In this document: positions 1 to 64,000 of the stretch, in pieces
Layout of the letters: every line of letters begins with the position of its first letter
Numbering within the stretch: position 1 is the stretch's first letter
NCBI GenBank assembly: GCA_964016885.1
Contig: OZ024742.1
Coordinates: forward strand, 240,312,001 to 240,376,000
Reading direction: 5' to 3'
Source: Eledone cirrhosa
Taxonomy: Eukaryota
Length of the DNA: 64,000 nucleotides
The notes under the pieces: model-generated
The model's input: only the letters and a program-made list of their open reading frames with translations
Databases searched by the model: none
Told to the model about the DNA's origin: nothing
Translations under genes and position numbers: made by a program

Positions 1-663
1 TCATCATCATCAACGTTTAACGTCCGTGTTCCACGCTTGCATGGGTTTGGACGGGGGTAGTCCCACTTGAGGCAAGAGTGATTGTCTTGCTCGCATAGGA
101 CTGTCTGGCAGGTTTTCTACAGGTGGATGCCCTTCCTAACACCAACCACATTTACAGTGTGGGTCTGGGAGGTTTTTACCGTGTTGCCTTCACGGCCACA
201 TTACAGCGTGGACTGTGTGTTTTTTTGTCGTGACACCTACACGATCTCATTTGTTTCGGCCTGGATGGCGCGGCACCAACATAACTTTACATAGAACGGG
301 GTGGTATGGATTGGGTGGGGGTGGTGGCGGGACGGGGTGTATTTTGTTAGAGATGCCTACTGGCAAGGCGGGTCTTCTCTGTTACTGAGTACCGCCAAAG
401 GTCACGGTCCAGTGACATTGTCTTGGAGAGGTGTAAGTGTGTGAGGTCGGAGTTTATCAGCTCGTCCCAGGTTTTTCTAGGTCTGCCTATTCCGTGACTA
501 CCGTCTATCTTTATTGCCCTGCACTTTGTTATACAGCTATCGACTTTCATGCGCATCACGTGTCCATACCAACGTAGCCTTCTCTCGAGTAAACAACATC
601 TGATCCCTCTTATCTCTAATTTTTTCCTTAGTTCGTTTATGCTTTGCCGTTCACGTATATTAC
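1..663 (-). mobile_element. RTE-clade LINE 3' fragment (end of ORF, 3'UTR, (GAT)n tail)
   Basis: ORF 347..739 contains RRLRWYGHVMRM...GRPRKTW, typical of the RTE C-terminus. The tail reads tcatcatcatc at position 1. Confidence 0.9.
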
Positions 664-689
664 TGTATATATATATATATACACATATA

Positions 690-790
690 GAGGGTGTCCC
701 CCCAAAATGTATACATACTTTGATTACCTGTACAGGCAATATTTATTAGAATGCCATTGAAGTGTGTATACATTTTTGGGAGACACCCTG
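690..790. mobile_element. Tc1/mariner-like MITE
   Basis: Imperfect TIRs AGGGTGTCCC..AAAATGTATACA and TGTATACATTTTTGGGAGACACCCTG in TA/TG context. Confidence 0.7.
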
Positions 791-2399
791 TGTGTGAGTG
801 TGTGTGAGAGAGAGAGAGAATCATATATACAGGAATACACAGATCTGTTTGTGTGTAAGTATATATTTAAGTCTGCATTTTTTGTACACCATTTTATCAT
901 GGTACCAACATTACAATTTTATGAAGTGGACTGGGTGCATTTTATCATGGCACTGTTTTCATTTAGTGACTGCTATAACATTTAAAGTTACTCAATTAGT
1001 AGAGTTGTTAGAATGTTGGATAGAATGTTTTGTGGTTTTTGTTCTGGTTCTCTGTGCTCTGAGTTCAAATCCCACTGCAGTCAATTTTTACCTTTCACCC
1101 TTTCAATATCAATAAATTAAGTACCAGTCATATACTGAGGGTCTATTTTTTCCCCCTCTATCTCTCTTCATCACTTTCTCTCACTCTCTACTTTTTGCTG
1201 AAGGAAATCAGTTGTATTCCGACCTGGGGAGGGATGGGGTGTACTAGGTTTATAATACCCAAGACATGTGTATTAGGATGGTGCTCATACAACTCTATCA
1301 GGATTTAAGAGCCCTTTACCATTGTTTTTTTCTTCATCTTCTTCACCCAGAGGGTTGTGTGGGCAGAATCCTCAGATACCTTTTCCAGGAGGTTATATCA
1401 GAAGCAACCACCTCCAAGCGAGATGATGGAAATAGAACTAGTGATGAGTGTTGTGAAGAGAAATGAAATGAGATGTTTGGGTCATGCGTTGAGGAAGGAT
1501 GAAAGTGACTGGGTGAGAGAAATAATGGAAATGAATGGAGAGAGAAGTAGAGGAAGGTGAAGATAAAGAAAGATATAGCTGGGGTTTATGGAGGAGCAAA
1601 TGAAAATCTGGGTTTTGTCGAAACAGGGATGCTGCCAATAGGGAAAAGCGGAGAAGCTTGTCATGGGGCCTGCATTGCTAACTTCTACTTTAGCAAGGAA
1701 AATGGCCTTAAAATGTTTGTTGTTGTTGGGTGTTGCGGTTTTGAGAGGGGCCCATATAAACCTGACTAATTTCCTCTCCCCATAGCATTCATTTTACTTT
1801 ATTGGTTCTTGCTAATGCAAATCATATGATTTCCAAAAATCTATTAGACAAAAGAATACAAATGAGGAATAGTGAAGCCATAATAATAATACTGATGCTT
1901 AAGGTATGATAAGAGAAGGAAAGATTAAACTGAACTCTATATCATTATTGGTAACAGACATCATTATCACCATCATCATTGCCATAACTATCATCGCCAT
2001 ACCATCATTACTATCATCACCATCATTACTATCATTATCACCATTACCATCATTATCACTATTACCATCATTATCACTATTACCATCATCATTTCCTTCA
2101 ATATTTTTTTTTCGTATTTTTTTTTACTGTATTCTATCCATGATTCTAAAATGGCCTTTTATAACAAATTCCTTTTTTTCCTACATCAACTCTTATGAAC
2201 AAATCACATTATAGTTATTACACAGGGTTTGACTGACCATTTAGTTTCCTTTTTGTGCTGGTTTCCATTGAGTCTTCTTTTGGCCTCAGTCCCCACCTTC
2301 CTCGACTGATGGTTTCCTCTGCAAGATCGGGAGATGGGTCCCACATCTGAGAAAGGAGCCCCCTTTTTGTGGAATGGCTGATGCAGTGGGTATCACTGG

Positions 2400-2572
2400 C
2401 AGTGCCAGATTTACGACGAATAAGACCCTGTGCTAGTTAAGTTATGAGGCCCCTTACTTGGGCCCTGAAAGAGGTAATTCATCATAAAAAAAATTTTTGG
2501 CAGGAAGATGACCCCCTCCCAGCCAGTGGGGCCCTGTGCTTAAGCACACCTAAGCACAAAAATCCGACATTG
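2400..2572. mobile_element. hAT-like MITE with 8-bp TSD
   Basis: TIRs CAGTGCCAGATTT and AAATCCGACATTG. Identical ATCACTGG at 2392-2399 and 2573-2580. Confidence 0.8.
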
Positions 2573-2684
2573 ATCACTGGTTGTTCTCTATGTATTCACC
2601 ATTATATCTGCAGGGTGGTGGTGAGGGTAGCTGAGATATACTGTCCAGCCAAGAATGTTGAGTTACTCTATATTTATTATTGTA

Positions 2685-3156
2685 CTAACAGTGGTACCCG
2701 GCGTTGCATGGGATAAGGTATTTTGGAACACGGGCCACCAACAGACCTAATCGTGCAAAAACTGCATGCCTGGAGAATATGTAAAGAAAATAAACCGAAT
2801 ACTCTGATGGCTGGATAATCTTTAGGATTTTCCTTGATGAAGCAGGAAAAAGGCAGGTTTTCACCTAATGCGGGCTTTAGGGGATCAAGAAAATGAATTT
2901 TTTTTATGTGCATAATATGCCTTGAAATTTCGGGAAAATCGGCTAGACGTAAAAAAAAAACTAAAAAGCTGAAAAAACGCAGTTTTTCACCTAATGCTGA
3001 CCCTAGCGGCTCAAAAAGTTGAATAACACTCCCTGAAACATAAGTAATGCACATGTAAAGTTTGAAAAAATTTGGTTGGGTACTTCTCGAGTTTTAGGGA
3101 TTCAAACTCACAGACACACACACACAGACAGACATCCTCAGTTTTATATATAGAGA
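2685..3156 (-). mobile_element. Non-autonomous Helitron inserted into a TTAA MITE
   Basis: On the minus strand it starts TCTCTATATATAAAA followed by (GTCT)/(GT)n and ends with a CCCATGCAACGCCGGG hairpin and TTAG. It sits at an A|T junction with no TSD. The flanks rejoin as the family A MITE. Confidence 0.8.
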
Positions 3157-3505
3157 TTTTCACGGTAAAGGCTTTATCTCACATAATATCAAATCTATGA
3201 GATTTTGATATTATTTATTTTGAGAACAATACCTTAATATAAGTATGAGTGACCAGTTACAGCTGGTTTGAATAGAAAGAGGTGAGAGAATTCTGGCCGG
3301 ATATGGCTGGTTTAAATGCTAAAGGGTTAAAGGAATTGCTTAGTTGCAACATTTTGAGTGAATCAATGGAACATATATACAAAATAACAGTCAATAATAT
3401 AGTGATTGTGTGCATACATGCATGTATGCATTCATGTTAATATGTTTGTATGTATGCATGAGCACATGTATTTATATATATGTATGTATGTGTGCATGAG
3501 CACAT

Positions 3506-3547
<42 letters not shown>

Positions 3548-3575
3548 CTATCTATCTCTATCTCTATATACATAT

Positions 3576-3917
3576 GGAGGCACATGGCTTAGTGGTTAGA
3601 GCATTGGCCTTGCAATCGAAAGGTTGTGAGTTCAATTCTCAGACCGGGTGGTGTGTTGTTTCCTTGAGCAAGACACTTTATTTCACATTGCTCCAGTTTA
3701 CTCAGCTGTAGAAATGAGATGATAAGGACCCCAGTCCCTATCATTCCACTGCAAAGTGGTCGTGCAGGCGCCACGGAAAAAAAAGCACCCAGCACTCACT
3801 GTAAATGAGGTTGGTGTTAGGAAGGGCATCCAGCTGTAGAAATCAAATCAGAATCAGTTCCCGTCCCACCCTTGCAAGCAGGGAAAAGCGGACGTAAAAT
3901 GAAATGATGATGATGAT
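3576..3917 (+). mobile_element. Apparently complete tRNA-derived SINE with RTE-derived 3' tail
   Basis: A-box TGGCTTAGTGG, B-box GAGTTCAATTC, body TCCTTGAGCAAGACACTT. The 3' part is shared with the RTE 3'UTR at about 17690-17957 and ends in (GAT)n. Confidence 0.85.
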
Positions 3918-4218
3918 ATGTATGTTGTGATCAACACTGATAACACAAACCAGTCAATGAAAGGCTGTCATGTTCTTTCGTTCATTTGTTCTGTCTCTCT
4001 GACGTTCAGAACCTCAGGTGGATGTTGTCCCTCGGTCCCAGCTGACAGAATTTAGATGATGTTATCCCTCCAATATGAAATTTTGAATCAATAAATTTTT
4101 TTCTGGTCTTCTTATTTTCCTATTCAACTTTTCAAAGGGTCCTCCCTCTTGGTATCTTCCTTCAATTAACATCCCTTATCAACAAATACTGGGATTTTAC
4201 AGCATTTTCCTCCTCCTC

Positions 4219-4262
<44 letters not shown>

Positions 4263-4349
4263 CATCACCACCACCTTCACTGCTGCTCCTGCTAAATCTT
4301 AAGCATTAACAATTGTTTGATTTAGATATAATAATAATTAATAACAATA

Positions 4350-4800
4350 ATAAAAATTTACAATATTTAAATAAAAATTTACAATATTTCAATTAAAATA
4401 TACAATATTTCAATTAAAATATATAACATATTTTAATGAAAATATACAATATTTTAATTAAAATATATAATATTGTAATAAAAATATACAATATTTTTAT
4501 GAAAATATACAATATTTTAATTAAAATATATAATATTGTAATAAAAATATACAATATTTTTATGAAAACACTATTTTAATGAAAATATACAATATCCTAA
4601 TGAAAATATAGAATGTTTTAATGAAAATATACAATATCTTAATGAAAAATATACAGTATTTTAATAAAAGATAAAAATAAACAATATTTAGATAAAAAAT
4701 ATACAATATTTAAATGAAAATATACAATATTTTAATAAAAATATACAATGTTTTAATAAAAAAATATATATTTTAATGAAAATACATATTTTAAAGTAAA
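4350..4800. repeat. AT-rich minisatellite, unit about 20-21 bp (AAAATATACAATATTTTAATG)
   Basis: Roughly 20 degenerate tandem copies visible. Confidence 0.85.
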
Positions 4801-5770
4801 TGTTTTGTTTTTTAATATATTTTAATGGAATTATATGATAATTATTAGTACTAATATTACAACCATGAAAATTATTGATAATAATAATTACAATAACAAT
4901 AATAATGTGTCTTTTTAATAGAAATCAGATATTTTGATAGTAGGCTGCAAAATGGCTAAGCTGTTAGAACACCAGATAGAAGCCTTTGGTTCTGACTCTC
5001 TACATTCTCATTTCAAATCCTGCTAAGATCAATATTGCCTTTCATCCTTTCAAGGTCACTAAATAAAGTAGCAAGTCTTACTGAAACCCCCCCCCCTTCT
5101 CTCTCTCAGAAATCGGCTATGTTCAGGCCTGGAGAAAGATGAATTGTATCAGGTTTTAATGCTCAAGACACACATATATCACTATGGTACCCTTACGATT
5201 CTATCAACAGTTATGAGTGTGTCATGTCATACTTAAATAATTAAAAAAATAGAAGATATTTTTTTTTCACTGATATTACAAAGGTAATAATTGTTGACAG
5301 TGATTATCCCCATTAGCATGGTGTTGAGTGATTAAGAATACAGAACTTCCCTGGACTGGATGCTGGTCTATGACAGGTTTAAATCTCCAGCTATTACTGG
5401 TACTCATTTCCAACTGAGTACACTGGAACAATATGGAATGAAGTGTTTTGCTCAAGAACACAACACAACCCAGTCCAGGAATCAGACCCACAACATTATG
5501 ATTTTAAGTCCAATACCCTAATCACTAGGCCACACACCTTCACTGAATACATGTAAATTAATGTGACATACTTTAAATGTGGGCCTTCTCCACCTAATTT
5601 AAATTATACTTTATATACCTCAACATTTCATATATATACAACACCAAGTCATATGTACAAAGCGTATATTTTTCCTATAAATTATGTGCTTTTATGATTC
5701 ATCCCACCCTTTGCCTCATGCAGATAGCTGAAAGCATCTACTCTTTCACTTAACTTCTCTTTGCCCCCAG

Positions 5771-5788
5771 GTCATATGTTGTGACCAG
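5771..5788 (+). CDS. Candidate 18-nt microexon with GC donor (phase 2-2: SYVVTR)
   Basis: cttaac branch-like motif, pyrimidine tract containing TGC, cccag acceptor and AG|gcaagt donor. Confidence 0.3.
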
Positions 5789-6613
5789 GCAAGTGGTTGT
5801 ATAACCTGCCTCCTGTGAATGGAATAATAATAATAATAATTGTTTCTACTGTTGGCACAAGGCCAGCAATTACCCAGTATATTACTGGTACTTTATTTTA
5901 TCGACCCTGTAAGGATGAAAGGCAAAGTTAACCATGACGAAATTTGAACTCAGTCCGTAAAGGGACGTAATAATAATTCATGTGAAGGAAGGATGTGACA
6001 ATACATCCATCAAGGAAAGGGAGAAAATATCTAAGTATAAAGACCCAGATTTTGTGGTAATCTGAAACTATAGGGCTGTTCCTCCTGTTTGTATCTGAAA
6101 AGCCCTTGGAACATTTTTCATTTAGCCTTCTTTTTAACGTTTCCTACATCCAGTGGAAACCTTTCCAGGTATTCTGCATAGACTCCTAGTGCTGTGTGTA
6201 TCAGGAGATGGTTGTTTTTTGTTTTCATGCAGAGTTCCTTTAATTCTGCCCCATAATAATATAACTGATTTCTTTATTCATACACAAAGAAATATGTTAG
6301 TCATAACTGGTCATAAAAGTTGTCTGTACATACCCTGCCAACCTCCTTTGGAAAAGACAGTACAGGCCATACCATCTAATTTCTACCTGCATCTAAGATA
6401 TATGGGCTCTATACCTTAGTCAGAATAACAGCAGTAAGGATTATAGTAGAAAGTTTGAAATTTACTGGTTAAATTATATATAGTGACTATACTGGGATTT
6501 GAACTCCTAACTGCAACGTCACAATTTAAATATTTTTCCTATCTCAGAATTGTCAGAAACATTAAAGCATCTATGAAGAACAACAACCTATGCCTTTTTA
6601 ACTAAGATATTTC

Positions 6614-6828
6614 AAAATAGAAATAGAAGCTTTCGCTGGATTTTTTACTAAAGAAATTTTAGCCTGATAGTGGGGTTTAGAACCCTCAAAGAAATGGAAA
6701 AAGATGAGTATTGGCATCCCATGTACGTCAATACTCATCTTTTTTCATTTCTTTGAGAGTTCTAAACCCCACTATCAAACTAAAATATCTTTAGTCAAAA
6801 ATACAGCGAAAGTTTCTATTTCTATTTT
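6614..6828. repeat. Foldback inverted repeat, arms about 100 bp
   Basis: AAAATAGAAATAGAAGCTTTCGCTG...GATGAGTATTG is mirrored by CAATACTCATC...CAGCGAAAGTTTCTATTTCTATTTT. Confidence 0.9.
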
Positions 6829-7053
6829 CAAACTCACTTGCTGTTTCAAAAACATACTTGTTAAGATATTTTAATAAAATATAAGATTTCTTTTTACCAC
6901 AGATATTACAGGAGTAATAATCATTGATAATGTTGCTGCTGTTGATAATAATAATAATAACTAATAATAATAATAATAATAATAACCTATGTTTTTTTTC
7001 TCATTCTAAGGTAACTTTGAAAATTTGAAATTTATTTATTTTTATTTTTATTT

Positions 7054-7400
7054 TTATTTTTGTTTGTAAAAATCTGCCACAATCCATACATCTAAGTCCA
7101 AATCCTTCTCACTCGTGTTGGAGGAGCCCTCCCTGGTTGACCTCCACTGCTTCTTATCTCTGACCATACTGGGCCATGTGGTTCTAAGATATTGGGTCAG
7201 ATTGTTGTGCCATCTGGCTTTAGGTTGCAGTTTAGTTCTTCTCCACTGTTTTGGTGTCAATTCTGTTGCTCTAATAAACCACCTGTTGTCTCTGAAATGA
7301 GAGATATGGCCAGCCCATCTATATTTGTCTTTCTTGATGGTCTTGATTATGTCTTTCACTCCAGTCTGCTGTCGAATCTAGATATTGCTCTTTTTGTCAC
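7054..7400 (-). mobile_element. Decayed RTE-like LINE 3' fragment (second family)
   Basis: ORF reads KYRWAGHI...DNRW...W, the RTE C-terminal motif. Confidence 0.7.
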
Positions 7401-7648
7401 AATCCTTATTAATGGCTATAAAATAATTGAATAATTTGGCTAAATTACCCTTGGAGACAGAAAGCAGTTGGACAGAGATACCTGTAGGGATTTCACTATT
7501 CATCTGTTGTGAATTGTGGTGCCAGCTTTTCACAATAAAAGCAAATATGTTTCAAATTTTCAAAGCTGTCCAATTTCTTCAAACTTAACAGTCTATGACA
7601 ACTGTTTGAACTTATTGTTTTTCTTTTGTTTTCTTTTGTTTTCACAAG

Positions 7649-7678
7649 GAAATTTGACATAATCCGACGACAATTCAG
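7649..7678 (+). CDS. Candidate 30-nt exon (phase 2-2: KFDIIRRQFR)
   Basis: Long T-rich tract and acaag acceptor, CpG-containing open frame, AG|gttgaa donor (weak). Confidence 0.3.
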
Positions 7679-7753
7679 GTTGAAGTGTCCTTTACCTTTA
7701 TTTATACATTTATTTACATATTTATATATTTATAATTACTCAACCTTAAAGCG

Positions 7754-7784
<31 letters not shown>

Positions 7785-8386
7785 TCTACCCCCAGTTCAT
7801 ATTCCTGCTGCTTCCCTCAACTAACCTGAAGCTTTTTTCATCTCTTAATTATATGTAAACAGAGTAAAAATATAAATGCCTAGCTACTATTTCTCTTTGT
7901 TTGAGATCTAATAATAATAAAATCAAGAATTAAACTTGCTTACATCACTATTCAAACCATAGCTCAGCTTGTATAAAGTATATTGTTAAACCAGAAATAA
8001 ATTGGTTATTTGATAGCTTTAATCTAGCATAACATTTGTATAAATATTAAAATAATGATAATATAAATAAGATTGATAATATAAATGAGAATAATAATAA
8101 TAATAATATGAGAATATTAATAATAGTAATATTGATAATGATATAAATGAGAATATTAATAATAGTAATAATGATATTAATAATAGTAATAATGATAATA
8201 ATTAATAATGATAAAACAATTGTTAATATCAGTAAATGTTTATTGAATGTAATTGTTGCTTTTCATATCTTCATATAATTTTCGGCTGGGAAGATCAATA
8301 ATTGATTTCTTGCTGCAACTCCCATGATGAAAGTAGCATACTATTATGGTGCAGTTCATTGTAAAAGTCTGCAGGAGCAAGTATTA

Positions 8387-8797
8387 TGGTAAAACCTTAA
8401 GGAGTTCACTTCACAACCATGTGGTTTTGTGTTGCTCATGTTGGTAAAACCTTAAGGAGTTCACTTCATGTGGTTTTCTGTTGCTCATGTTGATAAAACC
8501 CTAAGGAGTTCACTTCAGAACCATCTACTTCTGGGTTGTTCATGTTGGTAAAACCCTAAGGAGTTCACTTCACAACCATCTACTTCTGGGTTGTTCATAT
8601 TGGTAAAACATTAAGGAGTTCACTTCACAACCATGTGGTTTTGGGTTGCTCATGTTGGTAAAACCTTAAGGAGTTCACTTCACAACCATCTACTTCTGGG
8701 TTGCTCATGTTGGTAAAACATTAAGGAGTTCGCTTCATGTGATTCTGGGTTGCTCATGTTGGAAAAACTTTGAGGAGTTCATTTCATGTGGTTCTGT
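8387..8797 (+). repeat. Tandem array of 8 units of 55 or 49 bp, derived from a SINE tRNA-like head
   Basis: Units start at 8387, 8442, 8491, 8546, 8601, 8656, 8711 and 8760 (TGGTAAAACCTTAAGGAGTTCACTTCACAACCAT...). Related to SINE heads at about 32840 and 51740. Confidence 0.85.
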
Positions 8798-11700
8798 GAT
8801 AGAACAGGGGGTGAAGCAGTTTGATATCAAAAGGGTTAAGTGCTGGTTACTGAATATAATCCATTCAATACCAAACTGCCTGAAACCACCCCTGTTCTAT
8901 GATACAGAGCTGTTTATTTGAAATAAGTTATATTTATTCAAAATTTTTCTATCATAATTTTATCTATGAACCTGTGTTATGTTCCAAACACCAGCTTTAT
9001 AATGAGAAAGTTACTAAATCCTTTCAAATTATTGATTATTTTCAAGATGATTATTCATTAGAAATATGGTAATAAAAGGATTAACCCTTTTGATACCAAA
9101 CCGCTTGAAACCACAACTGTTTATTTTAAAGTGTTTATATTTATCTAAAACCCACCCTCGTAATTATATGTAAAAACCTTTGTTAAGTGTGTTTCAAACA
9201 TTAGATAAATACCAAGAAAGTTAGTTATATTACTAGATCTCAAGTCTCTAATATAGAAAAAGGGAATTTACAGCTCACACCTCTGCAGGTTTAGCTGGCT
9301 TCATGCTAGGTTGCATCTCATAAGATATTTCTTGGATGTTTTAATGATAGGGACTCCATTTGTTGTCACAGTTCACACCTATGCAGATTTAACTGGTCTC
9401 CTATGAGGTTGCATCTCATAGGAGGTTTCTTGAATGTTTTAATGATAAAGACCCCAGCTCTGTCATGTTGTAGTTACAACTCATACCAATGCAGGTTTAA
9501 CTGACCTCTGGCAAAGTTGCATCTCATAGGTTTCTTGGGGATTTAAATGATAGGGACTCCAATCCTACCATGGAAAGCAACAGGAAATGAAGCATCTTGC
9601 TCAAGAATGTAACACACTGCCTGGTTCAGGAATCAAACTCACAATCTGATGATCATAAGTCAAATACCCTATCCACTAGGCCATACACCTTCTGTAATAT
9701 GATGCATTCTGATTTTGTGAATAGCTGTGACCTTTAGTGTTCATGGAATCAATTCTACTGGACCCATCAGCATCTATCTCTGTTAAGAAGCATGTGATTT
9801 ACACATACATTTAATTGATTTGTCTAATTAGGTTTCATGATATAATGAAGAGGTCACGAGGTTACTGCAGTACTAGTGTTATTGACAAGCAGCTGGATTT
9901 GGTCTATTTTACCAATATACTAAATGATATACACTCATGTGATTTGCAGTTTATTAGTACTTTTATTACTATGGCAGATTATTAGTATTTTTATTACTAT
10001 GGCAGTAGGTGTGCGGTTAGCCAACAAGATCCATAACCCAAGTTTGATTCCTGATCAAAATCATCATCATTTTACGTCCACTGTCCATACTGGCATGGTT
10101 TGAACAGTTTTTCAGGGTCTAGGGCCAGACAGGCCAAACAATCACATCTTGCTCATATTTTCCATACTTGACATGGTTTCTATGGTTAGATGCACTACCT
10201 TACAGCAACCATCTTACAGGGTATTCTGGGTCCATTTAATCAGAGTGACTGGTTATTCTGCTAATGACCTTGGGGATATAGTAGCATCAATAGATGAGTG
10301 CTTTTTGTTGTGGCACCAGTACAACCGCATTACAGTGTGAACTGAGTGATTTTGTCATGGCACTAGTACACCCATCTTACAGGGTAGGCAAGATGTTTTT
10401 TGTTGTGGCACCAGCACTACTTCATTACAACATTAGGGTATTAGGGTGCTTGGTTTGTTAGACAGGAGAGGCATTGGGTGTGAGGGTGTAAAATGTGAGA
10501 GGGGTGCAGGCTATAAGCTACTTGTTGATGGAGGAGACCTCTTACCATGAGAGAAGGAAGTGCCAGGACATGGGGATGACCTTGAGGCAGGTGGATGGTG
10601 TTTGACATGTTGGTTGTGCCTGGCTTCCTGGGTTGGACAGGAAAGGTGAGTCAGGTATATGAGTGGGGAGGGAGGAACATGGGCTGGTGGTTGGGGAAGG
10701 TAAATCAGAGAAGGTCTGCCCTAGCTTTCCATGCTGAAATGGCTTGGACAAGGGCGGTAGGAAAGAAGTAGGTTATGAGTGGGTAGTGGCTAATGGTGGT
10801 GGGGCGTTAGATGAGGAAATTGGGAGAATACTGGCTGGTGGGGATCTGAATGTTCCACCTCTTTGCTGCTTTATGTTGAAGATGGAAGAAAAAGGACAGA
10901 AGGGAAGTTAGAGCCATACTGGCAGGTGGGGGATCTTTTGCAGTGCAGCATGTTATCAGCCATCTCCTTCATATGGTTCAGCTGCATGAGGTCCATCTTC
11001 ACATCATCCTCCCAAATTTTTCTAGGTCTTCCCCTTCAATAGGTTCCATCAACTTCGAGCACTCTGCATTTCTTTGTGCAGCTATCATCCTCCATACACT
11101 CCACATATCCATACCAGTGCAGTCTTCTCTTTAGAGCACTGCATCAGATTTCTCATTTACCCAGGTTTCTCTCAGTTCACCCACACACCCTCATTTATGC
11201 ACATTAACGTTTCCCATCCAACAGAGTATGCATGCTTTATTTCTCTCCAGCCTCCATATATCCTCTGTATTTACTGCTCATGTCTCACTGCCATGGAACA
11301 GTGAAAGATAAACTATATATCTTCAGATATAAAATAATTAAAGTAAAAGGTAAAGGCTCTTAACTGTTGATGGAGCCAGAGGGGTGTCGTCTTGACACAT
11401 GGCTGGCATGCCTTTGGGCATTTGAAATCTAATAGCACCCATCCTTTTCCAGAGAAAAAAAAATGATAAAGAGAAATAGAGGGAAAACGGGTCCCTGTAC
11501 TGGCACTCTATTTATTGTCCTCAAAAGGATGTAAAGCAAAGTTGACTGTGGCAGGATTTGAACTCAGTGAAATGAGCTGGAACTGAGGTATTTTTAATCT
11601 GACACTCTAATTACTTTGCCTATTTAGTGCCATAGAGAAAAATAATTAGACTTGAAAATATAGCATCACTTTCTTTATTGAAAGACAATTTTTGGTGCTC

Positions 11701-12764
11701 CTCAACCCCCATTAAAGAAATAACCTTTATTAGAATACAAACGAGAAATATTGATATTATGATGGTGATATTGATTAAGGATTGATTAGAAAGAGAAGAT
11801 ATACTTTGCTTTATAATATTGTTGGTAATGGCCATTATCAACCTCTCTATCATCATTATCATCATCTTTATCATCATTACCATCACCATCAATATTTTAG
11901 TATTTTTTACTGTATTAATGTTTATATTGCTGTTCAGTCAATGATTCCAAAATGGCTTCTTATAGCCACTTCATTTTTCTTATATCAACTCTTCAATCTC
12001 ATTACTTCATTTAGTTCATCATCAGCATCATCATCCATCTGCTTTCCTTGCTGGCAAGGGTTGGATGGGTTGTCTGTGTCTGAAACTTGACAGTTCAGGA
12101 AACTACATCTTGCCCATATGTTCTGTACTTGCCATAGTTTCTCCTAATGCCAACCACTTTCCAGATTGTACAGGGTGCATTTTATCATGGCACCAGCATT
12201 ACCACTTCACAGAGTTTATTGTGTGCAATTTATCCTGGTACCAGCTCTAGACTAGCCAAACTGAAGAGCCCTCGCTAAACCAAGCCTATATTGTCTATTC
12301 GATCACCAACCATTTTACAATGGCATCACCACTAGAAAGTTTCTCAGGTACTTGACATATTTAGAGGGTCCTCTCAACCCTATGTTGTCTTGGTGTTTGT
12401 TTAAACATTTTGTCACCATATTTCTAATGAAAGACACTTTTAAATATGATAGAGGGAGGGATGCAGATGATAAGACAAAATAGAGAGGCTTGTTATGGAG
12501 CCTACATAGCTAAACTTTACTTTTGCAAGGAAAATGGTTTTAAAACATAACTTTATCTAAAACCTTTTGTTATGTTCCAAACACCAACTTAATAACAAGA
12601 AAGTTATTTTACCAAATCTCTCCAAATATCCTTGGTTATTTTCAAAATTATTTGAAAATCATAGGCAGTGTCTTTCATGATAAATAAAGTAACGGAATAG
12701 GTTTATATTCCTTCACTATTTTTTATTTTGACATAATACTTTTGAAAGATTTTTTAAATTTCAG

Positions 12765-13094
12765 ATGATTAAAAAGCCCAAACAAAACATAAAAAGAATT
12801 AAAACGATTTTTTTTTTATTCAGAATGTTCAGTCTAAAGAGACCATCATCTGTAAATATAAGATCTGTTTTGTTTTGGTTAACTTAGGAGAAGAAAAGAA
12901 AAATATACCCTCTAAACTATGATCTGTTTAACAACTTTTAGAATGACTTCAAAAGCTTATGATTTTTCTAATTTCAACCATTAACCAAAACAAAACATCT
13001 TATATTTACTAACGATGGTCTCTTTAGACTGAAAATTCTGTATAAAACACTATATTTTAGTTCTTTTTATGCATAGTTTAGGCTTTTTAATCAT
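12765..13094. repeat. Foldback inverted repeat, arms about 115 bp with an approximately 95-bp spacer
   Basis: CAGTCTAAAGAGACCATC...TTTTGTTTTGGTTAA is mirrored by TTAACCAAAACAAAAC...GATGGTCTCTTTAGACTG. Confidence 0.85.
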
Positions 13095-13727
13095 TAAAAA
13101 TTATATTATCTCAATGCTTTGGAAAACTGCCTCGAAACTCAATTCTTTTTATTATTTTTGTTTTATATATATATATATATATATGTATATTTTAGTTTTT
13201 AAATGAATTTATCATTTTGTGGCCTATTGGTTAGGCTGTTAAAGTTGCACTCATAATGTCATGAATTCGATTCCTAGGCTGGACTGTGTGTTGTGTTCTT
13301 CAGAAAGTTGCTTCATTTCACATTGCCTTTCATAAGACTGGGTCCCCCTATCATTTAAAACATCCAAGAAACCTTCTGTGAGATGCAATCTCATAGAAGG
13401 CCAGCTAAACCAACATAGGTGTGAGCTGTAACAACAACAACAACTCCTATCTGAGATGCAACCTCATAAGGCCAGCTAATCCTGCATAGGTGTGAATGGC
13501 AAATTTAATTTTTTTTTCTCTCATAAGAATGATTGGAAGAAAAAATAGAATTATTTGAAAAAAAAAATAGAATTATAAGAAAAAATAGAAATATGAGAGG
13601 AAAAATTGAATGAAAGGAAGGAAAAAGAAAATTATTGGAAGATAAAAATATTCACCATTTGAGCTGCAGCAGGATGATTACAGAGGTTTCTGAATATCTA
13701 AGAGAGAGAAAGTATATATATATATAT

Positions 13728-13900
13728 CCCGGGTTTAATCGGGAGTAAAGTACTCAATACATAGAGTATAAATTTTTAATATAGAAATGGGTTCTACAGG
13801 ACTAGAACTGTTTCATTCGGAGGAAATCATCAGGAAAGCCCTGATGATTTCCTTCGAATGAAACAGTTCTAGTCCTGTAGAAGTTATTTCTATATTAAAT
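13728..13900 (-). mobile_element. Short palindromic element (hairpin plus unique arm), possible Penelope-like terminus; copy 1
   Basis: Perfect-ish hairpin with arms of about 60 bp containing CTGATGA...GAAAC...GTC. It is the reverse complement of 35906-36100 and is flanked by (TA)n. Confidence 0.6.
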
Positions 13901-14362
13901 ATATATAGACATGTATGTATGTTAGCATTCTTGCATTATATCTTCTCTATGTACTCACACAGGACAAACAAGAAATATTTTAAAAAAAAGGAAAATAAAA
14001 TAATTTTTTTCTTTTTTATTGAAAGATTCAATAAGCTTCAAGAGACCAATATGTGTGCTTGGGAGTAAGTGTGGATGCCTACATGTGTATGTGTGTGGTG
14101 TATGTTTAGAGGCCACATATATATGTATGGTTACATATTTGTGTATGTGTGTGTGTGAAGGTACATACACATGTAAGGTTACATGCATATGTATGTTGAT
14201 ACATGAGTGTGTGAGTGGAGGGGTGCATGTATATGTTTGGCTACATGTGTGTGTGTATTTGTGTTTGTGTAGGGGCTACATGTATATGTATAGCTACATT
14301 TTGTCAGAATAGATCATTCACTAGAATCATATAAAGTCTGCCTGTCTCTCAACTACCAGCTT

Positions 14363-14855
14363 GCAAAAACGAGTTGTATCTGTAATTCGAACAACCAGCT
14401 TTGTCACACACCCTTTGTCATGCCGAATCTCCCTGACAACTACATTAAGGGAGCATGTGTCTGTGGAATGTTCAACCACATAGAGTATAAGGCAAAAACG
14501 AGTTGTATCTGTAATTCAAAGAACCAGCTTTGTCATACATCCTTTGTCATGCCGAATCTCCCTGACAACTACATTAAGGGAGCATGTGTCTGTGGAATGT
14601 TCAACCACATAGAGTATAAGGCAAAAACGAGTTGTATCTGTAATTCGAACAACCAGCTTTGTCATACATCCTTTGTCATGCCGAATCTCCCTGACAACTA
14701 CATTAAGGGAGCATGTGTCTGTGGAATGTTCAACCACATAGAGTATAAGGCAAAAACGAGTTGTATCTGTAATTCAAAGAACCATCTTTGTCATACATCC
14801 TTTGTCATGCCGAATCTCCCTGACAACTACATTAAGGGAGCATGTGTCTGTGGAG
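14363..14855 (+). repeat. 129-bp tandem repeat (about 3.8 copies) of a SINE internal segment
   Basis: Units start at about 14363, 14492, 14621 and 14750. The 43-aa periodicity in ORF 14420..14902 confirms the unit length. Similar to the SINE body at about 41535-41670. Confidence 0.9.
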
Positions 14856-14936
14856 TACTCAGCTACTTGCATGTTAATTTTACTAGCAAATCTTTCCATT
14901 GACGGAACACTCAACATCGGAACCGACAGAGGCCCA

Positions 14937-15505
14937 ACACACACACACACAGACAGACTGACACACACACAGGCAGACTGACACACACACAGGCAGACTG
15001 ACACACACACACAGACATACACATACAGCCATACAGACATACACAACACATACAGAGACATACACAGCATGCACAGAGACATACATAACACATACACAAC
15101 ACACACACAGACAACAGTCACACACACACATACAGACATACACAACACACACATACAGACATACACAACAGTCACACACACACATACACAACACACACAC
15201 ACACATAGACAAAACAGACTGACACACACAGAGACATACAGAGACATACACAACACATACACAGTCACACACACATACACAACAGTCACACACATACAGA
15301 CAGACATACACAACACAGACACACACACACATACACAACACAGTTGCACACGCACACACAGACATACACAACTTAGTCACACACACATACAGACACACAC
15401 AACTTAGTCACACACAGAGAGACATACACAACAGTCACACACACACAGACACACATACACAACAGTCACACACACACACAGACACATACACAACAGTCAC
15501 ACACA
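14937..15505. repeat. Compound (CA)n/(CAGA)n microsatellite field
   Basis: Direct inspection. Confidence 0.95.
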
Positions 15506-15739
15506 TGTTAGACAAGTATAGATCACCTTCAACTAGCAAGACAAGCATACATACAGTGAAGAAGGCAAAATGTTCATGATGCTAAACATGATGATGGTGG
15601 TGATGGTGGTGGTGGTGATGATGATGATGGTGATGATGATGGTGGTGGTGGTGATGATGATGTTCATCAAGGAAAAACAGAAGCAGCCAAATTAGATCAA
15701 ATTGTTACAATTACCATTCATTCAGACGTTCTAATTTAT

Positions 15740-16485
15740 TATATATATATGTGTGTGTATGTATGTGTGTGTGTATGTGTGTCTGTGTGTATGTGTGTGT
15801 CTGTATGTATGTATGTGTGCATGTATGTCTGTGTATTCATGTATGTGTGCATGTATGTCTGTGTGTATGCATGTATGTATGCATGTGTGTGTCTGTGTAT
15901 GTATGTGTGCATGCATGTATGTGTGTGTGTGTGTATGTATGTATGTGTGCATGTATGTATGTGTGTATGTGTATGTATATATGTATGTATGTGTGTATGT
16001 AGGTATGTGTGTAGGTATGTGTGCATTTATGTATATATGTTATATATATGTATTTGTGTATATATATAAATATGTATGCATGTATGAATGTATGCATGTG
16101 TGAATGTGTATGAATGTGTGCATGTATGAATGTGCATGTGTGTATGTATGTATGTGAGTATGCATTTATGCAGTGTGTTTTGATGTCTATATCCTCGTCT
16201 AACCCATGCTAGCATGGAAGAACGGACGTAAAACGGTGATGATGATGATGATGCATGTGCCTGTTTTAATCTTTATATGTGTGTGTGTTTTGATGTTTAT
16301 ATGAATGCATGTATGTGTTTTGATGTATATATGAATGTGTGTGTTTTGATGTATGTATGTATTTTGTGTGTGTATGTATATATGTATTCAGTGTGTGTGT
16401 GCGCGCATGTTTTTATGTTTATATGAATGCATGTGTGTGATTTGGTATATATATATATATATGAATGTGTGTTTTGGTGTATGCA
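15740..16485. repeat. Compound (TG)n/(TATG)n microsatellite field containing a solitary 55-nt RTE tail at about 16197-16253
   Basis: Direct inspection; CGTCTAACCCATGCTAGCATGGAAGAACGGACGTAAAACGGT(GAT)n. Confidence 0.9.
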
Positions 16486-16914
16486 TTTTATTATATGCTA
16501 TAGAATAAGTAGCAGCTAAGTATTGAGCAGGCTGTTCTGTTGTTTGAACAACTGGAAGACTCATTATTGAAATTGGTCAAGTCCCATTTCATGTGTAACA
16601 GCAAGATATCTAAACAGAACGAGGATAGACAATGGTCCACAGTCTGAAGGCTGTATCAAGCCCGGAGACTCATCAGGGCGGTATTTATCCCTGTTTCCAG
16701 GGTGTTAAGTGACTGAGAGTACACGACTCCCTCTTGACTGAACACCAGTCCATCAGAAGGTTAAACTCCCAGCTATTGCTGGTACTCATTTTCAGCTGAG
16801 TATACTGGAGCAATGTGAACTGAAGGGGGTTTACTCAAGAATACAACACACAACCCAGCCCAAGAATCAAACCCACAGCAGTATGATAATAAGCCCAACA
16901 CATTCATACATATA

Positions 16915-17957
16915 CCCATTCTCTGCCCCAAATGCAAACAATGGGTACACAAGAGATGTAGCGGGATCTCAGGAAGCTTAATTAAGAATGTAGGATTCAC
17001 ATGCAGCAGCTGTGCTGAAACAGCAAGCAAACAGCCACAGGAAACAAGTACCACCAATCTCTGGGAGGGCCCTGTAGAAACAGTAGACAGCTTCTGCTAC
17101 CTAGGTGACCGAATTAGCAACGGAGGTGGGTGCTCAGAAAGTACAATAACTAGGGTAAGAACGGGATGGAAGAAGCAAAAGGCTAGCTGCAAAAGGCTTC
17201 TCCCTCAGAATGAAAGGCAGACTGTATGATGCGTGTATCCGAACAGCGATGTTGCATGGTAGTGAGACCTGGGCGCTGAAGGTGGAAGACTTACGTAGAT
17301 TAGAGAGAAACGAAGCCTGCATGCTCCGATGGATGTGTAACAGTAATATACGTGAACGACAAAGCATAAATGAATTGAGAGAGAGACTGAGCATAAGAGG
17401 AATCAAATGCTGCGTGCAGGAGAGGCGGTTACGCTGGTATGGACATGTGATGCGTATGAAGGATGACAGCTGCATAAAAAGGTGCAGAGCACTAGAAGTT
17501 GATGGAAACCGCGGAGTGGGGAGACCCAAGATGACTTGGGATGAGGTGATAAAAGCCGACCTTACCCAACTACACCTCTCAAAGACAATGACACACGACC
17601 GTGACTTCTGGCGTCACGCAGTAATACAGGGTACCCGACCTCCCATGGGTACATGCTGAAGCATATAAACAATATGCCCCCACTCCCTCCACCGCAAGGT
17701 GGTCGTGGAGGTGCCACGGCAAAAAAGCACCCAGCCCACACTGTAAAGTGGACGTGTAGGTGCCACGAAAAAGCACCCAGCACTCACTGTAAATGAGGTT
17801 GGTGTTAGGAAGGGCATCCAGCTGTAGAAATCAAGCCAGATCAGTTCCTGTATGAGCAAGGCATGGTCAGCCGACCAGACACTGCCCACAACAGGACAAC
17901 CCGTCTAACCCATGCTAGCGTGGAAGAACGGACGTAAAACGGTGATGATGATGATGA
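16915..17957 (+). mobile_element. 5'-truncated RTE-clade LINE inserted into a minus-strand SINE
   Basis: ORF 17210..17659 reads LYDACIRTAMLHGSETW...RRLRWYGHVMRM...GRPKMTW, followed by the 3'UTR and (GAT)n. The SINE tRNA head resumes at 17957. Confidence 0.92.
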
Positions 17958-18007
17958 CTCTTACCACTAGGCTACATGCATCCGCAGAGGTTGTGATTAC
18001 AGATTAA

Positions 18008-18220
18008 CTCTTTAGCATTTACATTACTCTATATTTACTATTGTATTTTTGTGGTAAAGTCTTTATCTTACATAATTATCTCATATAATTGAATCTACGA
18101 GATTTTGATGTTATTTATTTTGAGAAAAATACCTTAATATAAGTATGAATGGTCAGTTATGGCTGGTTTGAACAGAAAGAGGTGAGAGAATTCTGGCTGA
18201 ATACAGCCAGATTAAAAGAG
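18008..18220. mobile_element. TTAA-flanked MITE family A (piggyBac-like). Other copies: 24491-24708, 26483-26694, 35422-35642, 46487-46691, about 62430-62629, about 62916-63133, and split at 2662-3326.
   Basis: TTAA|CCCTTTAGCATTTA ... TAAATGCTAAAGGG|TTAA termini and a shared interior of about 220 bp. Confidence 0.85.
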
Positions 18221-18521
18221 TTAAAGGATTTGGGGTTCATGTCCTCCTACTGGTATTTTGTTGTGTTTCTGGATAGTACGCATTCCATCCACATTGACTC
18301 TTCCACCAAGTCAGTATTCAAATGGATCTACTGACTTTTCAGATAGGCTGGGTGCCTGCATCTCCTTTACATATGTTCCTGAATTCTACCAAGTTCTCAG
18401 GCACACTATGAGCTCATATCTCATTTTCATATGCTCCTGCACTCTCCTGAGTGCATTTTATTGTGTCACATCTTTGATACAGCTAAAGAATCCTCATGAA
18501 TCCTCTGTGTGTGTGTGTGTG

Positions 18522-18560
<39 letters not shown>

Positions 18561-18879
18561 GCCTGAAAGCTAATGTGTATTCCAAGCATCTAGGAACAGC
18601 AACAATATAATTTTCACATTGAGTCAAATACAAAAAAAAAGGCTATTGAACAGCAAGTTTCACTTTTTTGTGGTATTCATCTACTTTACCATGACATTTG
18701 ATAATGCTCAAAAAGTATGGCTACCCAAACAAATTTGTGAAGTGTCATGATGTTATGTTTGCTACAGTTTCTTTGGGAGTAACCCAGACTCCTTTTTTCA
18801 TGGAAATGATTAAAGATAACAATGATATTTTGATAATCTATTTCCAGGATATAATTACATAAATGTTCAACACACGCAC

Positions 18880-18945
<66 letters not shown>

Positions 18946-20586
18946 GGCATACAGGATTAAATGCATGAGTAACTTTGAAGAAATAAACATTTACAAGGAA
19001 AGCAGACTTCTTATTGTAGCAATATGACGGGGATAAGAAATGTATTGTGTGTGTAAATTTTAAAGAGCTAGAAACATTATCATCATCATTTAACGTTAAT
19101 TTTCACTGTTTGCAGTCATTGGATGTGTCATTACAGACTAGTCAGTTCTCCATCGGAGCCTCTGACCTCATGATGTGTTGGGGGCCTGACATACAATCCC
19201 ATGCTCTACTGAGTACATTTTATTGTGGCACCAACACTAAGAAAGTTGTCATGTCTTTGACATAGCTAAAGAGTCTTCCTCTCACACATATACACAGACA
19301 CACATGACATATTATGGTTGATATTTTGATGGTGATTGGCAAGCTGAACTATTCATCACCATCCCATCACAATCCATACCCTTTCCTTAGAAAAAGAGGT
19401 TCCTAACCTCAAAATATTCTGAAATATAAGATCTTTAAAGTGTTGTTTTGTTTTGTTTGTCTTTACTCTTGTTTTCCCTCCTTTATTTTTAATTTACATT
19501 GTATTAGCTTTCCCCAAGCAACCTTAACCACATATTCCATGCCACTTCATATAAACGATACTACTTTATCATAAGGATTGGAGGAATCATTTGAGTGCCA
19601 GACCAAATGCTTTGAAGCATCTAGTTATGACCCTTTACATTCTGAGTTGAAATCCTGCTGAGGTCAACTTTGTCTTTCACCCTTCCATGGCTGATAAAAT
19701 AAAGTACCAGTAGGGTACTGAAGTTGATATAATCGATTTCTCCCGCCCTACAGATTACTGGTCTTGTGCCTAAATTAGAAATTATTATTTCTTTCTTTTG
19801 TGATCTAACTGCAAAGCCTACTGGAGTAGGATTGGAGTCAATAATATAAGTCACTGTCAAGTAATACGGTAAATGTAATCTATGTTGCTCTTACCCAAAA
19901 TTTCTAGCCTTTTACAAATATTAAGAAATTAAAACTTTTGATACTAGCCTGGCCAAAACTCACTCGAGTAATATGAAACAAAACCCTTTAAAGATTTCCT
20001 ATTTAATTTAAAATCTTCCAAAATAATTTTATATAAGAATCTTATGTTACGTTACTATCTAAGTAATAAAATAATTAATGATTTAGTAAATATCACAAAA
20101 TTCTTTCTTAACTCTTTGGATACCAGCTTGGTCAAAAGCAGCTCTGGTTCTATGAAATAGATCCACCCATTTTAAAGATGTTCTATTTAAATTGAAATCT
20201 ATAGTTACTATGAAATAATTAATAATTTTATCAAATTCTTCCTAAAATGATTGAAATAAATTGTATATCATTAGAAATACAATCACTAAAGAGTTAAAGT
20301 ATAAAGTGTGTATGGGAAAGTTGTAGATGGGGAAGATGTTGAGCTAGATCTTGGGATGAAATAATTAGTAATTTTAGTAAATTCCTCATTATTCTTAATT
20401 AATTTATTAAAATACAGTAAAATTCCCTTTAGAAATACAGTCACAAAAAGGGTTAAATAATCAAAGGTAGGTAACAGTTACATTATGTTTTTGTTTTTAT
20501 TTTATTTTTATTTTTTAAAACCTTGTTACATTTTTTTTTCTTACATTAAACACATATTATTTTTTTTCCTTTGTTTATTCCTAAAG

Positions 20587-20625
20587 GCTTATGGATGATG
20601 GCCCACCCCAATCATATACCGCGCC
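20587..20625 (+). CDS. Candidate short exon (39 nt, phase 2-2, LMDDGPPQSYTAP). An alternative 49-nt form ends at 20635.
   Basis: Long pyrimidine tract and taaag acceptor, GC-rich island, joins 20827 in frame. The donor is ambiguous (gtagtt at 20626 or gtaaat at 20636). Confidence 0.45.
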
Positions 20626-20826
20626 GTAGTTTCCCGTAAATCCAAACCTGCGTTAGTAAATGACCATTCTATAAATCAGTTTCCACAGACTTCTCTTCTT
20701 ACCTATCTATATATTTCTCTTTCTATATATATATATACACACACACACATATATATATATATATACACATATATATATATTAAAGAATTACTACTATGGC
20801 ATTTCTTGTTTTCTCTTCTGTTTCAG

Positions 20827-21698
20827 TAAACGGCATGTGAAATTTCAATCACCTGCTACATCGTCACCTAGGCGTGCAGTACTGATGCAGTCCACACCAC
20901 CTGCATCTACATCCTCTCCGAGTCTTACAGCTAACAACAATAACAATAACAACACTACTAACACTAGTACCAACACTACAACTACAACAACTACTACCAC
21001 TACTGCTACTACTACAAATACTACTAGTACTACTGCTACTGCTGTCTCGTCTACTTGCCCGCCACCTTCCCCACCTTCTCCGCCGCCCCCTCTTCCACCA
21101 CCTCCACTTCCTCTGCCTCCCCCGCCGTCCCCTTCAAATTTCCCACCTCTCCCTCCTCCTCCCTTGCCTCCACCCCCGGCAGACTTCTCCAACGAATCAA
21201 CTGAACCTGACGCCGACTCCGAATCCACTGCCCTGGCCCCACTCTTGCCTCCGCCTCCCCCTCTACCCCCTCCCCCGCCTCCACTCCCCCTTCCTCCACC
21301 CCAACACCCCAAGTTGTCCCAATTTCACCACCACCACCACCAACAACAACACCACCATCACCATCATCATCACTACCAGCAGCAGCAGCACTCGTCCGTA
21401 GTGGACCGAGATCGGGACAGGCCCATGTCTCCACTTGCCCAACCTCGATCACAGCATGCGTCTCCATGCTCTACCCCTCCCGTGGTGGCACCATGCCACA
21501 GACACACAGAACAAGAAGCAGACAACTCAATATTTACCTTCCCTTGCAGCTCTCCTCTTCCCGAAGATATGATCACTCCCTCCTCCCCGACCATAATCCA
21601 GTCTGGTGGCCTCAAATCGTCCACATCACCTGCTAAATGCTCCAGTTCTGCTATTCGACGCCGGTCTTCAGACTCAGACTTGAGTACCACTCCAAAAG
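20827..21698 (+). CDS. C2CD5: C2CD5 coding exon (872 nt): low-complexity Thr/Pro/His-rich region ending RRRSSDSDLSTTPK
   Basis: Pyrimidine tract and tttcag acceptor at 20826, open frame (ORF 20837..21751), G|gtaat donor at 21699. The C-terminal SSDSDLSTTPK resembles vertebrate C2CD5 SSDTDLSLTPK (recalled). Confidence 0.85.
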
Positions 21699-21944
21699 GT
21701 AATAATAATAATGCAAATATTATCAATATCAAGCCCTCTAATACTAATTAACCATTTACAATTTAATGCTTTTGCCAATGTATTTCTTATGAAATACACT
21801 GTAAAAAAAATGTGTTTTTTTTTTTTGTTTTGTTTTTTTAGAGGGCTACAGTGGGGACATTAGTTGTTAAAAATAATGACAACAAAATGGTTTGAAAGTT
21901 CCCTGGGGGTATTTAATAAGCTTCGCTTTTTTTTCTTCATCCAC

Positions 21945-22185
21945 TCATTCATCAGAGGGCTGTGGAGGCAGAATCCTCAAATACTCCTTCCAGCATATCC
22001 TGTGAGAAGCAACCATCTCCAGTTCATCTGGCTGGATCCCCAAGTGAGACCAGCCAAGCTCATGGATGTCATCCAACCATCTTGATCGGGGTTTACTCCT
22101 GGGTCTCCTGCCGGTTGGTTTTCCCCATAAAATATGTCCAGCAATTCTTTCCTGAAACATTCTAACCACATGACCGTAATATCAG
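21945..22185 (-). mobile_element. RTE-like LINE 3' fragment (third family); related copy at 37896-38290
   Basis: ORF reads VRMFQERIAGHILWGKPTGRRPRSKPRSRW. The 37896 copy reads VRISQEKIAGQILWAKSTGRRHRGRPQARW. Confidence 0.8.
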
Positions 22186-24231
22186 AGTTGTGAGATTTTG
22201 AGAGATTTTGAGAGATTTAGTCAAATATTAAGATGATGTTTAGAGAATAACTTAACAAATGTTCTAACATAAAGTTATAGTTGAAGGTTTTTAAATAAAT
22301 ATAAACACTTCAAAATATACAGTTGTATGAGAAGCTTGGTGGTCTCTGGCAATTCTATATCAAAAGGGTTAACATGTAAAAACAATATATTTAGTATTTC
22401 AACCAGGTTATTTTGGATTACATCTAAACCCTTTTTCATACCAAAATATATGACACCACCCATGGTTCAATGATACAAACCTGTTTATCTTAAAGTGTAT
22501 ATATTTATCTAGAAATCTTGCATCATAATTTCATCTAAGAACCTTTAAGTTACGTTCCAAGCACCGGTTTAAACCTCTTCATATCAAACCACCTGACACC
22601 ACCCATAGTTCTATAATACAAACCTATAAATCATATATCATAATTTTATCTAAGAACCTTTGTTAAATTATGCTCTAAATACCAGTTTGATAACAAGAAA
22701 ATTAGTTATAGTGCTAAATCCTTCCAAATTCTTGGTTATTTAAAAATTATTTTCAAATTCATAGGCTGTGTCTTTCATTAGAAATATGGTAACTAAAGGG
22801 TTAATGATTTAGGCGGTGTCTTTGATTAGAAATATGGTAATGAAAAAGTCAAGAACATACCCAGTGTCTTTCATTAAAAATATGGTAATGAAAGGGTTAA
22901 TAACATAGTCAGTGTCTTTCATTAGAAATATGGAACAAGGAAACTTTCCTGGGTTCAATTTCTTTTTTATATAATAAATTCAATATATTTTGCAAAAGTT
23001 GGGCATTTTCACATTGTTAGAGTATCTTATTTACAGTAAAGGCACATGGTTTGTGGTTAGAGAGTTGGATTCATAATCATGAGGTTGTGAGTTCAATTCC
23101 TAGACTGCCTGTTATATCCTTGAGCAAAACATTTTATTTCACGCTGCTCCAGTTCACTCAGCTGTAGAAATGAGTTGCAACATCACTGGTGCCAAGCTGT
23201 ATCAGCCTTTGTCTCTTCCTTGGATGACATCAATGGCATGGAGAGGGGAAACTAAGCATGCATGTGTAACTGCTGATCTTCCACAAAAACACATGCCCAG
23301 TCTTGTGCCTCGAAGGAGAACTTTCTAGATGCAAAACCCATGGTCATTCATGATTGAAGGGATTTTTTTCCTTTTAAAATATTATTTTACAACTGGATGC
23401 CCTTCCTAAGGCTGACTACTCAGATTTGAAGTAAAAGTGGTATCATTAGCCAGGTAGACACTAGACATTGGGTGTAGCAAGATTTGACCACATGACTATG
23501 TGGTGTGTAGTTCACTATATTAATCTTACAACCAGTGTAGTAATAACACGAGTAACTATTAATCTGATTGGTTACATAAATAGACTCCCTTGGAAAGCAC
23601 AAATCAATTTAGAATATATGAACCTTAAACATTCCTTGTTTGGTCCTCTTCTTTATCTGCTGTCAATTTATCCCCAGCTCTGTTTCTTTACTTAAAATCA
23701 TCAGTAAAACAGATTCCATATCTAAATTTAGGAAAATATGTTGAGCAAACAAAAATATTTTCCTCCAAAAGGAACTGCCCACCATTTTAATAAAATATAT
23801 TTAGGAGGCTCAAGCCAGAAAAAATACGAAAAAATGCCTTTCCTGTTTAGTAGATAGTAAAAAGTATTATTTTAAAGTTAGAAGCCCTATTTAAGATTAG
23901 TGTGTATTAACAAGAGGTAGGTTTTAAAGGTAAGTGATGTTTTTATAGATAAACCCTTGAGTACAATTTCAAATTGGCTGACTTTGTCCTTATGTTAAAC
24001 AAACCAAGTTGCACTTTTACCTTTCAAAAACTCAGAAATGTATTTTAGCTTTCTTTTGTCTGTTGATGTGTTTGTAAGTGTATGTATGTTTACTGAAAAT
24101 ATATTTTTTCTTTGTTTTTTTTTTAATTTTGTTAAACATTATTTTATTTTTCCAGTTGTTCATAATATTTTATATTTTAATTCAATTTGAGATTGCATAT
24201 CAAAGAAATCATCATTTTAATTGCACATTAA

Positions 24232-24805
24232 CTCTTAACATCCTGTACCACATGAAACCACATTAACAAAACATTCTTGAAAAATATAAAACAGCACTAT
24301 GACTGCATCTCATTAAAAATTAAAGTCTTTATTTTAGTTTACTGCACATTTTTACAACAATCTGTTCGTCAGTAAAGATACTATAAACATTTGAGTTAAC
24401 AAACCACATGAAATCACAGCAAGACATTCTTAAAATATATAAAACAGTTCTCTGACTGCATCACATAAAACATTAAATTATTAGCCTTAACCCTTTAGCA
24501 TTTACATTACTCTATATATACTATTGTATTTTTGTGGTAAAGGCTTTACCTTACATAATTATCTCACATGATTTCAAATCCATGAGATGTTGATGTTATT
24601 TATTGAGAACAATACCGTAACATCAGTATAAGCAACTGGTTACAGCCAGTTTGAACAGAAAGAGGTGAGAGAATTCTGCCGGATATGGCCGGTTTAAATG
24701 CTAAAGGGTTAAAGGTGCAAATTTTTGATGAGTAAAAATGCTATAAATAATTGAATTAACCAGTTTTTAGATATTTTCTGCGAAATCATTACAGGATGTT
24801 AAGAA
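24232..24805. mobile_element. TTAA-flanked MITE family B with a nested family A copy. Other B copies: about 26723-26933, 33150-33496, 41840-42035.
   Basis: TTAA|CTCTTAACATCCTGTA ... TACAGGATGTTAAGA(G)|TTAA. Confidence 0.8.
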
Positions 24806-26937
24806 TTAAAAAAAAAAAATCTCAGCCAGCATAGCTATTTGCATGTTTTTTTTTACATATCCCAAATAGTTTTGTAATTGCATGGGTTTCACATATTCAT
24901 AATTATAATTATTTTGCATGCTTCCCGATTCCATATAACTATTTATATAATCTATATTAGAGGGAGAAAATAGATGAACAGTAAATTCCATGCATTTTTT
25001 GTATGGATACAGAATCGCCAATGGTTAATTACCATGCATTGCCTAGTGGTAAGAGTGTTGGACTTACAATTATAATGTCATGGGTTTGATTCCTGGACTG
25101 AGTTGTGTGTTGTGTTCTTAAGCAAAACACTTCATTTCACGTTGTTCCAGTATACTCAGATGAAAATAAGTACCAGCAGTAACTGGAGGTTTAACTCTGT
25201 AATGGACTGGCATCCTGTCCAAGGATAGTCTTGTAGTTTCTGTCACTTAACACCACAGAAACCAAGGTAAGCACTGGCCTGATGAGCCTTCGTGCTCATG
25301 ACAACCTTTAGACATTTTTTAGAATGGTTAAGAGGTTTACTTCACAATAATTAGGTTTGGCTTCAGTCCCACTTTTACCATAACCTCATGTTGACCAAAA
25401 GCTTGTAAATGAAATTGGGTAGATAGAAACTGTTAGGAAAACCGTCAGATGAACTGTACCTATAATTCAAATGACCAACATTGTTTGACCCTGTGTTGTG
25501 TTGAATCTCCTTGAGAATTATGTTGAAGGTAAACAACTGTTTGGAAGCCCATCAGATGGACTGTACCTGTAATTCAAATGACCAACCTTGTCCCACCTTG
25601 TGACATGCTGAATCTCCCTGAGAATTATGTTGAAGGTACACATATCTGGGGAATGCTCAGCCAGTTATATATTAATTTAAGTAGAGGACAATCAGAGTTT
25701 TAAGGCACTCCGAACTGCCATGCATGGTTAGTTTCACTTTCCTTTAGAGAACCTACAACATTTGTTGAACCCAACAGAGGTCTGTTATCATTCGTTAATC
25801 AGTATCTGTCAAGAAATAAAAACTAGGGGTTTTAATTTTTAACACGCTGTTGGCAACATATGGCACCATAGAGTAATCTCCCTTTAATAGGTAATGCAGT
25901 GTCAAGGGAAACAACTCATAAAAATTACTAGAGCGCTAAAGGTTAAAGGAAATTCATCATCATTCATTTTCCTTGTTAGCAAGGGTTGTAAAGATTGTCA
26001 CAGACCAAGTCAGTAGTTAATTGTGGCTACTGACCTCTCAGACAGGCTTGGGACAGTATCTCGCTGACACATGTCCCTGCAATCTACAGAGTGCTCTGGT
26101 TGCATTTTATCATTTAGGGGTTGATAAAGTATTAACCCATTGCTAGTGCAGAATTGAGAGGGCAGTCTGTGTCTCCTCAGACACTGCATGGGCACTTAAA
26201 ACCCTTAGTGAAAGCATGGTATATACTACCAAGTTGTACTCGATTGTAAGTGATGGTTGTTTTTTTTTACGTTAGGACACAAATATAGATTATGGAACAA
26301 AAGTTTGCATTTCATAAATTATTCCAATCGTTCTTTTATGAATGCTTTCAAGCAATTATTAATTTTAAAGTGTTGGCAGAGTTGTTAAGAAGGCACATTG
26401 GCAGAGTTGTGTGTTGAATAATTCAGTGAATTAAAAGAAGGTTTTCATATATTATTATTATATTGTAAAAACCTTTTGTTAACCCTTTAGTATTTATGTT
26501 ACTCTATATTTACTATTGTATTTTCGCAGTAAAGTCTTTACCTCACATAATTATCTCACATAATATTGAATCTATGAGATTTTGATATTATTTATTTTAA
26601 GAACTATACCTTAACATAAGCATGAATAGCCAGTTACAGTCAGTTTGAATAGACAGAGGTGAGAGAGTTCTGGCCGGTTTAAATGCTTAAAGGGCTAAGT
26701 AATAGTCAAAATATCAGCTTAACTCTTAACATTCTGTAATACATAAAACGCCATTAGCAAGACATCTTGAAAATTACAAAACAAGACTATGACTGCATCA
26801 GATTAAAAATTAAAATTTTTTATTTAATTTATAGCAAATTTTCACAACAATGTCCACTAGTAAAGATACTATAATCATTTGAATAAACCTATTTTTAAAT
26901 ATTTTCTGCTAAATTATTAAAGGATTTTAAGAGTTGA

Positions 26938-27433
26938 CTAGCAGATTTGCCCGGGGTTTGAAATTATTCTAAGAATATACAGTTAGGAAGTAAATTGAAT
27001 GGAAAATCCCATAAGGATTTAGTTTTTATGGGTTTGCTGACACAGGCACGTGACTTACAAGAAAATCGATGCTCGCTTAAGAGCCTTTTAGTGCAGAGAA
27101 TAAACACCTACAATTTTGTCATGAGTGACAAAAAAAATGTGCAAGCTACAGCTGAAAGGTTGTAGGTCCCAACAGTTTGAATGGAAAGTCCCATAAGGAT
27201 TTTGTTTTGATTGATTTCTACCTTACATCATGCACTTTAGAAAAAATAATTTTGCTATCGATTTTTTATTGCTCAACGTGGGTTGATTTGAAAAATGTTT
27301 GTGATGTGATCATCTTAGCGACAGGTGCAACGTGCACAGAAAATTTGGTCAAATTCGGTTGGGAATTGTAAAAGCCTTAGCTGTCCAAAGTTGTCCACAG
27401 ACACACACACATCCTTACTTTTATATATATAGA
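26938..27433 (-). mobile_element. Non-autonomous Helitron
   Basis: Minus strand 5' TCTATATATATAAAAGTAAGGATGTGTG and 3' CCCCGGGCAAATCTGCTAG, at an A|T junction. Confidence 0.75.
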
Positions 27434-28018
27434 TAATGAAAAAATTAAGCTATATTGTTTAAGTCTTCAAAATTTTCATTATTTTCAAAATTAACTAAAA
27501 CATAAGCTGTGTATTTCATTAACCCTTTTGACATCAATCACCTAAACCTACTCCTGGTTCTATGATCTGATATTGTTTGGTTTAAAGTGTTTATATTTAT
27601 CAAAAAACTTCCATCATAATTTTATGTAAGAACTTTTATGTTCCAAACACCAGCTTAATAATAAGAAAATTAGATATATTTACTAAAGCTCCACTAAATT
27701 ATTGGTTATTTAACAAAATGATTTGAAAATCATAAGCTAAGTTTTTCATGGGAACTATGGTAACATATGGGTTAAATATATGATAACGAAAGGGTTAATT
27801 TTATAGCTATTGTGCCTCTTTCATTCTTTCATTTTTTTCTGGATGTTTCCTCAAATTTAATTAAAATTATACTGCCTGTGTAATTCTAGGAGTCATATTA
27901 TTTTAGTTTTTACAATTATTGTATATACGCATGTAAATATCAAATTTTTTTAGGTGAAATTTATGAATACTACTTTTGAGGGGCTGAAATGTACTATACA
28001 ATTCAAAATGCCGTTTCA

Positions 28019-28350
28019 TTAAACACATGCCCAAATGCATCTACACGAGGTGGGGAGAATACTTGGCCAATCTCCTAAACCGATGTACACAAGATGCATC
28101 TGGGAATGATGACGAACCTCACAGAAGCTGAGGTCACCAGAGCAATTAAAGTGCTCAAATGTGGCGAGAATGTGGAGAGAATGAAATTCAACCTTAAATA
28201 GAGATGTTATCCTCTGGTTGACTTGTGTATGCCAGGTGGCCTGGATCTCTGGAAAGGCACCTAAGCAATGGCAATCAGGACTGATAATCCCAATTTTTAA
28301 AAAGGGACACAAGAGAGGTTGCTCTAATTATAGAAGGATCTCCTTGTTAA
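28019..28350 (+). mobile_element. Decayed LINE RT N-terminal fragment; a related longer fragment lies at about 52260-53040
   Basis: Translates to P.QWQSGLIIPIFKKG..R.CSNYRRISLL, the LINE RT N-terminal motif. Confidence 0.75.
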
Positions 28351-29376
28351 TCTTCTCAAAATGAACTCTAAATGAATGAGTGAATAAATAAAATAAAACA
28401 ACAAAATAATGAATTAAGGGTTTCTTATTTTGGCCAAGGCCAGCAATTTGGAGGTGGAAAGTCAGTTACATCAACTCCAATACTCTCTCAACTAAAAACT
28501 CATAAATAAGACTGTATCAACATCATCACTTAAAGTCCATTTTCCCTGCTAGCAAGGGTTGGACAGGTTTACATAAACCATGTCAGTACTGAAAGCGGGG
28601 CTACTTGATCTCCCAGACAAGCTGGGGTCTCCATCTCGCTTGTGTACTGTTTCGCATTCTACTGTGAGTTTTTGATACAACTAAAGGGTCCTCCCAACTC
28701 TTTGTCATGTAGATCATTTAGATCATGTAGATCACCAACACTAGGGAGACTGTCATATCCTTCACACAACTGAAGGGGTCCCTTAACCCTTTGTTTGGCA
28801 AGCTTTCTACAGCTGGATAGCCTTCTTATCACCAACCACTTTACAGCATGTCCTAGGTGTGTTTATCATGTAGATCACTAACACTAGAGAAACTGGCATG
28901 TCCTTCATACAACTGATGGATTCTCCCAACGCTTTATAAATATTTACATTTGTGCAGAACATAATAGTGTAGAAAACTTCATTTCCTCATATCTTGATTC
29001 ATAAATATTGTTCTATTGTCTCTGAAGAACTAGGGTCAACCTTTACATGAGATATGGGGAAATATCAAAATTTTTTGTGATAAAGAATAGTATCAGCTTT
29101 TATATGGGATTGACTTTTACATGAGTATATACAGTAATTTGTTTTTTAATATAGATAGTTGAAATTTTATTATAGTTTTGTGTCCTTTATTATTTATTCC
29201 ATTTGAGTGTTGTGTTTGTTTTTATCTCATTTCATATGAAATAGTTATTTTTTTGTAGTTAATGTTTGATTGACTTTTTGAACAACTGGATATATTTCTT
29301 ACCAACCTATATTTAGTCTTTATTGCATAATATAAATATTCTATTTCAGCCCCTCCCCCAACAAAAAAAATTATTG

Positions 29377-29416
<40 letters not shown>

Positions 29417-29429
29417 CATCCTTATAAGG

Positions 29430-29660
29430 GTTGTGGATTGACAGAATCATTAAATCGTCAGACAAAATCCTTTTGGGGATTTAGTTCTGGCTCTTTATGT
29501 TCTGAGTTAAAATCACACCGAGGTCAACTTTGCCATTCATCCTTCCGAGGTCGATAAAATAAAGTACCAGTCAAGTACTGGAGTCGATATAATTGACTTT
29601 CCCCTTCCTCTAGATTGCTGGCCTTGTGCCAAAATTAGAAATCATTATTTTTATTATTTT
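29430..29660 (+). mobile_element. tRNA-derived SINE with GCCTTTCATCCTT..GGTCGATAAAATAAAGTACCAG core (MetaSINE-like). Many copies, e.g. about 1000-1140, 19575-19790, 30690-31640 (cluster), 34610-34800, 43460-43920, 59790-60000 (minus).
   Basis: Repeated TTCTGAGTTCAAATCC B-box, conserved core and (ATT)n tail. Confidence 0.8.
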
Positions 29661-29900
29661 TACTGTTGTTATTATTATCATTAATCCCACAACGAACTGC
29701 ATGCTGTTTTATCGTAGACTCTTCATTTGCCTTGGTCAATGTCCTCCTCCCTTCCTCAACCCCATATCCCTTACACAACACACACACACATACTCACATG
29801 TACATACATACATGCTCACACATTTAGAGGAAATACTACTTTTCCTTGTGTATCTCATTTGTTTTTTCACACACCATTACTTTATTTTGAGTGGGTTCAA

Positions 29901-30007
29901 CCTTTAATGCGCTGTTGGTGACAAATTGCAACAATAGAGTAATCTCCCTTTAATACGTAATACAGTGTCAAGGGAAGCAATTCATAAAAAATTCAGCGTG
30001 CTAAAGG
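29901..30007. mobile_element. TTAA-associated MITE family D, about 105 bp. Other copies: about 25840-25942 and 53730-53828.
   Basis: CCTTTAATGCGCTG ... CAGCGTGCTAAAGG|TTAA, with shared core ATAGAGTAATCTCCCTTTAATA..TAATGCAGTGTCAAGGGAA. Confidence 0.7.
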
Positions 30008-30182
30008 TTAAATCTTCATCTTCATATTAAGACCAATTCCAGCTTTATATTACTTAAATATTCAAATCTTCACCTTCCTATTAAGATAAATTCCAGTTAT
30101 TAAAAAAAATTTTTTTTATTTAAATACAAGCAACAAAAAAAAAAGAATCTCAACAATGATCTTGTATTAACTTATTTTTCAG

Positions 30183-30209
30183 AGGTTTCTCCAGGCCCGC
30201 CTCCTCCAG
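30183..30209 (+). CDS. C2CD5: Candidate 27-nt symmetric (phase 1-1) microexon of C2CD5, (E)VSPGPPPP(G)
   Basis: ttatttttcag acceptor and CAG|gtgag donor. A GC-rich island in an AT-rich intron. Phase matches the flanking exons 20827-21698 and 37486-37607. Confidence 0.6.
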
Positions 30210-30527
30210 GTGAGCTGTGGTACCAAATGCTATTTTGTTGGGTAGTCTTTGTCTAGTTGGTGTTGTTCTGTTTGTCTATTCGTACATAATGTAACCGTAA
30301 TGTAATATAGGGTGTTGTCATTTAGTGCAAAATATTCTTGTCACCAGATGCCTTAGTTAAATCCAAACCCGCTCTGTCTTACAAAAACATTCCTGCTTCG
30401 TCGTAAAACCAGTTGACTTATTATTATTATTTGTCTTATTTGTTGCTATACAACCCAGCTAAGTTCTCTGATCAGTTTAGAAAGTATATTTTTTTGTTTT
30501 ACTGCTGTTTCTTGTATTTTTTATTAT

Positions 30528-30597
<70 letters not shown>

Positions 30598-32648
30598 TTT
30601 TTTTTTTAATGGTTAGAAAAAGAAAAAAAATGTTCTGTTTACTTTGCGTGTAAGTAAATTTCTGAAATGCATCGTTACTAGATTACTAAAGGTGGTAAAT
30701 TGTCAGAGTCATTAGAATGTCAGATAGAATGCTTTGCTGTATTTGTTCCAGATCTTTATATTCTGAGTTTGAATCTTATTGGAGTCTACTTTGCCTTTCA
30801 TCCTTAACATATCAGTGGAAACAATGATTGACTTAAAAAGCATTGGGAAAATTTGAAATTTGAAATGTTTGTGTCTCAATGCAAGTGACCATAATAATAA
30901 TTGTTTCTATTTTTGGTACAAGGCCAGCAATTATCCCAGTGCATTACTGGTACTTTATCTTATTGACCCTGTAAGGATGAAAGGCAAAGTTAACCTTGGC
31001 GGAATTTGAATAATAATAATTGATCACTATAAATATTTAGAGTGATCAACTGTTATTATTATTAGGCAGTAATGGTAGAACGTCAAATCCCCCCGAAGTT
31101 AGCTTTGTCTTTCATTCTTATGGGGTCTATAAAATAAAGTTGGTACTTTAATGCACTGGTGACGATTTAATCAACTTCCCCTCCCCCGAAATTGTTGACC
31201 TTCTGCCTAAATCAGAAACCATGTGGATTAGTAGTATTGGTAGAGTGTCAGACACCGTACTTTGAAGTATAGAGTTAAGGCCCTTTGGGTTCTGAGTTCA
31301 AATCTTGCCGAGGTTAGCTTTGCCTTTCATCCTATGGGATCAATAAAATAAAATAAAGTACCAGTAATGCACTCCGAAAATTGGTGGCCTTCTGCCTAAA
31401 TCAGAAGCCATCATTGTTAGGGTCATTGGCAGTAACGGTAACTTGTCAGTTACCATGCTTTGTGGATTAGAGTTACATCCTTTTATGTACTGAGTTCAAA
31501 TCCCTTGTGGTTAGCTTTGCTTTTCATCCTTACAGGGTCAATAAAATAATGTACTAGTGAGGTACTAGAGTCGATTTAATCGACTTTCCCCTTCCCTTCA
31601 AATTGCTGGCCTTGTATCAAATGTAGAAACAGTTATTATGGCCATTTGCATTAGGACATCTCATTTCAAAGTTTAATGTACCAATGAAGTACACCCCAAA
31701 AAGTGCTGGCCTTGTTCATAAATTTAAGAAAAATATTATTACTAAAGTAATAGGAAGTTTCTGGACTATAAAAGCAAAGTATGCCTCATATATATCATGT
31801 TTCTATGTTCAACTCTATATTTTGATTCCTCTATCCTTTGATCTGTTTACAAAATGTTTCACTCTATGAACAAAAGGGTGGCTGTATGATGCACATGTGT
31901 GTGAAGCATGGGCAGCAAATGCAGATGATATGCAAAGGCTGGAGAGAAATGGTGTATGAACAGTGAAGTATGGTGGAGCTGAGAGAGAAACTCTTGGGCA
32001 TGAGAGGAATCAAATGTAGTACGTAAGAGAGAAGACGGCACTAGTATGGACATATGGTGTGTGTGGATGATGATCTTAGGATGAAGTGCTAGGGGTTCCC
32101 TGTGGAAAGAAGCTGCAGTAAAGGAAAACCAAGGATGACATTGAACCTCACAGAGAAACACAAGTGGAGGGAAAGTGTAAAAACATATGTAAAAAGGATG
32201 ATAATGATGTCTAGCACAGCCCTATTTACATGTCTCTAGGCTGGGATTCAAGAGATGTATGTGTGTGTGTACATATAATCAACATCATCATTATTTTACA
32301 TCTGTTTTTCCACACTGGAATGGGTTAGAGGTGCTGTAATAGACCAAGCTGATACTTGGTATGGGTGAGAAGTACTGTTAAAGAATAAGTTGATACTTAA
32401 TCAAAGCTACTGTCCTCCTAGAGGGGTTAGGGGACTACATTTCACTTACATATATTCTAACCTTGACAGGGTTTCTATGGCTGGATACCCTTCTTCATAT
32501 CATAATGTATGTGTGTTTGTTCAAAATGTGATTACGTCTGTGAAACTAGTAAATGAATAAAGAATATAACACATTTTACTCTCTGAAATATGAAGTATTG
32601 AGTAGTTTGTATTTGTAAACCTTATTCTCAAGAATAAAATACAGGATT

Positions 32649-32682
<34 letters not shown>

Positions 32683-34538
32683 GTGTGTGTCTGTGTGTGT
32701 ACTGAAGAACCTGGAACAGCAATGCTGGATCATACGGTATGGAGCTTGATTGTCAGAATGTTCCAACCATCCAGGTGAAAGGATGATGATGAAAGCTGCA
32801 AATGTAAGCAGTAAATTTCATTTTACCTTCATGGTTGTGTGGTTAAGAAATTCACTTTGCAACCATGTGGCTTCAAGTTTTATTCCACTGCATGGATTCT
32901 TATCCAAATGTCTTCTACTGTAACCACACATATATGTGTGTGTGCGTATTCATATTGATACCATTGATGCATTTGTTTATGCCCAGCATAAACAAAATGA
33001 GAATCTACTGATCAAATTGTAATGCTGATCAAAGATACATGTTATATGAGGTTATTAGTCTGGAAATCTTTTTAGTATTTCTTTCTTCTTTTCAAAATTT
33101 ATTCAATTCTTTAAAAAAATATTTTTAATATGTCAAATGATTTGTTTAACTCTTAACATCCTGTAATAATTTAGCAGAAAATGTTTAAAAACGAATTTGT
33201 TAATTCAAATGTTTATAGTATCTCTACCAGTGAACAGATCATTGTTAAAATTTGCAGTATTAGAGAAAAGACATTAATTTTTAATGTGATAGTCAGAAGA
33301 AGATTAGGTCTTGAAATCAGACCAAGATATGCATCACCTATCAGTTTGGTTGGCCTATTCTTCATTAATATGTTTTATAGCTGCTTTTTTTTTTAATCAT
33401 TTGACCATTCTACCTCTGGATGTAATCATAGTGCTGTTTCATAGTTTTCAAGAATGTCTTGCTAATGCAGTTACATGTGGTACAGGATGTTAAGAGTTAA
33501 ATCTCCATATTTTAATTTGGCTCAAAATGATCAAGAAAAAACATTTTCATTTTTCCTCTTCATCATCTTTATGAGTTTTTCTTTTTGTTTTGTTTGATTA
33601 GTGCTCAGCACAGGAGATAGACTCCCACTAACCTGAGTTAGTTTCCATTCATATGTGAAGCTAAGTACCTCACCCTGCTGATAATCTTTCATAAAGATAT
33701 GAATGTAATACAATTACCAGTATAAAATTTAAGCTTTGTAATAAAATGTATACATTTTATGATGCTACAGTCTTGTACCATCATTAGCTTCCTAGAAACT
33801 TATCCTAATATCTAATCCAGTATATCTATGATAATTTTAGCAACAAAATAGGTTATTTCAGCTTTATAATAATAATAATAATAATAATGAAATCAGATAT
33901 TTAAGCTGAATGATTTTTTCCACAGATAAAATTATATTGAACTTCAAGGCCAGCCAAAATGATGTAGGCCTTTATTGGGATTTTTTAAATTCCTATACCA
34001 GCTCTGTACCTAAACATGTATTGAGTACTAACCTGATCTGGTGTCTTCCTGGTCTCCATACCACAACACTTCATAAACACACACACATATATCATCATCA
34101 CCGTTTAACGTTCATTTTCCATGCTAATATGGGTTAGACGAGTTGCCTGTTGTGAGACAAGTCAGGTTTGATGACCATGACTTGCTCATACAGGACTGGT
34201 TTTGGCTTGGTTTCTATGGCTGGATGCCCTTCCTAACACCAACCACATTTACAGTGTGTGCTGGGTGCTTTTTGTCGTGACACCTACATGACCACTTTAC
34301 AGTGTGGGCTGGGCGCTTTTTGTCATGACACCTACACCACGACCACTTTACAGATATATGTATAAAAGAAAAGTCAACATGCAAAAACAGTAGAAGTCAA
34401 CAACAGAATACAATAATGGAATATTAGTATAACGCTTAATAGAGCTGGAAAAGAGTTTTAATGTTTCTGATGCCAGTCCTTAATCAGAAGATAGAAACAA
34501 GAAAACATAAAATGTTTGGGAGAAACAAAAAAAGTGAG

Positions 34539-34572
<34 letters not shown>

Positions 34573-35340
34573 GAGGGGAAGGGGGTCCTTGTAGTTGCTA
34601 GTCAGCCATCATTGTGGATTGGCAGTATCGGGAGACGGTCAGACGCCATGCTTTGCAGAATGGAGTTACGGCCCTTTACAGTCTGAGTTCAATTCCTCCC
34701 GGGGTCAACTTTGCCTTTCATCCTTACGGGGTCGATAAAATAAAGTACCAGTAATGCACTGGGTAATTGCTGGTCTTGTGCCAAATGTAGAAACAATTAT
34801 TAGACACAAGAGCTTTAATGCCATTTTCCCCCCTAAAGCAAAGGTTAGCTCTGCGAACCCTCTGAAAACTCCATATTCATCATGAGGCCCTTTTGAGGAA
34901 TTTATTTCTTTACAGCCTTTAATGACCTTCATATATATCATCACCCTCTTCATGTTAGCATAGATTGGGAGGTCATCACTGACCAAGCCAGCACTTAATC
35001 AGGGTCAGTGTCTTCACAGACAGGTTGAGAGTGCATCTCACTTACATATGTTCTTACACTTTACAGAGTGTACCGGGTGCATTTTGTGGCACCAACATTA
35101 GGGAGGTTGTTGTGGCCTTGACACAACTGAAGCTGAAGAGTCCTCTCAGCCCCATGACTGGATGCCCTTCCTAACAGCAATCACTTTACAGGGAGTACTA
35201 GGTGCATTTTATTGTGGCATTAGTGCTAGAGTAGTGGTTTTGCCCATGGCATGGCATAGTAAAGAGATGTGATTGTTTAAAATGAAATATTTCATTCTTC
35301 CTTATGTCTATAGATAAACAAATAAAATAAATATAGTAAT

Positions 35341-35839
35341 ATATATAAGTATAAAGAATGATGTGCTCAAGAACAGAGATAAGCTATAAAATAGCTTATA
35401 AAATAAGGTGAAGACACTAAACCCATTAACATTTAAACCGGCCATATCCGGTCACAATTCTCTCGCCTCTTTCTGTTCAAACTGCCTGTAACTGGCCACT
35501 CATACTGATGTTAAGGTATTGTTCTCAAAATATATAATATCAAAATTGCATAGATTCGATATTATGTGAGATAATTATGTAAGATAAAGCCTTTACCATG
35601 AAAATATAATAGTAAATATAGAGTAATATGAATGGTAAAGGGTTAAAAGACAGAGAAAGAAACTGCCATTGGCTGCTATGAGGAACTGAACCACATATCT
35701 CCCAGAAATATTGAAGATGTGGGGTTCAATTCCTCATAGCAGCTGATAGCAACCTCTTTTTCCAAAACTTCTTTTTTTTTAAGTGTCTTCACCCTATTTG
35801 ATAGCATCTCTGTGCTTGAGTACATCATCCTTTATACTT

Positions 35840-35845
<6 letters not shown>
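35341..35845. repeat. Foldback element with tRNA-like centre, interrupted by a family A MITE
   Basis: TAAGTATAAAGAATGATGTGCTCAAGAACAGAGAT...GGTGAAGACACT is mirrored at 35780-35845. The central arms are GCTGCTATGAGGAACTGAACC and GGTTCAATTCCTCATAGCAGC. Confidence 0.8.
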
Positions 35846-35897
<52 letters not shown>

Positions 35898-35905
35898 ATA
35901 TATAT

Positions 35906-36100
35906 AAGATTTAATATAGAAATGGCTTCTACAGGACTAGAACTGTTTTATTCGAAGGAAATCATCAGGGTTTTCCTGATGGTTTCCTTCGAATGAAACA
36001 GTACTAGTCCTGTAGAAGCCATTTCTATATTAAATCTTGTATATACTCTACTATGTATTCAGTACCTTACTTACTGTGGTTTTCCCTGATTGAACCCGGA
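35906..36100 (+). mobile_element. Short palindromic element, copy 2
   Basis: Same hairpin and unique arm as 13728-13900, between (TA)n/(TG)n and (CA)n/(TA)n. Confidence 0.6.
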
Positions 36101-36150
<50 letters not shown>

Positions 36151-37485
36151 AATCTCAGCCCTTAAAAGTCCACGAATTCAGCTGCGTATATTCTTTTATT
36201 TTATTATAATAATAGGTTCCTGTTGCTTCACTTTGAACTTGACATTTCTAATTGTTAGTTTTAGACTCTTGTCTTGTAGAGCTTCTCCTCTCCATTAATG
36301 TGTTGGCTGACAATGCTACCAGTTGTTTTACCGTTAGTCTTTAAATACATTGAAATACATACCTTCACATACACATGGATGTGTCTACATGTACACATAA
36401 ACATACATGCAAGGGCATATGTACAAACACTTATGTATACATATGTATGCATACACACATGTACATACATAAGTTGATGTATGTACATGTGTATATCAGC
36501 ACCATTCATCATTATTGTCACCGTTTAACGTCTAATTTTCCACGCTTGCATACTTTGGACAGGTTTTCACGTTATGAGACAAGTCAGGTAACCAGCTCTT
36601 GCTCATACAGATCTGTATTTTGGCTTGGTTTCTACAGCTGGATAGCCTTGCTAATGCCAACTACATTACAGTGTGGACTGGGTGCTTTTTGTTGTGGCAC
36701 CAAAACGACAATCCGACAGGGTGCTTTTTCATCATGTCACCAGCACAACCACCTTACAGGGTGCAGTAGGCACTGTAAATGTATATACATATACACACAT
36801 GTATATATACATTCAGAGAGAACCAGTGAACTATGAACTCCACGGTATTGTGAAGGTTCACAGGCAACCTGATACAAGACCTGAGGCCAGGGAGATTCAT
36901 AGTTATAGTCAATGTGCAAAGGAATGCAAGTCTCTAGCAGGGTTGCAGAGCCATATCTGAGCATCACACATCTGAATCTGACAAGCAATTGCAATACTCT
37001 TAGCAGAGTTTGCAGCCATCATGTATGTACACATATACATAAATGAATGTACATATGTCCACTCTCTCCAAACACTTATACAGGCTCATATTTATGCATG
37101 TTTCATCCCCATGAATATATACAGACTCATTTACATTCACCCTCACTCAAGCAAATATAATATTTACAAATGCTTGCCACACATGAATGTACTCAAGTTT
37201 TTTTTTTCCATCTATATAATTTCATTCACAACTGTTTTTCGTTTGTTTTTTTTCTTTTTCATTTTTTGGTTATTTTTTTTTTTCTCCAAATTCTTTTTAC
37301 TTTCTCAAACCTCTCCAACAATACTTCACAGAAAACACACACACACACTCTCTCTCTGTCTCTCTCTCCCTTACCTCCCTCCCCTCCCCCGACAACCTTT
37401 CATTTTTTAGTGTTTTATATTTGTTGATGCCTTCATTTTGTCTTTAGTTAAGTTGAATTTTGGCTTGATTTGCTGTGACTCGCAG

Positions 37486-37607
37486 GGGGTAGTCTGACAG
37501 GCAGCAGTGGGAGTGGGAGTGGAACTGGAGTCCTGAGTGGAATATCTGGGAGAGCGGCAGGACACAAACCAGGGATGCCGCAGCCACAGCCAACCATTGA
37601 CATGTTG
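37486..37607 (+). CDS. C2CD5: C2CD5 exon, GGSLTGSSGSGSGTGVLSGISGRAAGHKPGMPQPQPTIDML
   Basis: cgcag acceptor, TTG|gtaag donor, phase 1 to 0. It links the SSDSDLSTTPK exon to the EYPFFT exon. The Gly/Ser-rich content matches the vertebrate GMGSGSAG segment. Confidence 0.8.
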
Positions 37608-39908
37608 GTAAGCTTTGCTTTTTTTTTGTTTCTTTGTTCTTTTTTTATTCTCTCTCGCTCTCTCTCTTTCTCTCTCTCTCTCCAGTTTAAAAAAAAAACA
37701 ACCTTATACAAGGTTGTCAATAATTTCCTCTATGTTATTTTGTTTATATAAGAGTTCAAATCTTGCCACGGTCAACTTTGCCTTTTATTCCTTTGGGGGT
37801 CAATAAAATAAAGTCCCAGTAAAGTATTGAGGTTGATGTCATCGACTTATCCCCGTTCATCAAACTTGCAGGCTTTTTCTTCTTTGCTGGTAGGGTCATG
37901 GGGGCAGAGTCCTCAAGTATGCCTTCAAGTAGGTCCTGTCAGAAGCAACTATCTCCAATTGATCCAGTTGGATCCTCAAGTGAGACCAGCCAAGCTCATG
38001 GATGTTATCCGACCATCTTGCTTGGGGTCTACCTCTGTGTCTCCTACCAGTTGATTTTGCCCATAAAATCTGTCCAGCAATTTTTTCCTGAGAGATTCTT
38101 ACCACATGCCAGGAATACCAGAGCTGTGATCTCTCAATTCATCGAAGTAGTGGCTCTACCTGAAACAACTCCCTGATCTCCGAGCTATGTATTCTATCAA
38201 ATAACATTGCTCCAAAGACCCTTAAGAGGAACTCCATTTCAGCCACTTGTATTTGCAATTGTATTCTTTCAGTCATTACCTATTACTTTATACAAATGCC
38301 CTTGTTAAAAAATTGAAGGCTTAATGCCTAAATTAGAGACAATTATTATTGTCAATATTGGGATGTTGTATTGGCTGAATTATTAGAGTATTAGACAAAA
38401 TGTGTTGCAGTATCAGGTACAGCTTTTTATGCTGTATAATCATATCCAGCCACAGTCAACTTTATCTTTCTTCCTTTCAGGATTAATAAAATAAAGTACC
38501 AGTTATGCACTGGGTTTGTTTCATTTTTACAATCCCTAGAGCTAGTCATAACCAACAGTCATTTGGGATTCTTCCATCAACCTAATTTTTAAGCACCTAC
38601 CTTAAGATCCTTAGTTTCTAATAATCCCTTCTATGTTTTGTTGTTATTGACAGAATCATTAGAACATTAGATGAAATGATTTGTGTTATTTTTATGTTGT
38701 TTTGGCCCACCCCCACCCCACACTATCATCTCTTAGAAGGAGTGGGTATACCTGAATTGGCTACACACAGGTGTCAGCCAATTCAATGCATTCATGCCCC
38801 ACACAGGGCTATGTCCAGCAGCAGCAAGCCAGTGTGGCTCGCCAGAGCACACTGCAGAACATATACACTGAATGAATGCCCAGATCTATGCCCATCTGAA
38901 AGTTTGGACCTCGTCCACCCTAATCCCACTTCTGTGAGCTGGTTGCAGTGACTGAGAGACATACGGTAAAAGTTATGTTACAAATGTTATCTGAAAGGGA
39001 AAATAAAGGCCTCCTTTGGTCATGAATGGCCATGGGTTTTGCATCTATAATGTTCCCCTCCTTGACACAAGACTGGGCAAGGTGTTTCTGTGGAAGGCCA
39101 GCAGTCACCCATGCATAATAGTCTCCCTATTCCAGGCTATCAATGTTGTCCAAGGGAAAGGCAGTGGCTGATACAACTTGGCACTAGTGATGTTGCAACT
39201 TATTTTTCCAACTCAGTGAACTGGAACTACTTGAAATAAAGTGTCTTGCTCATGGACACAATATCCGGGAATCAAACTCACAACATCACGATTGTGAATC
39301 CAATGTTCTAACCACTAAGCACACACCTTTACAAATACAATCTTAATAATGAAATAATTAATAATTGTAGTAAATCCCTCCAATTTTTTTCCTTAATTAA
39401 TTAATTATTTCATTAGAAATATGGCCATAAAAGGGTTAATTAAACAAATTGAGAAGGCAGGTGGCTCAGTGGTTTGGATGTTAGGCTTACAATCATGTAG
39501 TCATGGGTTTGGTTTCTGGATTGCACGGTATGTTGTGTTGTTCTCAAATAAGACAACATTGTTTCACATTAGTTTTTAGGATAGGACTGGGGCCCCTATC
39601 ATTAAAACACCCAAGTTACCTCCTATGAGATGCAAGCTCGTAAAAGGCCAGCTAAACCTGAAAAGATGTGAACTGTAATTAAACAAATTATCTTAAATTT
39701 CAAAATAACAAAAACAAAATTGTAGCCTGACTGACTACTTTAGAAGAGTGTCAGTTAATATTTAATTACTGATAATATATAATTCCTGTGGAGGAGGATC
39801 CTTGGGCAATAATTTCTTCCATGAGGGCTTAGAGTGCAATAGTTGTATTTTCAATCCCTCTTTATGGATTACTGTTCTCTTTGAAGTGGTCTAGCTTAAA
39901 ACCATTTA

Positions 39909-41229
39909 AATAATAATAATAATAATGAAATTATTGTGTACAGTGCTCAGGTGCACTACAACTCATCAAAGGTGCATGTATAGTACATAGAATAATGTAC
40001 AAATGTCAGGAAAATAAACAGTGTATGAGTCATGATATAATAACAATAACGAAATATTGTGCACAGTGCCCAGGTGCACCACAACTCATCAAAAAAGTGC
40101 ATGTACAGTACATAGGGCAATGCACAAACATCAGTAAAATGAACAGTGCACGAGTCATGATACACACATGTGTGCATGTGTATGGAAGGGGTACATCAGG
40201 TGTAGTTTTGGCGTATTTTGGGAAGCATGAGTGTCTTAAACGATGCAGTGTCTCGGCAGCTAACAATTGACGCAGGCAGTTTGTTCCATGCTTCAGCAAC
40301 TCTGAGCGTGAAAAAATGTCTGCGAAAGTCATGGGAGCTGTGCTGTTTTCTTATCTTGTAGGCATGTCCACGTGTGTTAGACACATGGAGATCAAAGAGG
40401 CGCTCAGGGTTGCAGTTGGCGAGATGGTTAAAAACTTTGTGGGTATTCACCAAGTCCATTGCCAGACGTCGGAGCTTCAATGAATCCATGCCCAGGGAAG
40501 CAAGGCGTTCAGAGTATGGTAGGTGTCTGATGGAGGGTATGCGCTTGGTTGCACATCTCTGAACAGTTTCCAGGAGGTCAATGTTCCGAGCAAGATAGGG
40601 GTTCCAGACTGATGATGCGAATTCCAAGTGTGGTCGCACCATAGCTGTATACAGTTTTAAATAGATGGCTGGAGAGCGGCTAACAAAGGTCTTGCTGAGT
40701 GATGCCAAGACACCCTCGGCCTTCTTGACAATCTTAGAGACATGCTTTGTCCAACGCAAATCGTTGCTGACAGTAATGCCCAGGTCACGTTCACAAGAGG
40801 ACTTTTTGATGTCAGTGTTGTGGAGGGAGTATGTGGACGCTGGATTTTTCCTTCCAAAATGCATGGTGGTACACTTGTCCACAGCCAGCTTCAGTTGCCA
40901 GTCTGTGATCCATTGCTGCATTGTGTCCAGGTCTGATTGTAGGAAAGAGTTGTAAATTTCAGGATCAGTCCTTTTGATTTCAAGGTACAGCTTGATGTCA
41001 TCTGCATATTTTAGTACTGTGGCATTCTGTAAGTTGGCATCTATGTCATTAATATATGCCACAAACAAAAGAAGACCAAGAACAGATCCCTGTGGTACAC
41101 CAGATGACATCTCATAAGGTGAAGAATGCTGTCCTAGAACCGTGACTACTTCCTTTCGGCTGAGAATGAAGGATTTCAGCCAGTCGAAAAGATCATCCCT
41201 CACACCCATTGCAGAGAGTTTTGCCATAA
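39909..41229 (-). mobile_element. CR1-clade LINE, 5'-truncated, with an uninterrupted 343-aa RT C-terminal ORF (40196..41227) and (ATT)n tail
   Basis: SGVPQGSVLG.LLF..YINDI...KYADDIKLY RT motifs, LY..MVRPHLEFASSVWNP and TRGH..K...R.HFFT.RV...WN.LP. Confidence 0.93.
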
Positions 41230-43149
41230 GTCTTTGATACTATCCTGCCAAAAACTACCTTTGGTTCTATGAAACAAAACCACCCATTTCAAGAGGTTCT
41301 TATTTAACTTAAAACCTTCTGACATAGTAATATATAAGAACAATTTCATGAAATAATTGTTAATTTTAGAAATTCTTTATCAATGAATTCAAATACAATG
41401 GAATATGCTGTGAACGTTCATGGCTTAGTGGTTAGTGTTTGGCTCATGATCATAAGGTTGTGGGTTTGATTCCCAGCAGTGTCTTGTGTCCTTGAGGAAG
41501 ACACTTTATTTCACATTGCTTCACTTCATTCAGCTGGCAAAAATGAGTAGTGCCTATAATTCAAAAGGCTAGCTTTGTCACACAGTGTCATGTTGAATCT
41601 CTCTAAGAACTACATCAAGAGTAAACATGTCTGTGAAATACTCAATCACCTACATATTAATTTCATGAGCAGGCTGTTCTGTTGTTCAAATAGAATCTAA
41701 CATAGGTTCCATTCCGTCTTTATTTGTATGTTAATGTACATGTTTCTGCTTTCATGTAAATGTAAACTAAAATATTTACCAACATACCCAGTTATATTGG
41801 TAACTATTTTGGTCACTTGTTGCTGATGTTTGTTTTAATTCTTAACATCCTGTAATGATTTTAGTATAAAATATCTAAAATTGAGTTTGTTAATTCAAAT
41901 GTTTGTAGTATTACTGGACAGATTGTTATGAAAATTTGCAGCATTAAATTAAAGTCTTTAATTTTTAATGTGATGTTTTGTACTTTTCAAGAATGTTTTG
42001 CTTATGTAGTTTCATATGCTACAGGATGTTAAGAATTTACTCTTGAAGCTGTCTAAGATTAGTTTCAATCAAGAACAGAAGTATTGAAGCATAATAACAT
42101 GCACACATACACACACCTCTGTATAATTTGGTAATTGTTTTGTTAGCCCACAGTGTTGAGGACAAATTCTTCCATGAGGAAAACATTGAATTAACCAGTA
42201 TTTCATCCAGAGACAAGATTTATCTTTCAAACACTTAAAACTACCATAAGTGACAACATTTTCGTTTTTAATATTTTTTGCTTGAGTTAAAATTTATATC
42301 TTTAAGTCTGTATAAAGTAGAAAAAAATTTGAAGTCTAAAAAAAATTGCCTGAGTAATTAGATTTATATACATTAGCTATGGTTTTATTATGTCAACTAT
42401 TTTTTACAAACAGAAGTTATGCAATGATAGAAATATTAAAAAAAAGATAAAAACAAAATTAAGTAATGAAATAACAAGGAGGAAAGGGTAAAGAAGGGTA
42501 GATCTAGCTGTAGAGGAAAGGACTATAAATGCCATAAATGTGAAGAAAAGGAGGGAAAGAGCAAGGACTATTAGGCAGCAGGAGAAGGGGAAAGGGTGAC
42601 AGGCTCTGTGCCTAGGTCAGGGCAGTGTTTCAGCTCCACCCCATGGATGAAACTCCAAAGGCATTTCTGCAGACAATGGCCATTGACACCTGTTGCAACA
42701 GCCACCCTACCTTGCAGGGCTCCTTCTTCAGATGGGCTGCTGACATTCCAATTTTACGGAGGAGCTAAGTTGTAATTGCAATGCATGAAAAATATATGAA
42801 AAAATATCATTTGTTATTGTGAACGTGAAACTAAAAGAATACCATCAAATGCCCAGTGCCTTATGAATGAAATTTGAGACAGAAACTCTACTTTGTAAAA
42901 TGTTTAAACTTTTTCTTTTAAAAACTAATGAAAATTGATTTAGCCCTTTCGATCTTTCCATACCAGACTGCCTGAAACTAGTGCTGTTTCTAAGATATTT
43001 AAGCTATAGAATTTAAAGTGCTTCCATCATAATTTCATGTAAGAGCCTTAATAAAAAGAAAGAAGTTATATTACTAAATCCCTCCAAATTCTTATTTTCA
43101 AAATTATTTGAAAGTTGTAGGTGGTGCTTTTCAGTAGAAATATGGTAAT

Positions 43150-43211
43150 AAAAGGGTTTTTCTTTTATTTCTTCTTCCTTTTTGCACTTTCTTTTTCTTT
43201 TTCTTTTTCTT

Positions 43212-43243
<32 letters not shown>

Positions 43244-43410
43244 TTTTCTTTTTTTCTTTTTCTTCTTTTTCTTTTTTTTTTCTTCTTTTTTTCTTTTTCT
43301 TTTTTTCCATCCTTTTTTTTCTTTTTCTTTTTTTTCTTTTTCTTTTTTTTCTCTTTTTTTTCTTTTTTTTTCTTTTTTTCTCTTTTTTTTTCTTTTTTTT
43401 TCTTTTTCTT
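43150..43410. repeat. T/C-rich low-complexity tract, (TTTTTC)n-like
   Basis: Direct inspection. Confidence 0.9.
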
Positions 43411-43964
43411 CTAGAGTATTTTTTTTTTGTTATTGTCAACATTATTATTATTAGTATTATTAAACAGAATTGTTTAGAGCACCAGACAAAATGCTCTGCA
43501 GTATTCATTCCAGTTCTTTACATTCTGAGTTCAAATCCTGCTGAGGTTAACTTTTCCTTTCGTCTTCCTGGGGAAGTCAATATAATTGATTCCCCCCACC
43601 CTACCCCAAAATGTTTGGCCTTGTGCCTATGTTAGAAACCATTATTATCATTAGTTTTGTTTTCACTGCATGCTGTCACTGCATTACCAAAGCACGGCTC
43701 TAAGTGAAAATCGGTAGAGCATCGGACAACATGCTTCATGGCATAAAGTTATGGCCCTTTATATTCTGATTTAAAATCCCGCTGAGGTTAGCTTTGCCTT
43801 TCATCCTTGCGGGATCGATAAAATAAAGTACCAGTAACACACTGGGGTTGATTTAATCGACTTTACCTCCCTTCCCCAAAATTGATGGCCTTGTCCCTAA
43901 ATCAGCAACTATTATTATTGCTGTTGTTACTACCATTATTATTTTTATTTTATTGCTGTTATAG

Positions 43965-44073
43965 GAGTATCCTTTTTTCACCATGAAGACCTTTCCTCCT
44001 GCATTCATTGTTCACTTAGGAGGTGTTGTGTCAGCAAAATCTGTTAAATTGCTTGATAAAATCCATAATCCTG
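43965..44073 (+). CDS. C2CD5: C2CD5 exon, EYPFFTMKTFPPAFIVHLGGVVSAKSVKLLDKIHNP
   Basis: atag/gtaag boundaries. Very close to human EFPFFTLTAFPPGFLVHVGGVVSARSVKLLDRIHNP (recalled). Confidence 0.95.
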
Positions 44074-45290
44074 GTAAGTTTGAAAGATTTTTCTTTGTTT
44101 TTAATGTTATCATCATCTCAGACTAGTCTAAATTAATCAGGGAACCACATCTTGCTCATACATTCCATATTTGGTATGTTTTCTACAGCTGGATACTCTT
44201 CCTAACTCCAACCTCTTTACAGAGTATACCCACGTCATTTTATTGTGATAGAAATAATTTCGTTTTTGTGACAAAATAAACATGTATTCTGAGTTTTTTG
44301 TTGGTTTCAATCATGAGGCTATGCTGCAGCACCATCTTGAAAGTTTTTTTAGTTGCTCTTATTGCCCACATTACTTATACTTTTGTGTCAAGTATGGTAG
44401 TTAGCTGTACTACAGCAAACGATCCTACATATGTCCATGAAGAGACCATTGGGCCATTAAGGGCCTCTCTCGATTGGAAACTAGAACCAGAAGAGGGATG
44501 CAGCAATCGAGGGAGATCTATCAAGACCTGGTGGAAATCTGTAGAGGAAGACCTGGCAGATGTGAGCTTCACCTGGGAGCAGACCTTATGGGTTGTGACT
44601 GTGAGAAATAGGGAGCAAAAGGATCTAAAGAAGAATATTATTATTGTTGGCTGTCATATTCCAACCAAAAAATGGAAGTAAAACACATTATTTAGCCCTA
44701 GGCCAACCTTGATCCAGAAGGTTTATGATAATCAAAGATATCTCAGCTATGGCCTGTCCTTTTTATTTATCTGTACACATAGTATATCTAGGAGATGGTG
44801 AACTGACAGCCATTACAGTGTTTGATAGAAATCATTGTGGTATTCATTTTGGCTCTCTGCTCTGAATTCAAATCCTGCCAAAGACCATTGAGTCTTTCAT
44901 CCTTTTGGAGTCGATAAAGTACAAGTCTAGTACTGGGGTTGATTTTTCTTCTCTCTCTCTCTCATTATTATTATTAATCACTAAATTTACAGCTCTCACA
45001 TATGCAGGTCAAGCTGGCTTCATGCGAGGTTGTATTTCATAGATGGCTTCTTGGGTGTTTTAACAATTGGGGTCCCAGTCCTATCATGTTGTTACAGTTC
45101 ACACCTATAAGGTTGCATCTCATAGAAAATTTCTTGGGTATTTGAATGATAGGGGCCCCGGTTCTGACGCGAATTGATGCATCATACACAAGAACACAAC
45201 AACACCCCCACCTCCACCTGCATTGTAACAGCTTCCTAATCACACCAACTTTTCATCTTTGTATTTTTTTTCTCTATCCCTTCATTTCAG

Positions 45291-45405
45291 ATGAACCAGA
45301 GACTAGGGATGCTTGGTGGATTGAAATCCGCACAGAGATCCGGTCTCATTGCCGTTCAATGGGGTGTCATGCTGTGATAGGTTACAGTGAAATGTCTTCC
45401 ATATG
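45291..45405 (+). CDS. C2CD5: C2CD5 exon, DEPETRDAWWIEIRTEIRSHCRSMGCHAVIGYSEMSSI
   Basis: ttcag/gtgag boundaries. Carries the DEPETRDAWW...GCHAV.GYSE signature of C2CD5. Confidence 0.96.
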
Positions 45406-45624
45406 GTGAGCTTCTCTTAATCTGCACACCTCTTTATATATTTCACATGATATTTACATGATCTCTCTCTGATTCCTCAGCCCTATCCCTACACACATAC
45501 ACCTATTCACATATATATCAATTGTGTTTCTCAATAAGAAAGCTCCATGAATATTAGTTCAGAACATCAATTATACAAGTTTAAATGATATTTGATATAT
45601 AAAAGAATATTTGTTGATATTATT

Positions 45625-46074
45625 GGGGAGACTCAAGAAGACCTGGGATGAGGTGATAAAAGCCGACCTTACCCAATTACACCTCTCAAAGGCGATGACA
45701 CACAACCGTGACCTCTGGCGTCATGCATTAATACAGAAGACCCGACCCCCCCATGGGTTCAAGCCGAAGCTGAAGCATATAGACAATATGCCTCCACACC
45801 CTCCCACTGCAAACTGGTCGTGGAGGTGCCATGGCAAAAAAGAACCCAGCCCACACTGAAAAGAGGACGTGTAGGTGCCACGGTAAAAAAGCACCCAGTA
45901 CTCACTGTAAATGAGGTTGGTGTTAGGAAGGGCATCCAGCTGTAGAAATCAAGCCAGAATCAGTTTCCATATGAGCAAGGCATGGTCAGCCGACCGGACA
46001 CTGCCCGCAACAGGACAACCTGTCTAACCCATACTAGCATGGAAGAACGGACGTAAAACGGTAATGATGATGAT
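45625..46074 (+). mobile_element. RTE LINE 3' fragment of the same family as 16915-17957
   Basis: KTWDEVIKADLTQLHLSK, near-identical 3'UTR and (GAT)n tail. Confidence 0.9.
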
Positions 46075-46781
46075 TATCAATTGAGAAACTGCTAGTATTT
46101 TGTACATATATGCAGTATTAATTTGTATGTAGATATACTTACTTCAGTATTAAAAGACTGGGTCATGGCACTTGCCTCTAAAATTTCCCTAAAATGAACC
46201 CTGATCCAGCCACTCAATAACCACAATATAAGCTCTTGTTCAAATACATACTGTTTCCTCTCTCTGACTCTATTAACACTCCTTGGTTCTTTGAACTAGC
46301 TAATTGCATACATTGTCCACCTACACCCACCTAACCAAGAAAATACAGTAGATATATGACTATATTTCTCCAAATTCTTGATTATCTTCAAAATTAATTG
46401 AATATAATTAGCAACATCTTTCATTAGAAATATGGTAAATATGGTAACGAAAGCAGCATTAAATAAATAACCTTTTCATCGATTAACCCTTTAGCATTTA
46501 AACCAACCATATCTGGCCTGAATTCTCTCACCATTTTCTGTTCAAACCAGCCATAACCGGCTGCTCATACTTATGTTAAGGTATTATTCTCAAAATAAAT
46601 AATATCAAAATTTCGTAGATTCGATATTTTGTGAAAAGTGTTTCCTGTGAAAATATAATAATAAATATAGAGTAATGTAAATGCTAAAGGATTAATATTT
46701 ATTTGTTGATTTTTTTTTTAAGAAATATTTTTTTTTAAACATTTTTTTTTTAAATATATTTTTGGGGTTTGTTTATTTCAG

Positions 46782-46967
46782 TGATGAAGTAATTATTTTG
46801 TCAGCTATCGGTACTGCTGCTGTGATTAGCAGCAACATGGATGTACTACTCCCTGTTGTCACACAAAAAGAAACTGCTCCACTGTATCAGTCTTCTGATA
46901 AGGCTCCAGTGGAGAAAGAGAAGCTTTATGTTGATGTTAACTTGGCAAATCAGATGTCACAGAATAG
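46782..46967 (+). CDS. C2CD5: C2CD5 exon, CDEVIILSAIGTAAVISSNMD...NQMSQN
   Basis: ttcag/gtaag boundaries, phase 2-2. Matches human CEEVCILSASGTAAV. Confidence 0.93.
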
Positions 46968-48034
46968 GTAAGGCTTATATGCACTCACTCACATATACAT
47001 ACATAAACACACACACTCACACATACATACACATGCACTCACACACTGACACACTCTCACTCAGACACACACACACACATTCTCTTGCACACACGTTCTC
47101 ACATTTTCACACACATTCTCACACTCACTCACATACACACTCTCTTTCATACACACTCATACTCCTTCTACTCTCTCATTGCAAGATCTCATTTTTTTTT
47201 TTTTCAATGAGGAAAATGAACATAAAAATGATGATGTATCTTGTCATGCTGTACGAGGTGATTAAAAGGGTTGGCTTCAGCAAGGGTATCCAGCTGTAGA
47301 ATATTGCCTCAAAATGCTCTGTTGAATTCATGCAAAAGTGGATGTAAAAATGATGATGGTGGTGTTGATGTATCCTTCATGTTGTAAAGTGACTAAAAGT
47401 GTTAACTTAAGGAAGGGCATCTAACTGTAAAATATTGCCTTAAAATGGCCAACCTATATTATCATGGAAAAGTGGACAAGCTTGCTAAATAAAGGGTTGG
47501 GAAGACCCTCAGTTGTGTCAAAGACATGACATCTTCTCCTGTGCACTCAGTAGAGCATGAAACCGTATATAAGCGAAATGCAGATCCATGGCTTGTCTGG
47601 GAGATCAGTAGATCCGCTTCAGTAAAGATTTGGTCTATGTAGACATGACCACCAACCCTTGATAGCAGGAAAAGTGGACATTAAAACGATGATGAGGATG
47701 ATAATGATGACCTCAATAAAGTCATACATAACTATTAGCACTTTATAATAATTTAGCAGAAAATATCTAAAAATGGCTTTGTTAAGTCAGATGTTTATAA
47801 CATTTTTACTTATGAACATATTATTGTGAACATTTGTAATATTATAGGACAGATTTTCAATGAAAAACTTGTAGTAAACTAAAAGCTTTAAATTTTAATC
47901 TGATGTAGTCATAGTGCTGGTTTATCATTTTCATGAATATCTTGTTAATGTGGCTTCATGTAGTTAAAGAAATCCTTGTGATTTAGTAAGAACTCCTTAA
48001 ATGTTTCTTTGTTTGTTTGTTTGCTTATTTCCAG

Positions 48035-48139
48035 TATCGAAGATAGCTACACACCTGCAAATTGTGTACTTTGTCACATTCCATACAAAACTGCCACCAT
48101 GCCATTTAAGGTAACACTGGATACATGTACTGTATGTCA
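48035..48139 (+). CDS. C2CD5: C2CD5 exon, IEDSYTPANCVLCHIPYKTATMPFKVTLDTCTVC
   Basis: tccag/gtaag boundaries. CxxCHIPY...MPF...CxxC motif as in human CGFCHIPY...MPF...CYNC. Confidence 0.93.
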
Positions 48140-48204
48140 GTAAGTAATTATTTAAATATCTTTTTTTCAAATGGTTGTGATTATGTGTGTTTATATTATA
48201 CATA

Positions 48205-48712
48205 CTAGCAGTGGTTTTCTGCTAGCATGTGTAGTGTGTATATTGATATTATACGCAGGTATATATATCTATATACATGTAGATATGATACATCAAATAA
48301 AATCGTAATTGACAATATACACAGAAATTGAACGAAGACTGTGTTACACTGTGTTATGTAATCAGTAACGTAATCCATGATACATTAAAAAAAAGATATT
48401 ATATATAAATTGCATTAGGAGAAAATTAGTATGTTTATTTAAGCGATCGCCACCGGAAGTGTTGACATCACACACTCTCTCTTTCTATATATATGGTAGT
48501 TGAAGTGGTTGTGGTGCTGACGATATACCGGAAGTGCAACTTTGAAAAGAAGTCAATTTTAAATTATTTATTTTTACGAAATTATTTTTGTTTACAAAAT
48601 TGAGTAGATAAATTATGTAATATTCATTCATTATCCAAATTATTTTACAAACGGGATAAAAAAAAAATAAACCGTACGCAATCCCGCAGACCTTCCTTTA
48701 TTATAGTTTAGA
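48205..48712 (-). mobile_element. Probable decayed Helitron-type element
   Basis: ACTAGCAG at the left end and TTTATTATAGTTTAGAT at the right end; CpG-richer interior. Confidence 0.45.
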
Positions 48713-49927
48713 TCTTTTTTATGGGAATAGGGTTTATTTAACAAATCAAAGATAAAGCTATATTGTTTGTGGCAGATATCACTTCTTTGTAGGATTCAAC
48801 CACTTCAAATTTAAAAAATGGGAGTTAAAGACTTATGTTAATCCCCTATAAGAGCCCAGAATTTATTCCTTGAGCTCATTAAATTATAGGGGATTAACGT
48901 GAGTCTTTAACTTTGTTTTATAATTTGATATATTGGCTCCTAATTCATTTCTATATGTAAGTAGAGCCTCTCAAGTTGAATGGTTTTCAGCTGCTGTTTT
49001 TAGCAGTCTTTTGGTCCATTCTCACCACCATGGGCTATATAGCGCTCATGTTTTCTCTTTCCACCATGTGCGGATATTAGTTATCTGATATAATTTTAGA
49101 AGTGTAGATCATATTGTTGGCCCACCCATTGATAAGCCATCTACACTTTATTTGTGACAAAACATGCTATAGAGCATGTCCAGGTGTTATAGTTATAAAC
49201 GGATGGTTTGTACATTTTAATTGAAATGTATTCTCCATTCCAATCGTAGACAATATGGTTTTCACTCTGGTGGTATTCTATCCCCTATAATTGAACACAT
49301 ACCTCTTTGTGTATTTTTTTCTATATACTGTGATATATATATATATATATGGTGGCTGCCAACTCGTTTTCGAGTACGGCCACTACTTTATATCCATGTA
49401 GGAGAACTCCTACCGATGGGCTGAACGAGTGTGACTTTTTAGTCCAGCCAGCGACTTGAAAACTCTGGTACAAACACTACACGTGTGACAATTATTGACA
49501 CATAGTGCTGGGCCCATGGTACCATGTGACGACAAGTGCAGAGAGATCTCCAGATATAAAGCAATGCCTGTGCTGTGAAGCTTTTATAGTGAGCAAAGGC
49601 ACTGCACAAAGCCAGTCCCACTCTCTTAACCAAGATGATAATTACCAAAAAGAAGAACAAGTCAACATCATTGGATACCATCAGGGTTGCAGGTGTTATA
49701 TCAGAATTTTCCTTCTCCTAGAATTCTGCCTTGACAAAGGCTAAGGGGTCATCTCTCCCGGTGATTTTAGATGGCCATTGACTCTTAAGAGCTCCTTTGC
49801 CCTTTGACAGGTTTTGTTTTTAGTCCTGCAGGATGTCCAAAGCCACCCTCCTCACCAAGAAACCTTGGTGGGGTTGCCAGTTTAGTTGCGAACGACCCAA
49901 CCATGAGACAGGTTGTACTGGGATATG

Positions 49928-49965
<38 letters not shown>

Positions 49966-50017
49966 TCATCATCATCATCACCTTCGTTTAACGTCCATTT
50001 TCCACGCTAGCATGGGT

Positions 50018-50057
<40 letters not shown>

Positions 50058-51570
50058 CACATGAAAAGGCTCTCAATCCACACTGTAAATGTGGTTAGCG
50101 TTAGGGAGGGCATCCAACTGTAAAACACTTGCCAGAGACGCTTCCGTGCAAGCGAGGCATGGTCCACCGACCACTCCCGCATCAAGTGGAACAAAACCGT
50201 CTAACCCATGCTAACGTGGAAGTGGACGTTAAACGAAGATGATGATGATACACATATATATGTATGTGTATATATATATATATGAAAACAGGGAGAAAGA
50301 GACGATTATTAGGAAGAAAAATATATTTTTTTCCTTTTTTGTTTCTCTCTCTTTTTTTCTGGGTTAGAAAATGATTAAAACGAAATGTTTTACTTTGTGT
50401 GAAGTGTTAAGGTATTAGTTGATTTATTTATTATTTAACAATGGCATTTATTTATCTATTTATATATTTAATAATTGTCTATTACCGGTTTCAGCATTTT
50501 TATGCATTATCAAATGATAGTGAAATGTATTAGTGTGGTGTCACACATGTTAAAGAGAAGGTGCAGAAAGAATAATGTTATTTACAAACAAGGTTTATGA
50601 AGTGAAAAGAAAAAAAAAAAAAAAACGGGCATGATGTAGAGCATAAAAAGTCAATGTGGAAGAAAAAATAATGTTATTTACAGGCATAGTTCTTGAAGTT
50701 AAGCAGATCAAAATGTGTTAATATAGCAAGAGTGCTTAGTTATTCCATGATGGAGGCAAATATACACACACATAGATACATGCATACATGTGTCAGCCAT
50801 GCATGCACTATATGTAAATGAGCATACCCAGCAAGTGATCATCATACAAAATTCTATATAGACTATAGTCTATTTTATGTCAGTACATTTTGTGTGTCAC
50901 TGATGAAAGATTAACAAATTTGAAACAGCATTGTCTTCTCGGAACATACTGGCAACTCTATGATATATACACAGAGGAAAATAGTGAAAAATAAAATATT
51001 TTTTGTTTTGTTACGAAAACATTTTTCATTGGCAGCGAAGCTACCCATATGATTTTTTGTATATAAACATATTATATATGTTTATATATGCTTTCATATA
51101 CAACAAAGTTAAACAAAATTAAAATCAACAATGAGTAGAGTGAAGAATTCAGTATACTGGTGGGGGCTCGCCAGATTTCCGTCCTTAGCCCCCTCCTCTT
51201 CATTTTTGTCCTACAGGCTATAACAGAGGAATTTAAGAATGGTTGCCCGTAGGAACTCCTATACATTGATGACCTGACTCCCTTAGTTGATTCTATGACA
51301 GAATTAGAGAAGAAATTTCAGACATGGAAGCACGACTTAAAAGTCCTTAAAGTCAAACTGGCAAAGACCAAAATCTTAGTGAGCAGAAAAGAAAACAGGG
51401 CTCTGATCCCCTCCGGGAAATATAAAAGGATCTTTTAAGATTGAAAATTCGAATAAAACCCTGTTTTGTCTTTTTATTATTTGCATTGTTGAGCTTTCAA
51501 ATCTAATCTAAATATTAAAAAAAAAAAAAATTTCTCATTTATTAATTTATCTGACCTGTTTGTTTTCCAG

Positions 51571-51660
51571 TAAACATCCAGTTCCTGATGTGCTTTTTAC
51601 TACAATCAACCCCCCTGAAGAAATACAGACAATAGGAAAAGGAACTCTTATACAAGCTCG
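51571..51660 (+). CDS. C2CD5: C2CD5 exon, KHPVPDVLFTTINPPEEIQTIGKGTLIQAR
   Basis: ttccag/gtaag boundaries. VPDVLFTTI...IGKG.LIQAR is conserved. Confidence 0.95.
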
Positions 51661-51996
51661 GTAAGGCTGAAATAGTTATTTGTATTAATGTTTAACACTT
51701 TTGATACCAAACTGTCTCGGTGGGCACAGCATGGCTAAATGGTTAAGGAGTTTGCTTCGCAATGATTAAGTTCCAGGTTCAATCCCACTGCATAGCATCT
51801 TAGAGAAGTGTCATTTACCATAGCCACGGGTCGACCATGCCTTGCAAGTGAAATTGTGTCAACAGAGAAAGTTTAGAAGCCTGTAATTCAAAAGGTCAAC
51901 TTTGTTCCACTTTATCATGCTGAATGCTCAGTCACTTGGATATTAATTTCATGAGCAAGCTGTACTGTTGACCACAACTGGAAGTCATCATCGAAA

Positions 51997-52050
<54 letters not shown>

Positions 52051-53303
52051 TCATCACCATCTTCATTTAGCGTCCATCTTCCATGCTAGCATGGGTTAGA
52101 CGGGAGTTGTCCCACTTGAGGCAAGGTTGTTCGGGTGACCGTGTCGCGCTCATATAAATACAACTGGTTCTGATATAAGACTACCCATTTTAAAATGTTC
52201 ATACTTATATTGAAACCTTCCATCATAATTTTATATAAAGAAGATTTTTGTATGTGTGTGTGACCCTGGTTGCTTGGATCTAAGCAATGGCAATCAGGAG
52301 TGATAGTCTAAATTTAAAAAAAAAAGACGAGAGATTGTCCTAATTGTAGAGGACTCTCCTTATTAAGCCACTCCTGTAAAGTTTATGCTGTCTAGTAAAG
52401 AGATGTATGAATATTGTTGTCCAAACTAGCTGATGAACAGTATGGTTTATGCCTGGATGTAGCACAGCCAACCAAATATTCACACTGCAGCGGGTCTTTA
52501 AGAAATTGTGGGAGTATGCTCCTTTCATAGACCTTGAAAAGTCATACAACTGCATTTCACAAGATGTTGTGGAAAGTACTACATGAGTACAGGCAGCTTC
52601 TCATTTCCCTGAATTCTCTTTGAATTCCCTAGTATTTGTGTTCAGATAAATAATGCTAAGTCAAAACCATTCAAATTGGGTGTTTGACTCTACCAAGAGT
52701 GTATACTGTCCCTCTCCTGTTTATAATCTTCATGAACAGGATTGACATTCACAGCCAAGCTGGAAGTGGTATTAAATCTGGTGGAATTTGTAGGCAACAT
52801 GTTATTACTTATCTTATCAGAAGGTGATCTCCAACATGCACTGGATAGATTTGCTGCCAAGTGCTGTGAAGTTGGAGGTACTCGTCCTCTGAAGGAAGCC
52901 TGCACAGTGAACTCCACATGTGAGTGAGGTTACACTGAAGTAGATGAAGACATTTGAATACCTCAGGGCTGTTTCCATGAGTGATGGAAGGCAGAAGGCT
53001 GAATTAAGTGCAAGAGCTGGTGCAATAATAGCCAGCTTCAGCATTCGAGTTCAAAACCTGCTAAGGTGAACTTTCAATAGCTAAAGTACCAGTCTAGTCC
53101 TAAAATCGGTTTTCATTCTCAAATTTGCTGTGCTCAGACTTTGAGTGATAGACAGTCTAAGGTTTAAATCCCCAAGGCATCATGTCATGATGTATCTCTA
53201 CAACTCTATTAGGGGTTGTGTTCATGCATGCATGTTTATACATTAGTACTGTCATCTATATTATCCATGGTTTCTGACTGTAGTTCATCTTGTTTTGTTG
53301 CAG

Positions 53304-53361
53304 GATATACCGGGCGAAAAAAGAAGGAAAAGGAGAAGCTTGTGCTAAAGAAATTAGTGAT
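53304..53361 (+). CDS. C2CD5: C2CD5 exon, IYRAKKEGKGEACAKEISD
   Basis: tgcag/gtaag boundaries, phase 2 to 0. Aligns to human LCRLKKKAQAEANATAISN. Confidence 0.88.
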
Positions 53362-54042
53362 GTAAGAATCTGGTGTTTGTCATTCTTGTGTTTTCAGTGA
53401 TGTTTCAAAAAGAGGAAAACAACTGATTGTCAGATCAGACCAAGGAAACAATGTTTCCATTGGTCTTTTCATGGCTAATGTTATCTCTTGGTCACAGTTT
53501 CTGGCCTGACAGAAATAGCAACTTGAATTAAAGTATTGCTCAAGGAATCAATGTTTCCATTGGTATTTTCATGGCTGATGTTATCTATTGGTCATACTTC
53601 CTGGCCTGACAGAAATAGCAACTTGAACTAAAGAATTTTGTTTAAGAATAATGCGTCACCCAATCCAGGAATCAAACCCACGACTTTATATAAGACCCAT
53701 TTGTTAAGTTGTTACATATGCCATCTTAACCTTCTCAGCGCCTTATGTCGCCAATAGAGTAATCTCCCCTTAATACATAATGCAGGGTCAAGGGAAGCAA
53801 TTCATAAAAAAATTCAGCATGCTAAAGGTTAATAATTAAATAATTAATAATTTCAGTAAATCTCTCAGAATCCTTCATTAATTAATCAAAATATTATATA
53901 TAGACTGTGAAACTATATACTACATAGTTTTATCTTTCAAATCATCCTCTGTTATGTATGGACTGTAAAATTACATAGTTTTATCTTTCTATTCATTCTC
54001 CTTCTTTGTGATCTAATTTCAAACCTTTATATCTTCTTATAG

Positions 54043-54096
54043 TGTTTGCCATTTATGGAATATGAACTCCATAATCAACTTATAAATAAATTAAAG
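54043..54096 (+). CDS. C2CD5: C2CD5 exon, CLPFMEYELHNQLINKLK
   Basis: ttatag/gtgag boundaries. LPFMEYE.H.QL.NKLK is conserved. Confidence 0.94.
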
Positions 54097-54134
54097 GTGA
54101 GTTGAAGATTTCTCCTTTTTTTGTTGTTGTGTAA

Positions 54135-54465
54135 TCTCTCTCTCTCTCTCTCTCTCTCTCCCTCTTCGCTCTCTCTCTCCCTCTTCGCTCTCTCTCTCCC
54201 TCTTCGCTCTCTCTCTCTCCCTCTTCGCTCTCTCTCTCTCTCTCTTCGCTCTCTCTCTCTCCCTCTTCGCTCTCTCTCTCTCCCTCTTCGCTCTCCCTCT
54301 TCGCTCTCTCTCTCTTCGCTCTCTCTCTCTCTTCTCTTCGCTCGCTCTCTCTCTTCGCTCTCTCTCTCTCTTTTCTCTTTCTCTTCGCTTTCCTTCTCTC
54401 TTTCTCTTCTGTCCCTCTCTTTGCTCTCTTTCTCTTCTCTCCTGTCCCTCTCTTCTCTCTCTCTC
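54135..54465. repeat. (CT)n/(CTCTTCG) compound microsatellite just downstream of exon 54043-54096
   Basis: Direct inspection. Confidence 0.95.
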
Positions 54466-54969
54466 CAGCCACTTTACAGAGTATACAAATACTACAGTAT
54501 ATCTTCATCATCACAGTTTTCCAGACTTGCATAGGTTAGACAAGTTGTAACATTCTGTGGCTAGACCAGTCAGGTGACCACATCTTACTCATGGGTTCTT
54601 TTCTGGTATATTTCCTATGGCTAGATGCCCTTCCTAACCCCAACTACTTCATGGCACGTAACAGGTGTGTTTTATCATGTGACCACTACTACCACCTGAC
54701 AGAATGGGCTGGGTACTGTTTTATCATAGCACTACCACCACTACTACTTGATAGGGTGTGCTGGGTATTTTTTATTGTAGCACCAACTCTACCACTTTAC
54801 AGTGTGGGATTGGTGCATTTTATTGTGGAACTAGCACTACTACATTTCAACAATAAGGTCCTCAACCAACTTGGAGAGGTTCATCATCCATACACATCAC
54901 ATGTTCATACCATTCATGGTTTGTATATAGCTTTGCAGTGACCACTACCCTTTTTTTTTTGGTTTTCAG

Positions 54970-55044
54970 ATGCGTGGTATGAATGGTCTTTTTGGACTTG
55001 TTGTTCATATCACAGTTGGAGAAACTATGTTAGCTGGAATAGCA
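54970..55044 (+). CDS. C2CD5: C2CD5 exon, MRGMNGLFGLVVHITVGETMLAGIA
   Basis: ttcag/gtgag boundaries. Matches human KGMNALFGLRIQITVGENMLMGLA. Confidence 0.94.
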
Positions 55045-55485
55045 GTGAGTATCTTTGAAACTTCGTATTACATCAGTTCATCTATATATTAATTTGAACG
55101 ACTTCCGTTTGGCTGTCCATCTGTCACACAATGTGTGTTTAGGTTAATGTATGTTTGTATGAAAAGGAGGAAGGAAGGGAAAAAGCTACAGCAAAACAGC
55201 GACTGGCATTCCATTTGCTATGCTGTGTGTGAGTGTATGTGTTTGTGTGAATGTGTCTGTTGTGTGTCTGTGTTTGCGCATTTATATTTATATACTCATA
55301 CATATAAATGTATGCACATACACACACACACACACACATATATATATACACATACACATCAGCATGTTGAAAAAAATCCTAGTTCTTAAAATATTTGTGT
55401 TGTTGTCATTTGTTTTTATTTAGTTTGTTGTAGTTATTGTTTATGAGATCTTCTCATGTTACTTATCTTCATTGTTCTTTTTCAG

Positions 55486-55548
55486 ACAGCAACTGCTGCC
55501 TATCTGAATGCACTACCTGCTCCATCAGTTCCACGTATTTCTGGACAG
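55486..55548 (+). CDS. C2CD5: C2CD5 exon, TATAAYLNALPAPSVPRISGQ
   Basis: ttcag/gtaat boundaries, phase 0-0. Matches human SATGVYLAALPTPGGIQIAG. Confidence 0.9.
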
Positions 55549-56732
55549 GTAATAATTTTTCACACTCAATATTCTCTGCCTACCATAAAACACTGAGTGA
55601 ACACACAGGGACAACATTGGTATCATGATAGAATCAACACAGTACACTCTAATGTAGTTGATTGATAATCAAACAGCGACAATGAGACTTTTCAGTCTGG
55701 ACAAGCATGTGATAATTTCTTTAGTGCCATGATAAAATGTTCCAAGTACATTCTGTAAAGTGTCGGTGTGGGTGCTATGAAAAAATGCACTCAGTACACT
55801 CTCTAATGTGGTAGTGCTGGTGCGATAATAAAATGCACCCAGTACACTCTGTAATGTGTAGGTTTCACGAATAAACACATCTAGTATATTCTGTAAGATG
55901 GTTGACGTTAGGCAGGGTATTCAACCATAAAGACCATACCAAATATGGAATATATGAGCAAGGTCACTTTGACCCATCTGGTCTTGGACTGTAACAGCCT
56001 GTTCAAACTATGCCAGCATGGAAAGTGGATGTAAAATGATGATGAAATCTTTTATGTGGTATAATTTGTTGTAATACTATACTGGTTTCAGTCAATATAC
56101 TGTGGCCATGCTGGGGCTTTTTAGTCAATCATATTGACCCCAGTACTCATCTTTTCAAACCTGCTACTTATTTTATTGATCTCAATTTGTTGAATCGCTA
56201 AGTTATGGGACATAAACACAGTCTTAAGCATAAACATACACACATACACGTGTGTGTATATATATAGTCTGTGATGCTGAAACCAGGGAGATCACCCATG
56301 CAAACAGACAAAAACAATGATGATGATGATGATATATATATATATCATCATCGTTTAATGTCCATCTTCCACGACGTTAGCATGGGTTGGACGGTTTTGT
56401 TCTACTTGAGGTGAGATTGGTCGGGAGACCGTGTATCGCTCATAAAGAATGTCCCTGGCAGGTTTTCTGCGGCTGGATGCCCTTCCTAACACCAACCACA
56501 TTTACAGTGTGAACTGGGAGCCTTTTTACTGTGTGTAGAGAGAGAGGAGAGAAAGATACAATGTGTTTCTGCAGTTTCCAGAGAGTTGGGTGCCGTACAG
56601 TGGGACTGAACCCAGATCCATGTGGTTACAAGGTGAACTCCTATTCCAGTTAAAATGTTTTCATTTAATGGTATAAATCCTTCATAATATTTTCTTTAAA
56701 TCTTTGATGGGTTTATTTTTTTATTTTTGTAG

Positions 56733-56831
56733 GTGATGACAGCGAGTGATAATAATGATTTGGAGAAGCTACAGCAACGCCTAACCACCACTGTACAGAA
56801 CTTAAAAGAGCAATATGAAATATTTGTGCCT
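56733..56831 (+). CDS. C2CD5: C2CD5 exon, VMTASDNNDLEKLQQRLTTTVQNLKEQYEIFVP
   Basis: tgtag/gtatgt boundaries, phase 0-0. Aligns to human QKKINDTIAKNKELYEINP. Confidence 0.85.
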
Positions 56832-58509
56832 GTATGTCATACTGAGATTCTGACTCAGCCTACTTATAGTCTTTTATACACTAACTGAAAATACCACTTT
56901 ATCTCTCATCATAGATGTGTGGAGTATTGCTGAGAGAAAGATGAAAACAAACAATGAACTGCAGAGAATGATGGGAATAGAGCCAGTGATGGATGTTGTG
57001 AAGAGAATGGAATGAGATAGCTATGTCATGTGTTGAGGAAGGATGAAAGTGACTGAATGTGAGTGGAGTCAGTGATGAATGTTGTGAAGAGAATGGTATG
57101 AGATGTTTGGGACATGTGCTGAGAAAAGTTGAAAGTGACTGGGTAAGAGAAATGATGGGAATAGAACCAGTGATGAATGATGTAAAGGGAAATGGACTGA
57201 GATGGTTAGGTCATGTGTTAAGGAAGGAAAAAATACTGGGAGTTGAGTAATGGGAGTGAATTTAGGGGAAGAAGACCAAGAAAGACATGGCTAAGAATGA
57301 TGGAGGAGGAAATTAAAGCCAGGGCTTGGTGAAAAGGGAATGCAGCCAATCCAATAGGGTAAAGTGGAGCAGGGAAAATGGCCTAAAAATGCTTTTTGTT
57401 TTTTGCTCTCTTTCTCTCTCTCTGATGAAGAAGAATGTCAAATTCTTTCCTGCTTTTTCTTCTTTGGTAGATCTGGAGGAAGGGCCAGTGTTCATGACCT
57501 TTTCAAACCTCCAAGACTGGAGAGGGATTAATGTTGTTGATCGTCATCATCATTTAACATACTTTTTTCCATGCTAACATAGATAGGCTGTGTCTTCACA
57601 GACCAAGTTAACACTCAGTCAGATGGATCAGGGGTCACATCTTCTTTATCTACATTCCTACACTTTGCTAAGGGCACTGGGTGAATTTTATTGTCACCAC
57701 CATTATGGAGGTTGTCATACCATTGACACAACTGGTGAGTTCTCTCAACCCTATGTTTGGCAAGTTTTCTACGGCTGGATGCTCTTTCTAACCCCAATCA
57801 CTTTACAGGGTGTACTGAGTGTGTTTGTTGATGTTCCACTTAAACTGTTCAAAACAATTCCTGTGCGAAAGACATCAGCATGGAAGAAGTTCATGATGGC
57901 CGACATTCTGGAGAGGAAGGAATGGTGGTGTGGGAACTAAAGGTAGGGATGTTGGACACAAGATGGTGGAGAGATGAGTGAGTTGAGAATGGTCCAGTGG
58001 AAGTGGAATCAGCTAACCAACCATCTCCAAAGAGCAGAGATCATTGTATTAATTATAGAAATGGCAGAGAAGAGACAGCTTGTTTGTGGGCTAGAGGCTG
58101 TATCATTATCATCATCCTTGTCATCATCATTATCATCATCATTCTTGTCTTCATTATCATCATCATCATCATCATTATCATTATCATCATCATCATCATT
58201 ATTTTACGTCCACTTTTCCATTCATGCACAGGTTGGACAGGTCCTCTTCAGCAAGCCACATTCCACTCATAGCATTCCTTCATCACCACTGTAAAGTTCA
58301 TCATTTTGAGATCAGCTCTAACCACCTCTGCCTAAATCTTTCTTGATCTTCCTTCCATTAGCACTTCTTCACTCAGCGTTCCTCTTCCATCATCGACATC
58401 ATCACCGTTTAATATCTATTTTTCATGCTTGCATGGGTTAGATGGCTGTCAAATGCTAAGGCCAGACTAGTCAGGGGACAAGGTCCTGCTTGTATACTTG
58501 GGTTTGGTT

Positions 58510-58870
58510 TGGTTTGGTTTCTACAGCTGGATGCCCTTCCTAATGTCAACCACTTTACGTGTACTGAGAGCATGGTTTCTATGACTGGATTCCCTTTCTA
58601 GCACCAACTACTTCACAGCGTGTACTGGGAGCATGGTTTCTATGACTGAATGCCCTTCCTCGCACCAACCACTTCAAAGCGTGTACTGGGAAGTATGGTT
58701 TCTATGACTGGATGCCCTTCCTAGCACCAACCACTTTACAGTGTACTGGGAGCATTTTACCATGACTCCAACACTACCACCTTACAGGGTCAACTGAGTG
58801 CTTTTTATCATGACAGCAGCACTATCACCTTACAGGGTAGATGGGGTGCTTTTGTAGTGGCACCGGCACT
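58510..58870 (-). repeat. Tandem amplification (about 60-bp unit, about 4 copies) within an RTE 3'UTR
   Basis: Repeated GTGTACTGGGAGCATGGTTTCTATGACTGGATGCCCTTCCTAGCACCAACCACTT. Confidence 0.8.
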
Positions 58871-59010
58871 AAAGTAATCAGTGTATATAGTCATGCTGAG
58901 GGGAGGGGTATCATGGTGGTGCCTGTCTAAACAAACTGCATACAGATTTTCAAGCGGTAGTTTTCTTACTCTCTTGTTTATTTTTTTCTCCTTCTTTCCT
59001 TTCATTTCAG

Positions 59011-59127
59011 GAGGTTCTCCCAGGCCAGTCTAGTCTTCGTTGCCTGGCTGATAACACAGACGACAGCGATGAAGATCAGAGTGATTTAGAATTGTCATTT
59101 GGAAACAAAGATACATTTGTGTTAGAG
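59011..59127 (+). CDS. C2CD5: C2CD5 exon, EVLPGQSSLRCLADNTDDSDEDQSDLELSFGNKDTFVLE
   Basis: ttcag/gtaagt boundaries. LELSFGNKDTFVLE matches human LDLSHGKKDAFVLE. Confidence 0.92.
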
Positions 59128-59453
59128 GTAAGTAATGACTTGGGCTACTTTGGGAGCATTGTTAGTGGATATATATACCATATATATTCATGTCATCATC
59201 ATCATCGTTTATATCCATTTTTCCACACTAGTGTGGATTAGACCTGTTGTCCCGTAGTGAGACTAGCCAGATCAGATGACCGTGTCTTGCTCATACAGAA
59301 CTGATTTTGGCTGGATGCCTTTTCTAACGCCAACAACATTTACAGTGTGTATTGAGTGCTTTTAGTTGTGACACCTACAGGACCACTTTACAATGTGGAC
59401 TGGGCATGTTTTGTCGTGACGCCAACATGACCACTTTACAGTGTGGACTGGGT

Positions 59454-59572
59454 GCTTACGGCCATATCACGCTGAAAACACTGGTTTTCATCCGATCACC
59501 AAAGTTAAGCAACGTCGAGCCTAGTTAGTACTTAGATGGGTGAATGCTTAGGAAACATGGGTGCTGTAAGAA
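59454..59572 (+). pseudogene. Full-length 5S rRNA copy, probably a retroposed pseudogene
   Basis: GCTTACGGCCATATCACGCTGAAAACACTGGTTTTCATCCGATCACCAAAGTTAAGCAACGTCGAGCCTAGTTAGTACTTAGATGGGTGAATGCTTAGGAAACATGGGTGCTGTAAG, about 119 nt. Terminal stem CTTAC/GTAAG, box A-like AGTTAAGC, diverged box C. A single copy embedded in LINE tails. Confidence 0.92.
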
Positions 59573-60280
59573 TTTCCTTTTGCCTAACCCATGCTAGCGT
59601 GGAAGATAGACGTTAATTGATGATGATGATGATATATTCATGTATTTTTGGGGTTAAATTTATGAGGGTTGACTATTTTACATGGATACTATATTTGAAG
59701 GACTGAAATTCATATTCCACTCTAAAATACAGTATCAATAAGCAGAACTCTAAATGAATAAAAAGCAAAAACAATGGATTATAGTAATAATTGTTTCTAC
59801 ATTTGGCACAAGGCCAGCAATTCGATGGGAAAGTGAAAGTCGATTAAATCTATCCCAGTGCGTTACTGGTGCTTTATTTTATCAACCCCATTAAGATGAA
59901 AGGCAAAGCTAACCTCGACAGGATTTGAACTCAGAACGTAAAGGGTCATAACTCTGTTGCAAAGCATGTTGTCCGATGCTCTGCCGATTAGTGCAAATCC
60001 ACCGCCCTCATGGATTATAGTAATAGTACCAATGTTTCTATTCATTAATACATTTCCTCCTACCAAACATGATAAATGTTCCTGATAATGCCTTGATTCA
60101 CAGATGCTGGTCTGTTGTTAGTGCAGAATTGGGGTTGGCTTTTATGTGAGATACATAGAAAAATCCTAATTCTTTGGCAAAAAATAGGACTTTTACACAA
60201 GCTTATATAGTACACATTTATATTGTTATTGTTTAGCCCAGACCATCCCAGATTGAGCAGACCTGTGATCAAAGTCATTC

Positions 60281-60603
60281 CAGCCATGACCATCCCGTCT
60301 TTTTAGGGGTATGTAGGACTACATTATCCAATGTGCCCTTTCTTTTCTCAAATCTAAGGTGTTATTTGAAGGAAATTTGGCTGCTATTTCTAGCAAGTTG
60401 ACTGACCACATGGAAGCTCATTCACTTATTTATAGTTTTCAGCCATGACCATCCCATCTTTTTAGGGGTATGTAGGACTACATTATCCAATGTGCTGTTT
60501 CTTTTCTCAAAACTATAAGGTGTTATTTGATGGAAACTTGGTTGTTATTTCTAGCAAATCGACTGACCACATGAAAGCTCATTTACTTATTTGTAGTTTT
60601 CAG
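60281..60603. repeat. Direct tandem duplication, about 160 bp x2
   Basis: CAGCCATGACCATCCC.TCTTTTTAGGGGTATGTAGGACTACATTATCCAATGTG starts at 60281 and again at 60440. Confidence 0.85.
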
Positions 60604-61088
60604 AGGTGAAACTGTGATGTGCGGTTTCCTGCTAAACCTACATTTACAGATAAATATAAATATTCATGTCAGATAATAGTGCTGGTGTCATGATGAAAAG
60701 CACTCAGTCCACCTTGTAAGGTGGTAGTCCTGGGTCATGATAAAATGCACCCAATACATGCTCTAAGGTAGTTAACATTAGGAAGGGCATCCAGCTGTAG
60801 AAACTGAAATATATATATATATAGGCAGTGTATTTCTTTATAAATATGGTAACAAAAACGTTAACACTTAACGCATGAAATCACATTAGTAAGATATTCT
60901 TGAAAAGTACAGTGACTGTATCACACTCTTAAAAGTACTATGTCTACATTTCATTAAACATGTTTTTCTTTTTTTTTAATTTACTACAATTTTTCACAAT
61001 GATTTATCCACTAGTAAACATTTGAATTAACAAACCGATTTTTAGATATTTTCTGCAAAAAAATTACAGTATGTTAAGAGATAAGGTA

Positions 61089-61555
61089 CCGTATATAGTC
61101 GAATATAAGTCGACCCATCTCCTCCTATTTTGTGTCTGAGAAATAGGCAAAAATCCAAGCCCTGTTATTAAGCTGGTAATCAACACATTATGTTTAGAAG
61201 GCACAGTTTTGAAATCCTCATGAGGGGAGAATATATTTCTGAAGTTTTAATATTTTGATATTTAAAATGTTTTTTTTTTAATTTAAGATGTCAAGAGTAT
61301 AGTTTGTTTAACATAATGATTTTTTACCAATTTCCAAGGTCATAGTCATTCAAAACACACCAAAAACAATGGGAAATACAAATTTTATGTTGAATGTGAA
61401 ACCAGTGTAATATTAACCTCTAAAGTGAAACACCCCATTTACACAGAATTTTGGTGTTGGTGAAAATCAGCAAAATATTGACCTCGATTACAAGTCCACC
61501 CCTCTCTCTCCCATTTTACCATCAGTTTTCTCGGCTTATATATGAATATATACAG
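61089..61555. mobile_element. Tc1/mariner-pogo-type non-autonomous DNA transposon with TA TSD
   Basis: TA|CCGTATATAGTCGAATATAAGTCGA ... TCGGCTTATATATGAATATATACAG|TA. Confidence 0.75.
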
Positions 61556-61660
61556 TAATTTCATCAGTTTTTTTTTTGTCAGTTTGATGAAAAACAATAT
61601 TCTACTGCTGCCTCTCCTCTCAGCCATTCTATACACACTATTTAATTAATTTCTTATCAG

Positions 61661-61783
61661 GTTGATGACGCAAAAGATGAAACTGTATCCTTGATTTTAG
61701 ATGACTTCACAGCTCCAGAAGGATTTGAAATATGCAATACTGAAGTACTTCCAGGAGTAACCAACATTGTTTGTAATCTACAG
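61661..61783 (+). CDS. C2CD5: C2CD5 exon, VDDAKDETVSLILDDFTAPEGFEICNTEVLPGVTNIVCNLQ
   Basis: atcag/gtaaac boundaries. Matches human IDD...PSGFYSCNTEIMPGINN. Confidence 0.92.
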
Positions 61784-62728
61784 GTAAACTCAGAGTTCTT
61801 CTTCTTCAAACTATAAGGTGTGAAGCTTATTGGTTAGGGTGTTCAGTTCACAATTATAATGTTATGAGTTTGATTCCTGGTATTGCATTGTGTCCTTGAG
61901 CAAGACACTTTATTTTACATTGTTCCAGGACACTCAGCTGGAAAAATTGAGGTATACCTGTGGTTCAAAGAGCCAGTCTTGTGATAATAATAATGAAATT
62001 ATTGTGTACAGTATCACACTGAATCTCCCTTAGAAGTATGTTAAAAGTACACGTGTTATATCCAAAGATTTTACTACTGTAGCTTCAATGTGTAAAGGTG
62101 CAGGATTTATTGATTAGGGTATTTGACTCACAATCATAAGGACATGAGTTTGATTCCTGGCAAGGAACAGAACAGCCTGCACATGAAATTATCATGCATG
62201 AGCCTGAACATTCTACAGACACATCTACCCTTATAACATAGCTCCTATATTATAGTATTATCCCAAACATAAGGTAATTAGAATGAAAAAAAAAGTGGTC
62301 AGGTGAAAACCTCTACAAATATCTTTAAACAAAGGGGTCAAGTGAAAACCCATATAAATGTCTTTGGTGATTTATCAGTTTTCTTTTTGATTTATTGATC
62401 TTTTTATTCCACTATCAAAATATTCCATATTTAAACCGGCTGTATCCAGCCAGAATTATCTCACCTCTTCCTGCTCAAACTGGCCATAACTAGCTGCTCA
62501 TTCGGATGTTTTAAGGTATTGTTCTCAAAATAAATAATATGAAAATCTCATAGATTTGATATTATGTGAGGTAAAGCCTTTACCGTGAAAATATAATAGT
62601 ATATATAGAGTAATTTCAATGCTAAAGGGTTATTGGTTAGGGTGCTACACACTCACAGATGACTACAGTCTAATGATTGGCACCAGTAAAAAAAATAAAC
62701 TAAATATTCTCTTGTTTCTCCTCTTTAG

Positions 62729-62815
62729 ATGTTTACACATGTATGGCGAGGCAAATGTCAAAAGATACCTATGACTGTAAAGGACTTCTCTGATTTATTT
62801 AACCATTTGATTAGG
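62729..62815 (+). CDS. C2CD5: C2CD5 exon, MFTHVWRGKCQKIPMTVKDFSDLFNHLIR; the gene continues beyond the window
   Basis: tttag/gtaag boundaries, phase 0-0. Aligns to human MFTSVRV...NFNDLCENLLK. Confidence 0.88.
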
Positions 62816-63809
62816 GTAAGTTTATTTAACTCTGCATTTGATCATCTTCATCATTCACCCTTTCATTACCAAACTGCCTGAAACCTCCCCATGTTCTATG
62901 ATTGAGATAAATCTGTTTAGCATTTAAACTGGCCATATCTAGCCAGAATTTTCTCACCTCTTTCTTTTCAAACCGGCCATAACCGGCTGCTCATACTGAT
63001 GTTAAGGTGTTGCTCTCAAAATAAGTAACATCAAAATCTCGTAGATTCGATACTATGAGAGATATTTATGTAAGGTAAAGCCTTTACCACAAAAATACAA
63101 TAGTATATATAGAGTAATGTAAATGCTAAAGGGTTAAAGTATTTGCATTTATCAAAAAAAAATAATTTCCATCATAATTTTCCAAACACCAGTTTCATAA
63201 TGAGAAAATTAGTTATTTTACTAAATTCATTCAAATCCTTGATTGATTATTTTTTAAATTATGTGAAAAACATAGGTAGTGTTTTTCCTTAGAAATATGG
63301 TAATGAAAAGGGTTAGATGTTCTGAGGCTTGACCTGTCAAGTGACCACATCTTGCTTGTATGTTCTGTTTTTGGCTTGGTTTCTACGTGATACCCCTCCT
63401 AACACCAACCACTTTACAGCATGTACTGAGCACATTTTATTGCGATACTACAACTTTGCAAACCTACAAAGGCAGTGGTAAAAGTGAAGGTGTAAAATGC
63501 AGAATCTTGCTTACATATGTTCCCGCCCTCTACATTTTATCCTGACATCGGCACTAGGGAGGTTGTCATGTCTTTCTGACCCGTTATTTAACAAGTTACA
63601 TTCTAAACATCAGCTTAATAATGAAAAAGTTGGTTGTTTTACTAAATCCCTCCCAATTTTTTTATTATATTATTTTCAAAATTAATTGACATATATAATC
63701 AGTGTATTTCATTAGAAGTATGATCACAAAAAAGTTATATACATACAGAAGTTTGATCACAAAAAAGTTATATACATACAGAAGTTTGATCACAAAAAGG
63801 TTATATACA

Positions 63810-63960
63810 TCATCATCATCATCGTTTAACGTCCATCTTCCACGCTTGTATGGGTTTGGACGGGAGTTTTCCCACTTGAGGCAAGATTTGTTGTCCTGCT
63901 CGTATAGGACTGTCTGGCGGGTTTTCTACGGCTGGATGCCCTTCCTAACACCAACCACAT
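63810..63960 (-). mobile_element. RTE 3' tail, followed at 63967-64000 by a probable Helitron 3' end (minus strand)
   Basis: (CAT)n CGTTTAACGTCC..., the same tail as positions 1-150, then ACTAGCTGGCCCGTCCGGCTGG. Confidence 0.75.
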
Positions 63961-64000
63961 ATATATACTAGCTGGCCCGTCCGGCTGGCACCCGACTAGG

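What the first reader, a model, noticed from the sequence alone, without database searches (positions are those of the whole stretch)
59182..59643. 5S rRNA copy between two outward-facing RTE 3' tails, all inside one 12-bp target-site duplication
Seen in sequence: ATATATTCATGT at 59182-59193 and again at 59632-59643. Between them lie (i) about 260 nt of RTE 3'UTR on the minus strand, with its (GAT)n tail at the left TSD, (ii) a full-length 5S rRNA (59454-59572, plus strand), and (iii) a short T-rich linker and about 50 nt of the same RTE 3' end on the plus strand, with (GAT)n at the right TSD. The left junction shares GCTT microhomology (RTE ...GGGTGCTT[TT] and 5S GCTTACGG). Established: LINE RT makes small-RNA/LINE chimeras by template switching, and L1 twin priming gives inversions from a single RNA. 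Inference: both target nicks primed reverse transcription on LINE 3' tails, one cDNA carried or switched to 5S RNA, and the two cDNAs were joined by microhomology. That would be a two-template, double-tailed integration route.
Basis: partly seen in the sequence, partly recalled or inferred. Interest (0 to 1): 0.8.

Follow-up and report, generated by a model that had tools for sequence, protein, structure and literature searches.

The report
Two-tailed 5S rRNA–LINE chimeric insertion
A copy of 5S ribosomal RNA carrying a short retrotransposon tail sits head-to-head with a second retrotransposon fragment inside one 12-base direct repeat, likely because both DNA ends at the target primed reverse transcription in one event; this would be a rare invertebrate case of a route already proposed for mammalian L1, and the 5S-plus-tail half recurs at dozens of places in this genome.

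Summary
The structure is real. Both ATATATTCATGT copies abut (GAT)n tails, the 5S is near full length (Rfam 90 bits), and unrelated tail pairs give a comparably complex match in 2 of 25,877 cases. One correction: the genome's 5S genes start GTTT, so the inner microhomology is TT, not GCTT.

The right two-thirds (5S + native trailer + ~50-nt LINE tail) is a recurrent chimera: 23 of 92 5S loci read, with varied trailers and tail subfamilies. These look like independent captures, not one master SINE.

The double-tailed, TSD-flanked form is a singleton. Tails-out pairs are not enriched (104, against 160 tails-in and 162/114 same-direction). None of 90 read has a clean complex TSD; many are single-cDNA fold-backs or serial insertions in (AT)n.

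The halves are about the same age (~4-5% vs ~6% private changes), and ordinary insertions here lack long TSDs (0 of 196). That favours one two-nick event (~0.7: two RNAs ~0.5, one read-through RNA ~0.2) over sequential insertion (~0.25). No empty or one-tailed allele was found, so the order of events is untested. Two-RNA twin priming is already proposed for L1. Verdict: new variant of a known kind.

The parts
59182..59193 (+). Left copy of the 12-bp direct repeat (likely target-site duplication); its last T is shared with the adjacent tail
   Evidence: chance estimate
59194..59457 (-). 5'-truncated 3' UTR of an RT/PHD-encoding LINE (RTE-type by recall), with (GAT)4 tail at 59194-59205 pointing at the left repeat
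   Evidence: 40 other places scored, nearest 78-83%; related UTRs lie downstream of an RVT_1+PHD ORF; 9-13 private changes in 248 non-CpG sites
59456..59457 (.). TT shared by the LINE fragment and 5S nt 3-4: the inner head-to-head junction
   Evidence: gene-like 5S copies start GTTTACGG; other LINE copies continue past this point
59454..59572 (+). 5S rRNA retrocopy (Rfam span; 5S-derived from 59456), 6 non-CpG and 4 CpG changes
59573..59581 (+). Native 5S 3' trailer TTTCCTTTT; its T4 run would be a Pol III terminator (recalled)
   Evidence: same trailer follows gene-like 5S copies
59582..59633 (+). Minimal LINE 3' end (~36 nt, with the CCATG-CTAG-CRTGG hairpin) plus (GAT)5; last AT shared with the right repeat
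   Evidence: hairpin paired in 9 of 9 aligned chimeras, no two-sided covariation
59632..59643 (+). Right copy of the 12-bp direct repeat

Best explanation
The 438-bp insert is two LINE-made reverse transcripts joined head-to-head, likely made in one event in which nicks 12 bp apart on opposite strands each primed on a (GAU)n LINE tail. Inferred steps: (1) the bottom-strand nick at the ATAT primed the LINE's minimal 3' end; (2) after ~50 nt the RT continued onto the 3' trailer of a 5S precursor (template jump, or a pre-joined RNA) and copied it to nt 3; (3) the top-strand nick after CATGT primed a second tail and copied ~260 nt of 3' UTR; (4) the two cDNA ends paired over TT, and fill-in duplicated the 12 bp. 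I favour two separate RNAs (about 0.5 overall) over one read-through RNA with two tails (about 0.2, listed as a rival). Shown: the anatomy, the recurrence of the 5S-tail half, equal divergence of the halves. Inferred: the nicks, the priming and the simultaneity. It is most likely a dead pseudogene in an intron with no function.
For: Both tails abut one repeat that is unlikely by chance. No (AT)n or host DNA lies between the halves, whereas 43 of 90 other tails-out pairs carry a microsatellite spacer. Ordinary insertions here have no long TSD: 0 of 196 with a defined 5' end had a complex repeat >=8 nt and the length distribution equals shuffled controls; among 228 tails only this locus gave a clean 12-mer. 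A first ordinary insertion with a 12-bp TSD, which sequential models need, is therefore rare. Private non-CpG changes are 9-13 of 248 (left) and 8-9 of 138 (right), Fisher p 0.3-0.65. Both outer junctions resemble ordinary tail junctions: ATAT follows 79 of 228 tails and GACA 13 of 228. The arms differ, which excludes fold-back. Two-RNA twin priming is proposed for inverted snRNA/L1, 5S/L1 and tRNA/L1 chimeras; L1 bridges with two poly(A) tails occur in tumours.
Against: No second example: 0 of 90 tails-out loci had a clean, non-palindromic complex TSD (8 flagged, shuffled mean 6.85; 7 of the 8 have inverted flanks). Tails-out pairs are not enriched (104 vs 160 vs 162/114). Tails pile up at ATAT sites and usually insert without TSD, so a later blunt insertion at the ATAT of an older TSD gives the same sequence. 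About 10 of 90 pairs are direct joins of unlike arms without TSD (read by eye), so serial direct joins do occur. Microhomology is only 2 nt. The age test is weak. No empty or one-tailed allele was seen.
Confidence: 0.5

Rival explanations
1. Two sequential insertions. One element inserted first with a 12-bp TSD; the other later inserted blunt at the junction between its 5' end and one TSD copy (most simply, the 5S chimera at the ATAT of the right copy).
For: ATAT is the commonest sequence after tails (79 of 228); no-TSD insertion is the norm; tails cluster in all orientations; 5S chimeras often land beside an older tail (L003, L045, L047, L093, L107, L315); the halves differ in subfamily.
Against: Needs a first insertion with a long complex TSD (0 of 196), then an exact hit on the first base of the regenerated repeat with no spacer and no new duplication, within the same age window.
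Confidence: 0.25
2. Classical twin priming on one read-through RNA from a tandem source [LINE-(GAT)n-(AT)n-5S-tail-(GAT)n]. The first nick primes at the last tail and copies to 5S nt 3; the second nick primes at the internal (GAU)n and copies the LINE 3' UTR inverted.
For: Such tandems exist: long LINE copies directly followed by same-sense 5S chimeras in L047/L314, L315, L045, L093. It explains why the forward arm ends next to the second priming site, as in L1 twin priming (PMC10191854, bioRxiv 10.1101/2024.08.27.596794).
Against: No source found: best other 5S-tail copy 89%, best other left fragment 83%; same-sense LINE pieces upstream of the 92 5S loci match the left half at only 66-75% over the longer alignments. 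The top-strand end pairs with (GAU)n by only 1 nt. The 5S 5' end also explains the stop under the two-RNA model.
Confidence: 0.2
3. A pre-formed composite moved as one RNA and was truncated inside the inverted (CAT)n run, or the 12-mer match is chance, or the assembly is wrong.
For: Truncation in a microsatellite needs little homology; no listed contig spans the inner LINE/5S junction.
Against: No second copy of the composite; chance about 1e-4 per pair; a same-species contig bridges the left junction with 0 differences, and short contigs of a second species fit both outer junctions.
Confidence: 0.05

Closest known systems
Inverted small-RNA/L1 chimeras explained by two-RNA twin priming (PMC4476161; bioRxiv 10.1101/2025.02.02.635956; passages read)
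   Same: Two different RNAs in opposite orientation inside one TSD; 5' ends joined in the middle; the 5S start lies at the junction.
   Different: There the second RNA is a bare, 3'-truncated small RNA primed internally. Here both arms end in a LINE tail, the 5S is near full length with its own tail, and the LINE is a non-L1 element in a mollusc-like genome.
U6/L2 and U6/RTE template-switch chimeras of stringent LINEs (PMC4476161)
   Same: Small RNA upstream of a short LINE 3' piece in the same sense, many independent copies, short or no TSD. This fits the right two-thirds and its 22 sister loci.
   Different: The RNA is 5S with variable precursor trailers, mostly 5'-complete, and the join falls at a near-fixed point 4-9 nt before the tail hairpin; 5S is also joined to other tails and to SINE 5' ends.
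SINE3 families with RTE tails (CoeSINE5, HaSE3; PMC5786205, PMC7245038; Ped-1 head recalled)
   Same: 5S head plus RTE-type 3' end.
   Different: SINE families are uniform among copies; these are not (23 different linkers, several 5S types and tail subfamilies), and this copy keeps a T4 run before the tail.
Two-poly(A) L1 bridges from synchronous insertions in tumours (bioRxiv 10.1101/2024.08.27.596794)
   Same: Two 5'-truncated cDNAs joined at their 5' breakpoints, a tail at each end.
   Different: Those come from two distant target sites (heteroduplications, rearrangements); here one site is duplicated and the insertion is in the germline.
5' foldback inversion at L1 insertions (PMC10191854)
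   Same: Likely explains many other tails-out pairs in this genome (matching arms, inverted flanks).
   Different: Does not fit this locus: unlike arms, direct flanks.

Membership tests
Two-RNA twin-priming chimera | Two segments in opposite orientation inside one TSD | tested here: met
Two-RNA twin-priming chimera | 5' ends joined directly, with microhomology and no target DNA | tested here: met
   TT only
Two-RNA twin-priming chimera | Both segments of the same age | tested here: inconclusive
   compatible, p 0.3-0.65, low power
Two-RNA twin-priming chimera | Single event: empty ortholog, no one-armed allele | tested here: inconclusive
   second species appears to carry both junctions; no empty allele seen
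Two-RNA twin-priming chimera | Segments come from separate RNAs | tested here: inconclusive
   no tandem source found, but such tandems exist for other copies
Classical cis twin priming (L1 5' inversion) | Inverted segment lies upstream of the forward segment on one RNA | tested here: inconclusive
   not true of a plain LINE RNA (second tail, 5S between); possible only for a read-through tandem, none found
SINE3 (5S-headed SINE family) | 5S-derived head | tested here: met
SINE3 (5S-headed SINE family) | Uniform structure among copies from a master element | tested here: not met
   23 different linkers; GCC/GCT 5S types and TTTCC/TTTAC/TTTAA trailers combine with several tail subfamilies; a few short-lived masters cannot be excluded
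SINE3 (5S-headed SINE family) | Pol III read-through transcript including the tail | not tested
   no RNA run laid; a T4 run precedes the tail in this copy
Small-RNA/LINE template-switch chimera (right half) | Small RNA to its 3' end, then a 5'-truncated LINE end in the same sense with tail, arising repeatedly | tested here: met
Small-RNA/LINE template-switch chimera (right half) | Junction made during reverse transcription rather than by RNA ligation | not testable with these tools
   needs junction-spanning RNA or an in vitro assay; joins to the very 5' start of SINEs (22 of 92) favour an RT jump by inference
RTE clade LINE (parent) | RT-encoding ORF upstream of this 3' UTR and microsatellite tail | tested here: met
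   RVT_1 (E 8e-7, just under the curated cut-off on a partial domain) and PHD; Atlas neighbours with mollusc records
RTE clade LINE (parent) | Placement in the RTE clade on an RT tree | not tested
Fold-back (single-cDNA) inversion | Arms identical at birth, flanks inverted | tested here: not met
   arms 73% alike, flanks direct

The most novel reading that the evidence does not exclude
In this mollusc-like genome two LINE ribonucleoproteins can nick opposite strands a turn apart and each prime its own tail, giving a germline insert with a tail at both ends and a long TSD that this LINE otherwise never leaves. The 5S half comes from a standing process in which the RT runs off short RNAs consisting only of the LINE's 3' recognition hairpin (three different LINE tails, each cut at a near-fixed point) and jumps onto 5S precursors, so the genome holds dozens of independent, unamplified SINE3 births.
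Probability: 0.4. Interest if true: 0.6.

Novelty: new variant of a known kind. Interest (0 to 1): 0.42.

Why it matters
If concerted, it extends two-RNA twin priming from L1 to a tail-dependent invertebrate LINE and shows that both ends of one staggered break can be primed on LINE tails in the germline. As one old insertion it has no likely function and cannot establish a route alone. The wider set is more useful. SINEs are thought to gain LINE tails by template switching, usually inferred from finished families. Here dozens of independent 5S-tail joins at near-fixed positions make that step countable and testable, including whether the donor is a protected ~50-nt tail fragment and whether the joint is made by RT or by an RNA ligase.

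Tried and rejected
One-off template switch at this locus: rejected, the 5S-tail unit recurs. Single master SINE3: rejected on linker and subfamily diversity. 12-mer as part of the LINE: rejected, 228 tails are followed by varied sequence and only this locus has it. GCTT microhomology: reduced to TT. Double-tailing as a common dedicated route: not supported. Fold-back for this locus: rejected. Left half much older: raw 25 of 248 fell to 9-13 once variants shared with other copies were set aside. More inverted-tail-plus-5S composites: the exact pattern gave 3 loci, this one and two with long host or microsatellite spacers; L002, found earlier, has a 15-nt inverted arm sharing a variant with its own tail and (AT)n flanks, likely fold-back. 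Empty allele: not found; one other species had only a small word share (0.18) and its contigs reach under 31 nt past each junction, so they are hints, not bridges; two RAD runs gave nothing usable (4 reads of X6 join other sequence at a TTAA site, likely library chimeras). Folding the two decayed tails singly gave z about -0.2 (its third sequence was irrelevant flank). The neighbouring 39-codon exon-like frame had no Pfam match. Two look-ups in earlier findings returned nothing. A paper search for fold-back in non-LTR elements returned 0.

Full report
Observation. The 12-mer ATATATTCATGT lies at 59182-59193 and 59632-59643 and nowhere else in the window. Between them are a minus-strand LINE 3' UTR whose (CAT)4 abuts the left copy, a 5S rRNA (Rfam 90 bits), the trailer TTTCCTTTT, ~36 nt of LINE 3' end and (GAT)5 abutting the right copy. 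Gene-like 5S copies start GTTTACGG, so the inner junction shares TT and the 5S begins at nt 3. The two tails are 73% complementary and carry different variants. Pairing 228 tails in silico, 2 of 25,877 unrelated pairs give a >=10-nt repeat with six or more distinct dinucleotides, both microsatellite-like; 1,688 pairs match if plain (AT)n is allowed. The insert lies 54 nt downstream of an exon-like frame with AG/GT ends, so it is probably intronic (no Pfam match). The genome is 3.0 Gb. The parent LINE has an RVT_1 plus PHD frame with mollusc neighbours. 'RTE' and 'octopod' are recalled labels; no tree was built.

The right half is a recurrent product. A search with 59454-59631 scored 40 of 1,873 candidates, many covering 5S and tail together. 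An exact 5S-end pattern gave 108 matches, 100 listed; by eye 9 carry the ~50-nt tail and 5 a longer piece of the same UTR. Of 106 loci given to the script, 2 gave no 5S hit and duplicates were dropped, leaving 92: 23 with this short tail, 22 joined to the very start of tRNA-headed SINEs, 19 with a second ~50-nt tail ending in AAAGAG repeats, 5 with longer UTR, 3 with a third tail, 7 running into (AT)n, 3 gene-like, 10 other. The first 30 loci were ranked with the tail in the query, so 23 of 92 is inflated. All 23 linkers differ; 5S types and trailers of variable length combine with several tail subfamilies; only 6 loci match an exact 5S-to-tail pattern. The join falls about 4-9 nt before a hairpin paired in 9 of 9 aligned copies, without two-sided covariation, whereas ordinary copies are truncated anywhere from 20 to 700 nt. 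These look like independent captures of 5S precursors, as described for U6 with L2 in platypus (PMC4476161, passages), not a uniform SINE3 (PMC5786205, PMC7245038, passages).

Is double-tailing a route? With exact 16-mers within 5-400 nt there are 104 tails-out pairs, 160 tails-in and 162/114 same-direction: no enrichment, because tails crowd into (AT)n. I read 90 distinct tails-out loci drawn from three patterns (104, 129 and 52 matches, at most 50 listed each). Of these 43 have a microsatellite spacer and 47 are directly joined; 27 have inverted flanks by the script's rule. Eight were flagged for a complex direct repeat against a shuffled mean of 6.85, and 7 of the 8 are palindromic with inverted flanks. 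None resembles this locus. Many short direct joins have arms sharing private variants, and a 46-nt core recurs in 7 loci, two with about 60 nt of inverted flank: likely fold-back of one cDNA, akin to L1 foldback inversion (PMC10191854, passage). Pairs inside (AT)n cannot show a TSD, so this screen is partly blind. Among 5S chimeras only this locus and L002 have an inverted tail joined to the 5S start; L002 looks like fold-back.

One event or two. In 1.26 Mb, 11 of 228 tails had a complex >=9-nt repeat upstream (controls 1-5): two are this locus, most others are palindromic loci that I had selected. Of 196 insertions with a defined 5' end none had a complex repeat >=8 nt and lengths matched shuffled controls. 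So this LINE normally leaves no long TSD, unlike Bov-B (PMC13295347, passages). This cuts both ways: a later blunt insertion at an ATAT is normal, but a first ordinary insertion with a 12-bp TSD is not, while two nicks each next to a tail give it directly. The left half differs from the commonest letters of its 29 nearest copies at 25 of 248 non-CpG sites, 9-13 of them private; the right half at 11 of 138, 8-9 private (p 0.3-0.65). The ages are compatible, with low power. Seven runs were listed. A same-species contig bridges the left junction with no difference and another covers the right one by 24 nt; these may be the assembly's source. A second species, about 5% diverged in the flank, has a contig running 18 nt into the left tail and an 83-nt contig identical over 59612-59645. 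Both fall short of the 31-nt bridging rule, and its flank beyond 59645 is not covered. They hint that both junctions predate that split. No empty or one-tailed allele appeared, and no listed piece spans the inner junction.

Mechanism. Best reading (0.5): nicks 12 bp apart on opposite strands each primed a tailed RNA; one cDNA was the common tail-to-5S chimera, the other ~260 nt of UTR; they paired over TT. Rival (0.2): one read-through RNA from a LINE followed by a same-sense 5S chimera, primed at both tails. Such tandems exist (L045, L047, L093, L315) but no source for this insert was found. Rival (0.25): sequential insertion. Remainder 0.05. These odds are my judgement from the counts above.

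Known work and novelty. Two-RNA twin priming is proposed for inverted U5, U1, U2, 5S and tRNA chimeras with L1 (PMC4476161; bioRxiv 10.1101/2025.02.02.635956; passages). Two-poly(A) L1 bridges occur in tumours, from two target sites (bioRxiv 10.1101/2024.08.27.596794, passages). Nine searches of the held library listed no paper whose title, abstract start or passages read describe a double-tailed RTE insert in one TSD or cephalopod 5S-LINE chimeras; most listed papers were seen only as listings, subscription journals are largely missing and bioRxiv supplements were closed. Verdict: real, singleton, a new variant of a known kind; interest 0.42, much of it from the recurrent 5S captures.

Noticed in passing
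G000, loci L002-L066 and L082-L121: Most dispersed 5S copies read are chimeras: 5S plus variable native trailer joined at a near-fixed point to one of three LINE-like tails, or to the very 5' start of tRNA-headed SINEs. Looks like repeated independent proto-SINE3 formation.
   Followed up: partly
L076, L141, L256, L266, L274, L276, L277 and other 39-110 nt cores: Recurrent miniature head-to-head tail palindromes joined at the tail hairpin; several have long inverted flanks, suggesting cDNA fold-back that copies the tail and target.
   Followed up: partly
L068, L073, L074, L075, L079, L124, L125, L241 and further matches: A multi-copy element of about 215-430 nt core with long inverted repeats that contain the LINE tail and extend into shared microsatellite flanks; foldback/MITE-like, ends and mobiliser not defined.
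   Followed up: no
rows on C16, C18-C20, C22, C26, C27 and C4:92.9 Mb; L026: Gene-like 5S copies with shared downstream flanks, on C20 spaced about 100-200 kb apart (likely part of a larger repeat unit), a tandem cluster on C4, and an inverted arrangement in L026.
   Followed up: no
L047:2099-3094 (-), L093, L109, L045: The LINE's RT frame carries a PHD finger just after the RT core.
   Followed up: partly
L047/L314, L315, L045, L093: Long LINE copies directly followed by a same-sense 5S chimera after a short (AT)n: possible read-through templates.
   Followed up: partly
window 49965-50249: Another tails-out pair (minus tail 49973-50019, plus tail 50201-50247) with microsatellite after the minus-strand piece; probably serial insertions.
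   Followed up: no
window 59011-59127: Exon-like open frame of 39 codons, acidic, with AG/GT ends, conserved in the second species; host gene not identified.
   Followed up: partly
window 59785-60010: An older SINE-like repeat on the minus strand, flanked by a 16-nt direct repeat at 59774-59789 and 60010-60025; that family, unlike the (GAT)n LINE, may leave long TSDs.
   Followed up: no
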